64,000 nucleotides of DNA from Anaerolineae bacterium (GTDB lineage: Bacteria > Chloroflexota > Anaerolineae > UBA1429): positions 776 through 64,775 of the forward strand of contig JBMNOI010000001.1 of the NCBI GenBank assembly GCA_050942995.1. Reading direction: 5' to 3'. Below the pieces are notes generated by a model. It did no database searches and was not told the DNA's origin. It saw only the letters and a list, made by a program, of their open reading frames with translations. Shown one piece after another: positions 1 through 64,000 of the stretch. The translations under genes and the position numbers were made by a program. Within the stretch, counting starts at the first letter, position 1. The number at the start of each line of letters is the position of its first letter.

Positions 1-115
1 CCTCTTCTCGCCCCGCTATCATAACGGTGAGTGATCGCCACATCTCCTCAACGTCTCTCCCGATCACGCAGCCGCCGACCGAATCGGTGGACGGGTGATT
101 CTCCAAGGAGGCGTG

Positions 116-799
116 ATGAACAGATCGGATGATCGGATGCGCATCGGCGTCATCGGCACGGGACATATGGGCAGCACGCTGGCCGAGCTATGGGCCAGAG
201 CGGGGCACGATCTGCTGCTGGGATCGCGCGAGCCGCAGCAGGCGCGCAATATCGTGGAACAGATCGCCGCTCGCGGCGGTCCCCGCATGCGATCCGGTTC
301 TTATGCCGACGCGGGCGCTCATGGCGATGTGATATTGCTGGCCACTCCCTTTTTTGCCGCCGCCGAGGCCGTCGTGGCCGCCGGAGATCTGCGCGGCAAG
401 ATCCTCATCGACTGCACCAACCCCATCGCCGAAGGCGGCGAGATGCTCTCCGTGGGCCGCACCATCTCGGCGGCCGAACAGATCGCGAGCTGGGCACAGG
501 GCGCCCGCGTGGTCAAGGCGCTCAACGCGATGGGCTTCGAGACGCTGCCCCAACCGCGCTTTGGCGACCAGACGGCCTGCACCTTTGTGTGCGGCAACGA
601 CCATGAGGCCCGCGCCATCGTCATGCGGCTGGCCGAAGACATCGGTCTGGATGCCATCGATGCCGGCCCGTTGACCGAAGCGCGCACTCTGGAGCCGCTG
701 GCTCTGCTGTGGATCCACCTGAGCCGCCGCCTGCCCCAAGGGCGGGGCATTGCCTTTGCTCTGCTGCGGCGAGAGATGCCCTCCGGCACAGAGCGATAA
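116..799 (+). CDS. NADP oxidoreductase, coenzyme F420-dependent family (NpdG/ProC-like Rossmann protein)
   Basis: ORF 95..799. N-terminal dinucleotide-binding motif RIGVIGTGHMGSTLAELWARAGHDLLLGSR. AAGGAGG RBS at about 103-109 followed by GTGATG, so start placed at ATG 116. Confidence 0.7.
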   Translation: MNRSDDRMRIGVIGTGHMGSTLAELWARAGHDLLLGSREPQQARNIVEQIAARGGPRMRSGSYADAGAHGDVILLATPFFAAAEAVVAAGDLRGKILIDCTNPIAEGGEMLSVGRTISAAEQIASWAQGARVVKALNAMGFETLPQPRFGDQTACTFVCGNDHEARAIVMRLAEDIGLDAIDAGPLTEARTLEPLALLWIHLSRRLPQGRGIAFALLRREMPSGTER

Positions 800-819
800 G
801 TCGCGTTCGAAAACCGGAT

Positions 820-862
820 GTTTATATGGTTGTGGAGGCTACACCTCCACAACCATATAAAC
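820..862. repeat. Palindromic repeat element copy A (perfect 19-nt arms, 5-nt centre)
   Basis: GTTTATATGGTTGTGGAGG-ctaca-CCTCCACAACCATATAAAC between convergent genes. Shares the core ATAT(G/T)GTTGTGGAGG with copy B at 48974-49014. Confidence 0.8.
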
Positions 863-934
863 AAACACAATCTTTAGGCTCACCCGGAATGTCCGATATA
901 TGGCCTCCCGGGGTCATGTGGAGCCGCTCGTTCA

Positions 935-1399
935 TCAAACACGCTCGGGTGCCGCACGCAAATGGTGCACCGTAAGGCTCTGAGCAACCGGCATGGTGTT
1001 CAGCCGCGCCACGATCAGCCGCCGGTGGCAGCGCTCCGGGTCGGCCTCGAAGCAGAGCAGACAACAGGTCTCACGGGTAACATCATCGGCCAGCTCGTCC
1101 ATCGCATCGGGGACGCTGTCCAGATGCTCGTTATAGACCTGTGCAACCCACTCTGCATCGGCGCCGGCCCGCTGGCGTTCACGAACCCAGCGAGGAGTGC
1201 CCAGGATTCGGCGATTATCGTAGGCGATGCCGGCCGCCTCGAGGCTCTCGCTCAGGCGCCGTTTGGAAAAGCCGGGCTTGTGGCTGATCGGCGCCTCACG
1301 CACGTCGATGACGCGCTGCACACCATTCTCACGCAACAGATCGATCATGTCGTCGATCGTGATCCCCTGATAGCCCACTGTATATAAAACGTGTGTCAT
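935..1399 (-). CDS. DUF488 family protein
   Basis: ORF 935..1516(-). MTHVLYTVGY...VIDVR...LLCFEADPERCHRR pattern typical of DUF488. Start moved to the internal Met (aa 40 of the track ORF). Confidence 0.65.
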   Translation of the reverse strand: MTHVLYTVGYQGITIDDMIDLLRENGVQRVIDVREAPISHKPGFSKRRLSESLEAAGIAYDNRRILGTPRWVRERQRAGADAEWVAQVYNEHLDSVPDAMDELADDVTRETCCLLCFEADPERCHRRLIVARLNTMPVAQSLTVHHLRAAPERV

Positions 1400-1555
1400 A
1401 TCCCCCCTCGAAAAAGATTCAGGCGTTGATGCGCCTGCTCCGGCGCCTGATTTGAACCTGTACCTGTCCGATAGTAGAATGAGGTGCGGGGTGTCGGGAT
1501 GATGCGAGCTCAGCACGCGCCGGCTATACCAAACCTACAAAATGCAGGAGATACG

Positions 1556-3871
1556 ATGGACTCTGGCCTCGGAAAGAGCTTGCGGCAACATAGCACCATC
1601 GCACTCATCCTGGCCGCTTTCGTGGCCCTCGGTATGATCTATCAGCATACCACACCGATATTCGAGACACCGGACGAGCCGGACCACTATCTCTATTCTC
1701 AGTATATCACAGAACACAAGCAATTGCCCCCCCCGGCTCCTTCGGGCAAGGGATGGGGCTATGGAGAGTTGCATCAGCCACCGCTCTATTACCTGATGGG
1801 CGCCTTGCTGATGCCGGAGGGACTCGACGGGGACGACGTCAACGCCCTCTATCCGCGTAATGCGTTCGCGGCAGTGGGCTATCCAAAAGCCAGAGGAAAT
1901 CGAAACGCCACACTCCATCCATCCGAGGATTCTCCCACCCTGACCATGCTGACGCGTTCGGTGCGTCGCTTACGCGGCCTTTCACTGGTCCTGTCGGCGG
2001 GGACCGTGCTGCTCACCTATCTTATCGCGCGGCGTGCCGTTCCGAGAGATCGACGCATTGCGCTGGGCGCCGCGGCCGTGACGGCGTTCACTCCCCAGTT
2101 CCTCTTTATCGGCGCCAGTATCAACAATGACGCCACCGTGACCTTTTTCTCCACTTTGGCTCTCTATGTGGCGATGAGCGTGGTAACCGGGAATCGCCAC
2201 AATGTCCGAACCCCTCTGCTGCTGGGTGTTGTGGTAGGGCTCGCCACCCTGTCAAAGCTCAGCGGCCTGGCTGCAGCGGCGCTGGCGCCGGCGGCCTATG
2301 GCCTGGTCTATATCCAAAAACCCGATCGGCGCGTCTGGCCCGATCTGATACACCCCGTGCTGCTGGCGACCGTCGCAACCCTGGTCACCGGCGGCTGGTG
2401 GTACCTGCGCAACACACTGCAGTATCAGGATCCCCTCGCCCTGAACGCCTATCACAGCGTATTCAGCATGGGCTACGACACCCCGATGTCGATCCGCAAG
2501 ACGCTGACGATTGCTCTGGGCGCATTGCCCTCTTATTGGGGCGTCTTTGGCTGGCTGAACATACTGGCCGGCGAGTGGTTCTATGTGCTGGTTCGTGTCA
2601 TTATGCTCCTGGGCGTGCTGGGACTGATCGTTCGGGGCGCGCGTCGGATAAAAAAGCCTGCCGGAGAGTATCTTCCCGGTGTCGTCCTTGTCGCAATATG
2701 GGCGGCCCTGGTGCTGGGCATGAATCTCTACTTTATCCGCTCGGCCGGGCACACCCAGGGACGACTGGCCTTCCCGGGGATCAGCGCGCTGTCGTCGTTG
2801 CTGGCAATGGGGCTGCTCGCCCCATTGCCCGACGGCCGGCGCGGCATCGGTGTGGCGATCATGAGCGTGGGGCTGGGTGTCGTCGCGCTGATTATGCCCT
2901 ACGCCTATATCGCCCCGGCTTATAACCCGCCGCCACGCATCGCCCCGGCCGATCTGCCGGAATCGATGCATCCCGTCGAGATCACCTATTACGATTCGGG
3001 CGGCAACGATCTGATTACTCTGCGAGGCTACGAGATCCTCACTCCCGAGCTGTTCCCCGGCGACGAACTCCACCTGCGCCTCTACTGGCAGGCCCATACG
3101 CCCCCGGAACAGAACTATGTTCTGGGCATTCAACTGGTAAACCCCGACGAAAGACGCGTCGGCGGATTGGATACACACCCCGGGATGGGGCTCTATCCCA
3201 CCAGTCGCTGGAAGCCCGGCGAGGTGCTGGTCGATGACTATTTCGTGCCGGTTAGCGATCAGGTAGAAGGTCCCATCGCGGCGGCTCTGCGGGTGGGGCT
3301 ATATCAGGACGTGCACGACAATCTGCTCCCGCCCCGGGATTATCTGGGGCGCGACCTTTCCCCGGCCACCCATATCACCCGGGTGCGCATTGCTGCCGCC
3401 GCGCCGATCCGCCACAAGCCGGCGCACCCTCTGGCGGTACAATTCGACGATCGGGTCATTCTCACCGGCTACGATCTGGTGCCCGATGCGGGCAGCGACG
3501 GGCTTGGCCTCACGCTGTATTGGGAGTGTCTGGCGCCCCTGAACCATCCCTATACGGTGTTCGTCCATCTGGTGGACGAATCGGGCGCGGTCCTGGCTCA
3601 GGCCGACGGCCAGCCCATGGGGAACAGTTTCCCCACCACCTACTGGCAACCCGGCGACCGGATACGCGATGAACGCACGATCTCGCTGGACGATATCCGC
3701 ATCATGCCCGATTCTATATTTCGCCTGCTGGTGGGGTTCTACGACGAGGCCGATCGGCGGTTGCCGGTAACCTCCGATCACGCCGCCTCTCAGGCAACGG
3801 CCGACGCCGCCATCATCGGCCCGTTCCACATAAGCTCCCAGGGGATCGTATCCGATGACGCAACTCGTTGA
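1556..3871 (+). CDS. Large polytopic membrane protein, GT-C (ArnT/PMT-like) N-terminal domain plus C-terminal repeated beta-rich domains
   Basis: ORF 1484..3871. Many predicted TM helices, loop motif PIFETPDEPDHY. C-terminal ~100-aa repeats LRLYWQAHTP... and LTLYWECLAP... AGGAG precedes ATG 1556. Confidence 0.6.
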   Translation: MDSGLGKSLRQHSTIALILAAFVALGMIYQHTTPIFETPDEPDHYLYSQYITEHKQLPPPAPSGKGWGYGELHQPPLYYLMGALLMPEGLDGDDVNALYPRNAFAAVGYPKARGNRNATLHPSEDSPTLTMLTRSVRRLRGLSLVLSAGTVLLTYLIARRAVPRDRRIALGAAAVTAFTPQFLFIGASINNDATVTFFSTLALYVAMSVVTGNRHNVRTPLLLGVVVGLATLSKLSGLAAAALAPAAYGLVYIQKPDRRVWPDLIHPVLLATVATLVTGGWWYLRNTLQYQDPLALNAYHSVFSMGYDTPMSIRKTLTIALGALPSYWGVFGWLNILAGEWFYVLVRVIMLLGVLGLIVRGARRIKKPAGEYLPGVVLVAIWAALVLGMNLYFIRSAGHTQGRLAFPGISALSSLLAMGLLAPLPDGRRGIGVAIMSVGLGVVALIMPYAYIAPAYNPPPRIAPADLPESMHPVEITYYDSGGNDLITLRGYEILTPELFPGDELHLRLYWQAHTPPEQNYVLGIQLVNPDERRVGGLDTHPGMGLYPTSRWKPGEVLVDDYFVPVSDQVEGPIAAALRVGLYQDVHDNLLPPRDYLGRDLSPATHITRVRIAAAAPIRHKPAHPLAVQFDDRVILTGYDLVPDAGSDGLGLTLYWECLAPLNHPYTVFVHLVDESGAVLAQADGQPMGNSFPTTYWQPGDRIRDERTISLDDIRIMPDSIFRLLVGFYDEADRRLPVTSDHAASQATADAAIIGPFHISSQGIVSDDATR

Positions 3872-6437
3872 TAGCCCGCCTCGCGCCTCCTTTCGCCGGG
3901 CGGTCATCGTCTTGACGCTGCTGGCCTTTGGTCTGCGGATGATCGATATCGAGGCCAGAGGCATCTGGTGGGATGAGAGCCTGAGCCTGTTCCGCGCCCG
4001 GCAGAGCATACCCTATATCCTGAGCAACCGCATCGATATCGGCGAAACCCTCACCGTCGATCAGCATCCGCCGCTCTATTTCCTGCTGCTCCACGGCGTC
4101 ATACGGCTCATGGGCGAGCGCGATCTGGCCCTGCGGTTCCCCTCGGTGCTATTCGCTACCGCCCTGGTGCCGCTACTCTATGCCATGGGCTCGCGATTGC
4201 GCAACCGGCGCGTGGGTCTGCTGGCCGCGCTATGGGGGGCGATCTCGCCGTTCTACCTCTGGTACGCCCAGGAAGCACGCATGTATACCATGGTGACGGC
4301 GCTGGGACTGGCCGCCACCTATCTGCTCTGGCGCACCTTCCAGGGCCCCAACCGGAGGCTCTCCGGGCTGGGATTCGGCATCACCGCCGCCGCAGCGCTG
4401 GCCACACACTATTTCGCCGTCCTGATTCTGGCGGTGCAGGCGATGATGGCCGTCTTTCTATGGCGTCAGCACCGCGCCGAGCTGTCGACAAGTTCGACAT
4501 CGAGCCCCACAGAGCGCCCGACGCTCCGGCGTTGGATGGCCGAACATCCCCGTGTGCTGCGGGGAGGGTTGCCGGCGGCCGTCATTCTTCTGTCGGCGAC
4601 GGGCTTTGTCGGCAACCACATAGCGCGCTTGATCCGCTCCCATGCCGCCGGACGTGTCTATGTGCCCCTTCACGACATGTTGATCGATGCTCTGAATGCG
4701 TTCAGCCTGGGGCTCACGGTATCTTTTCGAAATATGTGGCCGCTAGAGTTGATCTTTCTCGCCCTGTTCGGCCTCGGTCTATGGTGGGCATGGCGCCATC
4801 CCCATCGAGAGGAGCGCCACCGGCAATCCATCCGGGCGGCCCGCGGGGCGGCCATGATGTTGCTGCCTGGCTATTTCCTCGTGCCTATTCTGGCGTTCTG
4901 GCTCTACTCGCATTACGCCCCCGTCTATATGGGCAGTCGCTATATCATCATGTCCAGCCCGGCGTTCTATCTGGGTATGAGCCTGGGCCTCGACGCCCTC
5001 TGGTCCCGGCGTCGATGGGTCGCCGGCCTGTTGATCGCCGTGCTGGTGGCCGGGATGGGCTACTCTACCGCCCGCTATTTCACCCACGAGCACTATGAGG
5101 CCAAAGAAGATCACCGCTCGTCTGCCCTTTACGTCATGGCGAACGAGCGCCCCGGCGACGTGATCCTCCTCACGGCGCCGGAGAACATCTTTGCCTTCCG
5201 GCACTATTACCGGGGACAACTGGACATCATCCCGCTCCCTCAGCCCCCGCTAACTATCCCCGATAGTGAGGAACTGGAGCGTGAACTGGCCTCCGTCGCC
5301 CGGCACTATGATCGAATCTGGCTGGTGCATTGTCGCACCTTCTTCTCCGACCCGGAGAATCAGATCACCCAATGGCTCGACGGTCATCTACTGCCTCTGG
5401 AGCGCATCTATTTCCCCAGTTACGGTTCGGGGGTCACGGTGACCGCCTACCTCACCGATCCGCCGGAAAAGGCCGCGCCGCCAGAGGGGGCCACACCATG
5501 GGCACGCTATGATGAACGACTCGACCTGCTGCACTATACCGTCGAGTATCTGACGGCCGACGGCCACACGGCAAGCCTGCGGCCCGATGCCCTGGTCGCC
5601 GGCGACCAGACGGAGCCGGCCGTCCCCGGCGGCGCTCTGTTGCGGGTGCGCCTGACCTGGCATGTGCCGGATAGATTGCCGCCGCTCAAGGTTTCGTTAC
5701 GCTTGATCGACGAGCAGGGGATCAGTTGGACCCAGCGCGACCGCCGGCCCCTCTACTACTGGCCCACCGATACATGGCCGGTGAATACCGTCATGTATCA
5801 CGATGCCGATCTGCGCATCCCGATCGGAGCGCCCCCCGGCCTCTACCGCCTGGAGATGGTGCTCTACCACGAGAACGACGGCCGCCCCTTGGTCGCCCGA
5901 TGGCCCGATGGACAAGAGAGCGATGCGTTCCCCCTGGGCACGGTGACGATCGAGCGCACTCGTGAGAGCCTCTGGCCCGTTCCTGAGGAGATGGCGACCG
6001 AATTTGTCGAGGGAACCGTGGCCCATCAACCGGCCCCACGCTTTGGCGCGCTCCGACTGGTGGGCAGCCGGATTGGCGTCGGTGAGATGGCGCCGGGGCA
6101 AAGCACCGACATGCGGCTACACTGGCTCGCCGACGAGGATCTTGCAGGCGAGTTCACGCTGGCCGTGAATTGGGTCGATTCGGGCGGCGTCGTACGCCAC
6201 ACCGCGACCTACCCCCTGGCGGGGCCGGCAAAAAGCACCTGTACCCTGGCCGGCGGAGAGCCTCTGACGGGCATGTACCGCCTGACGGCCCCCGACGATC
6301 TCCCCCCGGATCGCTATACCCTGCGCATATCGGTGCACGACGATACAGCCGGGGCCTTTATGCGAGTACGGTACGGCCTTTTGCCCTCGATGAAACGCAG
6401 CGCCACCCTGGGGCGGGTGACCCTTCTCGAACAGTAG
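3855..6437 (+). CDS. Glycosyltransferase family 39 (ArnT/PMT_2-like) membrane protein with C-terminal repeat domains
   Basis: WWDESLSLFRARQ...DQHPPLYFLLLHGV is a typical PMT_2/ArnT N-terminal signature. Overlaps the upstream paralog by 17 bp. C-terminal repeats LRVRLTWHVP... and MRLHWLADED... Confidence 0.7.
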   Translation: MTQLVDSPPRASFRRAVIVLTLLAFGLRMIDIEARGIWWDESLSLFRARQSIPYILSNRIDIGETLTVDQHPPLYFLLLHGVIRLMGERDLALRFPSVLFATALVPLLYAMGSRLRNRRVGLLAALWGAISPFYLWYAQEARMYTMVTALGLAATYLLWRTFQGPNRRLSGLGFGITAAAALATHYFAVLILAVQAMMAVFLWRQHRAELSTSSTSSPTERPTLRRWMAEHPRVLRGGLPAAVILLSATGFVGNHIARLIRSHAAGRVYVPLHDMLIDALNAFSLGLTVSFRNMWPLELIFLALFGLGLWWAWRHPHREERHRQSIRAARGAAMMLLPGYFLVPILAFWLYSHYAPVYMGSRYIIMSSPAFYLGMSLGLDALWSRRRWVAGLLIAVLVAGMGYSTARYFTHEHYEAKEDHRSSALYVMANERPGDVILLTAPENIFAFRHYYRGQLDIIPLPQPPLTIPDSEELERELASVARHYDRIWLVHCRTFFSDPENQITQWLDGHLLPLERIYFPSYGSGVTVTAYLTDPPEKAAPPEGATPWARYDERLDLLHYTVEYLTADGHTASLRPDALVAGDQTEPAVPGGALLRVRLTWHVPDRLPPLKVSLRLIDEQGISWTQRDRRPLYYWPTDTWPVNTVMYHDADLRIPIGAPPGLYRLEMVLYHENDGRPLVARWPDGQESDAFPLGTVTIERTRESLWPVPEEMATEFVEGTVAHQPAPRFGALRLVGSRIGVGEMAPGQSTDMRLHWLADEDLAGEFTLAVNWVDSGGVVRHTATYPLAGPAKSTCTLAGGEPLTGMYRLTAPDDLPPDRYTLRISVHDDTAGAFMRVRYGLLPSMKRSATLGRVTLLEQ

Positions 6438-6516
6438 CGCCGCATCGGGCCCTGTGGTAACATGCATCGTAATGACCACCGGCTGAATCATCTGCATACC
6501 CGTCGGAGGGGACGCC

Positions 6517-7608
6517 ATGATCATCAAGAAACTGGAAACCTTTACCCACGGTCCGTTGAGCATCGTCCGGGTGACGACCGATGACGGCGCCACAGGCATC
6601 GGGCAGATCTCGCCGTTCGAGGCCGATATTTCGGCGACGGTCTTGCATCGTCAGGTGGCGCCCTATGCCCTGGGCAAGGATGCCCTCGACCTCGATAGCC
6701 TGGTAGACGGTGTCATCGAGCACACCTATAAATTTCCCGGCAGCTATGTCTGCCGTGCCCTCACCGGCGTGGATACCGCGCTGTGGGATCTGCGCGGCAA
6801 GCTGGAAAACAAGCCGGTCTGCCGGTTGCTCGGCGGAGAGCCGCGCGAACTGGTCCCCTACGGATCATCCATGCGCCGTGACATTACGCCGGAGGATGAG
6901 GCCGAGCGGTTGGTGCGCTTGCGCGACAAATTCGGTTTTCGCGCCTTCAAGATTCGCGTGGGCAAGGTGCGCGGCCACGATCAGGATCAGTGGCCCGGCC
7001 GTACCGAGGCGCTGGTGCCCATCGTGCGCCGCGCATTGGGCGACGATGTGGACCTCAAGGTAGACGGGAATAGCTGCTACACCCCGGTCAAGGCGCTGGA
7101 AGTGGGCGCGCTGCTTCGTGAGCATCGCGTCAGCCACTTTGAAGAGCCCTGCCCCTACTGGAGGCTGGATTGGACGGCCGAGGTCACGCGTTTTCTGGAT
7201 GTGCCTGTGGCCGGTGGCGAACAGGACTATGACCTGAACCAGTGGGAACGCATAACCTGGATGCACGCCGTGGATATCGCCCAGCCTGATATCTGCTATG
7301 TGGGCGGCTTGACCCGGGCGCTGCGCGTGGCCCGCATGGCCGAACAGGCCGGTATGCCGGTGGTGCCCCATTCGGCCAACCTTTCTCTCGTTACGGTATT
7401 CACCCTGCATATGCTGGCCGCCATCCCCAACGCCGGCCCGCATTTCGAGTACTCGATCGAGCCCACGCCGTGGACCGAAAACCTCTTTACGCCCGCGCTG
7501 ACGGTGCGCGATGGATTGGTGCAGGTTCCTTCTGATCCCGGATGGGGCGTCGAGATCAACCCGGATTGGCTGGCCGCCGCCGAGTATCAGGTCAGCGAGC
7601 TGGACTGA
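6517..7608 (+). CDS. Enolase superfamily enzyme (mandelate racemase/muconate lactonizing enzyme family)
   Basis: MIIKKLETFTHGPLSIVRVTTDDGATGIGQ N-terminal capping domain. Length 363 aa and overall pattern of the MR/MLE family. Confidence 0.75.
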   Translation: MIIKKLETFTHGPLSIVRVTTDDGATGIGQISPFEADISATVLHRQVAPYALGKDALDLDSLVDGVIEHTYKFPGSYVCRALTGVDTALWDLRGKLENKPVCRLLGGEPRELVPYGSSMRRDITPEDEAERLVRLRDKFGFRAFKIRVGKVRGHDQDQWPGRTEALVPIVRRALGDDVDLKVDGNSCYTPVKALEVGALLREHRVSHFEEPCPYWRLDWTAEVTRFLDVPVAGGEQDYDLNQWERITWMHAVDIAQPDICYVGGLTRALRVARMAEQAGMPVVPHSANLSLVTVFTLHMLAAIPNAGPHFEYSIEPTPWTENLFTPALTVRDGLVQVPSDPGWGVEINPDWLAAAEYQVSELD

Positions 7609-7613
7609 GGCCC

Positions 7614-8063
7614 ATGCGTATTCGCCCGCTGACGCCGGACGACGACTCGGCGATAGAACAGATCGCCACCCTTCTGCAAGAGGGATTCGACCCGCCCGAG
7701 GCCGGCTGGCCCGATCGGCGGGCCGCCCTGCAGGAGGTGAAAGCCTCTCTGGCGGGGGATCGCCTCAGCCTGCTGGCCGAGGACGAGTCTGGCGTCGTGC
7801 TGGGCTGGATCGGGGGCATCTCACAATACGACGGCCACGTCTGGGAGCTGCATCCCCTGATCGTGCATCCGTCCCATCGCCGTCGGGGCGTCGGCCGAGC
7901 CCTGGTGCAGGCGCTGGAGCGAGAAGTGGCCGCCATCCGTAACCTGCGCGGCCACCCCTATATCTTTTATCGGCGATTGGGATTCGTCATCGTCGGGGTG
8001 TTGCCCGACGCGAACGGGCCGGGCAAACCCGACATCTTTATGGCCAAAAGGGTGACATCATGA
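7614..8063 (+). CDS. GNAT family N-acetyltransferase
   Basis: Track ORF 7542..8063. Start at ATG 7614 (MRIRPLTPDD) just after the upstream stop. HPSHRRRGVGRALVQALE acetyl-CoA binding motif. Confidence 0.7.
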   Translation: MRIRPLTPDDDSAIEQIATLLQEGFDPPEAGWPDRRAALQEVKASLAGDRLSLLAEDESGVVLGWIGGISQYDGHVWELHPLIVHPSHRRRGVGRALVQALEREVAAIRNLRGHPYIFYRRLGFVIVGVLPDANGPGKPDIFMAKRVTS

Positions 8064-8797
8064 GGGCGATTCGCGTGGCGGTGATGACCGACGTTCACGC
8101 CAATCTACCGGCCTTGCAAGCGGCGCTGGACGATATCCATCGCGAGGGGTGTGATGCCATTGTCCATCTGGGCGATGCCGTCGGCATCGGCCCCTACCCC
8201 GAGGAGACGCTGCGTCTCTTGCGCGCCGTCCCCGATCTATGGACCATACAGGGCAATCATGACGATTGGCTGGCCCGGTCATCGATCGATACAGGGCGTC
8301 CTGACGGGATGAGCGAGGGCGAATGGGCGCATCAGCGTTGGGTCCATCGCCAGGTCGATCCGGAACTGCGTGGATGGGTGGCCCGCTGGCCGCGCATGAT
8401 TCGCCGCGAAATCGAGGGCGTATCTGCGGTGTTCGTTCACTATGGATTAACCGAATCCGGCGACTGGCACGCGCCGGTTCGCCACTCCTCTTCGGCGGAT
8501 CTCGATCGCCTCTTTTTGTTCGAGGACGACGTTACGGTAGTATTTTTCGGACACGACCACGAGCCGATGGATCACACCGGCCGGGCGCGATATATAAATC
8601 CCGGCTCTCTGGGATGTGGCCCCCACCCCAGCGCGCGTTGGGTGCTGGCCACCTTTGCGCAGGGGCGATGCCATATCGAGCGTCGCGCCACGCCCTATGA
8701 CGACGCCCCGCTATTGCGCGCCCTCGACAACCGCGACGTGCCCGAACGCGATTTCATTCGGCGCGTGTTCTACCATGGCCGGAAAGGTAGACCATGA
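8060..8797 (+). CDS. Metallophosphoesterase (calcineurin-like phosphoesterase, YfcE-like)
   Basis: VAVMTDVHANLPALQAALDDI...DAIVHLGDAVGIGPYP metal-binding motifs. 4-bp overlap with the upstream gene. Confidence 0.75.
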   Translation: MRAIRVAVMTDVHANLPALQAALDDIHREGCDAIVHLGDAVGIGPYPEETLRLLRAVPDLWTIQGNHDDWLARSSIDTGRPDGMSEGEWAHQRWVHRQVDPELRGWVARWPRMIRREIEGVSAVFVHYGLTESGDWHAPVRHSSSADLDRLFLFEDDVTVVFFGHDHEPMDHTGRARYINPGSLGCGPHPSARWVLATFAQGRCHIERRATPYDDAPLLRALDNRDVPERDFIRRVFYHGRKGRP

Positions 8798-9402
8798 ACA
8801 CCGACAGTGACCTCAGCCCCGTCCGCATCGTCGAGATCGGTGCAGATGATCTGGATCGCTATGCCCGCATCCCCATTCGCTTCACCGTGCGCTCGTTGTT
8901 GCGCGTTGAACCGGTAGAGGGCGGGATGGGCGGGTTGCGCCTGATCGAAGAGGCCGTCACCCCGCCCTACGTCAAAGATTATGATGCCGATGAATCCCCT
9001 ATCGACTGGCCGAAGCAGTTCGACACCCGTCGATGGGTCTTTTTCCTGGCGCTGAACGGCGCCCATTCTCCGCTGGGCGCCGCAGCCGTGGCCTATGACA
9101 CCCCCGGCGTGAACATGCTGGAGGCGCGTCGCGACCTGGCCGTGCTATGGGATATCCGCGTGCATCCCGATGCGCGAGGACGTGGTCTCGGCCGACGTCT
9201 GTTTGCCCGCGCAGTCGACTGGGCTCGGGCCCGAAGTTGTCGTCAGCTCAAGATCGAGACACAGAACGTGAACGTGGGCGCCTGCCGCTTTTATCGGCGG
9301 ATGGGCTGCGAACTGGGCGCCATCCACCGGTACGGTTACGCCGCTCATCCCGATGCAGCGCACGAGGCCATGCTCCTCTGGTATCTCGATCTCACATCCT
9401 GA
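8794..9402 (+). CDS. GNAT family N-acetyltransferase
   Basis: IRVHPDARGRGLGRRLFARAVDWAR...NVGACRFYRRMGCEL. ATGA overlap with the upstream gene. Confidence 0.7.
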   Translation: MNTDSDLSPVRIVEIGADDLDRYARIPIRFTVRSLLRVEPVEGGMGGLRLIEEAVTPPYVKDYDADESPIDWPKQFDTRRWVFFLALNGAHSPLGAAAVAYDTPGVNMLEARRDLAVLWDIRVHPDARGRGLGRRLFARAVDWARARSCRQLKIETQNVNVGACRFYRRMGCELGAIHRYGYAAHPDAAHEAMLLWYLDLTS

Positions 9403-9410
9403 CGGCCAGA

Positions 9411-10940
9411 TCAACGCAACAGGTGGGCCAGACGGGCGGCCATATGATCCAGACGCCCGGCCATCCGATCGATCTGCCCGGCGATGAGGCGCTCCGACAG
9501 GACGCTGTCGGCAATCTCGACATTTCCCTGGGTGTAGGTAGGGTACACATGCATGGAGCGGATAAGCTGCGAGAGCTTGATGTGTCCCTGCAAAGCCAGC
9601 ACCCACTCGTGAATCATCTCGCCCGCCGAGCCGGCCACGATGGTCACGCCCAGGAGCCGCCCGGAGCGGATGCGCCCCCGGCGATAGACCAGTTTGACGA
9701 ACCCGGTGGTATCGCCCTCGGCCAGAGCGCGGTCGATTCGGCTGATGGGCCAGGTTGTGGTCGATATGCGGTCGCCATATATCTCGCGGGCCTGCGCCTC
9801 GGTCAAGCCCACATGGGCCACTTCGGGGTCGGTAAAGGTCGTCCAGGGCACCACATCGGTGTGGCCCTGAGTGGCCCAGGGGAGCAGCGCGTTGCGCGCC
9901 GCCGTCAGCCCCTGCCAGGCGGCATAGTGGATGAGATGATAGCCGCCGGTGCAATCGCCCGCCGCCAGGATATGCGGACGGGTGGTTCGCAGATATCGGT
10001 CGACCTGGATGCCGTTTCGCCCATACTCCACGCCGGCCACCTCCAGCCCCAGACCGGTGATCTGTGGTACACGTCCCGTAGTAACCAGCAGGGCATCGCC
10101 TGCAATCTCGTCGTCATCCGACGCCAGATGAATGGTTTCGCCATCCTGCCATACACGGCGTACGGAATGATTCAGGCGCACATCGACGCCCTCTGCGGCC
10201 AGCACATCGGCGATGAGGGCCGCGGCATCGGGCTCGTCATGAGACAGCAAACGCTCCCGCGCCTCCACCAGAGTCACCTCGGCGCCCAGCCGACGAAACG
10301 CCTGAGCCATCTCGCAACCGGTGGGGCCGGCGCCCAGTACCAGCAAGTGTTTCGGAAGGGCAGGCATGTCCCACAGCGTCTGATAGGTGTAATGGCGCAC
10401 CTGGCGCAGGCCCGGGATGGATGGGACAAAGGGACGCGCCCCGGTCGTAAGCAGAATGCGCCGGCCCGCAAGTTCCACATCGCCGACGCGGATGGTATAG
10501 GGGTTCACAAAGCGCGCCCGCCCCAGGTACAACTGGATGCCCTGTCGACGAAGCGCGGAGGGCGATTCCTCACGAAAGGCGATATCGGCAACGACTGCCC
10601 GCATACGTCCGAATACAGCCTGCAGATTCGCCGTCACGCTGGCCGACGCGTCGTCCGCATCGTCCGGTGATGATATGGTGGCGCCGGCGGAAGCCGGTAC
10701 GGTGACCGGCCGCGTTTGATCGACGGTAATGCCATATTGCCCGGCGACACGGATCTGGTGGGCGACTCGCGCCGCTTTGATCAGGGTACGAAAGGGGATA
10801 CATAATGACCAGGTACAATCGCCGCCGATGCGATCCTTCTCCACCAGGGCGACGCGCCGGCCGATACGGGCGGCATACATGGCGGCGGCGAGGCCCGCCG
10901 GCCCCGCCCCGACAATCAAAAGATCGTATTGCTCAACCAT
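9411..10940 (-). CDS. FAD-dependent pyridine nucleotide-disulfide oxidoreductase (dihydrolipoamide dehydrogenase / mercuric reductase family) with C-terminal extension
   Basis: YDLLIVGAGPAGLAAAMYAARIG FAD motif. Redox-active segment GGDCTWSLCIPFRTL. Central NAD motif and C-terminal dimerisation region. ~60-aa tail beyond the usual end. Confidence 0.7.
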   Translation of the reverse strand: MVEQYDLLIVGAGPAGLAAAMYAARIGRRVALVEKDRIGGDCTWSLCIPFRTLIKAARVAHQIRVAGQYGITVDQTRPVTVPASAGATISSPDDADDASASVTANLQAVFGRMRAVVADIAFREESPSALRRQGIQLYLGRARFVNPYTIRVGDVELAGRRILLTTGARPFVPSIPGLRQVRHYTYQTLWDMPALPKHLLVLGAGPTGCEMAQAFRRLGAEVTLVEARERLLSHDEPDAAALIADVLAAEGVDVRLNHSVRRVWQDGETIHLASDDDEIAGDALLVTTGRVPQITGLGLEVAGVEYGRNGIQVDRYLRTTRPHILAAGDCTGGYHLIHYAAWQGLTAARNALLPWATQGHTDVVPWTTFTDPEVAHVGLTEAQAREIYGDRISTTTWPISRIDRALAEGDTTGFVKLVYRRGRIRSGRLLGVTIVAGSAGEMIHEWVLALQGHIKLSQLIRSMHVYPTYTQGNVEIADSVLSERLIAGQIDRMAGRLDHMAARLAHLLR

Positions 10941-11150
10941 CTAAACTCCTCAACCGGCAGGCCCCCATCTGCCCAAAGTACCCGCCGAACCACGCACTCG
11001 ATCTTGCCATTATGGTAACACGTTCCGCCTCACGATGCTATCCTCAGCGGGAGGTTGCGCGGCATGGCCCGATCAGCCCGGGCTCTTTCCTTTGGCGCGC
11101 TGTATGCGATTCGACCGCGCGGATACATGAAAACCTGCCTCGAAAAATGG

Positions 11151-11179
11151 TTGACATATCAGAGGATTCATGATACTAT
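11151..11179 (+). promoter_or_regulatory. Sigma70-like promoter P1 (TTGACA-17-TACTAT)
   Basis: TTGACAtatcagaggattcatgaTACTAT with exact 17-nt spacer. Drives structured RNA copy 1. Confidence 0.6.
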
Positions 11180-11186
11180 GTTAGTG

Positions 11187-11486
11187 TAGAGTCTCGAGGG
11201 GTTAACGTTACGCCAGAGTACCTGTTCGGCAGGACTAGGAAGACAAGTGGGGATCTATCGGGAGATCGGTAGAAAACCATGAGTCAGTGAAAAGATAGTG
11301 GCACCACCACTGTCGGGAAGCTGGCAAGCGACTCGTCCGAGGGGAAACCCGAGGATGAAAGCGAGTCAACCGAAACGAACGAGTGGGTGCGACGAAGGTG
11401 TAATGAAGGTCACTTGAGACTCTACATCTCTCTTATTGGTGTACCGACTGTCGTATCCGGAGCGAGCCGCTGTGCACGGCTCGCTC
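11187..11486 (+). ncRNA. Structured RNA element copy 1 (riboswitch-like; cobalamin-like core, unconfirmed)
   Basis: ~200-nt core is ~95% identical to copy 2. Closing helix TGTAGAGTCTCGAG / CTTGAGACTCTACA. Motifs GGGAGATCGGTAGAAAACC and CCACTGTCGGGAAG. Ends in an intrinsic terminator. Confidence 0.5.
11449..11486 (+). terminator. Intrinsic terminator T1
   Basis: GGAGCGAGCCG-ctgtgca-CGGCTCGCTCC followed by CTTTTTAT. Confidence 0.7.
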
Positions 11487-11653
11487 CCTTTTTATACCTC
11501 CGTAACAGATAACCCCCTTCTAAAGATCTCCGCCGCAATTGGCACTGGCCACCTTCGGGAGGTGATTTGTACAGCCTCGGCCGAACTCGGCGCATTATGA
11601 ACATTATCTTTATAAATTCATCCGATAATCTATGAAATTGGCCTCAAAAGGGG

Positions 11654-11682
11654 TTGACATATCGGGGCCATTATGTTATCAT
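11654..11682 (+). promoter_or_regulatory. Sigma70-like promoter P2 (TTGACA-17-TATCAT)
   Basis: TTGACAtatcggggccattatgtTATCAT, 17-nt spacer. Drives structured RNA copy 2. Confidence 0.6.
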
Positions 11683-11689
11683 ACGGTTG

Positions 11690-12005
11690 CAGGGTCTTGA
11701 GAGATTGACGTCGCACTGGAGCGCCTGTTCGGTAGGACTAGGAAGACAAGTGGGGATCTATCGGGAGATCGGTAGAAAACCATGAGTCAGTGAAAAGATG
11801 GTGGCACCACCACTGTCGGGAAGCTGGCAAGCAAGTAGTCCGAGGGGAAACCCGAGGGTGAAAGTGAGTCAACCGAAACGAACGAGTAGGTGCGATGAAG
11901 GTGTGATGGAGGTCACTTGAGGCCCTGCGTTTTTATCGATAGCGTATCGATATGTAGTTCAGAGGGCGGGCCGCGATCGCTGATCGTGGCCCGCCCCTTT
12001 TTTTG
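11690..12005 (+). ncRNA. Structured RNA element copy 2 (riboswitch-like leader of the EEP/NYN/GNAT operon)
   Basis: Same conserved core as copy 1. Closing helix GCAGGGTCTTGAG / CTTGAGGCCCTGC has a different sequence but stays complementary, i.e. covariation. Followed by terminator T2, then the gene at 12236. Confidence 0.5.
11964..12004 (+). terminator. Intrinsic terminator T2
   Basis: GGGCGGGCC-gcgatcgctgatcgt-GGCCCGCCC followed by CTTTTTTTG. Confidence 0.75.
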
Positions 12006-12235
12006 CCACAGCCCCCGGTCTGGCACCACCTTCCGAAGGGTCTCTCCCGTGAGCGAATGGTTCACGAGGAAAGCGCACGATTGGCATTCGCTACCTTCGG
12101 AAGGTGGTTGTTTTCGCAAATCTTACGGCCGGGCTTTTTGCCAGGCCCGGAATGACATATACTGATTATAGGCCGCCCGAGTCCACCATACTCGACCCAT
12201 CCAGGGATGGCCATATCTCGTGTACGGATGGTGTA

Positions 12236-13246
12236 ATGACTGACCGATTGATAATGTTGAGCAGGGCCTATACCCTGCTGGCAGGGCTCTATCTTGTGAC
12301 GCTGCTGGCCCTGACCGTTGCGGCGCACGTGACCCACAAACCCGAGATCCGCGGAGTGTTGCGCACCGGCCGGGCGCTGCTGTTCTTACCGGCGCCGGTA
12401 TTGTGGCTTCCTGCGCTGGCTCTGGAGCGGTGGACGATGGCGCTCTTTTTGTTGCCGCTGGCAATCGCCCTCATCCCTTCGTGGGGGGCCCTTTTGCGCC
12501 CGCGAGGAGGAGGTGAACGCCCTGCACGGGGGGCTACGCTGACGGTGCTGACCTACAATCTACAGGCGCCGCACGAGGAGGAGGCGCCCCATCGCGCCGC
12601 GCTGATTCGCGAAATCGGCGCCGATATCGTCGCCCTGCAAGAGTTAAGCTCCGAAGCGGCGGCCCATCTGGCCAGCGCGCTGAGCGACATCTACCCTCAT
12701 CAGGCGCTCTACCCCCAACCCAATCGCTACGCGGGGCAGGGTCTGCTGAGCCGCTACCCGATCGTGACCGATGAATTCTGGCAGTGCGACGAGATCCCCG
12801 AACCGTTGGGGCATCAACGCGCCGAGCTGGACGTCAGTGGCACACGCGTCACGCTCTATAACGCCCATCCCGTGCCGCCCTTTTCGCTACAAGAGCGTTT
12901 GCGACTGCACCCGCACAGCGTCGATATGACGGCGCTGCTGGAACGCGTACGCACCGAACAGGGAGGAGCGGTCATTGTCGCCGGCGATCTGAACATGACC
13001 GCCCAATTTGAGGAATACCGGCGCCTGGCGGAAATGATGGTCGACGCCTATGTCGAAAGCGGTCGCAACGGCCCGGGGTTTACCTTCCCGGTGAACCCGC
13101 GCATCCCCCCACTGGCACGGCTGGATCACATCTTTTGCCGCGGCGACTTGTTACCGCTGGAGGCCCGTCCATTACGTCATTCCGGCGGATCGGATCATCG
13201 GCCGGTGTGGGCTCGACTGGCGCTGACCGGCGAGGAGAATTCATAA
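12236..13246 (+). CDS. Membrane-anchored endonuclease/exonuclease/phosphatase (EEP) family protein
   Basis: Track ORF 12104..13246. N-terminal TM helices, then EEP motifs LTYNLQAP, DIVALQEL, VAGDLNMT, SDHRPVWARL. Start at Met45 (12236) is tentative; GTG 12104 or ATG 12152 are alternatives. Confidence 0.65.
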   Translation: MTDRLIMLSRAYTLLAGLYLVTLLALTVAAHVTHKPEIRGVLRTGRALLFLPAPVLWLPALALERWTMALFLLPLAIALIPSWGALLRPRGGGERPARGATLTVLTYNLQAPHEEEAPHRAALIREIGADIVALQELSSEAAAHLASALSDIYPHQALYPQPNRYAGQGLLSRYPIVTDEFWQCDEIPEPLGHQRAELDVSGTRVTLYNAHPVPPFSLQERLRLHPHSVDMTALLERVRTEQGGAVIVAGDLNMTAQFEEYRRLAEMMVDAYVESGRNGPGFTFPVNPRIPPLARLDHIFCRGDLLPLEARPLRHSGGSDHRPVWARLALTGEENS

Positions 13247-13606
13247 AAGATGGTATTCGGCCGCTCTACCGCCTCGTCCACCATTCGGATATTCTACGCA
13301 TCGAGGGCATCATCTCGGGCTCCGGCCCCGGCGACGCCGGCTGTCTGGGCCGCATCATCATTTTTGACCAATTGTGTTATAATATCCCCCGGATGAATTG
13401 AGTTTCGAGAGGGCAATCCCCAGCAGCCTATATTTCAATTCAGAAATCGATTTTGGATGTCGGCTCGCAGGCGAAAAGCGCCTCGAAATGACCTCAAAGA
13501 TCGCCCTCTCAGTGCAGTGAATTGTGAAAGGTTGATCAATGTACAGGCAATTGTTAGGAATGGGCTCGCTCGTGGGCGCGCCCGGCTCGGAACGGAGAAG
13601 ATAGCC

Positions 13607-14704
13607 ATGACCCGAGCAATGATCTTTATCGATGGCACATGGTTGTACCTCAGCACCCCCCGTTTGGCCGACGATTACGGCACACCCGAACTACACCTCG
13701 ATTATGGACTCTTGCCCAGAGTTCTGGGCGACCAGATGAAAGAACAGTTGGGCCTTGGCGAGATCGATATTGTACGTACCTGTCTGTTCGCCAGTCACGC
13801 CATTAATTACGATCTCCGTGATGAAGAGATGGTCGAGCGCCATCTGGCTTTCTTTGACATGCTTAAAGAGGATTTTCATTACGAGGTCGAGCTCTATCCC
13901 ATCGACTTTCGCGGGCAACGCTTGCGCCGCAAAGATCGCGACCCCGAAACCGAGTTCGAGCCCAAGGAAAAGTGTGTCGATGTGGCGCTGGCCTCTACCA
14001 TGATGTACTATGCCGCCATCCCATCGGCGTACGACATCGCCATTGTGGTAGCGGGCGATCGAGACTATCTGCCCCTGCTGCAAAATGTCCGCCGCCTGGG
14101 CAAGCGTGTCGCCATCGTCAGCATCCGCGGTTGCTGCACGCCCGATTTCAGCGATCCGGCCAACACCCATCAGGTGCGCGACACCGACATTATCTGGCTC
14201 AACGACATCATCCCGCAGATCGAGCTCAAATGGGAACGCCGTCAGCTCGAGTGCCGTTCGCCCCTGCATGAGGGGAACCGTCTGGTGTGGACGACCTTTC
14301 GCCCCCGCACAGGGCAACCCTTCTACTGCCCCGAATGCCGCAAAAAACGTAACGCCATGCTGCAAGAGAGTTCCGGCGATACATCGTCAGCGTCGATGAC
14401 GGCGTCGATGACGCCGTCCACCACGAATGAACCCAACGGTAACGGCCATCCCGATCGGGACGGTGAAGGAAACGATGACGATTCGTCCTACTATGGCGTC
14501 ATCACCAAGGTATTCAAGGGCAACGGCTACGGATTCATCCGCAGCGAGACCGAGAGAGAGTACTTTTTCCATCTGACCGACCTCAAAAACGCACAGTGGG
14601 AGCAGATCGACACCGGCCTGCGTGTGTCGTTCTCCGTCGAACGAGAACCATCTCTCAACCCCGAACGCCGCGCCGGCGCGGCCAGTAATGTGTGGATCGT
14701 ATGA
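13607..14704 (+). CDS. NYN (LabA-like) nuclease domain - zinc ribbon - cold-shock domain fusion protein
   Basis: Track ORF 13457..14704, start at MTRAMIFIDGTW. NYN pattern CVDVALASTMMYYA...IAIVVAGDRDYLPLLQNVRRLGKRVAIVS. C-x-C...CPEC ribbon, S/T-rich linker, then C-terminal CSD YGVITKVFKGNGYGFIRSE...EYFFHLTDL. Confidence 0.7.
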   Translation: MTRAMIFIDGTWLYLSTPRLADDYGTPELHLDYGLLPRVLGDQMKEQLGLGEIDIVRTCLFASHAINYDLRDEEMVERHLAFFDMLKEDFHYEVELYPIDFRGQRLRRKDRDPETEFEPKEKCVDVALASTMMYYAAIPSAYDIAIVVAGDRDYLPLLQNVRRLGKRVAIVSIRGCCTPDFSDPANTHQVRDTDIIWLNDIIPQIELKWERRQLECRSPLHEGNRLVWTTFRPRTGQPFYCPECRKKRNAMLQESSGDTSSASMTASMTPSTTNEPNGNGHPDRDGEGNDDDSSYYGVITKVFKGNGYGFIRSETEREYFFHLTDLKNAQWEQIDTGLRVSFSVEREPSLNPERRAGAASNVWIV

Positions 14705-15222
14705 GAAAAACAACCCGTCAAAGATCTTCGTCTCCCAGAGTACGGCTGGTGCCCATGAGCGCCGACGAGTTCACCACCTGGTGGCAGGCGGCCATCGACA
14801 GCTATGCGCGAGAGAAGGTGCGCGCCGGCAACTGGGACGCCGCCGATGCCCCGGCTCTGGCCGAGCATTCATATCGTGAACTGCTCCCCCAGGGAACGGC
14901 CACGCCGGGCAACTATGTGTGCTCCATCATCAATGAGGATGGCGACTCGGTCGGCGCGCTCTGGTTCGCCGAGGGGACCGAGGGGCCGGGAAGGCCGGCC
15001 TATCTATACGACCTCGTCGTGTATGAGGCCTTTCGCCGACAGGGATACGCCCTGAGCGCCCTGCAGGTTCTGGAAGAACGCGTCTGCGAGATGGGGCTGG
15101 ATCGGATCATCCTGCACGTGTTCGGTCACAATCGCTCCGCTCAGGCCTTGTACGAGAGAGCCGGCTATATCGTGACCAACGTCGTCATGTGCCGTACGCT
15201 GTCGCCCCTCGAGACGAAATAG
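14701..15222 (+). CDS. GNAT family N-acetyltransferase
   Basis: ATGA start/stop overlap with the NYN gene (translational coupling). YEAFRRQGYALSALQVLEERVCEMGLDRIILHV...ALYERAGY. Confidence 0.7.
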   Translation: MRKTTRQRSSSPRVRLVPMSADEFTTWWQAAIDSYAREKVRAGNWDAADAPALAEHSYRELLPQGTATPGNYVCSIINEDGDSVGALWFAEGTEGPGRPAYLYDLVVYEAFRRQGYALSALQVLEERVCEMGLDRIILHVFGHNRSAQALYERAGYIVTNVVMCRTLSPLETK

Positions 15223-15390
15223 ACGTTGTGGACAACCGGTCGATCAAAGCCACTGCATGAAAGGGCCGCTTGAGGTAGATGTCGCCTCAAGCGGCCCTTT
15301 TGTGTCTCGTGTCGATCGAGCCGTTCCATATTCGGCCTGTCGAGCCCGGCCGGGAATCTCCCATCGGCGCATGAGGTGGCATCATCGGGC

Positions 15391-16215
15391 TCAACGCCCC
15401 GCGGTCACGACCTCATGCAGCGCATCCAGTCGGCGGATCTCCTCGGCGCTCAATTCGAGATCCAGCGCGTCCAGATTCTCGCGCATATGCCCCTCATCTG
15501 TGGACTGGACAATGGTGATGACGTGGGGTTTGCTGATGAGCCAGGCCAGGGCCACCTGATGGGGCGTGGCGCTATAGCCTCTGGCGATACGCGCCGCCTC
15601 TTCCAGCGCAACGCCGTCGAGACGTTTGACGGGCGAATAGGCGGTCAGCAACACATCGTGCTGCTGGCAGTAGGTCAGCACGCCGTTCTCCTCAGGCTCG
15701 CGCACCATCAGGTTATAATGCACCTGATTCGTCGCCAGGATGCTCTCGGTCAGGTGAAACGCATGATCCATCTGCTCCCGATTAAAGTTGCTCACCCCGA
15801 TGTAGCGCGTCTTGCCCTGCTCGACCAGCTCGTTCAGCGCGCGGAACGTCTCATCCAGAGGGACCGTCGGATCAGGCGCGTGAATCAGGTAGAGATCGAG
15901 ATAATCGGTGCCCAGGCGCTCCAGGCTGCCCTCGATCGCCTCCAGCACCTGAGCATAGCGCAGGTGGTTGCGGCCCACCTTGCTGGTGATGAACAGCTTT
16001 TTCCGATCGAAGCCTTTGATGGCCTCCCCGATAACCCGCTCGCTCTCACCGCCCCCGTACACCTCGGCCGTATCGATGTGGGTGTATCCCAGCTCGATCG
16101 CCTTGCGGATAGCGGCCACATCCTGGGCTTTTTCGGATAGATCGGCGCCAAAGCGCGATGTGCCCAACCCCAGCACCGGTACCGGATAGCCGTCATGGAA
16201 TTTCTTGAACCGCAT
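15391..16215 (-). CDS. Aldo/keto reductase
   Basis: Track ORF 15391..16347(-). Start at internal MRFKKFHDGYPVPVLGLGT with AAGGAGGTG RBS upstream. AIELGYTHIDTAEVYGGGESERVIGEAI AKR signature. Confidence 0.8.
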   Translation of the reverse strand: MRFKKFHDGYPVPVLGLGTSRFGADLSEKAQDVAAIRKAIELGYTHIDTAEVYGGGESERVIGEAIKGFDRKKLFITSKVGRNHLRYAQVLEAIEGSLERLGTDYLDLYLIHAPDPTVPLDETFRALNELVEQGKTRYIGVSNFNREQMDHAFHLTESILATNQVHYNLMVREPEENGVLTYCQQHDVLLTAYSPVKRLDGVALEEAARIARGYSATPHQVALAWLISKPHVITIVQSTDEGHMRENLDALDLELSAEEIRRLDALHEVVTAGR

Positions 16216-16650
16216 AGGGTCCACCTCCTTATGCTCCTCATCCGCGCCGAGATGCTCCGTCACGATCGCATCATCGGCGTATTGTTGATAATATTCATCA
16301 TATTTATTATATACGCGCGGCGATGCCAGATCAAGGGGCAGCGGCAAGAGGACAGGGCGGCATCATGGTCCGGTATTACCCACGGAAGGTAGTTGTTGGC
16401 GATAGCGCCCATAGCGCAACGGCCTCAGCAGCCGCTGCCCCTTGACCTCTCCAACAGTTGTGCCTTATACTCAAATGAGGAGGTGTTTGAGAAACCGTCC
16501 TGTGTATGCCACACAATCGATCCGGGGCCGGCTGACAGGCTCTGGAGGTGGCATCTTGTATTTCGCAGAGGGATGCCCCTCTTGGGGACATGCCACCAGA
16601 TCGGTCGATCGATTGTTTATCCGTCGGGTTATTGATTGACAGGAGTTGTG

Positions 16651-16866
16651 ATGATGAAACTGAGCGCACGGAACGTTCTAAAGGGAACCGTTAAGCGAGT
16701 CGAGCACGGTATGGTAAACAGTGAAGTCGTCATCGAGCTGCCGGGCGGACAAGAAGTGGTGTCGATGATCACCAAGCATTCGGCAGAAGGACTGGGCCTC
16801 CGGGAAGGGAAGGAGGTGTATGCGGTGATCAAGGCATCGAACGTGATGGTGTCAGTAGAAGATTAA
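16651..16866 (+). CDS. mop: Molybdopterin-binding (Mop/TOBE domain) protein
   Basis: MMKLSARNVLKGTVKRVEHG...EVYAVIKASNVMV, ~70 aa, typical single TOBE domain. Confidence 0.75.
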   Translation: MMKLSARNVLKGTVKRVEHGMVNSEVVIELPGGQEVVSMITKHSAEGLGLREGKEVYAVIKASNVMVSVED

Positions 16867-16919
16867 AATGGTGAGGCGTACTCCGCAGCAGGAGCGCCGC
16901 CAGCGCAAACACCATAATC

Positions 16920-16951
16920 AAAGGGGCGTCAGGCATGCCTGACGCCCCTTT
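16920..16951. terminator. Perfect palindromic hairpin, probable bidirectional terminator
   Basis: AAAGGGGCGTCAGGCATGCCTGACGCCCCTTT with A/T runs on both sides. Lies at the GC-rich to AT-rich boundary. Confidence 0.7.
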
Positions 16952-17280
16952 CCTTTCGAACGCCAGGAAGAGCCACGCCGGAGATCGCCCGGACGCCGGA
17001 TCGTTCGCCCTATGGGGGCAGAAGGCTGACGAAGGGCGGATGCAGCGCTACGCATTGCAAGAGGGCAGCGCGCTCTATGTCCTGCTGATCTTGAGAGCTG
17101 GCTGCCCATTACATCGGGAAAAATGAGATACAGCCACCATCGGTGGAGGAATAGGAATGAATAAATGACAATTATAATCAATTAGACAAGAAAAACAAAA
17201 AAACGGGCGGGACAAAACGGGGGGTGGCCTTTACACGGCGAGATCTACCGAGTATAATGAGGTTCGAGGGGAGTGAAACT

Positions 17281-18471
17281 ATGCAGAATAATGGTAACGG
17301 GCATGTCCTTGCCACAGGTTCCAAAACGTACCGTCGCTATAAGCTGATTGATCTCTTCGCAGGCGCAGGAGGATTTACGCTCGGATTCACGCCAGAATTC
17401 GGTCACCGCTTTGATATTGTATGGGCAAATGACATTAATCAATTTGCAGCAGACACATATAATGCTAATTTCGGCAATCACTGTGTTGTCGGAGACATCG
17501 TCGATCTCCTTAATGATCCTAAAGTCGTAATCCCGACTGCGGATGTGGTCATTGGCGGTCCTCCTTGTCAGGGCTTTAGCCTTCTCAACAAAAACCGCAA
17601 GGGAGATCCACGAAAGCAGCTATGGCGCCCGTTTTTGACGGTAGTTGAGCGATCAGAGGCCAAGCTATTTGTTATGGAGAATGTTCCTCAACTACTAGGA
17701 TCTAAAGAATATGATGAAATAAAAAAAGTAGCGGAAACCTTGGGTTTCAGGCTTACCGCAGCTAAGCTTTGCGCAGCAGATTACGGAGTCCCGCAATTAC
17801 GATTCCGAGCATTTGTGATCGGTTGTCGGTTTGCCGATCCTTCAGATTTCTTTCCCCCTAAACAGACTCACTATGATCCTGACAAAGAACCAGGACTATT
17901 TGATATAGTAGAAAGAAACAGCACGGGTAGAGTTCATACTTGGCGTACGGTTCGAGACGCGATTGGGGATCTTCCGCCACCTGAAGGCACGGAGATTCGA
18001 GATGAAGACCCTCCTCTGGATCTTCACTTTGGTCGATCTCCAACTGAGTTAAGCATGAAGCGATATCGAGCGATTCCCGAAGAGGGAATGAACCGGTTTG
18101 ATTTACAGCGTTTGGCTCCGGAGTTAACACCCAAGTGCTGGATTCGGAAAAAAACAGGAGGAACCGATCTATTCGGACGGCTATGGCGGGATAAACCCTC
18201 TGTCACGATCAGGACAGAATTCTTCAAGCCCGAAAAGGGACGTTACCTACATCCGGAACAGCACAGACCGATCACGCATCGCGAGGCGGCACGGCTCCAA
18301 TCTTTCCCAGACACCTTCCGGTTTCGGGGTAGTAAGATCGAGATAGCACGCCAGATCGGTAATGCTGTGCCTCCCATGTTGGCAGCACGAGTAGCGGATG
18401 CGGTCGTCGAGATTTTGGCTTTGGCAGAGGAGAATGAACCGATCAGACAGATGGAGATGCAACATCGCTAG
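17281..18471 (+). CDS. DNA (cytosine-5)-methyltransferase (Type II R-M methylase)
   Basis: Motif I DLFAGAGGFTLGF, motif IV GGPPCQGFS, ENV, QLRFRAFVIG, QIGNAVPP. AT-rich codon usage unlike the surrounding genes. Start at MQNNGNG after GAGGGGAG RBS. Confidence 0.9.
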   Translation: MQNNGNGHVLATGSKTYRRYKLIDLFAGAGGFTLGFTPEFGHRFDIVWANDINQFAADTYNANFGNHCVVGDIVDLLNDPKVVIPTADVVIGGPPCQGFSLLNKNRKGDPRKQLWRPFLTVVERSEAKLFVMENVPQLLGSKEYDEIKKVAETLGFRLTAAKLCAADYGVPQLRFRAFVIGCRFADPSDFFPPKQTHYDPDKEPGLFDIVERNSTGRVHTWRTVRDAIGDLPPPEGTEIRDEDPPLDLHFGRSPTELSMKRYRAIPEEGMNRFDLQRLAPELTPKCWIRKKTGGTDLFGRLWRDKPSVTIRTEFFKPEKGRYLHPEQHRPITHREAARLQSFPDTFRFRGSKIEIARQIGNAVPPMLAARVADAVVEILALAEENEPIRQMEMQHR

Positions 18472-18494
18472 GCTAGATATGACCGGATCGTTGA

Positions 18495-18522
18495 CCCCGC
18501 CGGAAACTTGGCGGGGTTTTTT
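18495..18522 (+). terminator. Intrinsic terminator after the methyltransferase
   Basis: CCCCGCC-ggaaactt-GGCGGGG followed by TTTTTT. Confidence 0.7.
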
Positions 18523-18548
18523 GTTACTTTTCTGAAACATGATGTGCA

Positions 18549-18770
18549 ATGATCTATCATGATTTAAAGCATGTTTTGGGACACAACGTGCAAAAGCTGC
18601 GCAAGTCGCTGGATATGACTCAAAAGGAACTTGCCGAACGCACGGGACTAAATCGTTCATATATAGCAGGGATAGAACGTGGAATGCGAAATGTGCGACT
18701 AAGTACCATAGCAGTGCTCGCGGCAGCCATGAATGTTGATCCAGAAGAATTGCTTAAGAAAGATAATTAA
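18549..18770 (+). CDS. XRE-family HTH protein, likely R-M controller (C) protein
   Basis: LGHNVQKLRKSLDMTQKELAERTGLNRSYIAGIERGMRNVRLSTIAVLAAAMNVDPEEL is a canonical HTH_3 domain. Sits between the methylase and the nuclease genes. Confidence 0.65.
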   Translation: MIYHDLKHVLGHNVQKLRKSLDMTQKELAERTGLNRSYIAGIERGMRNVRLSTIAVLAAAMNVDPEELLKKDN

Positions 18771-18781
18771 AGCACATTATT

Positions 18782-19666
18782 ATGGGCCCACAACGAGAAA
18801 AAATGAACATGAATAATATCTTATCCGAGATGCACGGCATCATGGACCGATTAAGAAAAGCCGAAAGTGAAGGCACAACACGGCGAGAACAGGTTCGGTT
18901 GATTGTGCAGCTCCGGCATCTCGTTGACCTCTGTGGAAAAGCGCTCTACCCGGAGTATAAATCCGCTCGTGCAAGGCTACTGGCATATATGCAAGAACAT
19001 GTGGGACAGCCTATTCACTCTACCGAACTCGCGGCTGTTGCCGGCATCAGCGAGTATGCCAGACGAATTAGGGAGTTACGGGTGGAGTTCGGTTATGATA
19101 TATTGACGATGGAGGATGATCCGAATCTCGGCGCGAATGAATATCTGCTAACTAGCATCGAACCCGACCAAGCTCGGGCAAGCCGCTGGGAATTGGCAAA
19201 CACGATCAGAAACCGGAAAGATTTGAATGCCTCTGAGCGAATTCTAGAGTTCCTCAAAGCAAATGTCGGATGCCCCGTCACAAGCGATGAGCTTCAGTAC
19301 GTTGCAAAAATCAAAGAGTTTGGGAGACGCATCCGTGACTTGAGAACAGAAGGGGGCTGGATCATCCACAGTGGCGTCTTAGGACGGCCTGATCTCAGGC
19401 CAACGCAATACGTGCTCGAATCATTGGAGCAAACAATGCCCCATGAACGGAGCATACCAGAGTCAGTTGCCAAAAAAGTATACGAAAGGGATAACTATCA
19501 ATGTGTTGAATGCGGATGGTCTAAAGCGAGTGCCGATCCGACTGATTCTCCCCGTTATCTACAGCTACATCATCGCGTTCCTCATGCAGACAAAGGCCCA
19601 AACACCGTAGATAATCTTGAAGTTCGATGTAATATATGCCATAAACAGGCACACACTACTCAATGA
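18782..19666 (+). CDS. HNH nuclease, probable Type II restriction endonuclease, with tandem N-terminal DNA-binding repeats
   Basis: C-terminal HNH/zinc motif CVECGW...LQLHHRVPHADKGPNTVDNLEVRCNICH. Internal repeats ...ISEYARRIRELRVEFGYDI and ...IKEFGRRIRDLRTEGGWIIHS. AT-rich like the methylase. Confidence 0.6.
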   Translation: MGPQREKMNMNNILSEMHGIMDRLRKAESEGTTRREQVRLIVQLRHLVDLCGKALYPEYKSARARLLAYMQEHVGQPIHSTELAAVAGISEYARRIRELRVEFGYDILTMEDDPNLGANEYLLTSIEPDQARASRWELANTIRNRKDLNASERILEFLKANVGCPVTSDELQYVAKIKEFGRRIRDLRTEGGWIIHSGVLGRPDLRPTQYVLESLEQTMPHERSIPESVAKKVYERDNYQCVECGWSKASADPTDSPRYLQLHHRVPHADKGPNTVDNLEVRCNICHKQAHTTQ

Positions 19667-19727
19667 CCAAGTATCACTTGTGAACAACGTAGATACGGCT
19701 GTAATTGTATTAAGCGCTTATCTATCT

Positions 19728-20336
19728 ATGCAACAAATGCGGTCATTCCCTTGGCGGGAAGAGAACGATCCATTCCACATCCTTATTGCGGAAATGATGC
19801 TTATCCGAACGCGTGCCGACCTAGTAGTTCCGGTTTATTTGCAATTCATCCGACAGTGGCCGCGGCCGGATGATCTGGTATGTGCTGCTGATGAGCAAAT
19901 TGCACAAACGTTAGTACCGTTAGGTCTGCCCCAGCGTATTCCCTTTTTCAAGCAAGCAGCGAAACACATCATCGAGAACCATGCGGGAGTGGTGCCTTCA
20001 AAGCGCAAAGACCTTGAGAAGATTCCCGGCGTGGGTCGATATGTTGCTGAGGCAGTCTTGGCATTTGCATTCAATCAACCCATTGTTCCCGCAGATGTGA
20101 ATGTACTGCGGTGGATATCGCGCATAACGGGGCTCGAGATGATCAGTAGCAGCAAAGGTTCGAAAGAGATACGATTACTGCTACCTAGGCTCGCCCCGTT
20201 GGGCGGACGGCAAGCGTACAAGTTCCTCGATTTTTTGCGTGAAATATGTCGTCCGAGAAAACCTGCATGTGATGAGTGTTGGATTCAGATGTTGTGTCAT
20301 TACGGTCGAAAAGCATTACCAGATTCGACCGCATAA
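19728..20336 (+). CDS. Endonuclease III family HhH-GPD DNA glycosylase with [4Fe-4S] loop (Mig-like mismatch glycosylase candidate)
   Basis: FHILIAEMMLIRTRADLVVPVYLQF. HhH motif LEKIPGVGRYVAEAVLAFAF...VDVNVLRWISRI. Cluster loop C-x6-C-x2-C-x5-C (CRPRKPACDECWIQMLC). Start placed at MQQMRSFPWREE. Confidence 0.75.
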   Translation: MQQMRSFPWREENDPFHILIAEMMLIRTRADLVVPVYLQFIRQWPRPDDLVCAADEQIAQTLVPLGLPQRIPFFKQAAKHIIENHAGVVPSKRKDLEKIPGVGRYVAEAVLAFAFNQPIVPADVNVLRWISRITGLEMISSSKGSKEIRLLLPRLAPLGGRQAYKFLDFLREICRPRKPACDECWIQMLCHYGRKALPDSTA

Positions 20337-20341
20337 ATCGA

Positions 20342-20370
20342 TTGACATCCACCCTCAGATATGCTATAGT
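20342..20370 (+). promoter_or_regulatory. Sigma70-like promoter (TTGACA-17-TATAGT) for the trpB2 leader
   Basis: TTGACAtccaccctcagatatgcTATAGT with 17-nt spacer. Confidence 0.55.
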
Positions 20371-20389
20371 AGCGACAATCGAACAGTGA

Positions 20390-20611
20390 AAGATGTAGAT
20401 CGGGAAGAGTAGCTGTCAAAGCGGGATTCAGAGAGCCGGGGTAAGGTGAGAGCCCGGTATCAGCGCAGACAACGAATGGGCCCGGGAGTCGCGCGGCCGA
20501 ACGCGCAGAGCGCTACTAGGCCGCGACGGAGTCGCCACCGTTATCAGGGCAGAGGGTATCGGTTGACCTCGTTGTGACAGAGGATCAACCCGTACCTGCA
20601 AGAGTGAGGCT
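20390..20611 (+). promoter_or_regulatory. Structured 5' leader of trpB2, T-box-like (tentative)
   Basis: ~250-nt untranslated leader. AGAGAG box, loop with UGG. Degenerate T-box-like GGCTGGCCCGCA overlaps the 5' side of the terminator. Confidence 0.35.
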
Positions 20612-20645
20612 GGCCCGCACATTAAAATCCGCCATCACGGCGGGA
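20612..20645 (+). terminator. Intrinsic terminator/attenuator in the trpB2 leader
   Basis: AAAATCCGCC-atcac-GGCGGGATTTTTTATT immediately upstream of the trpB2 RBS. Confidence 0.7.
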
Positions 20646-20821
20646 TTTTTTATTATATATGTCGGGTCGGGCTAAGAAGGGTGGCACCACGGGAGCAAAG
20701 CTCTCGTCCCTTGGGGACGAGGGCTTTTTTTATTGGCCGACACATCCCGGCGGGCCGAGAGCCATCGAATCGTAATGTTCCGGGTGTTCGGGGTGATCCG
20801 CGCAAACGAGGAGGGAAAAAG

Positions 20822-22180
20822 ATGGAGACGCGTTTCGATCTGTCACAGAGTGATATGCCCAGGCGTTGGTACAATGCTCAGGCCGACCTGGCCGAGCCGC
20901 TGCCGCCCCCGTTGCATCCGGGGACGCTGCAGCCCATCAGCCTCGCCGACCTGGAGCCGCTCTTTCCTAAGGAGATCATCCGGCAGGAAATGAGCCAGGA
21001 GCGGTATATCGACATCCCCGAAGAGGTGCAGGAGGTGCTGCGTCTATGGCGACCGACGCCGCTGCTGCGGGCGGTGCGCCTGGAAAAAGCCCTGGGCACC
21101 CCGGCCAAAATCTTTTACAAGTACGAGGGCACCAGCCCCACCGGGTCGCACAAGCCGAATACAGCGGTGGCGCAGGCGTTCTATAACAAGATCGCCGGTG
21201 TCCGCAAACTCACCACCGAGACGGGTGCCGGGCAGTGGGGGACGGCCCTGGCCATGGCCTCGAACTTTTTCGGGCTCGAGTGCAAGGTCTTTATGGTCAA
21301 GGTGAGCTATCAGCAAAAGCCCTATCGCCGCTCGATCATGCAAATGTTCGGCGCCAGCGTGACGCCCAGCCCCAGCACCGAGACCGAGGCGGGCCGCTCG
21401 ATCCTGGCCAAAGATCCGGATTCGACGGGTTCGCTGGGCATCGCCATCAGTGAGGCTTGCGAGATTGCCCTGCAGAACGATGACACCAAGTACTCGCTGG
21501 GCAGCGTGCTGAACCACGTGCTGATGCACCAGACCATCATCGGTGAAGAGACGATCTTGCAGATGGACAAGGCGGGGTTCGAGCCGGACGTGGTGATCGG
21601 CTGCGTGGGAGGCGGCTCCAATTTCGGCGGCATCGCCCTGCCCTACCTGCGACGCAACCTGCAGGACGGCACCAAAGTGCGCCTGGTGGGCGTCGAGCCG
21701 ATGGCCTGCCCGACGATGACCAAGGGCGTCTATGCCTTTGACTATGGCGATACGGCCAAAATGGCGCCGGTGGTCAAGATGAATACTCTGGGACACGACT
21801 TTGTGCCGGCGGGCATCCATGCGGGAGGGCTGCGTTACCACGGGGTGGCGCCGCTGCTGGCCGCGCTGCACCGTCAGGGGCACATCGAGGCGGTGGCCTA
21901 TCATCAGACGCCGGTGTTTGACGCGGCGGCTCTGTTCACCCGCACAGAGGGGATCATCCCCGCGCCCGAGTCGGCCCATGCGATTCGCGCGGCCATCGAC
22001 GAGGCCCTGGATGCCAGGGAAAAAGGCGAGGAGCGAGTGATCGTCTTTTGCCTGAGTGGCCATGGGTATATAGACCTGGGGGCGTACGATCTGTATATGG
22101 ACGGCAAGCTGGAGGATTACGCCTACCCGGAGGAAAAGATCCGGCAATCCCTGGCGAATCTGCCCCAGGTTTCGCTGTAA
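20822..22180 (+). CDS. trpB: Tryptophan synthase beta chain, TrpB2-type
   Basis: Track ORF 20681..22180. Start METRFD after GAGGAGGGAAAAAG. PLP-lysine region [13 protein letters not shown]. ~450 aa, typical of the TrpB2 subfamily. Confidence 0.8.
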
Positions 22181-22287
22181 ACGCGAGATCGAATCAGGAG
22201 CCGTTTCACAAGACGCCCCGGGCGCTTTGTGGGGCGGCTCTCTTTGTGAGACACAGGCCATACAGGAGCGGGTCGAGGGAGTGTGGC

Positions 22288-23865
22288 ATGACGAGACGTG
22301 TGCTTGTAACCGAGGCGCTGGACCGAACGGGCATCGAGATCCTGGAGGCGGCGTGCGAGGTGACGCTACGGCCGGGCCTGGCGCCGCACGAGTTGATCGA
22401 GGCGGTCGGCGGCTATGACGCACTGGTGGTGCGCAGCGCCACCCGGGTGACGGCAGAGGTGCTGGCGGCGGGATCTCGGCTGGTGGTCGTGGGTCGGGCC
22501 GGCACCGGCGTGGACAATATCGATGTGCAGGCGGCCACACGTCGGGGCATTGTGGTGGTCAACGCGCCCACCAGCAATACGGTCGCGGTAGCCGAGCACA
22601 CGCTGGCGCTGATGCTGGCTCTGGCGCGACACGTGACGGCCGCCGATTCGAGTATGCACTGCGGCCGCTGGGAGAAATCGGGGTTCGTGGGGACCGAGCT
22701 ACGAGACAAGGCGCTGGGGCTGGTGGGCCTGGGCCGGGTGGGCACGGCGGTGGCACAGCGAGCCCAGGGATTCGAGATGCGGGTGCTGGCCTACGACCCC
22801 TTTGTGTCTCCGGAACGGGCCGCTCAGCTCGGGGTCGAGATGGTGAACATGGACGATCTGCTGCGCCGGAGCGATTATATCTCACTGCACGCCCCGGCGA
22901 CCGAGAACACCCGGGGCATGATCGGGGCGCGCGAACTGGCGCAGATGAAGCCGTCGACCTATCTGGTCAACTGCGCCCGGGGCGACCTGATCGAAGAAGA
23001 GGCCCTCATCGAGGCGCTGAACGAGGGGCGCATCGCAGGCGCGGCGCTGGATGTGTTCGCCGACGAGCCAGAGGTGAACCCGGCGTTGTGCGGTATCCCC
23101 AACCTGATCCTCACGCCGCATCTGGGCGCCTCTACGGAAGAGGCACAAGCCGGCGCCTCTGCGCAGGTGGCCCGGCAGGTCGTCGATGTGCTGGAGGGAC
23201 GCCCCCCGCGCTATTCGGTGAACGTGCCGGTGACGTCGCCGGAAGAGATGGGCGCGCTAGAGCCGTACCTGGAGCTGGCACGATGCATGGGCCAGTTCTG
23301 CGCCCAGTATGTGCGAGATAGCATCGTCTGGCTGGAGCTGATCTGTGGCGGCGATCTGGTGGAGCACGACACGACGATGGTGACGGCAGCGGCCCTGGTG
23401 GGATTGCTCTCCGAGGCGGTGGACGAGCCGGTGAACATCGTGAACGCCCGATTGGTGGCGCGAGATCGGGGATTGGTGGTGCGTGAGGTCCGTACGCCCG
23501 AGGCACAGGGATTCTCTGGATTGCTGACGCTGCGGGCGGGCACGACGGCACAAGAGCATCTGATTCGCGGCACAGTGATGCGCCACCAGCCACATATTGT
23601 GTGCCTGGACGGTTACTGGCTCGATTTCGTCGCCGGGGGTGTGGTGCTGGTGAGCGAGCATCTGGAGCAGCCCGGAGTGATCGGCCAGATGGGTACCCTG
23701 CTGGGCGAGGCAGGGGTGAGCATCTCGTTCGTGCAGGTAGGTCGCGAGAAACGAGGTGGCCATGGGTTGATGGTCGTGGGACTGGACGATGCGCTCTCAC
23801 GAGAGACGATGGAGCAGGTGCTGGCCATGCCCAGCGTACAGTCGGCACGGGTCATTCGCATGTGA
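22288..23865 (+). CDS. serA: D-3-phosphoglycerate dehydrogenase with C-terminal ACT domain
   Basis: Start MTRRVLVTEALD. NAD motif GLVGLGRVGTAVAQRAQGFEM. C-terminal ACT. 525 aa. Confidence 0.85.
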   Translation: MTRRVLVTEALDRTGIEILEAACEVTLRPGLAPHELIEAVGGYDALVVRSATRVTAEVLAAGSRLVVVGRAGTGVDNIDVQAATRRGIVVVNAPTSNTVAVAEHTLALMLALARHVTAADSSMHCGRWEKSGFVGTELRDKALGLVGLGRVGTAVAQRAQGFEMRVLAYDPFVSPERAAQLGVEMVNMDDLLRRSDYISLHAPATENTRGMIGARELAQMKPSTYLVNCARGDLIEEEALIEALNEGRIAGAALDVFADEPEVNPALCGIPNLILTPHLGASTEEAQAGASAQVARQVVDVLEGRPPRYSVNVPVTSPEEMGALEPYLELARCMGQFCAQYVRDSIVWLELICGGDLVEHDTTMVTAAALVGLLSEAVDEPVNIVNARLVARDRGLVVREVRTPEAQGFSGLLTLRAGTTAQEHLIRGTVMRHQPHIVCLDGYWLDFVAGGVVLVSEHLEQPGVIGQMGTLLGEAGVSISFVQVGREKRGGHGLMVVGLDDALSRETMEQVLAMPSVQSARVIRM

Positions 23866-23914
23866 CTGTACTCAGTCACCGACTGTACCCAGTCACTGTG
23901 TGCCAGCCGGGCGC

Positions 23915-25276
23915 TCAGTAGACGCCGGGCGGATCGGAGGGATAGGGCGCAAGGCCGTTAAGGGCGGCCCAGGCGGCACGCGCCTCGGCCGCCACAAAGA
24001 GCGAGCCGGTGACGAGTATCAGGTCATCCTCGGCCGCTTCGCCCAGGGCGATGCGCAGAGCGTCGTCCACGTTTTCGATAGCCCGCGCCTCACCGCCCAG
24101 CTCGGCGACTATGGCGGCGAGATCGTCGGCGGGGGTGGCCTTGGGATGATGGGCCCGGGTGGTATAGAGGGTCGTCGCGCGCGAATGCACGATATCGAGC
24201 AGATCATGCGGGTTATGGGTTTGGCCCGCGCCAAAGATCAACCACATGTGACGATGGGGCAAATGATCGTCCACCGCCTGTAAGAGACGCCGTATCGAGT
24301 CGATATTGTGGGCCCCATCCACCACCACCAGAGGTCGGCGGCTCAGCACCTCCAGACGCCCCGGCCAGCGCACTGTGGACAGGCCACGACGCACCGCGTC
24401 GGGCTCGACGGCCACGCCCTGCTCGCGCAGAATCTCGATGGCGGCCACGGCCGCGCAGGTGTTCTCGAGCTGATGGGCGCCCAACAGCGGCAGGTGCAGG
24501 TCGGGATACTCGGGCGCTTCCTCATGGCCGGCGCGGTAGACGTCCAGCCGCTGGCCCGAAATATCGGCGCTCCGCAGGCGCCAGCGCCACTCCCGCCCGG
24601 CGACGGTGAGGGACGCGCCGCGCTCGGCGCTGACCTCGGCGATAACGGCCAGAGCCTCTTCCCTCTGCGGCGCGGAAACCACCGGTACCCCCGGCTTGAT
24701 GATGCCGGCTTTTTCGCGGGCGATGGCGTCGATGGTCTCCCCCAGCACCTTGACGTGATCCAGACTGATCGAGGTAATCACAGACACCCGAGGGGTAATG
24801 ACGTTGGTAGCATCCAGACGACCGCCCAGCCCCACCTCGAACACGCCAAAATCCACCCGCTCCTCCGCATGGTGCCACATGGCCAGCGCAGTGATGATCT
24901 CGAACACGGTGACCTCGGGCCGTTCGTTCAGGATGGGGAGCAGGCGTTCGACAAGATCGGTCAACGCGCGCTCAGAGATGGGCTTTCCCTGCAGGCGAAT
25001 GCGCTCGCGAAAGGTGTGCAGGTGGGGAGAGGTATACATGCCGGTGCGATAGCCCGCCGCGCGAAGGATGGCGTCGATCATGGCGGTGGTCGAGCCTTTG
25101 CCCTTGGTCCCGGCGATGTGGACCGAAGGATAGGCACGGTGAGGATTGCCGATCTGGCTCAGCAATTCTTCCATGCGAGAGAGGCGCCAAACACGCTCGG
25201 CATAGGGTGGGCGGTCTCCCCGTTCAAAGTCGGTGCGTCGAAAAATAGCGCACAGCGCCTCTCGATAGGTCAGCAT
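23915..25276 (-). CDS. folC: Bifunctional folylpolyglutamate synthase / dihydrofolate synthase
   Basis: HIAGTKGKGSTTAMIDAILRAAGYRTGMYTSPHL P-loop of the Mur ligase family. 453 aa. Confidence 0.85.
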   Translation of the reverse strand: MLTYREALCAIFRRTDFERGDRPPYAERVWRLSRMEELLSQIGNPHRAYPSVHIAGTKGKGSTTAMIDAILRAAGYRTGMYTSPHLHTFRERIRLQGKPISERALTDLVERLLPILNERPEVTVFEIITALAMWHHAEERVDFGVFEVGLGGRLDATNVITPRVSVITSISLDHVKVLGETIDAIAREKAGIIKPGVPVVSAPQREEALAVIAEVSAERGASLTVAGREWRWRLRSADISGQRLDVYRAGHEEAPEYPDLHLPLLGAHQLENTCAAVAAIEILREQGVAVEPDAVRRGLSTVRWPGRLEVLSRRPLVVVDGAHNIDSIRRLLQAVDDHLPHRHMWLIFGAGQTHNPHDLLDIVHSRATTLYTTRAHHPKATPADDLAAIVAELGGEARAIENVDDALRIALGEAAEDDLILVTGSLFVAAEARAAWAALNGLAPYPSDPPGVY

Positions 25277-25426
25277 CTCGTTCCCCCAGGCACGATATCG
25301 GCCCGATTGTACATCGGGATGGTGTCAACACCAAGAACTGAAGGAAGCAAAGACAGGTCAAAAGCGACGTGTGCTGAACATGTCGCCCGACCTGTCGCAG
25401 ACATTGTGACGGTGTGAGGCCGGGCG

Positions 25427-27793
25427 TCAGCCGACCCTTTCGAGCTTGGCATAGCTGGCGATGAGCTTTTTGATGCCGCGCCCCTCAAAGGCGACCGTTA
25501 CCTCCTCATCGCCGTCGACGATTCGGCTCGAGACCACGATGCCGGTGCCGAAAATGGCGTGACGGACCGACTCGCCCGGGCCAAACGTCGTCTCGTAGAC
25601 GCGGGGGGTGGTCCTCGCCTCTGGCTCTTGCGCGTCGATGGGAAGGTGACCACGGGAACCGGGGCGGGACGGCCGGGATAACGAGGGGGCCGTTGCGGGC
25701 CGCCTTGAGCGTTGCGCGGGGGGCGCATCGCTCAGACGGGCGCGTTCCGCCGCCCGGCGCACCGCCTCTCGACGCCGGGAGATCAGATCGCGACGCTCCT
25801 GTCGCCCCATGGGTGCGCTACTACGGGAAGCCGTCGGAGGGGCCACAACACGCGACGCGCCGACGCCGTCCACGAGATGCTGCGGTAGTTCGGCCAGAAA
25901 GCGCGAGGGATCACGCACTTCGGAAGAGCCGAACAGCGTGCGCCGGAAGGCGCGCACCAGATAGAGCCGCTTGCGCGCACGGGTGATGCCCACATAGCAA
26001 AGACGTCGCTCCTCCTCCATCTGGTCGAGATCATCCATAGAGCGGGTGTGCGGGCAAATACCCTCCTCCATGCCGATGATAAAGACGTTGTCGAATTCGA
26101 GCCCTTTGGCCGCATGCAAGGTAAGCATGGTGACGGAGTCGGATTGCCAGTCCGCCTCGTCCACATCCGAGACGAGGCTGGCCTGCTCCAGAAAGAGGGG
26201 TAACGCCACAGCAGCGGGTGTGTCGGTGTAGCCGCCGGTCACCGAGAACAACTCGCGCACGTTGTTGATCCGCTCCTCCCCCTCTTCGGTGCCGTCGCGT
26301 AAAAAGGTCACATAGTCGGTGCGATCCAGCAGCTTTTCCAGCAACTCGGAAAGGGTCTGTTCCTGCTGCAGATGGGTAAACTCGTCCAGCATGACGCCGA
26401 AATCATACAGCGCCCGACGGGCACGCCCGGTAAAGGGGGCCTCTTCTCCTCGCCCATCGCCGTTGCGGACCAGATGCAGCAGTGCGCCCCCCATGGAGAG
26501 CCCCAGGCGCGCGGACCATGCGGCCAACCGATCCATCGTGCCAGAGCCGATGCCGCGGGCGGGCACATTGATGATGCGACGGAGGCTCACTTCATCGTCG
26601 GGATTATAGATGACTCGCAGATAGGCCAGCACATCCTTGATCTCGCGCCGATTGTAGAACCGCGTGCCCCCCACCAGCCGATAGCGCAGTCTTCGCTGGT
26701 TAAAGGCCTCTTCCACGGCGCGTGACTGGGCGTTGGTGCGGTACATGACGGCGAACTCGCCCAGAGGCTCGCCCTCGCGCGCCGCCAGCCGCTGAATCTC
26801 GTCGGCCACATAGCCGGCCTCTTCCCGCTCGTCATACGCCTCGACCACCCGAATACGAGTGCCGCGTTCGTTCTCGGTCCAGAGGTTCTTGGCCACACGG
26901 TGGTTGTTACGCGAGATGATGGCCTGCGCGGCATCCAGGATGGTCTGGGTAGAGCGATAGTTCTGTTCCAGCAGATACACCTGAGCGTCGGGGAAATCGG
27001 ATCGGAAGCGCAACACATTGCGAAAATCGGCGCCACGCCAGGAGTAGATGCTCTGGTCCTCATCGCCCACCACAAAGACGTGGCGATGAGATTCGGCCAG
27101 GCGTCGGATGATCTCGTATTGAGCGCGATTGGTATCCTGAAACTCGTCCACCAGCACATGGCGATAGCGCTGCTGATAGCGCTCCAGCACCTCGGGATGA
27201 TGATGCAGCAGCTCCGCTGTCTTGAGCAGCAGATCGTCGAAATCCAGGGCGTTGCTCTCGGCCTTGAGCGCCTCATACCGCTCAAAGACGCGGCCTATGG
27301 CCTCGTGCCAGTAGGTGGGCGGGCGATACTCGTCGACGGTGATGAAATCGTTCTTGGCCTGAGAGATGACATTCTGCACCGCCCGGGGACGATAGACGGC
27401 CTTGTCCAGGTTCAAATCTTTGAGAATACGGGTAATGAGGCGTATCTGATCGTCATCGTCAAAGATGACGAAATTGGCGCCCATGCCCAGATAGGACGCC
27501 TCGCGCCGCAAGATGCGCACGCAGGCCGCGTGAAAGGTGCCGATAGTCAACTGCCGTGTGTCGGTGCCGATCATCTCCTCCAGGCGGGAGATCATCTCAC
27601 GGGCGGCCTTGTTGGTAAAGGTAACGGCCAGGATCTGATAGGGGCGAACGCCGAGTTCTCCGATGAGATAGGCGATGCGATGCGTGAGCACACGCGTCTT
27701 GCCCGATCCGGGGCCGGCCAGCACCAGAATGGGGGCCTCGGCAGCACGGACGGCCTGAGCCTGGGCGGGGTCAAGTCCTTGCATCAAATCCAT
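25427..27793 (-). CDS. pcrA: ATP-dependent DNA helicase PcrA/UvrD with C-terminal Tudor-like domain
   Basis: ILVLAGPGSGKTRVLTHRIAYL Walker A, DEFQDTN, VGDEDQSIY. C-terminal HAIFGTGIVVS...VTVAFEGRGIKKL domain. Start moved to MDLMQGLDPAQ (aa 58 of the track ORF). Confidence 0.85.
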   Translation of the reverse strand: MDLMQGLDPAQAQAVRAAEAPILVLAGPGSGKTRVLTHRIAYLIGELGVRPYQILAVTFTNKAAREMISRLEEMIGTDTRQLTIGTFHAACVRILRREASYLGMGANFVIFDDDDQIRLITRILKDLNLDKAVYRPRAVQNVISQAKNDFITVDEYRPPTYWHEAIGRVFERYEALKAESNALDFDDLLLKTAELLHHHPEVLERYQQRYRHVLVDEFQDTNRAQYEIIRRLAESHRHVFVVGDEDQSIYSWRGADFRNVLRFRSDFPDAQVYLLEQNYRSTQTILDAAQAIISRNNHRVAKNLWTENERGTRIRVVEAYDEREEAGYVADEIQRLAAREGEPLGEFAVMYRTNAQSRAVEEAFNQRRLRYRLVGGTRFYNRREIKDVLAYLRVIYNPDDEVSLRRIINVPARGIGSGTMDRLAAWSARLGLSMGGALLHLVRNGDGRGEEAPFTGRARRALYDFGVMLDEFTHLQQEQTLSELLEKLLDRTDYVTFLRDGTEEGEERINNVRELFSVTGGYTDTPAAVALPLFLEQASLVSDVDEADWQSDSVTMLTLHAAKGLEFDNVFIIGMEEGICPHTRSMDDLDQMEEERRLCYVGITRARKRLYLVRAFRRTLFGSSEVRDPSRFLAELPQHLVDGVGASRVVAPPTASRSSAPMGRQERRDLISRRREAVRRAAERARLSDAPPAQRSRRPATAPSLSRPSRPGSRGHLPIDAQEPEARTTPRVYETTFGPGESVRHAIFGTGIVVSSRIVDGDEEVTVAFEGRGIKKLIASYAKLERVG

Positions 27794-28074
27794 CGGCGGC
27801 AACGCTCCATTGGTCGAACAAACGGGGACATAAAAGGATGCGCAGGGCATCCTGATAGAATCCAATCGATCATAACATGGACAGATAGGGGTGTCAAAAG
27901 GTGAACGCTCCGGACGGGCAGAGCGCGTTATATTCCCCTTGCTGATTGGAGATGGCACCCCCATGTTTTTTGCGCTCCTTAATCCTTCATTAGGCTATAT
28001 TAATGCGTGCAACGTGCCACTTTCGGAGGACAATCCGAGCTTTGGCGCGGCCCTTTTTTATCTGGTACGCGACC

Positions 28075-28103
28075 TTGCTTTTTACGTCCAAAGCCAATAT
28101 AAT
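28075..28103 (+). promoter_or_regulatory. Sigma70-like promoter (TTGCTT-17-TATAAT) for rpsA
   Basis: TTGCTTtttacgtccaaagccaaTATAAT, then AAGGAGAGGAAG RBS and GTG start. Confidence 0.5.
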
Positions 28104-28137
28104 ATGAACAGTCGGTATACTAATAAGGAGAGGAAGT

Positions 28138-29364
28138 GTGGAAGAACAGGGGATTTCAGCATTGCCACTAGAAGGAGGTACGACTGCAGAGGAGTACGTC
28201 CATCCGATGTCCGAGCTCCTGGATGAAGAGTTTTCGCGGGTCGTTCCCGAACGTGGCGAGATCATCGAGGGAACTATCGTCAGCATTACTTCTTCCGAGG
28301 TCATGGTCGACATCGCCTGCAAATCCGAAGGGTTGGTGTCGTCCAGAGATCTGGAGCGTCTGGACCCAGAATATCGCCATTCTTTGAAGGTAGGCGATCG
28401 AGTTTGGGTGTACGTGGTAAGGCCCGAAGATGCCCAGGGCAATATCATCCTATCGCTCTCACGCGCCCAGATTGAGACGGACTGGCAAAAGGCTGCCGAA
28501 ATTTTCGACGCGGGAGACATTATCGAAGAGGCCGTTGTGGGTGCCAACCGCGGTGGCTTGATCGTCAATGTCGGCCGGGTGCGGGGTTTCGTGCCGGCGT
28601 CTCAGGTATACAGTGTGCGCCTTCCGGCGCAGGCCGATGATGCCGAGCGTGAGGAGCGGCTTAGCCAGGTAGTGGGCGACAAGCTCCACCTCAAGATCAT
28701 TGAGCTGGATCGCCGTCGGAATCGGCTGATCCTCTCCGAGAGGGCGGCAACGCGCGAGTGGCGACAGGCACAAAAAGAGCGCCTGTTGGATGATCTGAAG
28801 GAAGGGGACATCCGTCGGGGTGTCGTCAGCAGTCTCTGTGATTTCGGTGCTTTTGTCGATCTGGGTGGGGCCGATGGCCTCGTCCACCTATCCGAGCTAT
28901 CGTGGAGTCGCGTGGGGCATCCCAAAGAGGTGCTCAAGGTAGACCAAGAGGTCGACGTGTACGTGTTGGGCGTGGACAGAGAGCGACGCCGGATTGCGCT
29001 CAGCATCAAGCGACTCAAGCCCGAGCCCTGGAGCACGGTCACAGAGCGTTACCAGATCGGACAGGTGGTGACGGGCACCATTACCAATATCACGGACTTT
29101 GGCGCCTTTGCCCGCCTGGATGAGGACATCGAAGGTCTCATCCACATCTCCGAGCTTTCCGAGGAGCGGATCGACCATCCGAATGCAGTCGTAAAAGAAG
29201 GCGATGAGGTGACCGTCCGGATTATACGCATCGATCCCGACAGGCAGCGTATGGGATTGAGCATGCGGCGAGTCAATGATGACCCTTATTTTGAACAATA
29301 TGACTGGGAAGAGTCAGATCAACTCGCAGAACCGGAAGACTCGGCAGAGGATAGCGAAAGCTAG
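28138..29364 (+). CDS. rpsA: 30S ribosomal protein S1 (four S1 domains)
   Basis: Four repeated S1 domains (e.g. GEIIEGTIVSITSSEVMVDI, GDIIEEAVVGANRGGLIVNV, GDIRRGVVSSLCDFGAFVDL, GQVVTGTITNITDFGAFARL). Acidic C-terminus. Confidence 0.8.
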   Translation: MEEQGISALPLEGGTTAEEYVHPMSELLDEEFSRVVPERGEIIEGTIVSITSSEVMVDIACKSEGLVSSRDLERLDPEYRHSLKVGDRVWVYVVRPEDAQGNIILSLSRAQIETDWQKAAEIFDAGDIIEEAVVGANRGGLIVNVGRVRGFVPASQVYSVRLPAQADDAEREERLSQVVGDKLHLKIIELDRRRNRLILSERAATREWRQAQKERLLDDLKEGDIRRGVVSSLCDFGAFVDLGGADGLVHLSELSWSRVGHPKEVLKVDQEVDVYVLGVDRERRRIALSIKRLKPEPWSTVTERYQIGQVVTGTITNITDFGAFARLDEDIEGLIHISELSEERIDHPNAVVKEGDEVTVRIIRIDPDRQRMGLSMRRVNDDPYFEQYDWEESDQLAEPEDSAEDSES

Positions 29365-29426
29365 GTAGAGCAATCGAGCAGGCCGGCGAGATCAAACGGG
29401 GCTGCGGTCGAGCATTAGCGCTTGCC

Positions 29427-29462
29427 GCATCCCCGATTTTCGCAGGGGCTGCATCTGTTTTT
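29427..29462 (+). terminator. Probable intrinsic terminator after rpsA
   Basis: GCATCCCCGATTTTCGCAGGGGCTGC hairpin, then ATCTGTTTTT. Confidence 0.45.
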
Positions 29463-29799
29463 CATCTCTGGCGAGACTGTGTCCGCGGGTTGTGACGACT
29501 CGGCCGACAATTGGTCGATTCAGGCAGCCCGCCACTCAGCCATCGCTCGCTGCGGTTGTACATCGCTTGCACGTTCTGGTTGGGGGCCGGTGTGGGGGTG
29601 CACTGCCCCCTTTTTGTATTATGGCGCGTCGTTGGACAGGTGCATTGAGGCTGATTTCATCATGGAACTCTGAGCTATCATTCTACGTATATAATGTGTA
29701 GAGTATATCGTCACTCTTATTGATAGACAACAACAGCTTCTCAGCGGCTCATACAGGCAAAAGAAGCGTTCTATAGGTTGTATGAAAGCAAGGTGAATC

Positions 29800-32283
29800 A
29801 TGGCTGATAAATTTGACCGCTTTACCAAGCGCGCGCGCCAATCGCTGAGCATCGCTCAGGAGGAGGCCCGGCGACTGAACCATGCTTATATCGGCACCGA
29901 GCATCTGCTCCTCGGCTTGATGCGTGAGGAAGAGGGCATTGCTTCCCGTGTGCTTGTGGATCTGGGGCTGTCGCTGGCGCAGGTGCGTCGTGCTGTGGAG
30001 AGGATGGTCGGCCGCGGTGAACAGGCCCCAGCCAATCTGCAGCTGGCAGATCAGACCAAGCGGGTTATTGAACTGGCGGTAGAAGAGGCCAAGCGACTGG
30101 GCAACCAGTTTATCGGGACGGAGCATCTGCTCCTGGCGATTGTGCGCGTGCCCGATTCGATGGCCACGTCCATCTTGCAGAGCCTGAACGTCAACCGCGA
30201 GATTGTGCGCCGTCGCGTCATGAACCTGATGCGTCAGGATTCGACGCCGTCGAGTACCACTCAGCAGCAACGGCCACAGAGTAAAGAGAAATCGATGCTG
30301 GAGCAACTCGGCGTGGACCTGACCGAGCTCGCTCGAGCCGGACAGCTGGACCCTGTGGTGGGGCGCCAGAAAGAGATCGAACGGGTGATCCAAATCCTGG
30401 CCCGCCGCACCAAGAATAACCCGGCGCTTATCGGTGAGCCCGGCGTAGGCAAGACGGCCATCGTCGAAGGGCTGGCCCAGCGTATCATCGCCGGCCGTGT
30501 ACCGCACGACCTGCAGGGCAAGCGCGTGATTCGCCTTGATGTCGGATCGCTGGTGGCCGGGACGATGTATCGCGGGCAGTTCGAAGAGCGGCTCAAGCGC
30601 GTCATCGACGAGATCAAATCGTCGGACACGGTGCTCTTTATCGACGAGCTGCACATGCTGGTAGGCGCGGGCGCCGCCGGCAGCGCAGTAGACGCCGCCA
30701 ACATCCTCAAGCCGGCGCTGTCTCGAGGTGAACTGCAGACCATCGGCGCCACCACGCTGGATGAGTATCGCAAGCACATCGAGAGTGATGCGGCGCTGGA
30801 GCGGCGCTTCCAGCCGGTGTTTGTGGACGAGCCCTCGGTGGATGAGACCATCGCCATTCTGAGGGGCGTGCGGAACCGGTACGAGGAGCACCACCAGCTC
30901 AAGATCACTGACGAGGCCCTGGAGGCCGCGGCGCGGCTGGCCGCACGTTACGTGCCCGACCGCTTCCTGCCCGACAAGGCCATCGACCTGGTCGATGAGG
31001 CATCTTCTCGCGTGCGCGTGTTCAAGGTGCTGCACGAGGCCGAAGAGGCGTTAAAGAGCGGCCAGATGACGATGGAAGAGGGTGAGGAACTGGACGTGGA
31101 GGTGGGAGTACGGCCTCCTCAGGTTCCGTCGCTCGAGGTTGATGATGAGCTGCGCTTTATGGCCGATCAGCTCGGGCTGGATATGCCCGTGGCCGAGCCG
31201 ACCACACTGCGAGTAACGGCCGGCGACATCGCCGAGATCGTCTCCATGTGGACCGGCGTGCCGGTGGTGAACATTGCGCAGGAAGAGTCGCTGCGTCTGC
31301 TCAAGATGGAAGAAGAGCTGCACAAGCGTATCGTGGGGCAGGACGAGGGCATCAAGGCGCTGGCCAAGTCGGTCCGGCGCGCCCGTGCCGGCCTGAAGGA
31401 CCCGAACCGCCCGATCGGCTCGTTCATCTTTCTGGGACCCACCGGTGTGGGCAAGACCGAGCTGTGCAAGGCGCTGGCCGAGTTCATGTTCGGCAGCGAG
31501 GAAGCCCTGCTTCAGCTCGACATGTCCGAGTTTATGGAACGGCATAGCATCTCGCGTCTGGTGGGCGCGCCTCCGGGATATGTAGGCTATGAGGAGGCCG
31601 GCCAGTTGACCGAGGCGATCCGTCGCCGGCCGTACACGGTGGTAGTGTTCGACGAGATCGAAAAGGCCCACCCCGAGGCATTCAATATCCTCCTCCAGAT
31701 CATGGAAGAGGGACAATTGACCGACGCCAAGGGACACAAGGTGGACTTTCGTAATACCATCATCATCCTGACCTCGAACGTGGGTAGTGGGGTCATCGCC
31801 CACGATGCGTCGCTGGGCTTTTCCACACTGCCCCCCGAAGAGTCGGCCGAGGCGGACTATCGGGATATGAAGAACAAGCTGATGAAGGAACTGCGGCGGC
31901 TGTTCCGTCCCGAATTCCTGAACCGCGTGGATGAGATCGTCGTGTTCCACGAGCTGACTCGTGAGCATATCGAGCAGATCGTCGACATCCAGTTTGCCCG
32001 TCTCAACGATCGACTGGCAGAGCATCAGATCACCGTGCAGTGCACGGAAGAGGGTTGCGAGCTGCTGGTGGAAGAGGGCTTTGATCCGCAGTACGGAGCC
32101 CGTCCGCTGCGTCGAGCGATGCAGCGCCTGATCGAGGATCCGCTGGCCGAGAAGATGCTCGAGGGAGCCTTCAAGGACGGCGACACGGTGCTGGTGGATG
32201 CCGAGAACGGACATGTCGTCTTTAGATCCGTCGACAAGGCCGACGAGCCGGCCCGGTTGCTCTCCGGGGAAGAACGGCATTAA
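29800..32283 (+). CDS. clpC: ATP-dependent Clp protease ATP-binding subunit ClpC
   Basis: Two Clp_N repeats, two AAA+ modules ([18 protein letters not shown] and [18 protein letters not shown]), UVR-like middle region. 827 aa. Confidence 0.9.
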
Positions 32284-32285
32284 TT

Positions 32286-33722
32286 ATGGCAAGAGGACAC
32301 ACCCGCTTTGTTTGCCAGAATTGCGGGGCGACCCAGCCACGATGGATGGGTCGATGTCCTGAATGTAATGAGTGGAACACGATGGTTGAAACCGTAGTGG
32401 AATCTCCATCGCATTCCACTCTACTGGCTCCATCGCACGGGCATGCGCAGCCGAATCAGGCACGCCCTCTATCGGATATTCCGGCAGACGGGCACCGGCG
32501 CATGCCCGTGCCTGTGGGTGAGCTGAGCCGCGTGTTGGGCGGCGGCATTGTGCCCGGCGGCGTCACCCTGGTCGGTGGCGACCCCGGCATCGGCAAGTCC
32601 ACCCTTCTGCTTCAGCTTGCCGGCTTGATGGGCATGGACGGTGCTCCTTCGCTCTATATATCGGGTGAAGAGTCGCTGCAACAGGTCAAGCTCCGCGCCG
32701 AACGGCTGGGCATTCACTCGCCTCATCTTTATGTCCTCTCAGAGACCAGTCTGGAACAGATTCTGGCCCAGATCGAGGCCGTGCGCCCGCGACTGGCCAT
32801 CGTAGACTCGGTGCAGTCGATCTATACCGAGAACCTGACCTCGTCGGCGGGAAGTGTCAGCCAGGTCAAAGAGTGTGCCACATCGCTGCTGCGATTGGCC
32901 AAGGCCCTCGAGATTCCCGTGTTTCTGGTAGGCCATGTCACCAAGGCCGGCGCCATCGCCGGACCGAGGGTACTGGAACATATTGTAGACACGGTGCTAC
33001 AGCTCGAGGGCGAACGCTTTCACGCCTATCGCCTGCTACGCAGCGTCAAGAACCGCTTCGGCTCGACCAATGAGGTGGGTGTGTTCGAGATGTGCGAGAC
33101 GGGCATGGTCGAAGTGCCCAACCCCTCTCAGGTGTTTCTGGAGGAGCGGCTGGGGAGCGCCACCGGCTCGGCAGTTGCCGTAACCATGGAGGGCACCCGC
33201 CCCATCCTGGTAGAGATTCAGGCGCTGGTGAGCAAAGCCGGGCTGGATCATCCACGGCGCACTACCAACGGAGTGGACATGAACCGTCTGCTGCTGCTGG
33301 CCGCGGTGCTTACCAAGCGCGTGGGGCTTCGCCTGGGCGATCAGGACATCTTTGTGAATGTGGTGGGCGGACTGCGCGTACACGAGCCGGCTGTGGACCT
33401 GGCCATCGCCGCCGCCATCGCCTCCAGCTACTATAACCGCCCCGTGCCCGATGACCTGGCCATATTTGGGGAGGTGGGCCTGGCCGGAGAGCTGCGCAGC
33501 GTGGGCCAGAGCGATCGTCGCCTGCGTGAGGCGGCCAAGCTCGGATTCAAGCGCGCCCTCATGCCCCGCTTGAGAGATAAGCGAGGCATCGAATCCGGCG
33601 GCATGCAGCCCCTTACCGCCCGCTCGCTAGCCGAAGCCATGAGCATGGCCCTCGGACGCGGCGCCGGATCCGATGGACGATCACCCCGGCGGGACGAAAC
33701 GCCCGATGAGACTGAGGAATAA
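32286..33722 (+). CDS. radA: DNA repair protein RadA (Sms)
   Basis: N-terminal zinc ribbon FVCQNCGATQPRWMGRCPECNEW. RecA-like GDPGIGKSTLLLQ. KNRFG motif. Lon-like C-terminal domain. Confidence 0.9.
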   Translation: MARGHTRFVCQNCGATQPRWMGRCPECNEWNTMVETVVESPSHSTLLAPSHGHAQPNQARPLSDIPADGHRRMPVPVGELSRVLGGGIVPGGVTLVGGDPGIGKSTLLLQLAGLMGMDGAPSLYISGEESLQQVKLRAERLGIHSPHLYVLSETSLEQILAQIEAVRPRLAIVDSVQSIYTENLTSSAGSVSQVKECATSLLRLAKALEIPVFLVGHVTKAGAIAGPRVLEHIVDTVLQLEGERFHAYRLLRSVKNRFGSTNEVGVFEMCETGMVEVPNPSQVFLEERLGSATGSAVAVTMEGTRPILVEIQALVSKAGLDHPRRTTNGVDMNRLLLLAAVLTKRVGLRLGDQDIFVNVVGGLRVHEPAVDLAIAAAIASSYYNRPVPDDLAIFGEVGLAGELRSVGQSDRRLREAAKLGFKRALMPRLRDKRGIESGGMQPLTARSLAEAMSMALGRGAGSDGRSPRRDETPDETEE

Positions 33723-33756
33723 AAACTGAAAAAGGCAGATACACGGAGTAATACTC

Positions 33757-33785
33757 GTTGACAGATCCCATTCGTTATGATACTA
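33757..33785 (+). promoter_or_regulatory. Sigma70-like promoter (TTGACA-17-TACTAT) in the radA to PIN/TRAM gap
   Basis: TTGACAgatcccattcgttatgaTACTAT with exact 17-nt spacer. Confidence 0.55.
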
Positions 33786-33791
33786 TGGGCC

Positions 33792-34147
33792 TGGAAGCTG
33801 ATGATGACTCGACTCAGGTCGGCGACATCGAAAAGGTCATAGAGCGGAACCGAGTCATCGAACCCTCCCGTTTTGGTCGGTCACCTGCCACCGCATCAAG
33901 TTACTCGGACGCATACGCGTAATGGATTCCTATGGCAATGGGGCCAGAGCCGGCTTCGGATGCGATGTAACCCGGGTATACACAAGGATACGCCATGGTA
34001 TGGCCTGCCTTTCAGAGGCCCAGGCCTGTCGAACCACCGCCTGCAGGCAATGCATGTTGTACGATCTCGGAGATGGTTGCTGGCCGTTGCGTAGTTCCAG
34101 GTATTCGCTCTCTATCGGGTGTGCGGTGTGACGCACACCTTTTTTTG
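33792..34147 (+). ncRNA. Candidate non-coding RNA (~355 nt), family unknown
   Basis: Strong promoter plus strong intrinsic terminator bracket a GC-rich segment. It contains only short low-quality ORFs (73 and 69 aa). Occupies the disA slot of the Bacillus gene order. Confidence 0.35.
34118..34147 (+). terminator. Intrinsic terminator
   Basis: GGTGTGCG-gtgtga-CGCACACC followed by TTTTTTTG. Confidence 0.7.
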
Positions 34148-34383
34148 TCCGGTTTCGCACCCGTTCGTCTCGAAACGGGGGTGTTCTCGACGGCGCCACA
34201 AGATATCATCTCGAACAATCGCTGCTGCGCCCGATGTGATCGCCTGCGGGCGCAGCGGATCGCTTTTCCCGGCATATATGGCATGAGGAAAGGAGGTGCA
34301 GCTTAATCGGGTAAGGGATGCACTCTACACGGCCTACCGGGTCGGTCGTGCATCGAAAAGTCAGGATGTCAGGAGGAGCATTC

Positions 34384-35442
34384 ATGTCTGTTCATACCAT
34401 CCTGCGCCTATCAGTGACCTGTATTATCGCCCTCCTTGGCTGGAAATTGGGGCTGGTGCTCTCCAAGTGGGCCTCGCTTGCCAGGCTTCCCATCACCAGG
34501 GGGTATTATCCTTTTATTATCACACTGCTGGGCGCCATGGTCGGCTTTGTGGCCGCACCGTATCTCACCGTCGTTCCCTATCGGGCGCTGCGCCACCGTA
34601 TCCGTCATATTCCGGCGCGCGCGCTAATTATGGGTCTCATCGGCCTGTTTGTAGGCCTGGTTATCGCCGCTCTGTTCGCCCTGCCCCTCTCCATGTTGCC
34701 GGGGAGGTGGGGGTATGTTACGCCGCTGGCCGCCGCCTTTATATTTGGCGGTCTGGGCGCCATGATCATGATCATCCGTGATAAGGACATCCTCAACCTT
34801 CTGGGGTTGTTCATCGCTCGAGATGGTATTCGGGGTCGCCGCGATGTGGTGTTGCTGGATACCAGCGTCATCATCGACGGGCGTGTGGCCGACATACGCC
34901 AGACCGGCTTTATCAACGGCACCCTGTTGATTCCCCGCTTTGTACTGGACGAGCTACAGCATATCGCCGACTCGGCCGACGTATTGCGTCGCAACCGTGG
35001 CCGGCGAGGGCTGGATATCCTCAACAAGATGCAAAAGGATGACCGCATCCCCATCGAAATCATCGAGAAGGATGTGCCGGACATCCGCGAAGTCGACGGT
35101 AAACTCGTACGCCTGGCGCAGGAGTTGCATTGCCCGGTGCTCACCAACGACTATAACCTGAATCGGGTGGCCGAGTTGCAGGGCGTTCAGGTGCTCAACG
35201 TCAACGAACTGGCCAACGCCATCAAGGTGGTAGTGCTGCCGGGCGAAACGATGCGCGTGCAGATCATCCAGGAGGGCAAGGAAACAGGCCAGGGCGTGGG
35301 CTATCTGGATGACGGCACCATGGTCGTGGTAGAGGATGGCCGTCGACACATCGGTCAGAACGTCGAGGTAACGGTGACGCGGGTGCTGCAAACCGTCGCC
35401 GGCCGTATGATCTTTGGGCAGATTCAGGATGGACGAAAATAA
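34384..35442 (+). CDS. PIN/TRAM domain membrane protein (YacL-like)
   Basis: N-terminal TM helices. PIN VLLDTSVIIDGRVADI...LIPRFVLDELQHIADS. C-terminal TRAM-like VGQNVEVTVTRVLQTVAGRMIFGQ. Start among Met17/Met23 of the track ORF 34318. Confidence 0.7.
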   Translation: MSVHTILRLSVTCIIALLGWKLGLVLSKWASLARLPITRGYYPFIITLLGAMVGFVAAPYLTVVPYRALRHRIRHIPARALIMGLIGLFVGLVIAALFALPLSMLPGRWGYVTPLAAAFIFGGLGAMIMIIRDKDILNLLGLFIARDGIRGRRDVVLLDTSVIIDGRVADIRQTGFINGTLLIPRFVLDELQHIADSADVLRRNRGRRGLDILNKMQKDDRIPIEIIEKDVPDIREVDGKLVRLAQELHCPVLTNDYNLNRVAELQGVQVLNVNELANAIKVVVLPGETMRVQIIQEGKETGQGVGYLDDGTMVVVEDGRRHIGQNVEVTVTRVLQTVAGRMIFGQIQDGRK

Positions 35443-35445
35443 CGG

Positions 35446-36936
35446 ATGAAGAATCAGACGGTACGCGTACGCTATGCCCCCAGCCCCACGGGCGAGCAGC
35501 ATATCGGGGGTGTAAGAACGGCGCTGTTCAACTATCTGTTTGCGCGCCACACGGGCGGGCATCTGGTGCTGCGCGTCGAAGATACCGATGTGACACGATC
35601 GGAGCGGCGTTATGAGCAAAGCCTGTACCACGACCTGCGCTGGCTGGGGCTGAACTGGGACGAGGGGCCGGATGTGGGCGGTCCGTATGGGCCGTATCGC
35701 CAATCGGAGCGCGGCGAACTCTATCGCGAGGCCGTCATGCGCCTGCTGGACGCGGGGCAGGCTTACCTCTGCTACTGCGCGCCGGAAGAGTTGCATGCCG
35801 AGCGTCGGCGGGCCATCGCCGAGGGCCGGCCACCGCGTTACAGCGGGCGATGCCGCGATCCTCAGGTGCGTCGCGAGCTGGCCCGCCGGGGAGGCAGGCC
35901 GCTGGTACGCTATGCCACCCCCGGGGATGAGACGCTTCAGGTGGACGATCTGGTGCGTGGCCAGGTCACCTTTTCCGGCGGTGATCTGGGAGATTTCGCC
36001 ATCTATCGCGCCGATGACGACACCCTGAGCGGCGGACAGGCGCTGTATAACCTGGCCGTCGTAGTCGACGACCATGCGATGAAGATCACCCATGTGTTAC
36101 GCGGGGAGGAACACCTGCCCAATACGCCACGGCAGATGTTGCTCTATCGTGCCCTGGGTTATGAGACGCCCGCGTTCGGGCATCTCTCCCTCATCCTCGC
36201 GCCGGACGGCCACAAGATGAGCAAGCGCCAGGGCGATACATCCATCGCCCACTATCGCCGGGAGGGTTATCTGCCCGAGACGCTGCTGGCCTATATCGCA
36301 ACGCTGGGAAAGGCTCCCGGGCGAGATCCCGAACGGCTGGGCCTGGACGAGCTGGTCGAACGGTTCGATCTGCACCATCTATCGGCCAGCCCCTCGATCT
36401 ATGATCCTCGCCGGTTGGAGGCGTTCAATCGCCGCCGCATCCGAAGCGAGGATATCGAATCGCTGGGGCAGCGGCTGCGCCCCCGGCTGGAGGAAGCCTA
36501 CGGATGCTGGGAACGCGCCGCCGATACGGCACATTCCGCCGAAACGTGGTATCATATCCTGGTAGAGGCCGTGCGCGAAGAAGCCGTTACGTTGCAGGAT
36601 ATGGTAGAGATCAGCGCCTTTGCCTATGTGTCCCGCGTGACCGATTGGACGGCCGAGGCGCACGAGGCGATGGCCGACGAATGGGCACCGAAAGTGCTGG
36701 AGCACTGTCGCACCACGTTGACCGAGGACGCGCTGCGCACACCGCTCACGGCCAACGAGTTCTTTCGTGAGATGCGCCACCACTTTCGAGATACCGCGGG
36801 CATTCGCGGGCGACTGGTGATGTTTCCGATACGCGCCGCCCTCACCGGCACGCTCAAGGGACCGTGCCTGGGTATGGTCACGTCGTTGTTGGGGCGGCGG
36901 CGCTGCATCGAACGGATAGAGGATGTACTGGCGTGA
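35446..36936 (+). CDS. gltX: Glutamate--tRNA ligase
   Basis: VRYAPSPTGEQHIGGVRTALFNYLFAR (HIGH region). KMSKRQGD (KMSKS). 496 aa. Confidence 0.9.
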   Translation: MKNQTVRVRYAPSPTGEQHIGGVRTALFNYLFARHTGGHLVLRVEDTDVTRSERRYEQSLYHDLRWLGLNWDEGPDVGGPYGPYRQSERGELYREAVMRLLDAGQAYLCYCAPEELHAERRRAIAEGRPPRYSGRCRDPQVRRELARRGGRPLVRYATPGDETLQVDDLVRGQVTFSGGDLGDFAIYRADDDTLSGGQALYNLAVVVDDHAMKITHVLRGEEHLPNTPRQMLLYRALGYETPAFGHLSLILAPDGHKMSKRQGDTSIAHYRREGYLPETLLAYIATLGKAPGRDPERLGLDELVERFDLHHLSASPSIYDPRRLEAFNRRRIRSEDIESLGQRLRPRLEEAYGCWERAADTAHSAETWYHILVEAVREEAVTLQDMVEISAFAYVSRVTDWTAEAHEAMADEWAPKVLEHCRTTLTEDALRTPLTANEFFREMRHHFRDTAGIRGRLVMFPIRAALTGTLKGPCLGMVTSLLGRRRCIERIEDVLA

Positions 36937-37059
36937 GTATAGACCGACACAGGGTGTTACAGTGTATCTGTACCTCGGGACGCGCCCTATAGGAGGGCCG
37001 CGTCCCATGTGAGGCTGCGCCCGAATCGAAATCAGAACTCGATCTGGAGGTACAGAGCA

Positions 37060-38517
37060 ATGACGGATAAAACATTACGGCTCTACAACTCGTTGAGCCG
37101 CCAAAAAGAGGTTTTCGAGCCGATCCATGAGGGGCGGGTGCACATGTATGTGTGCGGCCCGACGGTGTATAACGATGCCCATCTGGGCCACGGCAAGACA
37201 TATGTGAACTTTGATACGATCGTACGCTACCTGCGCTACCTGGGCTACCGCGTGCTCTATGTGCAAAACATCACCGATGTGGGCCACCTGCTGGATAGCG
37301 GCGAGGATCGCATACTCAAGGGCGCCCAGCGCGAGCAGGTGCAGCCCATGGAGCTGGCCGAGACCTATGCGCGGCGCTACTTCCGCGATATGGATCGGCT
37401 CAACGTACTGCGCCCCGACATCTCACCCCGGGCCACGGGCCACGTGCTCGAGATGATCGAGTGGATCCAGAGCCTCATCGATAAGGGATTCGCCTACGAA
37501 TCCAACGGCTCGGTCTATTTCTCGGTTTCGCGCTTTGCCGAGTATGGCAAGCTCTCCGGGCGGCGTGTCGATGAATTGCGCGCCGGGGCGCGGGTGGACG
37601 TGCTGGAGGAAAAGCGCGACGCGGCGGATTTCGCCCTGTGGAAGCGTGCCGAACCGGAGCACATTATGCGATGGAACAGCCCGTGGGGCGAAGGGTTCCC
37701 CGGCTGGCACATCGAGTGCACGGTGATGGCGACTAAATATCTGGGGCAGCCCTTTGACATCCACGGCGGGGGGCTGGAGAACAAGTTCCCCCATCACGAA
37801 TGCGAGGTCGCTCAGGCCGAGGCGGCCACAGGCAAGCCCTTTGCCCGTTACTGGATGCACAACGGTATGCTGATGATCCGTGGCGAAGAGATGCACAAAT
37901 CGCTGGGCAACTTTGTCACGCTGGAGCAGGCGTTCGAGCGCTGGGACCCGATGGTCATCCGCTTCTTTATCCTGCTGACCCACTATCGCAACCCGCTGGA
38001 TCTGACCGAAGAGGCGCTGGATGCCGCCGAACGCGGCTACGGTCGGCTGGCCGCGGCGATGCGGGCCGTGCGTCAGCGTATGGCAGAGGCCCCCGAGGGG
38101 GAGGCCGACGCCGCCGCGCTGGAGATGGTCGATCGGGGCAGGCAGGCCTTTGAAGAGAGCATGAACGATGACTTTAACACGCCCGGCGGTATCGCCGCGC
38201 TGTTCGACATGACCCGTGAGGTAAACACCCTTCTGAACTCGGGTGCGCCCCTGACCCGTGGCACGTTAGAGGCCATAGACACCGCCTACCGCCGCATGGC
38301 CGGCGAGGCGCTGGGGCTGTTGCCCGATAACCTGGGTGAAGAGGAGGATGTGGCCGGGCTCTCGAACGAGCTGATCGAGCTTTTGATCGAAACTCGCCTG
38401 AACCTGCGCAAAGCAAAGCAGTGGCAGGCGGCCGACGAAATCCGTGACCGCCTGGCGGAGCTGGGCATTCAGCTTCACGATAGCGCCGAGGGCACCACCT
38501 GGTCGCGCAGCAACTGA
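37060..38517 (+). CDS. cysS: Cysteine--tRNA ligase
   Basis: [21 protein letters not shown] (HIGH). Zn ligands. KMSKS-region variant EMHKSLGNF. Start at [11 protein letters not shown]. Confidence 0.9.
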
Positions 38518-38533
38518 GGAGTAGACACAGCGC

Positions 38534-39277
38534 ATGGAGAACCTCGTTGGGCGCAACCCGGTCCATGAAGCCCTGCGGGCCGGTCGGCGACGCATCGAAC
38601 GTGTGTTGCTGGCCGAAGGCGTGGCCGAAAAAGGCACCGTAGAGCATATTGTGGCGCTATGTCGACAGCGCCGTGTGGCGATAGAGCGCGTCTCGAAACA
38701 AGAGATCGATCGGTTGAGCGGCGACGTCCTGCATCAGGGCGTCGCCGCCCACGTGTCGCCCTACCCTTACGTCGAGATCGACGATATCCTGGCGCCGGCC
38801 CGAGAAGGCGGCGAGATGCCTTTTGTGCTGGCGCTGGATTCGCTGCAAGACCCGCAAAATGTGGGCTCGTTGATGCGCACCGCCGAGGCCGTGGGGGTGC
38901 ATGGCGTCATCCTGCCCGATCGGCGGGCGGTGGGCGTCACCCCGGCCGTAAGTCGGGCCTCGGCCGGCGCCGTAGAGCATCTGCAGGTCGCGATGGTCAA
39001 GAACCTGGTGCGCGCTCTGGATGAGTTAAAAGAGCGAGGGCTCTGGATCGCCGGCGGCGAGGATCACCCGGAGGCGGTGGACTATACCGGGGTCGATCTG
39101 AATCGCCCTCTGGCGCTGGTTCTGGGAAGCGAGGGGCGGGGCATGCGTCGGCTGGTGGCCGAGCGCTGTGACTTTTTGCTGCGCATCCCCATGCGGGGAC
39201 GCGTGGGCTCGCTCAATGTATCGGTGGCCGGTGGGATTTTGCTCTACCGTGCCTGGCATGCGCGGCAAAGCCCTTGA
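38534..39277 (+). CDS. rlmB: SpoU/TrmH-family 23S rRNA 2'-O-ribose (Gm2251) methyltransferase
   Basis: N-terminal L30e-like substrate domain. SpoU motifs LVLGSEGRGMRRLV...IPMRGRVGSLNVSVAGGILLY. cysS-rlmB adjacency as in Bacillus. Confidence 0.75.
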   Translation: MENLVGRNPVHEALRAGRRRIERVLLAEGVAEKGTVEHIVALCRQRRVAIERVSKQEIDRLSGDVLHQGVAAHVSPYPYVEIDDILAPAREGGEMPFVLALDSLQDPQNVGSLMRTAEAVGVHGVILPDRRAVGVTPAVSRASAGAVEHLQVAMVKNLVRALDELKERGLWIAGGEDHPEAVDYTGVDLNRPLALVLGSEGRGMRRLVAERCDFLLRIPMRGRVGSLNVSVAGGILLYRAWHARQSP

Positions 39278-39380
39278 CCGAGCATAGGGCATGAGACGAT
39301 TTGACGTATGCTGTGAGTATGGTATACTGCGTCCTCGCTTGACCGCTGAGCATATCGGGCTATAATAAACGTTGATCTTG

Positions 39381-39455
39381 GCCGACGTAGCTCAACGGCA
39401 GAGCAGCGGTTTTGTAAACCGCCGGTTGTGGGTTCAAGTCCCTCCGTCGGCTCCA
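39381..39455 (+). tRNA. tRNA-Thr (anticodon TGT)
   Basis: Cloverleaf read by eye. Acceptor GCCGACG/CGTCGGC. Anticodon stem GCGGT/ACCGC, loop TTTGTAA. T-arm GGGTTCAAGTCCC. CCA encoded. Confidence 0.8.
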
Positions 39456-39507
39456 CGAGTTTGTGGGCGCAGAGGGGTTTATCAAAAATCGAGCGTTCGG
39501 TAAATGT

Positions 39508-39589
39508 GGGCAGGTACCCAAGCGGCCAAAGGGGACTGACTGTAAATCAGTTGGCAACGCCTTCGGAGGTTCGAATCCTTCCCTGCCCA
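39508..39589 (+). tRNA. tRNA-Tyr (anticodon GTA), class II with long variable arm
   Basis: Acceptor GGGCAGG/CCTGCCC. Anticodon stem ACTGA/TCAGT, loop CTGTAAA. Long variable arm. CCA not encoded. Confidence 0.8.
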
Positions 39590-39611
39590 CCTTGATTTTT
39601 TACCCAGTAGT

Positions 39612-39684
39612 GCCCACGTAGCTCAGACGGTAGAGCACGTTCTTGGTAAGGACGTGGTCATGGGTTCAAGTCCCATCGTGGGCT
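39612..39684 (+). tRNA. tRNA-Thr (anticodon GGT)
   Basis: Acceptor GCCCACG/CGTGGGC. Anticodon loop TTGGTAA. T-arm ATGGGTTCAAGTCCCAT. CCA not encoded. Confidence 0.8.
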
Positions 39685-39750
39685 CAAGCATGTCAAAGTG
39701 GGATGCTCATCCCGTCCTGTGCGATGTACTCTAAGGAGGTCTGGTTTTAG

Positions 39751-40953
<1,203 letters not shown>

Positions 40954-40974
40954 TGCTCTGAAAGAGACAATATC

Positions 40975-41139
40975 ATGGCAAAGAAAGCAAACCGCCTGGT
41001 CATCACGCTGGCCTGTTCCGAATGTCGAGAGCGGAACTATACGTCCGAGAAGAATCGGCAGAACGATTCGGGCCGGTTGGCTTTGAACAAATATTGCCCG
41101 CGTTGCCGGCGCCATACCGAGCATCGCGAGCAGCGCTAG
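40975..41139 (+). CDS. rpmG: 50S ribosomal protein L33
   Basis: Not in the ORF track (54 aa). [54 protein letters not shown] read from the sequence. Confidence 0.85.
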
Positions 41140-41207
41140 AGATTATGACGGCCGTGCCCCGAAGGGTTGGATGATTCGGGGCCGGCCGATTCGACCGGGT
41201 TTCATCG

Positions 41208-41280
41208 CAGGCGAGTAGCTCAATTGGCAGAGCGACGGTCTCCAAAACCGTAGGCTGCGGGTTCGATTCCTGCCTCGCCT
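41208..41280 (+). tRNA. tRNA-Trp (anticodon CCA)
   Basis: Acceptor AGGCGAG/CTCGCCT. Anticodon stem ACGGT/ACCGT, loop CTCCAAA. T-loop TTCGATT. Sits between rpmG and secE. Confidence 0.85.
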
Positions 41281-41424
41281 GCCTCGTGTGACTGTTAGGC
41301 ACCGCGCCAGGCTCGCGGCCCGTGAATTCGGCTGACCGCGAAGCGTTGATTGATCGAGTACCTGGCCCCCGGTGTCTACAATTTTGTTGGAAAAAGTGCG
41401 GGCCCTGCCCCGAGGAGAGCGCCC

Positions 41425-41673
41425 TTGGCAAAGAAAAAGTCGACGGCACCGGCTAAAACTCAGGGCCGCCTGGCAAAGCGATTTGGCGGGCTTGCTCGCT
41501 ATTTCCGTGAGGTGCGCGCCGAGGTCAAAAAGGTCGTGTGGCCGACCCGTCGTGCGGCGGTTAACCTGACGATGATCGTTCTGGCTGTTACTGTTAGCAT
41601 GAGTGCCGCTCTGGGCTTTATCGACTGGATCTTTTCGCGCATGTTCGCCTTTATCATCATGATCGCGAGCTAG
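41425..41673 (+). CDS. secE: Preprotein translocase subunit SecE
   Basis: Track ORF 41350..41673. Likely TTG start (MAKKKSTAPAK...) 9 nt after AGGAGA. C-terminal TM helix LTMIVLAVTVSMSAALGFIDWIF. Confidence 0.7.
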   Translation: MAKKKSTAPAKTQGRLAKRFGGLARYFREVRAEVKKVVWPTRRAAVNLTMIVLAVTVSMSAALGFIDWIFSRMFAFIIMIAS

Positions 41674-41717
41674 CGTTGACCTTTCAGCACAGGCTACAGA
41701 GCAGATAAGAGAAGGCC

Positions 41718-42374
41718 ATGATGGATCCGATAGAACGGGAGCCCAAGAACTCGGACTCCTGGGAAACTGAAGATACCCCCCTCGATGAGCCCACCGACGG
41801 CTCGGAACAGGATGTCGAGGCCGGGAACGCCCCAGAGGACGCGACCGACGTTCGTCGCGAGTGGTTCGTCGTGCACAGCTACTCCGGCTATGAGAACAAG
41901 GTCAAAAAGAACCTCGAGCAGCGCATCGAGACCATGGGCATGCAGGACAAGATCTTTCGCGTGGTTGTGCCCACAGAGGAGGAGGTCGAGATTCGCGACG
42001 GGCAGCGCCGCACCAGTCGGCGTCGTGTGTTTCCCGGATATATCCTGGTCGAGATGGTGATGGACGATGAATCATGGTACGTGGTGCGTAATACGCCCGG
42101 CGTCATCGGATTCGTCGGGTCGGGCACCCGCCCCGTGCCTCTGAGTACAGAGGAAGTTGACAAGATCCTCCAGCGCATGGAGGTCGAACAGCCTCACGTC
42201 AAGGTCAACTTTCGGGTGGGCGAGACGGTGCGGATCATCGAAGGCCCCTTTGCCGATTTTATGGCTATGGTGGACGAAATCTACCCCGACCGAGGCAAAG
42301 TGCGGGTTCTGGTATCGTTCTTTGGACGCGAGACCCCCGTGGAGATGGATTTTCTCCAGGTGGAAAAGATCTAG
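41718..42374 (+). CDS. nusG: Transcription termination/antitermination factor NusG (acidic N-terminal extension)
   Basis: NGN domain WFVVHSYSGYENKVKKNLE. KOW GETVRIIEGPFADFMAMVDEI. Confidence 0.9.
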   Translation: MMDPIEREPKNSDSWETEDTPLDEPTDGSEQDVEAGNAPEDATDVRREWFVVHSYSGYENKVKKNLEQRIETMGMQDKIFRVVVPTEEEVEIRDGQRRTSRRRVFPGYILVEMVMDDESWYVVRNTPGVIGFVGSGTRPVPLSTEEVDKILQRMEVEQPHVKVNFRVGETVRIIEGPFADFMAMVDEIYPDRGKVRVLVSFFGRETPVEMDFLQVEKI

Positions 42375-42434
42375 CGAATCTCAGGCATCCCGGGCGGGGT
42401 ACAGGCCCGCCTTGAGCAGAGAGGTATGGGTTAG

Positions 42435-42857
42435 ATGGCAAAAAAGGTCGTAGCTATCATCAAGTTGCAGATTCAGGCGGGCAAGGCCAACCCGGCACCG
42501 CCGGTGGGCCCTGCGCTGGGTCAGCATGGCGTGAACATTATGCAGTTCTGCAAAGAGTACAACGCCCGCACCCAGGCCGATATGGGTACCGTGATCCCCG
42601 TCGAAATCACCATCTATGGTGACCGTTCGTTCACCTTTATCACCAAGACGCCGCCTGCCAAGGATCTGCTCCTCAAAGCGGCAGGGCTGCAAAAAGGTTC
42701 GGCAACGCCCAACACCGCCAAGGTGGGCACCGTCACGCGCGATCAGGTGCGTGAGATCGCCGAGGCCAAGATGAAGGACCTGAACGCGATGGATATCGAA
42801 GGTGCCATGAAGATGATCGAGGGCACCGCCCGCAGCATGGGAATCACGATTGCCTAA
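42435..42857 (+). CDS. rplK: 50S ribosomal protein L11
   Basis: [35 protein letters not shown]. Confidence 0.95.
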
Positions 42858-42944
42858 TGTGATCGCCACGGCGCCTCATTTGGACGCCATTATTCGTGGG
42901 AGGGCGGCCTACACACCGCCCGATGGGACCACAAGGAGACAGAA

Positions 42945-43655
42945 ATGCCCAAGCACGGCAAGAACTACATGAGTAAAGTGGCCGGAATAGATCGCAATGC
43001 GGCCTATTCTCCACGTGAGGCGATAGAGATGGTCAAGAACATCTCCTTTGCCAAGTTCGATGAAACCGTCGAAGTGCACATGCGGTTGAATGTTGACCCC
43101 CGCCACGCCGATCAGCAGGTGCGCGGCACCGTGTCGCTGCCTGCCGGCACCGGCAAGACCGTTCGCATCCTGGTGTTTGCCGAGGGTGAATGGATCCGGG
43201 TCGCCGAAGAGGCGGGCGCCGACTATGCGGGCACCGACGAGTACATACAGCGGATTATGGACGGCTGGCTGGAATTCGACGTGGCCGTCGCCATTCCGCA
43301 GGTGATGGGCAAGATCGGCCGACTGGGTCGCGTGCTGGGTCCCCGGGGCCTCATGCCCAACCCTCGCGCCGGTACCGTGGTACAGCCCGATGAGATCGCC
43401 GACACCATCGAGCAGTTGCGCCAGGGGCGTGTCGAGTTTCGCGTGGACCGCACGTCGAACCTGCATGTCCCCATCGGCAAGGTGAGCTTTGAGGTCGACC
43501 AGCTCATGAGCAACTTGGCCGCTGTGATGGATGCCGTTATGCGTGCCCGACCGGCGGCCGTTCGCGGCGCTTATATTCGCCGCCTGACCCTTGCGTCGAC
43601 GATGGGCCCCGGCCTGCGTGTGGATATAGGTGAGGCGCAGAATCTGCGCGTTTAA
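42945..43655 (+). CDS. rplA: 50S ribosomal protein L1
   Basis: FDETVEVHMRLNVDPRHADQQVRGTVSLPAGTGK. Confidence 0.95.
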   Translation: MPKHGKNYMSKVAGIDRNAAYSPREAIEMVKNISFAKFDETVEVHMRLNVDPRHADQQVRGTVSLPAGTGKTVRILVFAEGEWIRVAEEAGADYAGTDEYIQRIMDGWLEFDVAVAIPQVMGKIGRLGRVLGPRGLMPNPRAGTVVQPDEIADTIEQLRQGRVEFRVDRTSNLHVPIGKVSFEVDQLMSNLAAVMDAVMRARPAAVRGAYIRRLTLASTMGPGLRVDIGEAQNLRV

Positions 43656-43881
43656 ACAACCGAACAACGCTCGGCCGTAGACAGCAGGTGCGTATTGACG
43701 CTTAATCATCAGCCTGCCGAGGCAGAGATCACGGGTTGCCCCTAAATAGCCGGAGAATCGAGCGAGGCGACCCGGCTTGAGGTAGATATTCCTAATTCAG
43801 GAACATGCCCCAATGAGATCTTTGCGTCGGTATGGCGCAAAGATCTTTTTTTTCATCTTACCGGAAGGAGGTGAGACGCTC
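43656..43881 (+). promoter_or_regulatory. rplJ-rplL leader region (L10 autoregulatory leader candidate)
   Basis: ~225-nt untranslated region between rplA and rplJ, the position of the L10 leader in other bacteria. Structure not verified. Confidence 0.35.
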
Positions 43882-44421
43882 TTGGCACTAACACGCAAAG
43901 AAAAAGAGCAATTAGTTCAGGAGTACTCGGAGCGGATCGGGCGGGCTCAGGTGATGATCTGGGCGCGTTACACCCGCCTCAAAGTCGCACAGATGGAAAC
44001 GTTGCGCCGCCAGCTCTACGATAGCGGGGCCGAGGCTGTGGTGGTCAAGAACAAGCTGTTGGGCATCGCTCTGGGCAACGCCGGCCTGCCGGTCACCGAG
44101 GAGATGGCATCGGGTGCTTCGCTGGTGACCTTTGTCTATGACGATATCGCCCCGGCCGCAAAAGCGGTGACCGAGTTTGCCCGACGCAATGGTGATGCGT
44201 TCCAGATCATCGGGGGCGTGGTGGGCGACCGGTTGGCGACAACCGCCCAGGTGCAGGCTTTGACCGACCTGCCGTCGCGCGATATGCTGCTGGCCCAGGT
44301 GGTGGGCGGCATCCAGGCGCCGATGACGGGTCTGGTAGGAACGCTATCTGCTGTGCTCCGCAGTGTGATGTATGTGCTCAACGCACGTTCCGATCAATTG
44401 AGAGAGGGCTCTGCAAGCTGA
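43882..44421 (+). CDS. rplJ: 50S ribosomal protein L10
   Basis: Track ORF 43813..44421. Probable TTG start (MALTRKEKEQLVQEY) after GGAAGGAGGTGA RBS. Confidence 0.85.
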   Translation: MALTRKEKEQLVQEYSERIGRAQVMIWARYTRLKVAQMETLRRQLYDSGAEAVVVKNKLLGIALGNAGLPVTEEMASGASLVTFVYDDIAPAAKAVTEFARRNGDAFQIIGGVVGDRLATTAQVQALTDLPSRDMLLAQVVGGIQAPMTGLVGTLSAVLRSVMYVLNARSDQLREGSAS

Positions 44422-44503
44422 TGGCTTGTGCGCTCTTGTCCACATCCCGCTCCGGATGGTTCCGGGGCTAACATGAAATGGATATCTATTCAGGAGGTCT
44501 AGA

Positions 44504-44884
44504 ATGACGCAGGAAGAACTGATCAATGCCATCAGCAACATGACGGTACTGGAGCTGGCCGAGCTGGTCAAGGCTCTGGAAGAGAAATTTGGCGTGAGCG
44601 CCGCCGCCCCTGTGGCCATGGCCGCCATGCCCGGCGCCGCCGCCGCCGAGGTCGTCGAGGAGCAGGAAGAGCAGACTGAGTTTGACGTCGTCCTCTCCGC
44701 CGTGGGCGATCAAAAGATCCAGGTCATCAAGGCCGTGCGCGAGCTGACCGACCTGGGTCTGCGTGAGGCCAAGGAACTGGTCGATGGCGCTCCTTCTACC
44801 GTGCTCAAGGGCGTGGCCAAGGAGCAGGCCGAAGCCGCCAAGACCAGGCTGGCCGAAGCCGGCGCGACGGCAGAGGTCAAGTAA
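44504..44884 (+). CDS. rplL: 50S ribosomal protein L7/L12
   Basis: [31 protein letters not shown]...[22 protein letters not shown]. Confidence 0.95.
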
Positions 44885-44915
44885 CGTCTCTGCTTCGCCT
44901 GTTCGAGGTAAATGA

Positions 44916-44953
44916 AACACGGGCCACTCCGATGGGGATGGCCCGTGTTCTTG
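44916..44953 (+). terminator. Intrinsic terminator after rplL (convergent with topA)
   Basis: AACACGGGCCA-ctccgatgggga-TGGCCCGTGTT followed by CTTGTCC. Confidence 0.65.
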
Positions 44954-45001
44954 TCCTGAGCTCTGCCGGCCGGAGTTGAGCAACTCGTCCCCAAACAGGC
45001 T

Positions 45002-47383
45002 CTAGACGTCCGATTCGCCCCCACCCCCGCTCCCCGCGAGAACGGCGTTCATCTTTTTCTCCGAGGTATTCTTTTTACAGGCCGGGCAGCGATAGTAAGG
45101 GCCGTATCGGCCCTGGCGGCGCTCCATCGGGCTCTTGCCACATTCAGGGCATTCGACCTCGACGATCTCTGGCGCCGTCGAGGCGCCCCCCTGGCCCTTG
45201 CCGCCACCGGCCAATCCCAGCTTGCGCAGCGAGTGGTTCACCTCACAGCGCGGACAGTACAGATATTCACCATAGCGTCCTTTTTTGGGCTCCATAGGAG
45301 CCTGCCCGCACTGTGGGCAGGGCGTCTCGGCGGCCAGGCGCTTGATCTCGTCGCTGAGGATGGGCCGCGTATTCTTGCACGTCGGATAGTTCTCGCACCC
45401 CAGAAAGCGAGAGCGCCCACGGCTGATGATCTTCATGCGGCCGCCGCACAACTCGCATTGCTCACCCTCGGCAAACTGATCCTGAGGCTCGGTGGGCTTT
45501 TTCGGATCGCTCAGATCCAGCACATAGCGACATTCGGGGTAGCCGGTGCACCCTAAAAAGCGTCCGGCGTCGCTCACCCGCACCTCCAGCGGGCGGCCAC
45601 ATTCGGGGCAGTTGCGCGCCTGAAGATCGTCGGGCAGATCGGCCCGCAGCGCACGGCGAATGACCTCGGGCATGGTCTCTCCGGCGGCCTGCACCCGTGG
45701 ACTGAACCCGCCGTAAAAGTCGCTGAGCATGGGCACATAGCCCAGCTCTCCGGCAGCGATCCGGTCCAGTCGCTCCTCCATGCCGGCGGTATAGCCGACG
45801 TCCATAATATCCTCAAAGGTCTCCACCAGCGCATCGCACACCACCATCCCCAGGTTGGTGGGGGCCAGCCTCCCCTCACGCTTGATAACATAGCCGCGAT
45901 CCTGAATCACCCCGATGATGGAGGCATACGTCGATGGACGGCCCACGCCGTTGGATTCCAGCGCCTTGATGAGGCTCGACTCGGTATAGCGCGGCGGTGG
46001 CTGGGTGAAATGCTGTTCGGGCAGCAGCTTGAGCAGATCCACTACCTCCCCCTCGACCAGGGGCGGCAGCGCCTGATTGTCGGTATCCTTCGCCTCTCCC
46101 TCCTCCTCCATCTCGGTATAGACGGCGAGATAGCCGGGAAAGATCAGCGTCGAGCCGTTGGCGCGAAAGAGGTAATCCTTCGCCGCGGTGATATCCACCG
46201 ACAGAGTGGCATAGAGCGCCGGCACCATCTGGCTCGCGACAAAGCGCTGCCAGATCAGCTCGTACAGCCGGGCTTGCTGTGACGTCAGATGAGGGCGCAC
46301 GGCATCGGGCGTACGCAACACCGACGTGGGCCGGATGGCCTCGTGCGCCTCCTGCGCCAGGGCCACCTTGCGGCGATATGTCGGCGGCCTGTCGGGCAGG
46401 TACTCTTTTCCCCAGCGCCCCTGGATATACTCCCTCGCCTCACGCTGAGCCTCGGGCGCCACATGGGTCGAGTCGGTGCGCATGTAGGTGATGAGTCCCA
46501 CACGCTCGCCCCCCAGATCGATCCCCTCATATAGCTGCTGAGCCAGACGCATGGTCTGGCGCGGCGAATAGCGCAGCCGATGGCTGGATTCAGATTGAAG
46601 GGTGCTGGTGATAAAGGGGGGCTGTGGATTACGACGGCGCTGCCCCTTTTGCACACGGGTTACTGTATAGGTGGCCTTTTCCAACGCGCCGAGGATGGCG
46701 TCCACATCGGCCTTGTTGTGCAGCTCGGGATCTTTGCCTGCGATCTTGAACAGGCGGGCGCGAAAGCGCTCCCGCTCATCCGTGCGACGCTGTAGATCGG
46801 CATCCAGGCTCCAGTACTCCTCGGGCACAAAGGCCAGGATCTCGCGCTCCCGATCGACCACCAGGCGCAGCGCCACCGATTGCACGCGGCCGGCGGAGAG
46901 ACGCTTGCGCATGGCCCGACTGAGCAGCGGACTGATCTGATAGCCCACCAGGCGATCGAGGACGCGGCGGGCCTGCTGTGCATCGATGAGGTGCCGGTCC
47001 AGCGTGCGGGGATTGGCCAGGGCCTCGCGCACGGCGGCCTCGGTCACCTGATGAAAGGTGATGCGGTGGGTGCGCTCCTCGTCCAGGTCAGCGGCAGCGG
47101 CCACGTGCCAGGCAATAGCCTCCCCTTCACGATCGGGGTCGGTGGCCAGATAGACCACATCCGAACGTTTGGCGGCATCGCGTATCTCGCGCACCACATC
47201 CCGCTTGCCTTTGGATACCTCATAGGTCGGCAAAAAGCCCGAATCGATATCCACGCCCAACCCGCGGCTGGGCAGATCGCGCACATGCCCCACCGAGGCC
47301 ACAACGATGAAATCTCGCCCCAGATATCGGGAGAGAGTTTTGGCCTTGGCCGGCGACTCGACAATGACGAGCTTCTTGGGCAT
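45002..47383 (-). CDS. topA: DNA topoisomerase I with C-terminal zinc-ribbon repeats
   Basis: TOPRIM N-terminus MPKKLVIVESPAKAKTLSRYLG. Active-site region. Three C-terminal C4 zinc ribbons. 793 aa. Confidence 0.9.
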   Translation of the reverse strand: MPKKLVIVESPAKAKTLSRYLGRDFIVVASVGHVRDLPSRGLGVDIDSGFLPTYEVSKGKRDVVREIRDAAKRSDVVYLATDPDREGEAIAWHVAAAADLDEERTHRITFHQVTEAAVREALANPRTLDRHLIDAQQARRVLDRLVGYQISPLLSRAMRKRLSAGRVQSVALRLVVDREREILAFVPEEYWSLDADLQRRTDERERFRARLFKIAGKDPELHNKADVDAILGALEKATYTVTRVQKGQRRRNPQPPFITSTLQSESSHRLRYSPRQTMRLAQQLYEGIDLGGERVGLITYMRTDSTHVAPEAQREAREYIQGRWGKEYLPDRPPTYRRKVALAQEAHEAIRPTSVLRTPDAVRPHLTSQQARLYELIWQRFVASQMVPALYATLSVDITAAKDYLFRANGSTLIFPGYLAVYTEMEEEGEAKDTDNQALPPLVEGEVVDLLKLLPEQHFTQPPPRYTESSLIKALESNGVGRPSTYASIIGVIQDRGYVIKREGRLAPTNLGMVVCDALVETFEDIMDVGYTAGMEERLDRIAAGELGYVPMLSDFYGGFSPRVQAAGETMPEVIRRALRADLPDDLQARNCPECGRPLEVRVSDAGRFLGCTGYPECRYVLDLSDPKKPTEPQDQFAEGEQCELCGGRMKIISRGRSRFLGCENYPTCKNTRPILSDEIKRLAAETPCPQCGQAPMEPKKGRYGEYLYCPRCEVNHSLRKLGLAGGGKGQGGASTAPEIVEVECPECGKSPMERRQGRYGPYYRCPACKKNTSEKKMNAVLAGSGGGGESDV

Positions 47384-47460
47384 CTATCGATGGCTCCTTT
47401 GTATATCAATCTGTCCAAGTTTATTGTAACGTGCCGGCATCGCGCGGGCAAATGGGGATA

Positions 47461-47679
47461 TTATCCGTACCACTCGCGCCGAAGCAGAAGCACCGCCTCG
47501 TCGAGCATACCGGTGATGCGCACCAACGCCTCCCCTCGGGCGTCGTCCAGCACCCGGTGCCCGCAACGCGGACATATCCACGCGGGCACATTGTCGATCT
47601 CCAGCCAATAGCCACCCCGCTCGATACGCCAGGTCACCGGACGATGCTGCATCTCCCCACCACATTGACTGCATCTCAT
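47461..47679 (-). CDS. Small YgiT-type zinc-finger protein
   Basis: MRCSQCGGEM...WICPRCGH C-x2-C...C-x2-C pattern. 72 aa. Directly upstream of and co-oriented with topA. Confidence 0.45.
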   Translation of the reverse strand: MRCSQCGGEMQHRPVTWRIERGGYWLEIDNVPAWICPRCGHRVLDDARGEALVRITGMLDEAVLLLRREWYG

Positions 47680-47922
47680 GGCGCCTCCTCACATCCCTGC
47701 ACAAGGCAAACGCATTCGAAACTCACACAACGGCATGACCGCTTGATGCCCTCACCCCCGGCCCCTCTCTCAATAATATGGGAGAGGGGAGAGCTGGGTA
47801 TGAGGGTGGCCTGGAGGCATGATCACCCCCCGGCACTTGCCGCCCCCCCTGCCGCTGAGTATGATCATACTCGATCGTGGCTCGTGACGGAATCAGATCA
47901 TCGCCGGGGGAGGATAGGCATC

Positions 47923-48933
47923 ATGAGCATGACGTCGCGAGAGCGGGTCACACGGACGCTGCGCTTTGAGGGAGTGGATCGGCCGGCGCGTAACATCTGG
48001 ACGCTGCCGGCGGCCTATATCGGGCGCGATGCCGAGCTGGCCACGCTGCTGGCCGGCTATCCCGACGACTTTGGAGATGGTGGCTATCGCGATCCGGTAG
48101 ACGAGACGCCGCTCTATTTCCCGGGCGAGTGGACCGACCCCTGGGGCAGCCGCTGGCAAAATATCCGGCCGGGAATGATCGGTGAGGTCAAGTATCCGGC
48201 CATCGACGAGTGGAGCCGTCTGGCCCACTGGCGACCGCCCTACCATCTGCTGGGACGCGGCTTTCAGGATGTCAATCGCACCTGCGCCGAAAATGACCTG
48301 TTCAACTATATCGGCACGCCGCGCCCGTTCGAGCGCCTGCAGTTCGTGCGCGGCCCCGAAAACGCCTACATGGACCTGGCCTGGGGCGTCAAAGAGGTCT
48401 TTACCCTGCTGGAGATGATCCACGACTATTATCTGCGCCACCTGGAGTATGTGGTGCGCACCGATGTGGACGCAATCATGTTCATGGACGACTGGGGCTC
48501 ACGAGATTCGTTGCTCATCTCGCCGGACATGTGGGTGGAATACTTTAAACCGCTCTATCGGGATTATGTCGAGATGGCTCACAGCCACGGCAAATTTGCG
48601 CTGATGCACTCGGACGGCTATATCATGGACCTTTACGAGCATCTCATCGAGATCGGCGTGGATGCCATCAACTCGCAGCTTTTCACCATGCCCATCGAAG
48701 AGATCGGCCGTCGCTTCAAAGGGCGCATCACCTTCTGGGGCGAGATGGATCGTCAGTATATCCTGCCCTTTGGCACGCCCGATGAGGTCAGGGCAGCGGT
48801 AGAGCGGGTGCGCGCCGTCCTGTGGGATGATCGTGGCGGCGTCATCGGCCAGGCCGAGTTCAACGCCGGCCAGCCGCTGGAGAATATCCGCGCCTTTTTA
48901 GAGGCGTGGTGGGGACCGCCGGAAGAGGTGTAA
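47923..48933 (+). CDS. Uroporphyrinogen decarboxylase (URO-D)-like / MtaA-like family protein
   Basis: Track ORF 47431..48933. Start at MSMTSRERV after GGGGGAGGA RBS. URO-D-like TIM barrel pattern. Confidence 0.65.
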   Translation: MSMTSRERVTRTLRFEGVDRPARNIWTLPAAYIGRDAELATLLAGYPDDFGDGGYRDPVDETPLYFPGEWTDPWGSRWQNIRPGMIGEVKYPAIDEWSRLAHWRPPYHLLGRGFQDVNRTCAENDLFNYIGTPRPFERLQFVRGPENAYMDLAWGVKEVFTLLEMIHDYYLRHLEYVVRTDVDAIMFMDDWGSRDSLLISPDMWVEYFKPLYRDYVEMAHSHGKFALMHSDGYIMDLYEHLIEIGVDAINSQLFTMPIEEIGRRFKGRITFWGEMDRQYILPFGTPDEVRAAVERVRAVLWDDRGGVIGQAEFNAGQPLENIRAFLEAWWGPPEEV

Positions 48934-48973
48934 ATCGGCGCCGGGAATACCGGCTGAGCCCTGAACGGTGGAT

Positions 48974-49014
48974 TTCATATTGTTGTGGAGGCGACGCCTC
49001 CACAACAATATGAA
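48974..49014. repeat. Palindromic repeat element copy B
   Basis: TTCATATTGTTGTGGAGGCG-a-CGCCTCCACAACAATATGAA between convergent genes. Same core as copy A at 820-862. Confidence 0.8.
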
Positions 49015-49029
49015 GAATTCGAACACGCT

Positions 49030-50433
49030 TTAGCTGCGTCGTTTCGGCAGATGTAATGCCCGACCTCGCGCCGCCAGCGCCGCCTCGGCGATAGCCTCGC
49101 CCAGTGTGGGGTGAGGATGCACGGTGCGCCCGATCTCGTCCAGCGTGGCCTCCAACCCCACGGCCAGGGTGCCCTCCAGCACCAGGTCGCTGGCGTGGGG
49201 GCCCAGCACATGCAGCCCCAGCACAGCCCCATAGCGCGATTCGGATACCACCTTGACAAAGCCGTTGGTATCGCCGTTGGCGATGGCCTTGCCCAAATTG
49301 GCCATGGAAAAGACGCCCACCTCGACCTCGTGCCCCGCCGCCCGTGCCTGTTCCTCCGTCAACCCCACCCCCGCCGCCTCGGGCAGGGTAAAGATGCAAT
49401 TGGGGATGGCGTCGTAATCCATGGCGGCGACGTGCCCCAGAGCGTTCTCTACCGCCACGATGCCCTGATGCGAGGCCACATGGGCCAGCATGGGGCCGTC
49501 GGCGGCCACATCACCGATGGCGAACACGCCGGGCACCACCGTCCGCATCTGACGATCCACCTGAATGCCCTTGCGATCGGGCTTGATGCCCAGCACCTCC
49601 AGCCCCAGCCCTTCGATGTTGGGCGCCCGCCCGATGGCCGAGAGCACGAGAGCGCATTCCACCGTCCGCTCACCCTCGGCGGTAGCGACGATGACGCGAC
49701 AATGATCGGCATCCTGTTCCACATGTTGCACGGCACCGCCCGTTATCACCTCGATGCCTTGCTGCTCGAACGTCCAGGCCAGCCCCTCGCCGATGGATTC
49801 GTCCATGAGCGGCGCCAGACGCGGCAGCATCTCGACCACCGTAACCTTGACCCCCACCGTGTGGAACAGACTGGCGAATTCCAGCCCGATGGCCCCGCCG
49901 CCGATGACGCACAGGCTCTCGGGCAGCTCCTCCAGCGAAAGGGCGCCGGTGGAGTCGATCACCCGGGGGCCGTCCAGACCGGGGATGGGCGCCTGCATCG
50001 GGCGCGAGCCGGTGGCGATGATGACGTTTTCGGCGGCAAGGGTCTCCTGCCCGTCCGCGCGCCGTATGGCCAGCGTATCGGGGCGCAAAAAAGACGCCTC
50101 CCCCTCGATGATCTCGACGCCGACGCGATCGAGCAACAGCCGCACACCGTTCACCATCTGCCGGGTCACGGCGGCTTTGCGCTCCAAAGCAACCGACCAG
50201 TCAAAGCGCGGCGCATCGACCATGACACCGAACTGGGCCGCGTCGCGAGTCAGCGCCAGCACCTCAGCCGAGCGCAGCAACGCCTTGGTGGGTATGCAGC
50301 CCACGTTCAGGCATACGCCGCCCACATATTCCCTCTCGACGCACACCACCCGCGCGCCCAGTTGCGCGGCGCGCAGGGCGGCCACATATCCACCCGGCCC
50401 CAGGCCGATGATGGCGATATCCGCACGTGTCAT
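49030..50433 (-). CDS. lpdA: Dihydrolipoyl dehydrogenase
   Basis: ADIAIIGLGPGGYVAALRAAQLG...GGVCLNVGCIPTKALL redox-active disulfide. His-Pro-x-x-Glu dimer-interface motif. 467 aa. Confidence 0.9.
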   Translation of the reverse strand: MTRADIAIIGLGPGGYVAALRAAQLGARVVCVEREYVGGVCLNVGCIPTKALLRSAEVLALTRDAAQFGVMVDAPRFDWSVALERKAAVTRQMVNGVRLLLDRVGVEIIEGEASFLRPDTLAIRRADGQETLAAENVIIATGSRPMQAPIPGLDGPRVIDSTGALSLEELPESLCVIGGGAIGLEFASLFHTVGVKVTVVEMLPRLAPLMDESIGEGLAWTFEQQGIEVITGGAVQHVEQDADHCRVIVATAEGERTVECALVLSAIGRAPNIEGLGLEVLGIKPDRKGIQVDRQMRTVVPGVFAIGDVAADGPMLAHVASHQGIVAVENALGHVAAMDYDAIPNCIFTLPEAAGVGLTEEQARAAGHEVEVGVFSMANLGKAIANGDTNGFVKVVSESRYGAVLGLHVLGPHASDLVLEGTLAVGLEATLDEIGRTVHPHPTLGEAIAEAALAARGRALHLPKRRS

Positions 50434-50448
50434 GGCAATGCCTCCGTA

Positions 50449-51495
50449 TCACTGAATTGCCTTTGTATTTTGCGATACCCCCGGGCGACGGACGAATCCT
50501 CGCGCCGCCAGCGCCTCCACCGCCCGCCGGGCGTCCACCAGCCAGGGACCGTCCAGGCGCAGCGTAATGCACACGCGATCACCGGGGCGCAGGGCATGCT
50601 CGCGCTCGCCGTCCAGAGCCAGCAACAGAGGTTCTTCGGCGATCATCTCCAGCATCTCCCCGGGCATCAGCGTACGCGCCTCGCCGATGCCGACCTCGGA
50701 CAAGAGTCCCGGCCCCAAAGGCGCCAGCACGCGACGCGATTCGCCGGGATCGAGCGTCAGGGCCAGCCCCGCCGGCTCATCGGCATCTATCGTGCAGATC
50801 CACCCGGCCAGAGCCGAGATGCCGGTGCCCGCCGGATGTGCTCGCGTGACTACGACATACTTGATGTCGGCGGCGTTCCATATGGCTCGGGCGCCGACAA
50901 AGCGTCCCGCCAGCAGGGCAACATCCACCAGAGCGACATCGTCAATCGGTGGCGATCCGTCCTGAGCGCTCAGGGCGATCTCGAGCCACTTGCTACGAAC
51001 CGCCACATCATCACGTGCCACCCAACCCGTCGCCAGCGCTCCGGCGGCCATGCCGGCTACGGTCCCCTCGATGAATTCGGGCAGCACATTGTTGGTGCCG
51101 GTGGATATGGCCAGAAGCGGCACATCGCCCGCGCCTTTCGAGACCACCCGCGTTGTACCGTCTCCCCCCAGCACGATGATGCATCTCGCGCCGGCCTTTT
51201 GCATCTGCGCGGCGGCGCGTTCAGCGTCGACGGCATCCCCCCGCACAGGCATGTCGACCATCTCGACGCAGGGTAGCGCCTCGCGGCTCAGGCCGTCGAG
51301 TGCCCGCTCGCCCAGTCGATAGTCGTCCGGCATAATGAGCACACGTCTCACCCCCACGGCGCCCAGCCCCACCAGCGCCCGCCGGATGATGCCCACCTTG
51401 CCCTGGTTATCTACTGTAGCGGCATGGCCGACCACTCGTCGGATATCCTTACCCGACGCCGGATTGGCGATAATGCCCACCACGCCGCCGCTCAT
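50449..51495 (-). CDS. ATP-NAD kinase family protein (NAD kinase-like, AcoX-like)
   Basis: Track ORF 50449..51672(-). Start at MSGGVVGIIANPASGKD. GGDG motif CIIVLGGDGTTRVV. 15 bp upstream of lpdA on the same strand. Confidence 0.6.
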   Translation of the reverse strand: MSGGVVGIIANPASGKDIRRVVGHAATVDNQGKVGIIRRALVGLGAVGVRRVLIMPDDYRLGERALDGLSREALPCVEMVDMPVRGDAVDAERAAAQMQKAGARCIIVLGGDGTTRVVSKGAGDVPLLAISTGTNNVLPEFIEGTVAGMAAGALATGWVARDDVAVRSKWLEIALSAQDGSPPIDDVALVDVALLAGRFVGARAIWNAADIKYVVVTRAHPAGTGISALAGWICTIDADEPAGLALTLDPGESRRVLAPLGPGLLSEVGIGEARTLMPGEMLEMIAEEPLLLALDGEREHALRPGDRVCITLRLDGPWLVDARRAVEALAARGFVRRPGVSQNTKAIQ

Positions 51496-51556
51496 ATCAC
51501 CTCGCAAAGATCTCCTTGTGAAGGGTAACGCCTCACGGCCTCTGGCACAACGTGCC

Positions 51557-52480
51557 TCAGGATTGCACCTCCCGATAAAAAGCCTGCACCTGCTCTCGAG
51601 AGGGCAGCGAGGTCTGTGCGCCCAGCACCGTGGTGGCCAGGGTGCCGGCACAGGTGGCATAGCGCACCGCATCGGGCAGGGTATATCCCTCCAGCAGCGC
51701 GGCGGTCAGCCCTCCCACAAAGGCATCACCGGCGGCGGTCGTATCAACCACCTTGACGGCGCGTGCGGGCACATGCTCGGCGCCCTGTTCCGTCACCAGC
51801 AGCGCCCCCTGCGCCCCCAGAGTGACAATGACCACCGGCACGTCCATCGCCCGCAACGCGCCACCGGCGACGCAGGCCGCATCGATACTGTCTACCGGCA
51901 AGCCGGTCAACGTCTGGGCCTCGGTCTCGTTCACCACCAGATAGTGCACACCCTGCACAAAGTCGGCATTCAGAGGATAGGCCGGCGCCGGGTTGAGGAT
52001 AACGGGCAAATTCATTTCACGGGCCAGAGTGATGGCCCCGCGCACGGTATCCAGGGGGATCTCGAACTGCATCACGAGGTAGCGAGCCCGGGCGAAAAGA
52101 TCGGCGGCGGCGCGCACATCATCCAGCGTAACCCGGCCGTTGGCGCCGGGTGCCACCACGATCGTGTTCTCACCATGAGCATCCACCTCGATCATGGCGA
52201 TGCCGCTGGGAGCTCCGGCGTCCTCGATGACGTAATCGACGCCCACCCCCATACCGGCCATGTTCTCACGCAGGACCCGACCAAACGCATCGCCTCCCAC
52301 CCGGCCGATCATCTCGACCCGGGCCCCCAGGCGGGCGATCGCAGCGGCCTGATTGGCCCCTTTGCCGCCGGGGATGGTGACAAAATCCTCGCCATGTACC
52401 GTCTCTCCCGGGCGGGGGATGTGTTCGGTTCGTACCACCAGATCCATGTTCAGGCTGCCCAGCACGATGACGTCGCCCAT
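51557..52480 (-). CDS. rbsK: Ribokinase / PfkB-family carbohydrate kinase
   Basis: MGDVIVLGSLNMDLVV, GGKGANQAAAIARLG, C-terminal DTTAAGDAF motif. Confidence 0.8.
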   Translation of the reverse strand: MGDVIVLGSLNMDLVVRTEHIPRPGETVHGEDFVTIPGGKGANQAAAIARLGARVEMIGRVGGDAFGRVLRENMAGMGVGVDYVIEDAGAPSGIAMIEVDAHGENTIVVAPGANGRVTLDDVRAAADLFARARYLVMQFEIPLDTVRGAITLAREMNLPVILNPAPAYPLNADFVQGVHYLVVNETEAQTLTGLPVDSIDAACVAGGALRAMDVPVVIVTLGAQGALLVTEQGAEHVPARAVKVVDTTAAGDAFVGGLTAALLEGYTLPDAVRYATCAGTLATTVLGAQTSLPSREQVQAFYREVQS

Positions 52481-52644
52481 GGTCGTCTCCTTGTGATGTT
52501 GTCGCCGATTCTACCTGTGACGAGAGAGGGCGTCAAAGCCGTTCGGCCCGTTGCCCATCCTCATGGCAGAGCGCCGGTTGACCGTGAACAACCTGCGAGA
52601 TGACATGCCCCTCATTCGAGAGTGGGGGCATATTCTGCCCCGCT

Positions 52645-53049
52645 CTACTCGCCGCGCGATTCCGCCCTGGCCGTAAAGCGCTCGACATGGATGATAAAAC
52701 GCTGGTGTTCTCCCTCGCCGATAACGCCCACCTCATCCCGCGCGACGACGCGAAACGTCAGACGACGGCCGTCGATCTCGATCAGTTCGGCCCGCGCCGT
52801 GACGGTACGCCCCATCACGGTGGGCGCCAGATGGCTGATATTGACCACCGTGCCCACACTACGATAGCCCTCGGGCAAGAGAGGGTCGACCACATCCACA
52901 GCAGCGCCCTCCATCAGGGCGATCATCTCGGGGGTGGCCAGCACATACAGTACCCCGCTGCCCCAATGATGGGCAGTATGCCCCTCCTCCACCACCAGGC
53001 TACGCTCGCCGGTAGCCCCTACCTGAATCGCATCGAACAGTTCGGCCAT
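52645..53049 (-). CDS. Hotdog-fold thioesterase family protein
   Basis: 134 aa. HHWGSGVLYVLATPEMIALMEGAA pattern as in FlK/4HBT-like thioesterases. Confidence 0.55.
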   Translation of the reverse strand: MAELFDAIQVGATGERSLVVEEGHTAHHWGSGVLYVLATPEMIALMEGAAVDVVDPLLPEGYRSVGTVVNISHLAPTVMGRTVTARAELIEIDGRRLTFRVVARDEVGVIGEGEHQRFIIHVERFTARAESRGE

Positions 53050-53184
53050 TTTACTCCTTACGTGAGGGGATCGGATCCATCACCTTCGGGAGGTGGTTGC
53101 CCTACAACTTGTCCTCCGGGCGTTGACAAAAACCAAGGCCGAGTGGTGTGCTCGGCCTTGGAGGGGATACATCATGGCGATACA

Positions 53185-55059
<1,875 letters not shown>

Positions 55060-55386
55060 CTATCTTTTGTCCTCCAAAGGCCGCTGTTACCGGGTCCGAC
55101 GATGATTCGGCTCGTTCCCCGGTACATCGATGCGTGCCTCTCCGCATGCATGCGCTATCTAGAACGCAAATCATTATACCATAGCCCACCAAAGACGGTA
55201 AAGTCAGGGCTTTTCTCACTCCATCGCATCATCGACCGGATAATCCCCGGGGATTATCGGATCATGCATCAACAAAATATACAAACAAGACCTGGTATCA
55301 CGGGAACGTACCGGGAGCTTGACCACCCGGATACTACCGCATCACCAGGTCTCGGTCAGGATGCAGGCCGTGTTACACATACACTG

Positions 55387-55459
55387 TGGGCCCACCCGGA
55401 TTCGAACCAGGGACCAACCGGTTATGAGCCGGCCGCTCTAACCGCTGAGCTATGGGCCC
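55387..55459 (-). tRNA. tRNA-Met (anticodon CAT; elongator vs tRNA-Ile2 not distinguishable)
   Basis: Minus strand. Acceptor GGGCCCA/TGGGCCC. Anticodon loop CTCATAA. T-loop TTCGAAT. CCA not encoded. Confidence 0.75.
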
Positions 55460-55721
55460 CTTCCGGAGCATTCTGCCAGTATCAGAACGATTTTACCATA
55501 GCGCCGGCAGAGCGTCAAAATATCACTGCCGCCGGCTGTGCGTTCCTTGCACTCGGTTTCTTTGCTCTACACCGTGGTGGAGCAACGCTGCCCCCTGCCT
55601 ACAGCCCCTCTGTTGACAGCATTCGCGTCGGGACGATAATGGCCGTTGGGGGCGCCGCGCAGAACCCTCTGCCTCACCCTCATGGTCACACCGCCTTTAC
55701 TACTGCCAGATCAGAGGAGAC

Positions 55722-56123
55722 ATGATGCGACGTACCAATGTTCTTTCCGTGCTCCTGGTATTCCTGATGACAATGCTGCTGGTAGCATGCGCGAACAGCG
55801 CCCGCCCGGTCCCACCGGCTGCGACGGCGCCCGCTACGCCCCAAAACGCCACGGCAGCCACCCCCACGGCCAACCCCGACCCCACCGCCATACCCGAGGC
55901 GGACGGCGACGGCACACTCAGCATCCGGCTCAACGTCCTCAACCCGGAACAGGCGCAGGCACAGTACAGCGTCTTTTTTACGGCGAGCGGCCAGGTGCAA
56001 GTGGGGCAGGCGCTGTCGGATAACGCGTTCATAGGGCCGTTCGTGATGGATGTGGCCGACGAACTGGTGATCGACATCGAGCAGGACCTGCAGAACTTTT
56101 TACCGCACCAACGGGCTGGATGA
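55722..56123 (+). CDS. Hypothetical lipoprotein, N-terminal part (probable frameshift into the next ORF)
   Basis: Signal peptide with lipobox LLVAC. Pro/Thr/Ala-rich linker. Ends in a T5 homopolymer where a -1 shift gives a continuous reading into 56128..56583. Confidence 0.5.
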   Translation: MMRRTNVLSVLLVFLMTMLLVACANSARPVPPAATAPATPQNATAATPTANPDPTAIPEADGDGTLSIRLNVLNPEQAQAQYSVFFTASGQVQVGQALSDNAFIGPFVMDVADELVIDIEQDLQNFLPHQRAG

Positions 56124-56127
56124 GATC

Positions 56128-56583
56128 ATGCGCATCGACCTGGTGGTCGCGCGGGTGGAGGATAGCCACATCCGCAACCCGCTGTGCGCGCCGATCTCCC
56201 TCGCGTTCACCGATTTCACCACGACCGACCGGGGCAACGAGATCACCGTGGATATCGTCGACAGCGCGCTGAATGACCTGTATGACGAAGAGGTGTTCCT
56301 CGTCAAGATCGTCCCGCCGAGCGTGCAGGGCGGCGGGGGCTATCCGCGCCTCACCTACCAGCAAGACGGAGCCGGCTTCTCGTCGCTGGAGCGTGGCTCC
56401 AGCGGGCCTGATTTTTTGGTAGCGCTCCCGGTGGCCGAGATCGCCAGTCGGGGGGTGCGTGAAGCCACGCTGGTGGTAATGGATTTTGAGAACCAACCCC
56501 TGAGCGATCCGATCGACCTCACCTTTGACGAGAACGGACGCTGCGAGCAGGGAGCGCTGATTATGGTGCAGACGAGACAGTAG
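56128..56583 (+). CDS. Hypothetical protein, probable C-terminal continuation of the lipoprotein
   Basis: 4-bp gap from the upstream stop. Frame +2 reads ...QNFYRTNGLDEIMRIDLVV across the junction. Confidence 0.45.
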   Translation: MRIDLVVARVEDSHIRNPLCAPISLAFTDFTTTDRGNEITVDIVDSALNDLYDEEVFLVKIVPPSVQGGGGYPRLTYQQDGAGFSSLERGSSGPDFLVALPVAEIASRGVREATLVVMDFENQPLSDPIDLTFDENGRCEQGALIMVQTRQ

Positions 56584-56697
56584 GCAGATGTAGCATCGTC
56601 TGCTTTTGGGCAAGCAGGTCCCCCTGCTCCTTGCGGCGTCGGCGGTTATGCGCTAAGCTGTGGGCGCAATGAATCAGGCAGGCACAGGAGTGGCACC

Positions 56698-57918
56698 ATG
56701 AACGACGAACGGATCATCCGCGCGGCGCTGGACCAGGGGAAGGGCGTGCTGCGCCTGGCGCCCAACTGGGTGCCGCGGGACTTTTGCATCCCCGGGCGCC
56801 GCATCAAGCTGCATCCTGACGATTACTATGCCTATGGCGCACATCGCGGCGGCATCGATGAGCGATGGTTCTCCTCGACGGTACGCGCCGATAACGGCCC
56901 GGAGACGTTGCCCGATGAGGGACTGAGCTACATCGTCATGCGCGACGGGGATGAGATACGCCGCGTATTGTTGCGTGACGCCATCGAGTCGGCCGGCACC
57001 GACATTATCGGTCCACGGATGATGGAGCGCTACGGCGGCTGGCCCATGTACGCCAAGTTCTTCGACAATCTGGGCCCCCTGCCCCATCACCTGCATCAAC
57101 GCGAGGCCGATGCCAGACGCGTATCGCAGGCGGCCAAGCCCGAGGCCTACTACTTTCCGGTTCAGCTCAACAACCACGGCGGACGCTTCCCGTACACCTT
57201 TTTCGGACTCGAGCCCGGCACCACGCGCGAACAGGTCATCCAGTGCCTGCGCAATTGGGACAAAGGCGACAACAAAATCCTCAACCTCTCACGCGCCTAT
57301 CGCCTGGAGCCCGGCACCGGATGGGATGTGCCCGCGGGCGTGCTGCACGCACCGGGCAGCCTGTGCACCTACGAGCCTCAGGCGGCCAGCGACGTCTTTG
57401 CCATGTTCCAATCGCTGGTCGATAATGTGCCCATCTCGCGCGATCTGCTGGTCAAGAATGTGCCCGATGCCCACAAGGACGACCTGGACTATATCGTCGA
57501 CATGCTGGATTGGGACCTGAACCTGGATCCCGAATTCTACGAGCATCGATTCATGGCGCCGCAACCGGTCCGACCGATGGGTGAAATGCGAGAGCAGGGA
57601 GTCATCGACATGTGGGTGGCGTACCGCAGCCCCGATTTCAGCGCCAAAGAGACCACCATTCTGCCCGGCCGTCAGGTAACGCTGGTGGACCCGGCCTGTT
57701 ATGGGCTGATCATCCTGCAGGGGCACGGCACGCTGGGACGATGGGCGGTAGAAGCCCCGGCCATCATCCGCTTTGGTCAGTTGACGAACGACGAGTTCTT
57801 TGTCACCGAAGAGGCCGCCCGTCGTGGGGTAACGATCACCAACCTCAGCGACAGCGATCCGCTGGTGATGCTGCGCCACTATGGCCCGGGCAACCCGGAC
57901 CTGACTCTGTCGACATAG
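56698..57918 (+). CDS. Class I mannose-6-phosphate isomerase-like cupin sugar isomerase
   Basis: LEPGTGWDVPAGVLHAPGSLCTYEPQAASD parallels the ManA region NPGEAMFLFAETPHAYLQGVALEVMANSD. 406 aa. Confidence 0.5.
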   Translation: MNDERIIRAALDQGKGVLRLAPNWVPRDFCIPGRRIKLHPDDYYAYGAHRGGIDERWFSSTVRADNGPETLPDEGLSYIVMRDGDEIRRVLLRDAIESAGTDIIGPRMMERYGGWPMYAKFFDNLGPLPHHLHQREADARRVSQAAKPEAYYFPVQLNNHGGRFPYTFFGLEPGTTREQVIQCLRNWDKGDNKILNLSRAYRLEPGTGWDVPAGVLHAPGSLCTYEPQAASDVFAMFQSLVDNVPISRDLLVKNVPDAHKDDLDYIVDMLDWDLNLDPEFYEHRFMAPQPVRPMGEMREQGVIDMWVAYRSPDFSAKETTILPGRQVTLVDPACYGLIILQGHGTLGRWAVEAPAIIRFGQLTNDEFFVTEEAARRGVTITNLSDSDPLVMLRHYGPGNPDLTLST

Positions 57919-58156
57919 GATACTCGGGTATCTTTTGCAATGGCGGCAATGGCAGCCGGCGACCGACGCCGCCACTGCGAATAGAGCATTATAAACTATT
58001 GTATAACGTCATCCAGATGAACGGAGAATCACACCGTGAGGCACAAAGCCGGCCGGTCAGGGGCACAACAATTTGACTTGCCCCCTCGATTATGCGATAA
58101 TAGCCCGCGGTTTGACGTTCTTTTGGATGAACAATCGGTGAGGGAGATCGGGACGA

Positions 58157-58957
58157 ATGGTTAGTGAAGAAAAAAGGGCTGAGGACGTGAATAACACTCA
58201 GCCTGATGAGGTGGCCGCCGCCTCAGAACCCCAGAACGAGCAAGAGAGCCCCCAGACAACGGCCGAGGCCACGAACGAGAAGCCGGACCAAAGCACGGGC
58301 GACGAGGCCGTCGCGCCAGGCGGCCAGGAGAAGGAAAGCGACGAGCGCCCGTCGGACGTCGAAGCGCTCAAGCCCGGTATGCGCCTCAAAGGGCAGGTAC
58401 GCAATATCGTAGACTTTGGCGCGTTTATCGATATCGGCGTCGGTCGTGACGGCCTGGCCCACATCTCGACGCTACGCAAAGCGGGCATCGATAAGTCGAT
58501 TCAGGTGGGCGACACTATCGACGTGCAGATTCGCCGCGTCGACATGGAGAACAATCGTATCAGCCTGACGATCCCCGGCGCGGGCAAGGGCAGCAAAACA
58601 TCGCTGCGCGAGCTACAGGCCGGCTCGACGGTCAACGGGCGCGTGGTGCGACTGGTTGACTTTGGCGCATTTGTCGATATCGGCGCCCAGACAGACGGCC
58701 TGCTGCACATCTCGCAGATGCCCTACGGCTATGTCAACCATCCTTCTGACGTGCTCAAGGTGGGGGACGAGGTCGAGGTGCGTATTCAGGATGTGGACGT
58801 TCAGCGTCGTCGCATCTCGTTGACGATGAAGGATGTCGCCGACGAAGAGGACGAGAGCTTTGTGCCACAGGCCGGCGAGCCCGATGAGGACATGCCGACC
58901 GCGTTTCAGGTCGCCTGGGAGCGGGCTCTGGCCGAGCAGCGTCGTCAGGAAAAGTAG
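58157..58957 (+). CDS. S1 RNA-binding domain protein (two S1 domains, acidic N-terminus)
   Basis: GMRLKGQVRNIVDFGAFIDIG...HIS and GSTVNGRVVRLVDFGAFVDIG...HIS. Confidence 0.7.
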   Translation: MVSEEKRAEDVNNTQPDEVAAASEPQNEQESPQTTAEATNEKPDQSTGDEAVAPGGQEKESDERPSDVEALKPGMRLKGQVRNIVDFGAFIDIGVGRDGLAHISTLRKAGIDKSIQVGDTIDVQIRRVDMENNRISLTIPGAGKGSKTSLRELQAGSTVNGRVVRLVDFGAFVDIGAQTDGLLHISQMPYGYVNHPSDVLKVGDEVEVRIQDVDVQRRRISLTMKDVADEEDESFVPQAGEPDEDMPTAFQVAWERALAEQRRQEK

Positions 58958-59296
58958 CACCGTCCGGCATAACCCGGGATTATACCTTTAGCGTGTGTGT
59001 TGTTTTCCGCGTAAGGGTAGTTGCCTCGAACCTATTTTCCGGACAGCGCCAGACCGCCCAATTCGTCTCGTCACCGTCTCTGCCATACGAGTGGACGTGA
59101 TCCATTAAAAATCAAACAAGGCAAGCGGATCATGCTTGCCTTGTTTGCATCCGCCAGACTATCGTCAGGTTATGCCCGTGGCAATTGCACCCGGCCCGTC
59201 ACATGGGAATGATCCCGTTCGCCGGAAACTATGTAGCCGCCCAACGGCAGCATCCCCAGAGCGATTGTTCCACCGGCTCACCCATGTCACCTCATC

Positions 59297-60031
59297 GTGG
59301 AGGAAAGAGCCATGCTGATCCGAGAGGCCGTAAGCGTCTTTTGGCAAACGCTGCGAGACACGTGGGAAGAGCTGTATCATCTGGCCATCGCCAACCTCGT
59401 CTGGCTGTTTTCCTGGGCGTTGCCGCTGACCCTGATCTCGGTGGTCACCCACTCGGGATTGATGATCGCCGCACTCTTGCTCGCCCTCTGTCTTTTCGCG
59501 CTCACCACACCGGGCATCTATGGTGTGACCAATCGCGTGGCCCGTGGCAAGACGTTTCAGTTTGGCGATTTCATCGACAGTGTGCGCCTGTACTGGTGGC
59601 GAGGCCTCCTCTGGATGCTGGCCAATATCATGGTATGCCTGCTGATATACGTCAACGTGATCTTTTATCCTTCGACCTTTGAGGGAAGTTGGCCTCTGAT
59701 CGTCTCGTTCCTCTGGTTAGGATTGCTGCTCTTCTGGCTGATGATGCAGGTCTACTTCTGGCCGCTCCTTATCGAACACGAGCAGCACCGCATGCTGCTC
59801 TCCTGGCGCAACAGCGCCTATCTGATCCTGGCCAACCCGTTCTATGCGTTCTTTATCGGATCGTTTGCCCTGGTTCTTCTGGGCGTCAGCGCTCTGCTGG
59901 TCATGCCCTTCATCTTTGTCGGCATGGCCCTGATGGGCATCCTGGGGAACAATGCGGTGCTCACGTTGCTGCATCGTTTCGGCATCATCGAAGAGTACCG
60001 CCCGCAACCAATGGGCAGGGAGACATCGTGA
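59297..60031 (+). CDS. DUF624 (YesL-like) family membrane protein
   Basis: Multi-TM small membrane protein with the pattern typical of YesL-like proteins, which occur next to sugar-utilisation genes. Confidence 0.5.
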   Translation: MEERAMLIREAVSVFWQTLRDTWEELYHLAIANLVWLFSWALPLTLISVVTHSGLMIAALLLALCLFALTTPGIYGVTNRVARGKTFQFGDFIDSVRLYWWRGLLWMLANIMVCLLIYVNVIFYPSTFEGSWPLIVSFLWLGLLLFWLMMQVYFWPLLIEHEQHRMLLSWRNSAYLILANPFYAFFIGSFALVLLGVSALLVMPFIFVGMALMGILGNNAVLTLLHRFGIIEEYRPQPMGRETS

Positions 60032-60819
60032 TAGATCGACCACGGCCTCGGCGAACGTTTTCCATCGATACCCTACGCATCGAGGTGTATGCCGATCGAA
60101 CCGCCCCGGAGCGGGCCGCCGCCAGAGATATCGTCGAATATACGCGCCATCTGCTGCAAGAACAGGAGCGAGTGCGCATGGCCTTTACTGCCGCGCCCTC
60201 GCAAAGCGAGATGCTGGCCGCCCTGGCCGATGCGCCCGACCTGGATTGGGGGCGCATCGAGACGCTGCACACGGATGAATATGTCGGCCTGCCCGAGAAT
60301 GCCCCACAGCGCCTTGGCCGATTTTTACGCGAGCGGCTGTTCGATCGGGTGCTGCCCGCCCGCGTAATCTATATCGACGGAGCCGCCGACGATCCGGTGG
60401 CCGAGTGTGCCCGATACGCGGCGCTTTTGGCCGAGCGCCCCATCGACATCCTCTGCATCGGCATCGGTGAGAACGGCCGCATGGGGTTTAACGCCCCGCA
60501 TGTGGCCGATTTCGAGGATCCTCAGGCCGTCCAAGTCGTCGAGCTGGGCGAGGGGTATCGCCATCAACAGGCACACGACGGCGCCTTTGCCACGGTGGAT
60601 GAGGTTCCCACCCACGCCATCACCCTGACCATGCCGACGCTGCTGGCCGCCCGCCGAATCTGTTGCCTGGTATCGGGGGCCACCAGGGCCGACATCGTGC
60701 GTCGCACCCTGTACGATGCCGTTGACGAGGCCTGTCCGGCCACCGCTCTGCGCCGCCACAAGCAGGCCATGCTCTATATCGACGATCAGGCCGCCGCCCA
60801 TCTCCGGGCTTTACCTTGA
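60028..60819 (+). CDS. nagB: Glucosamine-6-phosphate deaminase / 6-phosphogluconolactonase family protein
   Basis: Track ORF 59689..60819. GTG start at 60028 in GTGA overlap with the upstream stop. HTDEYVGL and IGIGENGRMGFNAP motifs. Confidence 0.75.
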   Translation: MIDRPRPRRTFSIDTLRIEVYADRTAPERAAARDIVEYTRHLLQEQERVRMAFTAAPSQSEMLAALADAPDLDWGRIETLHTDEYVGLPENAPQRLGRFLRERLFDRVLPARVIYIDGAADDPVAECARYAALLAERPIDILCIGIGENGRMGFNAPHVADFEDPQAVQVVELGEGYRHQQAHDGAFATVDEVPTHAITLTMPTLLAARRICCLVSGATRADIVRRTLYDAVDEACPATALRRHKQAMLYIDDQAAAHLRALP

Positions 60820-60881
60820 GGAATGGGTTGTTATATATCTTGTTCTCAAGCACACCCTGGACCCGTACGAGAGGAGACATC

Positions 60882-61646
60882 ATGACCCGTTTATCTGTCT
60901 GCATCGAGATGTTCTGGGGCGATCTGCCTATGGAGGAGCGTATCGCCCGCGTCGCCGCACTGGGCTTCCCGGCGTTCGAGTTCTGGGGTTGGAAGAATAA
61001 AGATATCCCCGCCATCAAAGCAGCTATGACGGAACACAATATCCCCATCGCCGCCCTCTGCCTGGAGCCGGGGCACAGCCTCATTCGCCGTCATTACGAG
61101 GCCGAGATGGTGCAGGCGATGAAGGATACCGCAGCGGTTGCCGCCGAGCTGAATTGCAAGACCATCATCGCCACCGTCGGTAACACCATTGACGACGAAA
61201 GCTACGAGATCAGCCGCCGCCGGGTGGTTCGCAACGTGCGCGCCATAGGCAAAGTGGCCGAGGATCATGGTCTCACCATCGTTCTGGAGCCACTGAACAC
61301 CCTGGTGGATCATCACGGCTACTGGCTGAGGACGATGGCGCAGGCGGTGGATATCGTGCAGGAGGTGGGCTCACCCGCCGTCAAGATTCTGATGGATATC
61401 TACCATCAGCAGATCACAGAGGGCAACAATATCGCCAACCTGACTGAATACATCGACGAGATCGGCCATTTTCACACCGCCGGCGTGCCCGGGCGACATG
61501 AGCTGGTGGGTGGCGAGCAAGATTACCGCGCCATATTCAAGGCCATCGACGCCACCGGATACGACGGCTATGTGGGACTGGAGTATCGCCCCACTATGGA
61601 TACCGAAGAATCCCTCAAACAGGCCCTGAGCCTGGTGGAAGATTAG
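60882..61646 (+). CDS. Sugar phosphate isomerase/epimerase (hydroxypyruvate isomerase-like TIM barrel)
   Basis: Start MTRLSVCIEMFW after GAGAGGAGACA RBS. Hyi-like pattern. Confidence 0.75.
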   Translation: MTRLSVCIEMFWGDLPMEERIARVAALGFPAFEFWGWKNKDIPAIKAAMTEHNIPIAALCLEPGHSLIRRHYEAEMVQAMKDTAAVAAELNCKTIIATVGNTIDDESYEISRRRVVRNVRAIGKVAEDHGLTIVLEPLNTLVDHHGYWLRTMAQAVDIVQEVGSPAVKILMDIYHQQITEGNNIANLTEYIDEIGHFHTAGVPGRHELVGGEQDYRAIFKAIDATGYDGYVGLEYRPTMDTEESLKQALSLVED

Positions 61647-61800
61647 AATTTTGTACGAGCAGCCTCCTCTTGTCTCGCCGCGGCGTGGCAAGAGGAGGCG
61701 AACTGTTGTGAGTAGCTCCCGACGCCGTGATACACCTCCCCACCCCCTGGCTCGTGTCGGTATCGTATGCCATTCGTCATGCCCCGGCTGCCGCTCCTGG

Positions 61801-61829
61801 TTGACCACAACGCGAGCAGGTGATATAAT
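61801..61829 (+). promoter_or_regulatory. Sigma70-like promoter (TTGACC-17-TATAAT) for the Lon-like gene
   Basis: TTGACCacaacgcgagcaggtgaTATAAT. Leaves a ~280-nt 5' UTR before ATG 62112. Confidence 0.55.
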
Positions 61830-62111
61830 GCGTTTCAATCAGAGGGTGAGGCAGGCAACGAACCGGTAACCAGGCGACAGGCCCGAACACCGGTACGATA
61901 TCACCCCCAAAACGATCGGCGTACTCTGGCGCCGCATTCGGTTTATCCGTGCCCCGCGGCCGCATTAAATGACCCCACATGGCGCATCGCAACAGGCCCT
62001 GACGCCCGCTATCGCAAAACTCCGGGCAGGCATCTCGCCTCAACATCACTCCTTCATCGCACCCGCGAGACGAGCGGCAACCGTTTCCACTCGATAGAGG
62101 AGATCGCTATT

Positions 62112-64000
62112 ATGCAAGATTTAAGGTTAAAGCAGGAGCAGCTGCGCAAGCAGACCGATCCCGCCATATTCAAGTTCGAGACGACGGATGAACTCCCGCC
62201 GCTGGATCAGGTGATCGGTCAGGAGCGTGCGGTCCGCGCTATCGATTTCGGCGTGGATATTCCCAGTCCCGGCTACAACATCTATGCCATGGGGCCAACA
62301 GGGTCGGGCCGCACCACAGCCGTGCGCAAGTTCCTGACGCGTCAGGCCGAGAAGCGCCCCGTCCCACCTGAGTGGTGCTATGTATACAATTTCGAGGATC
62401 GACGTCGTCCGCGGGCATTGAGTCTGCCGGCGCGCCGGGCTACGGTGCTGCGGCACCAGATGGACGATCTGGTACAGCAACTCCAGCAAGAGATCCCCCG
62501 CGCCTTTGAGGGCGAGCATTATGAACAGCGCCGCCGCGAGATCATGATGCGCATTCAAGAGCACCAGCAAGAGCTGTACCAGAACCTGGAACACTATCTG
62601 AACGAACGGGGCTTTGCCCTCATCCGCTCACAGGTGGGGCTGGCCATCGCTCCGATAGTGGAAGGGCGGGTGCTCACCGGCGAGGATTACCAAAGGCTCG
62701 ACCCCGAGACGCGCAAACAGTTCGAGGCGTATCGTCCCGATCTGCAGGAGCAGTTCGACAGGACCATGCGTGAAGCGCGCGAGCTGGATCGCGAGGCACG
62801 GCAGGCTATCGAGAACATTACCGCCGAGCTGGCCGGGTTCGTCGTCGACAGTCTGATGGAGGACGTTCGCGAGAACTTTCGCGATTGTGATGAGGTGCTC
62901 GAGTATCTGGACGCTGTGCGTCAGGATATCGTCGAGAATGTCGAGCTGTTCACCGCTCCGCAAGAGGGCGAGGAGCAGAACGTCATCGCGATGATTCGGC
63001 AGTCGCGGAGCGATCGTGGCCTGGATCGTTACCAGGTGAATGTGCTGGCGGCCACCGCCGACGGCGAACATGCTCCGGTCGTGTTCGAGGACAATCCGAC
63101 TTATCAAAATCTCGTCGGCCGCATCGAATATCGCGCCGAGTTTGGCGCCATGATCACCGATTTCAACCAGATCCGCGCAGGTGCGCTGCACCGCGCCAAC
63201 GGCGGCTATCTGGTGGTCGAGGCGAAAAAGCTGCTGGTGAACCCCATGGCCTGGGATGGCCTCAAGCGGGCGCTGCGCAACCGCGAGATCAAGATCGAAG
63301 AGATGGCCCAGTTCTACGGCCTGGTCAGCACCGTCAGCCTCGAGCCGGAGCCGATTCCGCTGGACGTCAAGGTCGTCCTCATCGGTGACGAGATGATCTA
63401 CCAGTTGCTGCATATCTACGATGAGGATTTCCGCGAGCTGTTCAAGGTGCAGGCCCAGTTTACCCCCGATATGCAACGCAACGAACAAACCGCCCAGGAC
63501 TATGCTCTGTTCGTCGGCGACGTCGTGCGTCGGGAAAACCTGCGCCACTTTGACCGCACTGCCACGGCGCGCCTGCTGGACGAGGCCGCCCGCATGGCCG
63601 ACGATCAGGAAAAGATAACCACACGCTTTGCCGAGAGCACCAGCCTGATACGCGAGGCGTCGTTCTGGGCCGGCAGAGCCGGCCGGGATGTGGTCACGGC
63701 CGAGGATGTGCGCACCGCCGTCGAAGAGCGGCTACGTCGGCGCAACTTTGCCGTCGAGCGTTATGTCGAGCGAGTGATGGAGGGCGTGCTCCTCATCGAC
63801 ACAAAGGGCACTGCCGTCGGTCAGGTGAACGGCCTGTCGGTTGTACAGATCGCCGATTTCCAGTTCGGCCTGCCCTCGCGCATCACCGCGCGTACCTTTA
63901 TGGGTCGCGCGGGCGTAATCAGCATCGAGCGAGAGGTCAAGATGAGCGGCCCCATCCATGACAAGGGACAGCTCATCCTCTCATCGTATCTGGCCAATCG
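62112..64000 (+). CDS. Lon-like ATP-dependent protease (LonB/LonC-type, no N-terminal LAN domain), partial
   Basis: Not in the track because it runs off the window end. Open frame from ATG 62112. MQDLRLKQEQL...IYAMGPTGSGRTTAVRKFL Walker A. Downstream Lon-like proteolytic-domain pattern ...GRAGVISIEREVKMSGPIHDKG. Confidence 0.75.
   Translation, partial: MQDLRLKQEQLRKQTDPAIFKFETTDELPPLDQVIGQERAVRAIDFGVDIPSPGYNIYAMGPTGSGRTTAVRKFLTRQAEKRPVPPEWCYVYNFEDRRRPRALSLPARRATVLRHQMDDLVQQLQQEIPRAFEGEHYEQRRREIMMRIQEHQQELYQNLEHYLNERGFALIRSQVGLAIAPIVEGRVLTGEDYQRLDPETRKQFEAYRPDLQEQFDRTMREARELDREARQAIENITAELAGFVVDSLMEDVRENFRDCDEVLEYLDAVRQDIVENVELFTAPQEGEEQNVIAMIRQSRSDRGLDRYQVNVLAATADGEHAPVVFEDNPTYQNLVGRIEYRAEFGAMITDFNQIRAGALHRANGGYLVVEAKKLLVNPMAWDGLKRALRNREIKIEEMAQFYGLVSTVSLEPEPIPLDVKVVLIGDEMIYQLLHIYDEDFRELFKVQAQFTPDMQRNEQTAQDYALFVGDVVRRENLRHFDRTATARLLDEAARMADDQEKITTRFAESTSLIREASFWAGRAGRDVVTAEDVRTAVEERLRRRNFAVERYVERVMEGVLLIDTKGTAVGQVNGLSVVQIADFQFGLPSRITARTFMGRAGVISIEREVKMSGPIHDKGQLILSSYLAN

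What the first reader, a model, noticed from the sequence alone, without database searches (positions are those of the whole stretch)
33757..34147. Promoter-to-terminator unit with no coding potential in the radA / PIN-TRAM gap (candidate ~355-nt sRNA)
The 660-bp gap between radA and the YacL-like gene is unusually long for this compact genome. It contains a perfect TTGACA-17-TACTAT promoter (33757-33785) and a strong GC hairpin plus T7 terminator (34118-34147). Between them are only short low-complexity ORFs (73 and 69 aa, Arg/Trp/His-rich, typical GC-frame noise). The unit sits where disA lies in the Bacillus radA-disA-yacL order. I checked by eye for RNase P (no GGAAAGTCCGG), SRP RNA (no GGAAGCAGC) and tmRNA (no tRNA-like end) and found no match.
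Basis: seen in the sequence. Interest (0 to 1): 0.6.

Follow-up and report, generated by a model that had tools for sequence, protein, structure and literature searches.

The report
PIN–TRAM operon leader with attenuator hairpin
The promoter-to-terminator unit is real and non-coding, but related genomes indicate it is most likely the long 5' leader and transcription-attenuator hairpin of the downstream PIN–TRAM RNase gene, not a free-standing small-RNA gene.

Summary
A strong sigma-70 promoter (33758-33786, TG-extended -10) and a strong intrinsic terminator (stem 34117-34140, T7) bracket about 324 nt with no coding signal, no protein or Pfam homolog, no Rfam match and no tRNA or tmRNA.

The stand-alone sRNA reading is not favoured. 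The body is less folded than shuffled sequence (z +1.15). Bona fide RNAs in the same window score -3.6 to -8.7. The body is specific to this species.

The terminator hairpin (RGUGWRY-loop-RYWCACY plus U-run) recurs upstream of PIN–TRAM genes in eight Anaerolineae lineages. It is fully base-paired in all eight, shows compensatory changes, and is almost absent elsewhere in 1.55 Mb of related loci. In at least six lineages besides the window, a strong promoter lies about 100-190 nt upstream of it, whatever the upstream gene is. In three lineages the U-run ends 21-44 nt before the start codon. PIN–TRAM must therefore be transcribed through the hairpin.

The unit is therefore best read as promoter, lineage-specific leader and conserved attenuator of the PIN–TRAM/gltX/cysS operon. 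The roughly 355-nt RNA would be the terminated leader. There is no transcript evidence, and the regulatory signal is unknown. Interest is modest.

The parts
33758..33786 (+). Sigma-70 promoter: TTGACA, 17-nt spacer, TACTAT, with a TG-extended -10 (ATGATACTAT).
   Evidence: It is one of 18 strong sites against 2.4 expected in the window. The style matches the promoters in front of the T-box, the tRNA genes and the two ncRNA units at 11.1-12.0 kb.
33793..33793 (+). Predicted transcription start (a G, 7 nt after the -10 hexamer). This is inferred, not shown.
   Evidence: Read from the sequence. One metagenome contig (L071) happens to begin at exactly this base. Other contig ends are scattered, so this is treated as coincidence.
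33793..34116 (+). Leader body, about 324 nt. It is non-coding, not more folded than shuffles, and specific to this species.
   Evidence: z = +1.15. No coding signal. No protein homolog in any of the six frames. No Pfam match. No Rfam match. No tandem repeats. No copy elsewhere in the window, in phages or in plasmids. Not alignable to relatives.
34117..34146 (+). Conserved attenuator/terminator hairpin GGGUGUGCG-GUGUGA-CGCACACCU (34117-34140) followed by a run of seven U (34140-34146).
   Evidence: The motif RGUGWRY..RYWCACY plus U-run lies upstream of PIN–TRAM in eight lineages and is nearly absent elsewhere. All stems are canonical, with compensatory changes.
34147..34287 (+). Spacer after the terminator. 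It contains two further hairpins, roughly 34158-34186 and 34224-34256. No promoter was detected here.
   Evidence: L005 has only about 20 nt at this position.
34288..34296 (+). SD-like box GAAAGGAGG with no start codon after it. It marks the start of a roughly 95-nt proximal leader conserved in the closest clade.
   Evidence: Present in the window, L002, L004, L005, L012, L074 and L079, about 75-110 nt before the ATG.
34350..34354 (+). GCAUC, an instance of the 'GCAU(U/C)' box found 12-60 nt upstream of PIN–TRAM start codons.
   Evidence: present in 14 of 38 distinct upstream regions, against 3 and 1 in the two controls.
34371..34386 (+). Shine-Dalgarno AGGAGG and the ATG of the PIN–TRAM gene.
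   Evidence: duplex energy -10.3 kcal/mol. Gene callers on 8 contigs chose this start.
34384..35442 (+). PIN–TRAM membrane protein gene (COG4956 / YacL-like), the first gene of the PIN–TRAM, gltX, cysS, SpoU-methylase run.
   Evidence: The class is described as 'function unknown' in PMC5499597.

Best explanation
The unit is the promoter and 5' leader of the PIN–TRAM (yacL-like) operon. RNA polymerase starts at about 33793, transcribes a roughly 324-nt species-specific leader and meets a conserved intrinsic-terminator hairpin (34117-34146). Most transcripts stop there and give a roughly 355-nt terminated leader RNA. The fraction that reads through continues across a second, proximal leader (SD-like GAAAGGAGG box, GCAU box) into PIN–TRAM, gltX and cysS. 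The hairpin therefore acts as an attenuator that sets, or possibly regulates, expression of the RNase gene. It also stops transcripts coming from clpC-radA.

Shown: the promoter and terminator are real by sequence statistics. The hairpin is conserved with PIN–TRAM. In three relatives the gene can only be transcribed through the hairpin.

Inferred: the same holds in this genome, and read-through occurs. Whether read-through is regulated, and by what, is unknown. No antiterminator is visible here.
For: Promoter and terminator are far above chance.

No other promoter matching at least 9 of 12 positions lies anywhere in 32000-36000 on either strand. PIN–TRAM and gltX therefore have no other recognisable consensus promoter.

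The hairpin motif plus U-run lies 41-266 nt upstream of PIN–TRAM, on the same strand, in 8 distinct lineages. Only 3 other instances occur in 1.55 Mb of loci searched on both strands. It is the only instance with a U-run in the 64-kb window.

Across the eight stems, all pairs are canonical, GUG:CAC is invariant, compensatory double changes occur at four or more positions, and G·U pairs are present. This argues for an RNA element rather than a DNA element.

The same order, promoter then roughly 100-190 nt leader then hairpin then PIN–TRAM, is seen in L011, L086, L092, L009, L085 and L089. The upstream neighbour differs among them: radA, clpC, a divergent response regulator, or another gene.

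The U-run ends 21-44 nt before the ATG in L086, L092 and L009. That leaves no room for a promoter.

L092 and L009 carry a significant, covarying antiterminator: dG about -20 kcal/mol, p<=0.003.

The body lacks the marks of a structured or conserved sRNA.
Against: No transcript data are available.

The window shows no antiterminator (best partner p=0.47). Regulation here is therefore unproven, and the hairpin looks like an efficient constitutive terminator.

The hairpin is 237 nt from the ATG here, against 21-120 nt in relatives. A weak, non-consensus promoter downstream of it cannot be excluded.

The leader bodies are not alignable between lineages, and this one is about twice as long.

The closest relatives by protein identity (L002-L004, L074-L080) lack both hairpin and leader. 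They join radA and PIN–TRAM with about 85-230 nt.

The essential genes gltX and cysS lie downstream of a strong terminator, which is awkward.
Confidence: 0.55

Rival explanations
1. Stand-alone trans-acting sRNA gene. A roughly 355-nt RNA is made from its own promoter and ended by its own terminator. It acts by base pairing on other mRNAs, for example through the single-stranded CCCUCCC stretch at 33863-33869 on Shine-Dalgarno sequences. A variant of this view is that the terminated leader has such a second job.
For: There is a strong promoter and a strong terminator. The terminator lies 237 nt from the next ATG. The same window holds two clear promoter-ncRNA-terminator genes with the same promoter style. 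A 24/28-nt stretch is complementary to clpC mRNA at 31215-31241 (E 0.035).
Against: The body is less folded than shuffled sequence (z +1.15). The two real ncRNA units score -6.9 and -8.7, and the T-box scores -3.6. There is no sequence conservation outside this species, and all nine other contigs from this species (L065-L073) are 100% identical over the stretch they cover, so nothing can be learned from covariation. The terminator and the overall architecture travel with PIN–TRAM, not as a free gene. The clpC complementarity is within chance once the number of things examined is counted.
Confidence: 0.2
2. The body has no dedicated function. The hairpin is simply the terminator of the clpC-radA operon. 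The 324-nt body is lineage-specific filler DNA, and the promoter is fortuitous or only a plain promoter for the downstream operon.
For: The body is unstructured, unconserved and absent from the closest relatives. In L005 the near-identical hairpin sits about 65 nt after the radA stop. The hairpin lies downstream of radA or clpC in the window, L005, L011 and L086.
Against: In L009 the upstream gene is divergent, so the hairpin can only terminate transcripts from the leader's own promoter. In every case with a promoter, the promoter lies between the upstream stop codon and the hairpin. A generic terminator would not keep GUG:CAC and the motif across lineages whose flanking sequence is unalignable. 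The promoter is a top-class match for this genome.
Confidence: 0.15
3. RNA inhibitor or decoy of the nuclease, resembling a type III toxin-antitoxin system. In this view the abundant terminated leader binds the PIN–TRAM RNase or is cut by it, and the hairpin sets the RNA-to-protein ratio.
For: The order promoter, non-coding RNA, terminator, RNase gene is that of ToxIN-type loci (from my own knowledge). L009 and L092 leaders are rich in UCAU repeats.
Against: There are no tandem repeats in the window's leader. PIN–TRAM (COG4956) is a broadly conserved membrane protein of housekeeping type sitting in a translation-gene cluster, not a mobile toxin. Part of the UCAU signal in L092 and L009 is explained by a conserved helix.
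Confidence: 0.05
4. A small protein is encoded in the gap: the 54-aa ORF at 33758-33922 (GGAG 9 nt before a TTG start), or the 69-aa or 73-aa ORF.
For: The 54-aa ORF has a weak SD (-6.1 kcal/mol) and the least negative codon score, +0.09.
Against: Its start lies in the -35 hexamer, upstream of the predicted transcription start. GC3 is 0.53-0.61 against 0.72 in real genes. Six-frame translations find no homolog among 5.8 billion protein clusters at E<=1, and there is no Pfam match. No gene caller called a gene there on any contig. The 69-aa and 73-aa ORFs have no SD.
Confidence: 0.03

Closest known systems
Transcription-attenuation leaders with an intrinsic terminator (T-box, ribosomal-protein leaders, riboswitch expression platforms)
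   Same: The order is the same: promoter, non-coding leader, GC-rich hairpin plus U-run, then the gene on the same strand. The terminator is conserved together with the downstream gene across genomes. Two relatives (L092, L009) have a covarying antiterminator. The window's own T-box (20387-20714) and L10 leader (43657-43860) show the same layout.
   Different: No known aptamer or family matches. The leader body is neither conserved nor notably folded. No antiterminator is visible in this genome. The terminator lies 237 nt from the ATG rather than the tens of nt seen for the window's T-box and L10 leader. The sensed signal, if there is one, is unknown.
Intergenic sRNA genes, and sRNAs that share a terminator with the upstream mRNA (3'UTR-type sRNAs such as MicL and DapZ; from my own knowledge)
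   Same: It has its own promoter just after the radA stop codon. It shares its terminator with clpC-radA transcripts. The discrete product would be about 355 nt.
   Different: There is no conserved seed or structure. The unit tracks the downstream gene, not the upstream one. It is found also where the upstream gene is divergent (L009).
Type III toxin-antitoxin loci (ToxIN; from my own knowledge)
   Same: A promoter, a non-coding RNA, a terminator, then an RNase gene expressed by read-through.
   Different: There are no tandem repeats. The RNase is a conserved membrane PIN–TRAM protein in a housekeeping gene cluster.
5' SD-like mRNA stabiliser (STAB-SD, GAAAGGAGG, of Bacillus thuringiensis cryIIIA; from my own knowledge)
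   Same: The identical 9-mer GAAAGGAGG lies in the 5' untranslated region, with no start codon after it, about 75-110 nt before the PIN–TRAM ATG in the window and its closest clade.
   Different: This concerns the proximal leader at 34288-34296, not the flagged unit. A stabiliser function was not tested. In this genome the box does not lie at a mapped 5' end.

Membership tests
Stand-alone trans-acting sRNA gene | Own promoter and own intrinsic terminator in an intergenic region | tested here: met
Stand-alone trans-acting sRNA gene | Conserved sequence or structure of the RNA body, or folding energy beyond that of shuffles | tested here: not met
   z is +0.4 for the whole unit and +1.15 for the body. 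There is no homolog in 137 related loci. Copies within the species are identical.
Stand-alone trans-acting sRNA gene | Unit is independent of the flanking gene | tested here: not met
   The hairpin and the promoter-leader layout co-occur with PIN–TRAM whatever the upstream gene is.
Stand-alone trans-acting sRNA gene | A discrete stable transcript and trans targets | not testable with these tools
   No expression data. Contig ends are uninformative.
Transcription-attenuation leader | Promoter, then an intrinsic terminator, then the ORF, all on one strand | tested here: met
   Promoter 33758-33786, terminator 34117-34146, ATG at 34384.
Transcription-attenuation leader | Terminator element conserved with the regulated gene across genomes | tested here: met
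   Eight lineages carry it, and it is nearly absent elsewhere. Compensatory changes are present.
Transcription-attenuation leader | The gene depends on read-through, with no promoter between terminator and ORF | tested here: inconclusive
   No site matching at least 9 of 12 positions lies in 34147-34383, but 237 nt are available there. In L086, L092 and L009 only 21-44 nt are available, so read-through is obligatory in those lineages.
Transcription-attenuation leader | An alternative antiterminator pairing | tested here: not met
   In the window the best partner of the 5' arm gives -12.8 kcal/mol, p=0.47. The feature is met in L092 and L009 (-20 kcal/mol, p<=0.003).
Known Rfam families (RNase P, tmRNA, SRP, 6S, T-box, riboswitches and others) | Covariance-model score at or near the family's gathering threshold | tested here: not met
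   Nothing in the gap at the gathering threshold. At E<=10 the only match is a 15-bit rdlD hit, which is noise. ARAGORN finds nothing. The relatives' leaders also have no match.
Type III toxin-antitoxin | Tandem direct repeats in the RNA upstream of the toxin gene | tested here: not met
   TRF returns 0 rows at minimum score 30. There are no direct repeats beyond 10-12-nt chance matches.
disA pseudogene or other gene remnant | Residual protein similarity in any reading frame | tested here: not met
   Six-frame query against 5.8 billion protein clusters gave no hit at E<=1. Pfam at E<=10 gave no hit.
Mobile element or MITE insertion | Further copies, terminal inverted repeats, or matches in mobile DNA | tested here: inconclusive
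   No second copy in the 64-kb window. No phage or plasmid match. One 14-nt imperfect inverted repeat, 33860 with 34173. The rest of the genome could not be searched.

The most novel reading that the evidence does not exclude
The GUG..CAC hairpin plus its promoter-proximal leader may be a new class of cis-regulatory RNA dedicated to the uncharacterised COG4956 PIN–TRAM membrane RNases. The hairpin's arms resemble a Shine-Dalgarno / anti-Shine-Dalgarno pair: AGGUGAG with CUCACCU-UUU. The nuclease itself, or free 30S subunits, might therefore recognise it and tune read-through. The abundant terminated leader could also act as a decoy for the enzyme.
Probability: 0.12. Interest if true: 0.6.

Novelty: new member of a known kind. 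Interest (0 to 1): 0.33.

Why it matters
As an sRNA candidate the finding is weak. It is an orphan sequence with no excess structure.

What makes it worth recording is the hairpin. It is a terminator whose sequence is conserved with compensatory changes, and it lies specifically in front of PIN–TRAM (YacL-type, COG4956) genes in several Anaerolineae. It is usually fed by a strong dedicated promoter, and it matches no Rfam family.

The PIN–TRAM protein family is widespread and its function is unknown (PMC5499597). A dedicated attenuator would be the first hint of how, and perhaps why, its expression is held down. It would also give a handle for experiments, such as read-through assays with or without the protein or ribosomes.

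It is also a cautionary case for genome scans. A promoter plus a terminator plus no ORF does not make an sRNA gene.

Tried and rejected
- **Known RNA families.** Rfam at the gathering threshold and at E<=10 found none. ARAGORN found no tRNA or tmRNA. The T-box idea, prompted by gltX and cysS downstream, was rejected because the T-box model finds the real T-box at 20387 but nothing here.
- **Coding potential.** Codon and GC3 scoring of every ORF in the gap was negative. An SD-plus-start scan found only the 54-aa ORF that begins inside the -35 hexamer. Pfam on the ORFs and on all six frames gave nothing. A concatenated six-frame query against 5.8 billion protein clusters gave nothing at E<=1. 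Neither a disA remnant nor any other gene remnant is therefore supported.
- **Repeat or mobile-element origin.** BLAST of the gap against the window, phages and plasmids, plus TRF, gave nothing.
- **Orthologous conservation.** blastn and nhmmer of the gap against 137 related loci hit only the L005 terminator. Copies within the species are 100% identical, so covariation on the body is impossible.
- **Relation to the two ncRNA units at 11.1-12.0 kb.** Only the promoters resemble each other, and that resemblance is the genome-wide extended -10 pattern.
- **Contig ends as proxies for transcript ends.** L071 starts at exactly 33793, but other contig ends are scattered. This was rejected as evidence.
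- **Antiterminator search in the window.** Not significant.
- **Covariance model of the hairpin.** Abandoned because MAFFT cannot register both arms when loop lengths vary. A descriptor search and a hand-registered pair table were used instead.
- **Literature on YacL / PIN–TRAM.** Only 'function unknown' was found.

Full report
**1. What is in the sequence**

The window comes from an Anaerolineae (Chloroflexota) genome. The same DNA is on GCA_012841665.1 contig DUUH01000430.1 and on contigs from several other samples.

radA ends at 33722. The PIN–TRAM gene (PF27675/PIN/TRAM, 352 aa) starts at 34384, behind a strong Shine-Dalgarno sequence. The gap between them is therefore 661 bp.

The gap contains the promoter TTGACA-17-TACTAT at 33758-33786, with TG before the -10. 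It also contains a 9-bp GC-rich hairpin at 34117-34140 followed by seven T. The hairpin energy is -17 kcal/mol, z -3.0.

Both signals are well above chance for this genome:
- Promoter sites matching at least 10 of 12 positions number 18 in 64 kb, against 2.4 expected. Several sit directly in front of the T-box and the tRNA genes.
- They share an extended -10 pattern, ATGnTAnnnT, which this site also carries.
- Strong hairpin-plus-T-run sites number 11, against 0.67 expected. They include the T-box and L10-leader terminators.

Transcription from about 33793 to about 34146 would give an RNA of roughly 355 nt.

**2. It is non-coding and matches nothing known**

- Every ORF in the gap has GC3 of 0.53-0.61, against 0.72 in real genes, and a low or negative codon score.
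- Only one ORF has a marginal SD. It is 54 aa, and its TTG start lies inside the -35 hexamer, upstream of the predicted transcription start.
- No gene caller placed a gene here on any contig.
- Pfam finds nothing in the ORFs or in the six full frames.
- A concatenated six-frame query against 5.8 billion protein clusters found nothing at E<=1. A disA or other gene remnant is therefore unsupported.
- Rfam gives nothing at the gathering threshold, and only a 15-bit noise hit at E<=10.
- ARAGORN finds no tRNA or tmRNA.
- There are no tandem repeats, no second copy in the window and no phage or plasmid match.

**3. The body does not look like a structured or conserved RNA**

The minimum free energy of the whole unit equals that of dinucleotide shuffles (z -0.01 and +0.42). 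The 324-nt body is less stable than shuffles (z +1.15). No 100-nt window inside the body stands out.

The same window offers internal controls:
- The T-box leader scores z -3.6.
- Two tandem promoter-ncRNA-terminator units at 11.1-12.0 kb score -6.9 and -8.7.

Nine other contigs from this species, from other samples, are 100% identical over the part of 33400-34600 that each covers. The next relatives in the genome and metagenome collections share only 66-74% identity in PIN–TRAM. None of the 137 related loci has any similarity to the body.

Relatives that keep the clpC-radA-PIN–TRAM order have only about 20-230 nt between radA and PIN–TRAM. The body is therefore specific to this species.

**4. 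The terminator is a conserved element of PIN–TRAM upstream regions**

The one similarity found was the hairpin of L005: GGUGUGCG..CGCACACC-UUUUU, between radA and PIN–TRAM.

I mapped promoters and terminators in the 450 nt upstream of PIN–TRAM in all distinct loci. The same kind of hairpin turned up in other lineages. A descriptor search (RGTGWRY, a loop, a pairing 7-mer, then a T-run) gave these results:
- It finds the hairpin in 8 of 83 distinct upstream regions: the window, L005, L011, L092 (identical to L017 and L093), L009, L086, L085 and L089.
- All are on the gene's strand, 41-266 nt before the start codon.
- Only three other instances occur in 1.55 Mb of loci searched on both strands.
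- It is the only instance with a T-run in the 64-kb window.

In a hand-registered table all stems are fully canonical, and GUG:CAC next to the U-run is invariant. Positions -1, +3, +4 and +5 switch between G:C, A:U and U:A by double changes. Several G·U pairs occur. This points to an RNA hairpin under selection, not a DNA palindrome.

**5. The hairpin comes with a promoter and belongs to the downstream gene**

In L011, L086, L092, L009, L085 and L089 (and, with weaker hairpins, L016 and L063/L132), a strong TG-extended promoter lies upstream of the hairpin. It leaves a leader of about 100-190 nt.

The upstream neighbour differs between lineages:

| Lineage | Upstream neighbour |
|---|---|
| Window, L005, L011 | radA |
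| L086 | clpC |
| L009 | a divergently transcribed response-regulator gene |
| L092, L016 | other genes |

L011 repeats the window's layout exactly: radA stop, 56 nt, promoter, about 165 nt of leader, hairpin, 63 nt, then ATG.

In L086, L092 and L009 the U-run ends 21, 37 and 44 nt before the ATG, and that stretch includes the SD. No promoter fits there, so the gene must be transcribed through the hairpin.

L092 and L009 also have a segment near the leader's 5' end that pairs with the terminator's 5' arm. The duplex energy is about -20 kcal/mol, p<=0.003 against shuffles. A G:C to A:U change is matched in all three partners. This is the classical terminator/antiterminator arrangement.

Neither Rfam search finds a known family in these leaders.

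**6. Best reading for the window**

By position, by the conserved hairpin and by the shared layout, the flagged unit is this genome's version of the PIN–TRAM leader module.

No other promoter matching at least 9 of 12 positions exists between 32000 and 36000. The promoter at 33758, together with transcripts arriving from clpC-radA, is therefore the only recognisable consensus-type source of transcription for PIN–TRAM and gltX, and probably also for cysS, which follows gltX after 72 nt.

The roughly 355-nt RNA would be the terminated leader.

Differences from the relatives, which also count against this reading:
- The leader is twice as long and unstructured.
- No antiterminator is detectable (p=0.47).
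- The hairpin lies 237 nt from the ATG.

That distance is occupied by two further hairpins and by a roughly 95-nt proximal leader that is conserved in the closest clade. The proximal leader has three parts: an SD-like GAAAGGAGG box at 34288-34296, a small hairpin, and a GCAU box.

The closest relatives by protein identity (L002-L004, L074-L080) lack the hairpin altogether. The module is therefore patchy in its distribution.

I put the leader/attenuator reading at 0.55. The others are: stand-alone or dual-function sRNA 0.20; plain upstream-operon terminator plus filler 0.15; type III-like RNA decoy 0.05; small protein 0.03.

**7. Comparison with known systems and novelty**

The unit works like a transcription-attenuation leader, but it is not a member of any described family.

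PIN–TRAM proteins of this architecture (COG4956: four N-terminal transmembrane helices, PIN, TRAM) are listed as 'function unknown' in the PIN superfamily catalogue (PMC5499597). I found no paper on their regulation.

The conserved hairpin is thus a candidate new cis-regulatory motif of a known kind. As a trans-acting sRNA the finding is weak. Overall interest is modest.

**8. Limits**

- No expression data are available.
- The hairpin family rests on eight lineages, all drawn from loci centred on PIN–TRAM. The rest of those loci served as background.
- Promoter calls are consensus matches.
- The rest of this genome could not be searched for copies of the body.

Noticed in passing
window 11151-11495 and 11654-12005 (+ strand): Two tandem promoter-ncRNA-terminator units share a near-identical core of about 215 nt. 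Their MFE z-scores are -6.9 and -8.7. RNAalifold predicts 78 pairs, none of them broken by the differences between the two copies (4 compensatory double changes, 11 one-sided G·U-type changes). There is no Rfam match at the gathering threshold or at E<=10. This looks like a duplicated structured RNA gene of an undescribed family, and it is probably more interesting than the flagged unit.
   Followed up: partly
window 34288-34296; L002, L004, L005, L012, L074 and L079 at about -75 to -110 from the PIN–TRAM ATG: A conserved SD-like box (G)AAAGGAGG with no start codon after it, followed by a small hairpin. It is the same 9-mer as the STAB-SD mRNA stabiliser of B. thuringiensis cryIIIA (from my own knowledge). 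In L083 a GGAGG sits right at the predicted transcript 5' end.
   Followed up: partly
window 34350-34354; 14 of 38 distinct PIN–TRAM upstream regions, at -60 to -12: A GCAU(U/C) box, often YGCAUUUAU or GGCGCAUUG, is enriched just upstream of the PIN–TRAM ribosome-binding site across Anaerolineae and Limnocylindria. It occurs in 14 of 38 regions, against 3 and 1 in the two controls, with a peak at -40 to -21. A 10-nt exact repeat of its surroundings (CATCGAAAAG) also occurs near the 5' end of the long leader, at 33826.
   Followed up: partly
L092 683-696 with 838-849; L009 3770-3782 with 3926-3938: A terminator/antiterminator pair with three-way covariation lies in the PIN–TRAM leaders of two related lineages. 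A conserved 11-bp helix UUCAUACACGCC / GGYGGUAUGAA is also present. These two leaders are the best starting point for defining the RNA element.
   Followed up: partly
window 34061-34088 with 31215-31241: The leader has 24 of 28 nt complementary to the coding region of clpC mRNA, the first gene of the upstream operon (blastn E 0.035 within the window). This is probably chance.
   Followed up: no
L071 base 1 = window 33793: A 3001-nt JGI contig (3300060804, Ga0591959_0050786) begins at exactly the predicted transcription start and runs through the terminator into gltX. If that sample were a metatranscriptome, this would be direct evidence for the start site and for read-through. The sample type could not be checked, and other contig ends are scattered.
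   Followed up: partly
whole window: This organism's strong promoters follow TTGAC(A/G/C)-17-(A)TGnTAnnnT. Strong promoters number 18 against 2.4 expected, and strong intrinsic terminators 11 against 0.67 expected. Simple consensus scans are therefore unusually informative in this genome.
   Followed up: yes
window 29594-29610 (+ strand): A terminator-like hairpin, GGGGGTG..CCCCC-TTTTT, lies about 190 nt upstream of clpC, in the 435-bp gap after the gene that ends at 29364. No strong promoter was found for clpC itself.
   Followed up: no
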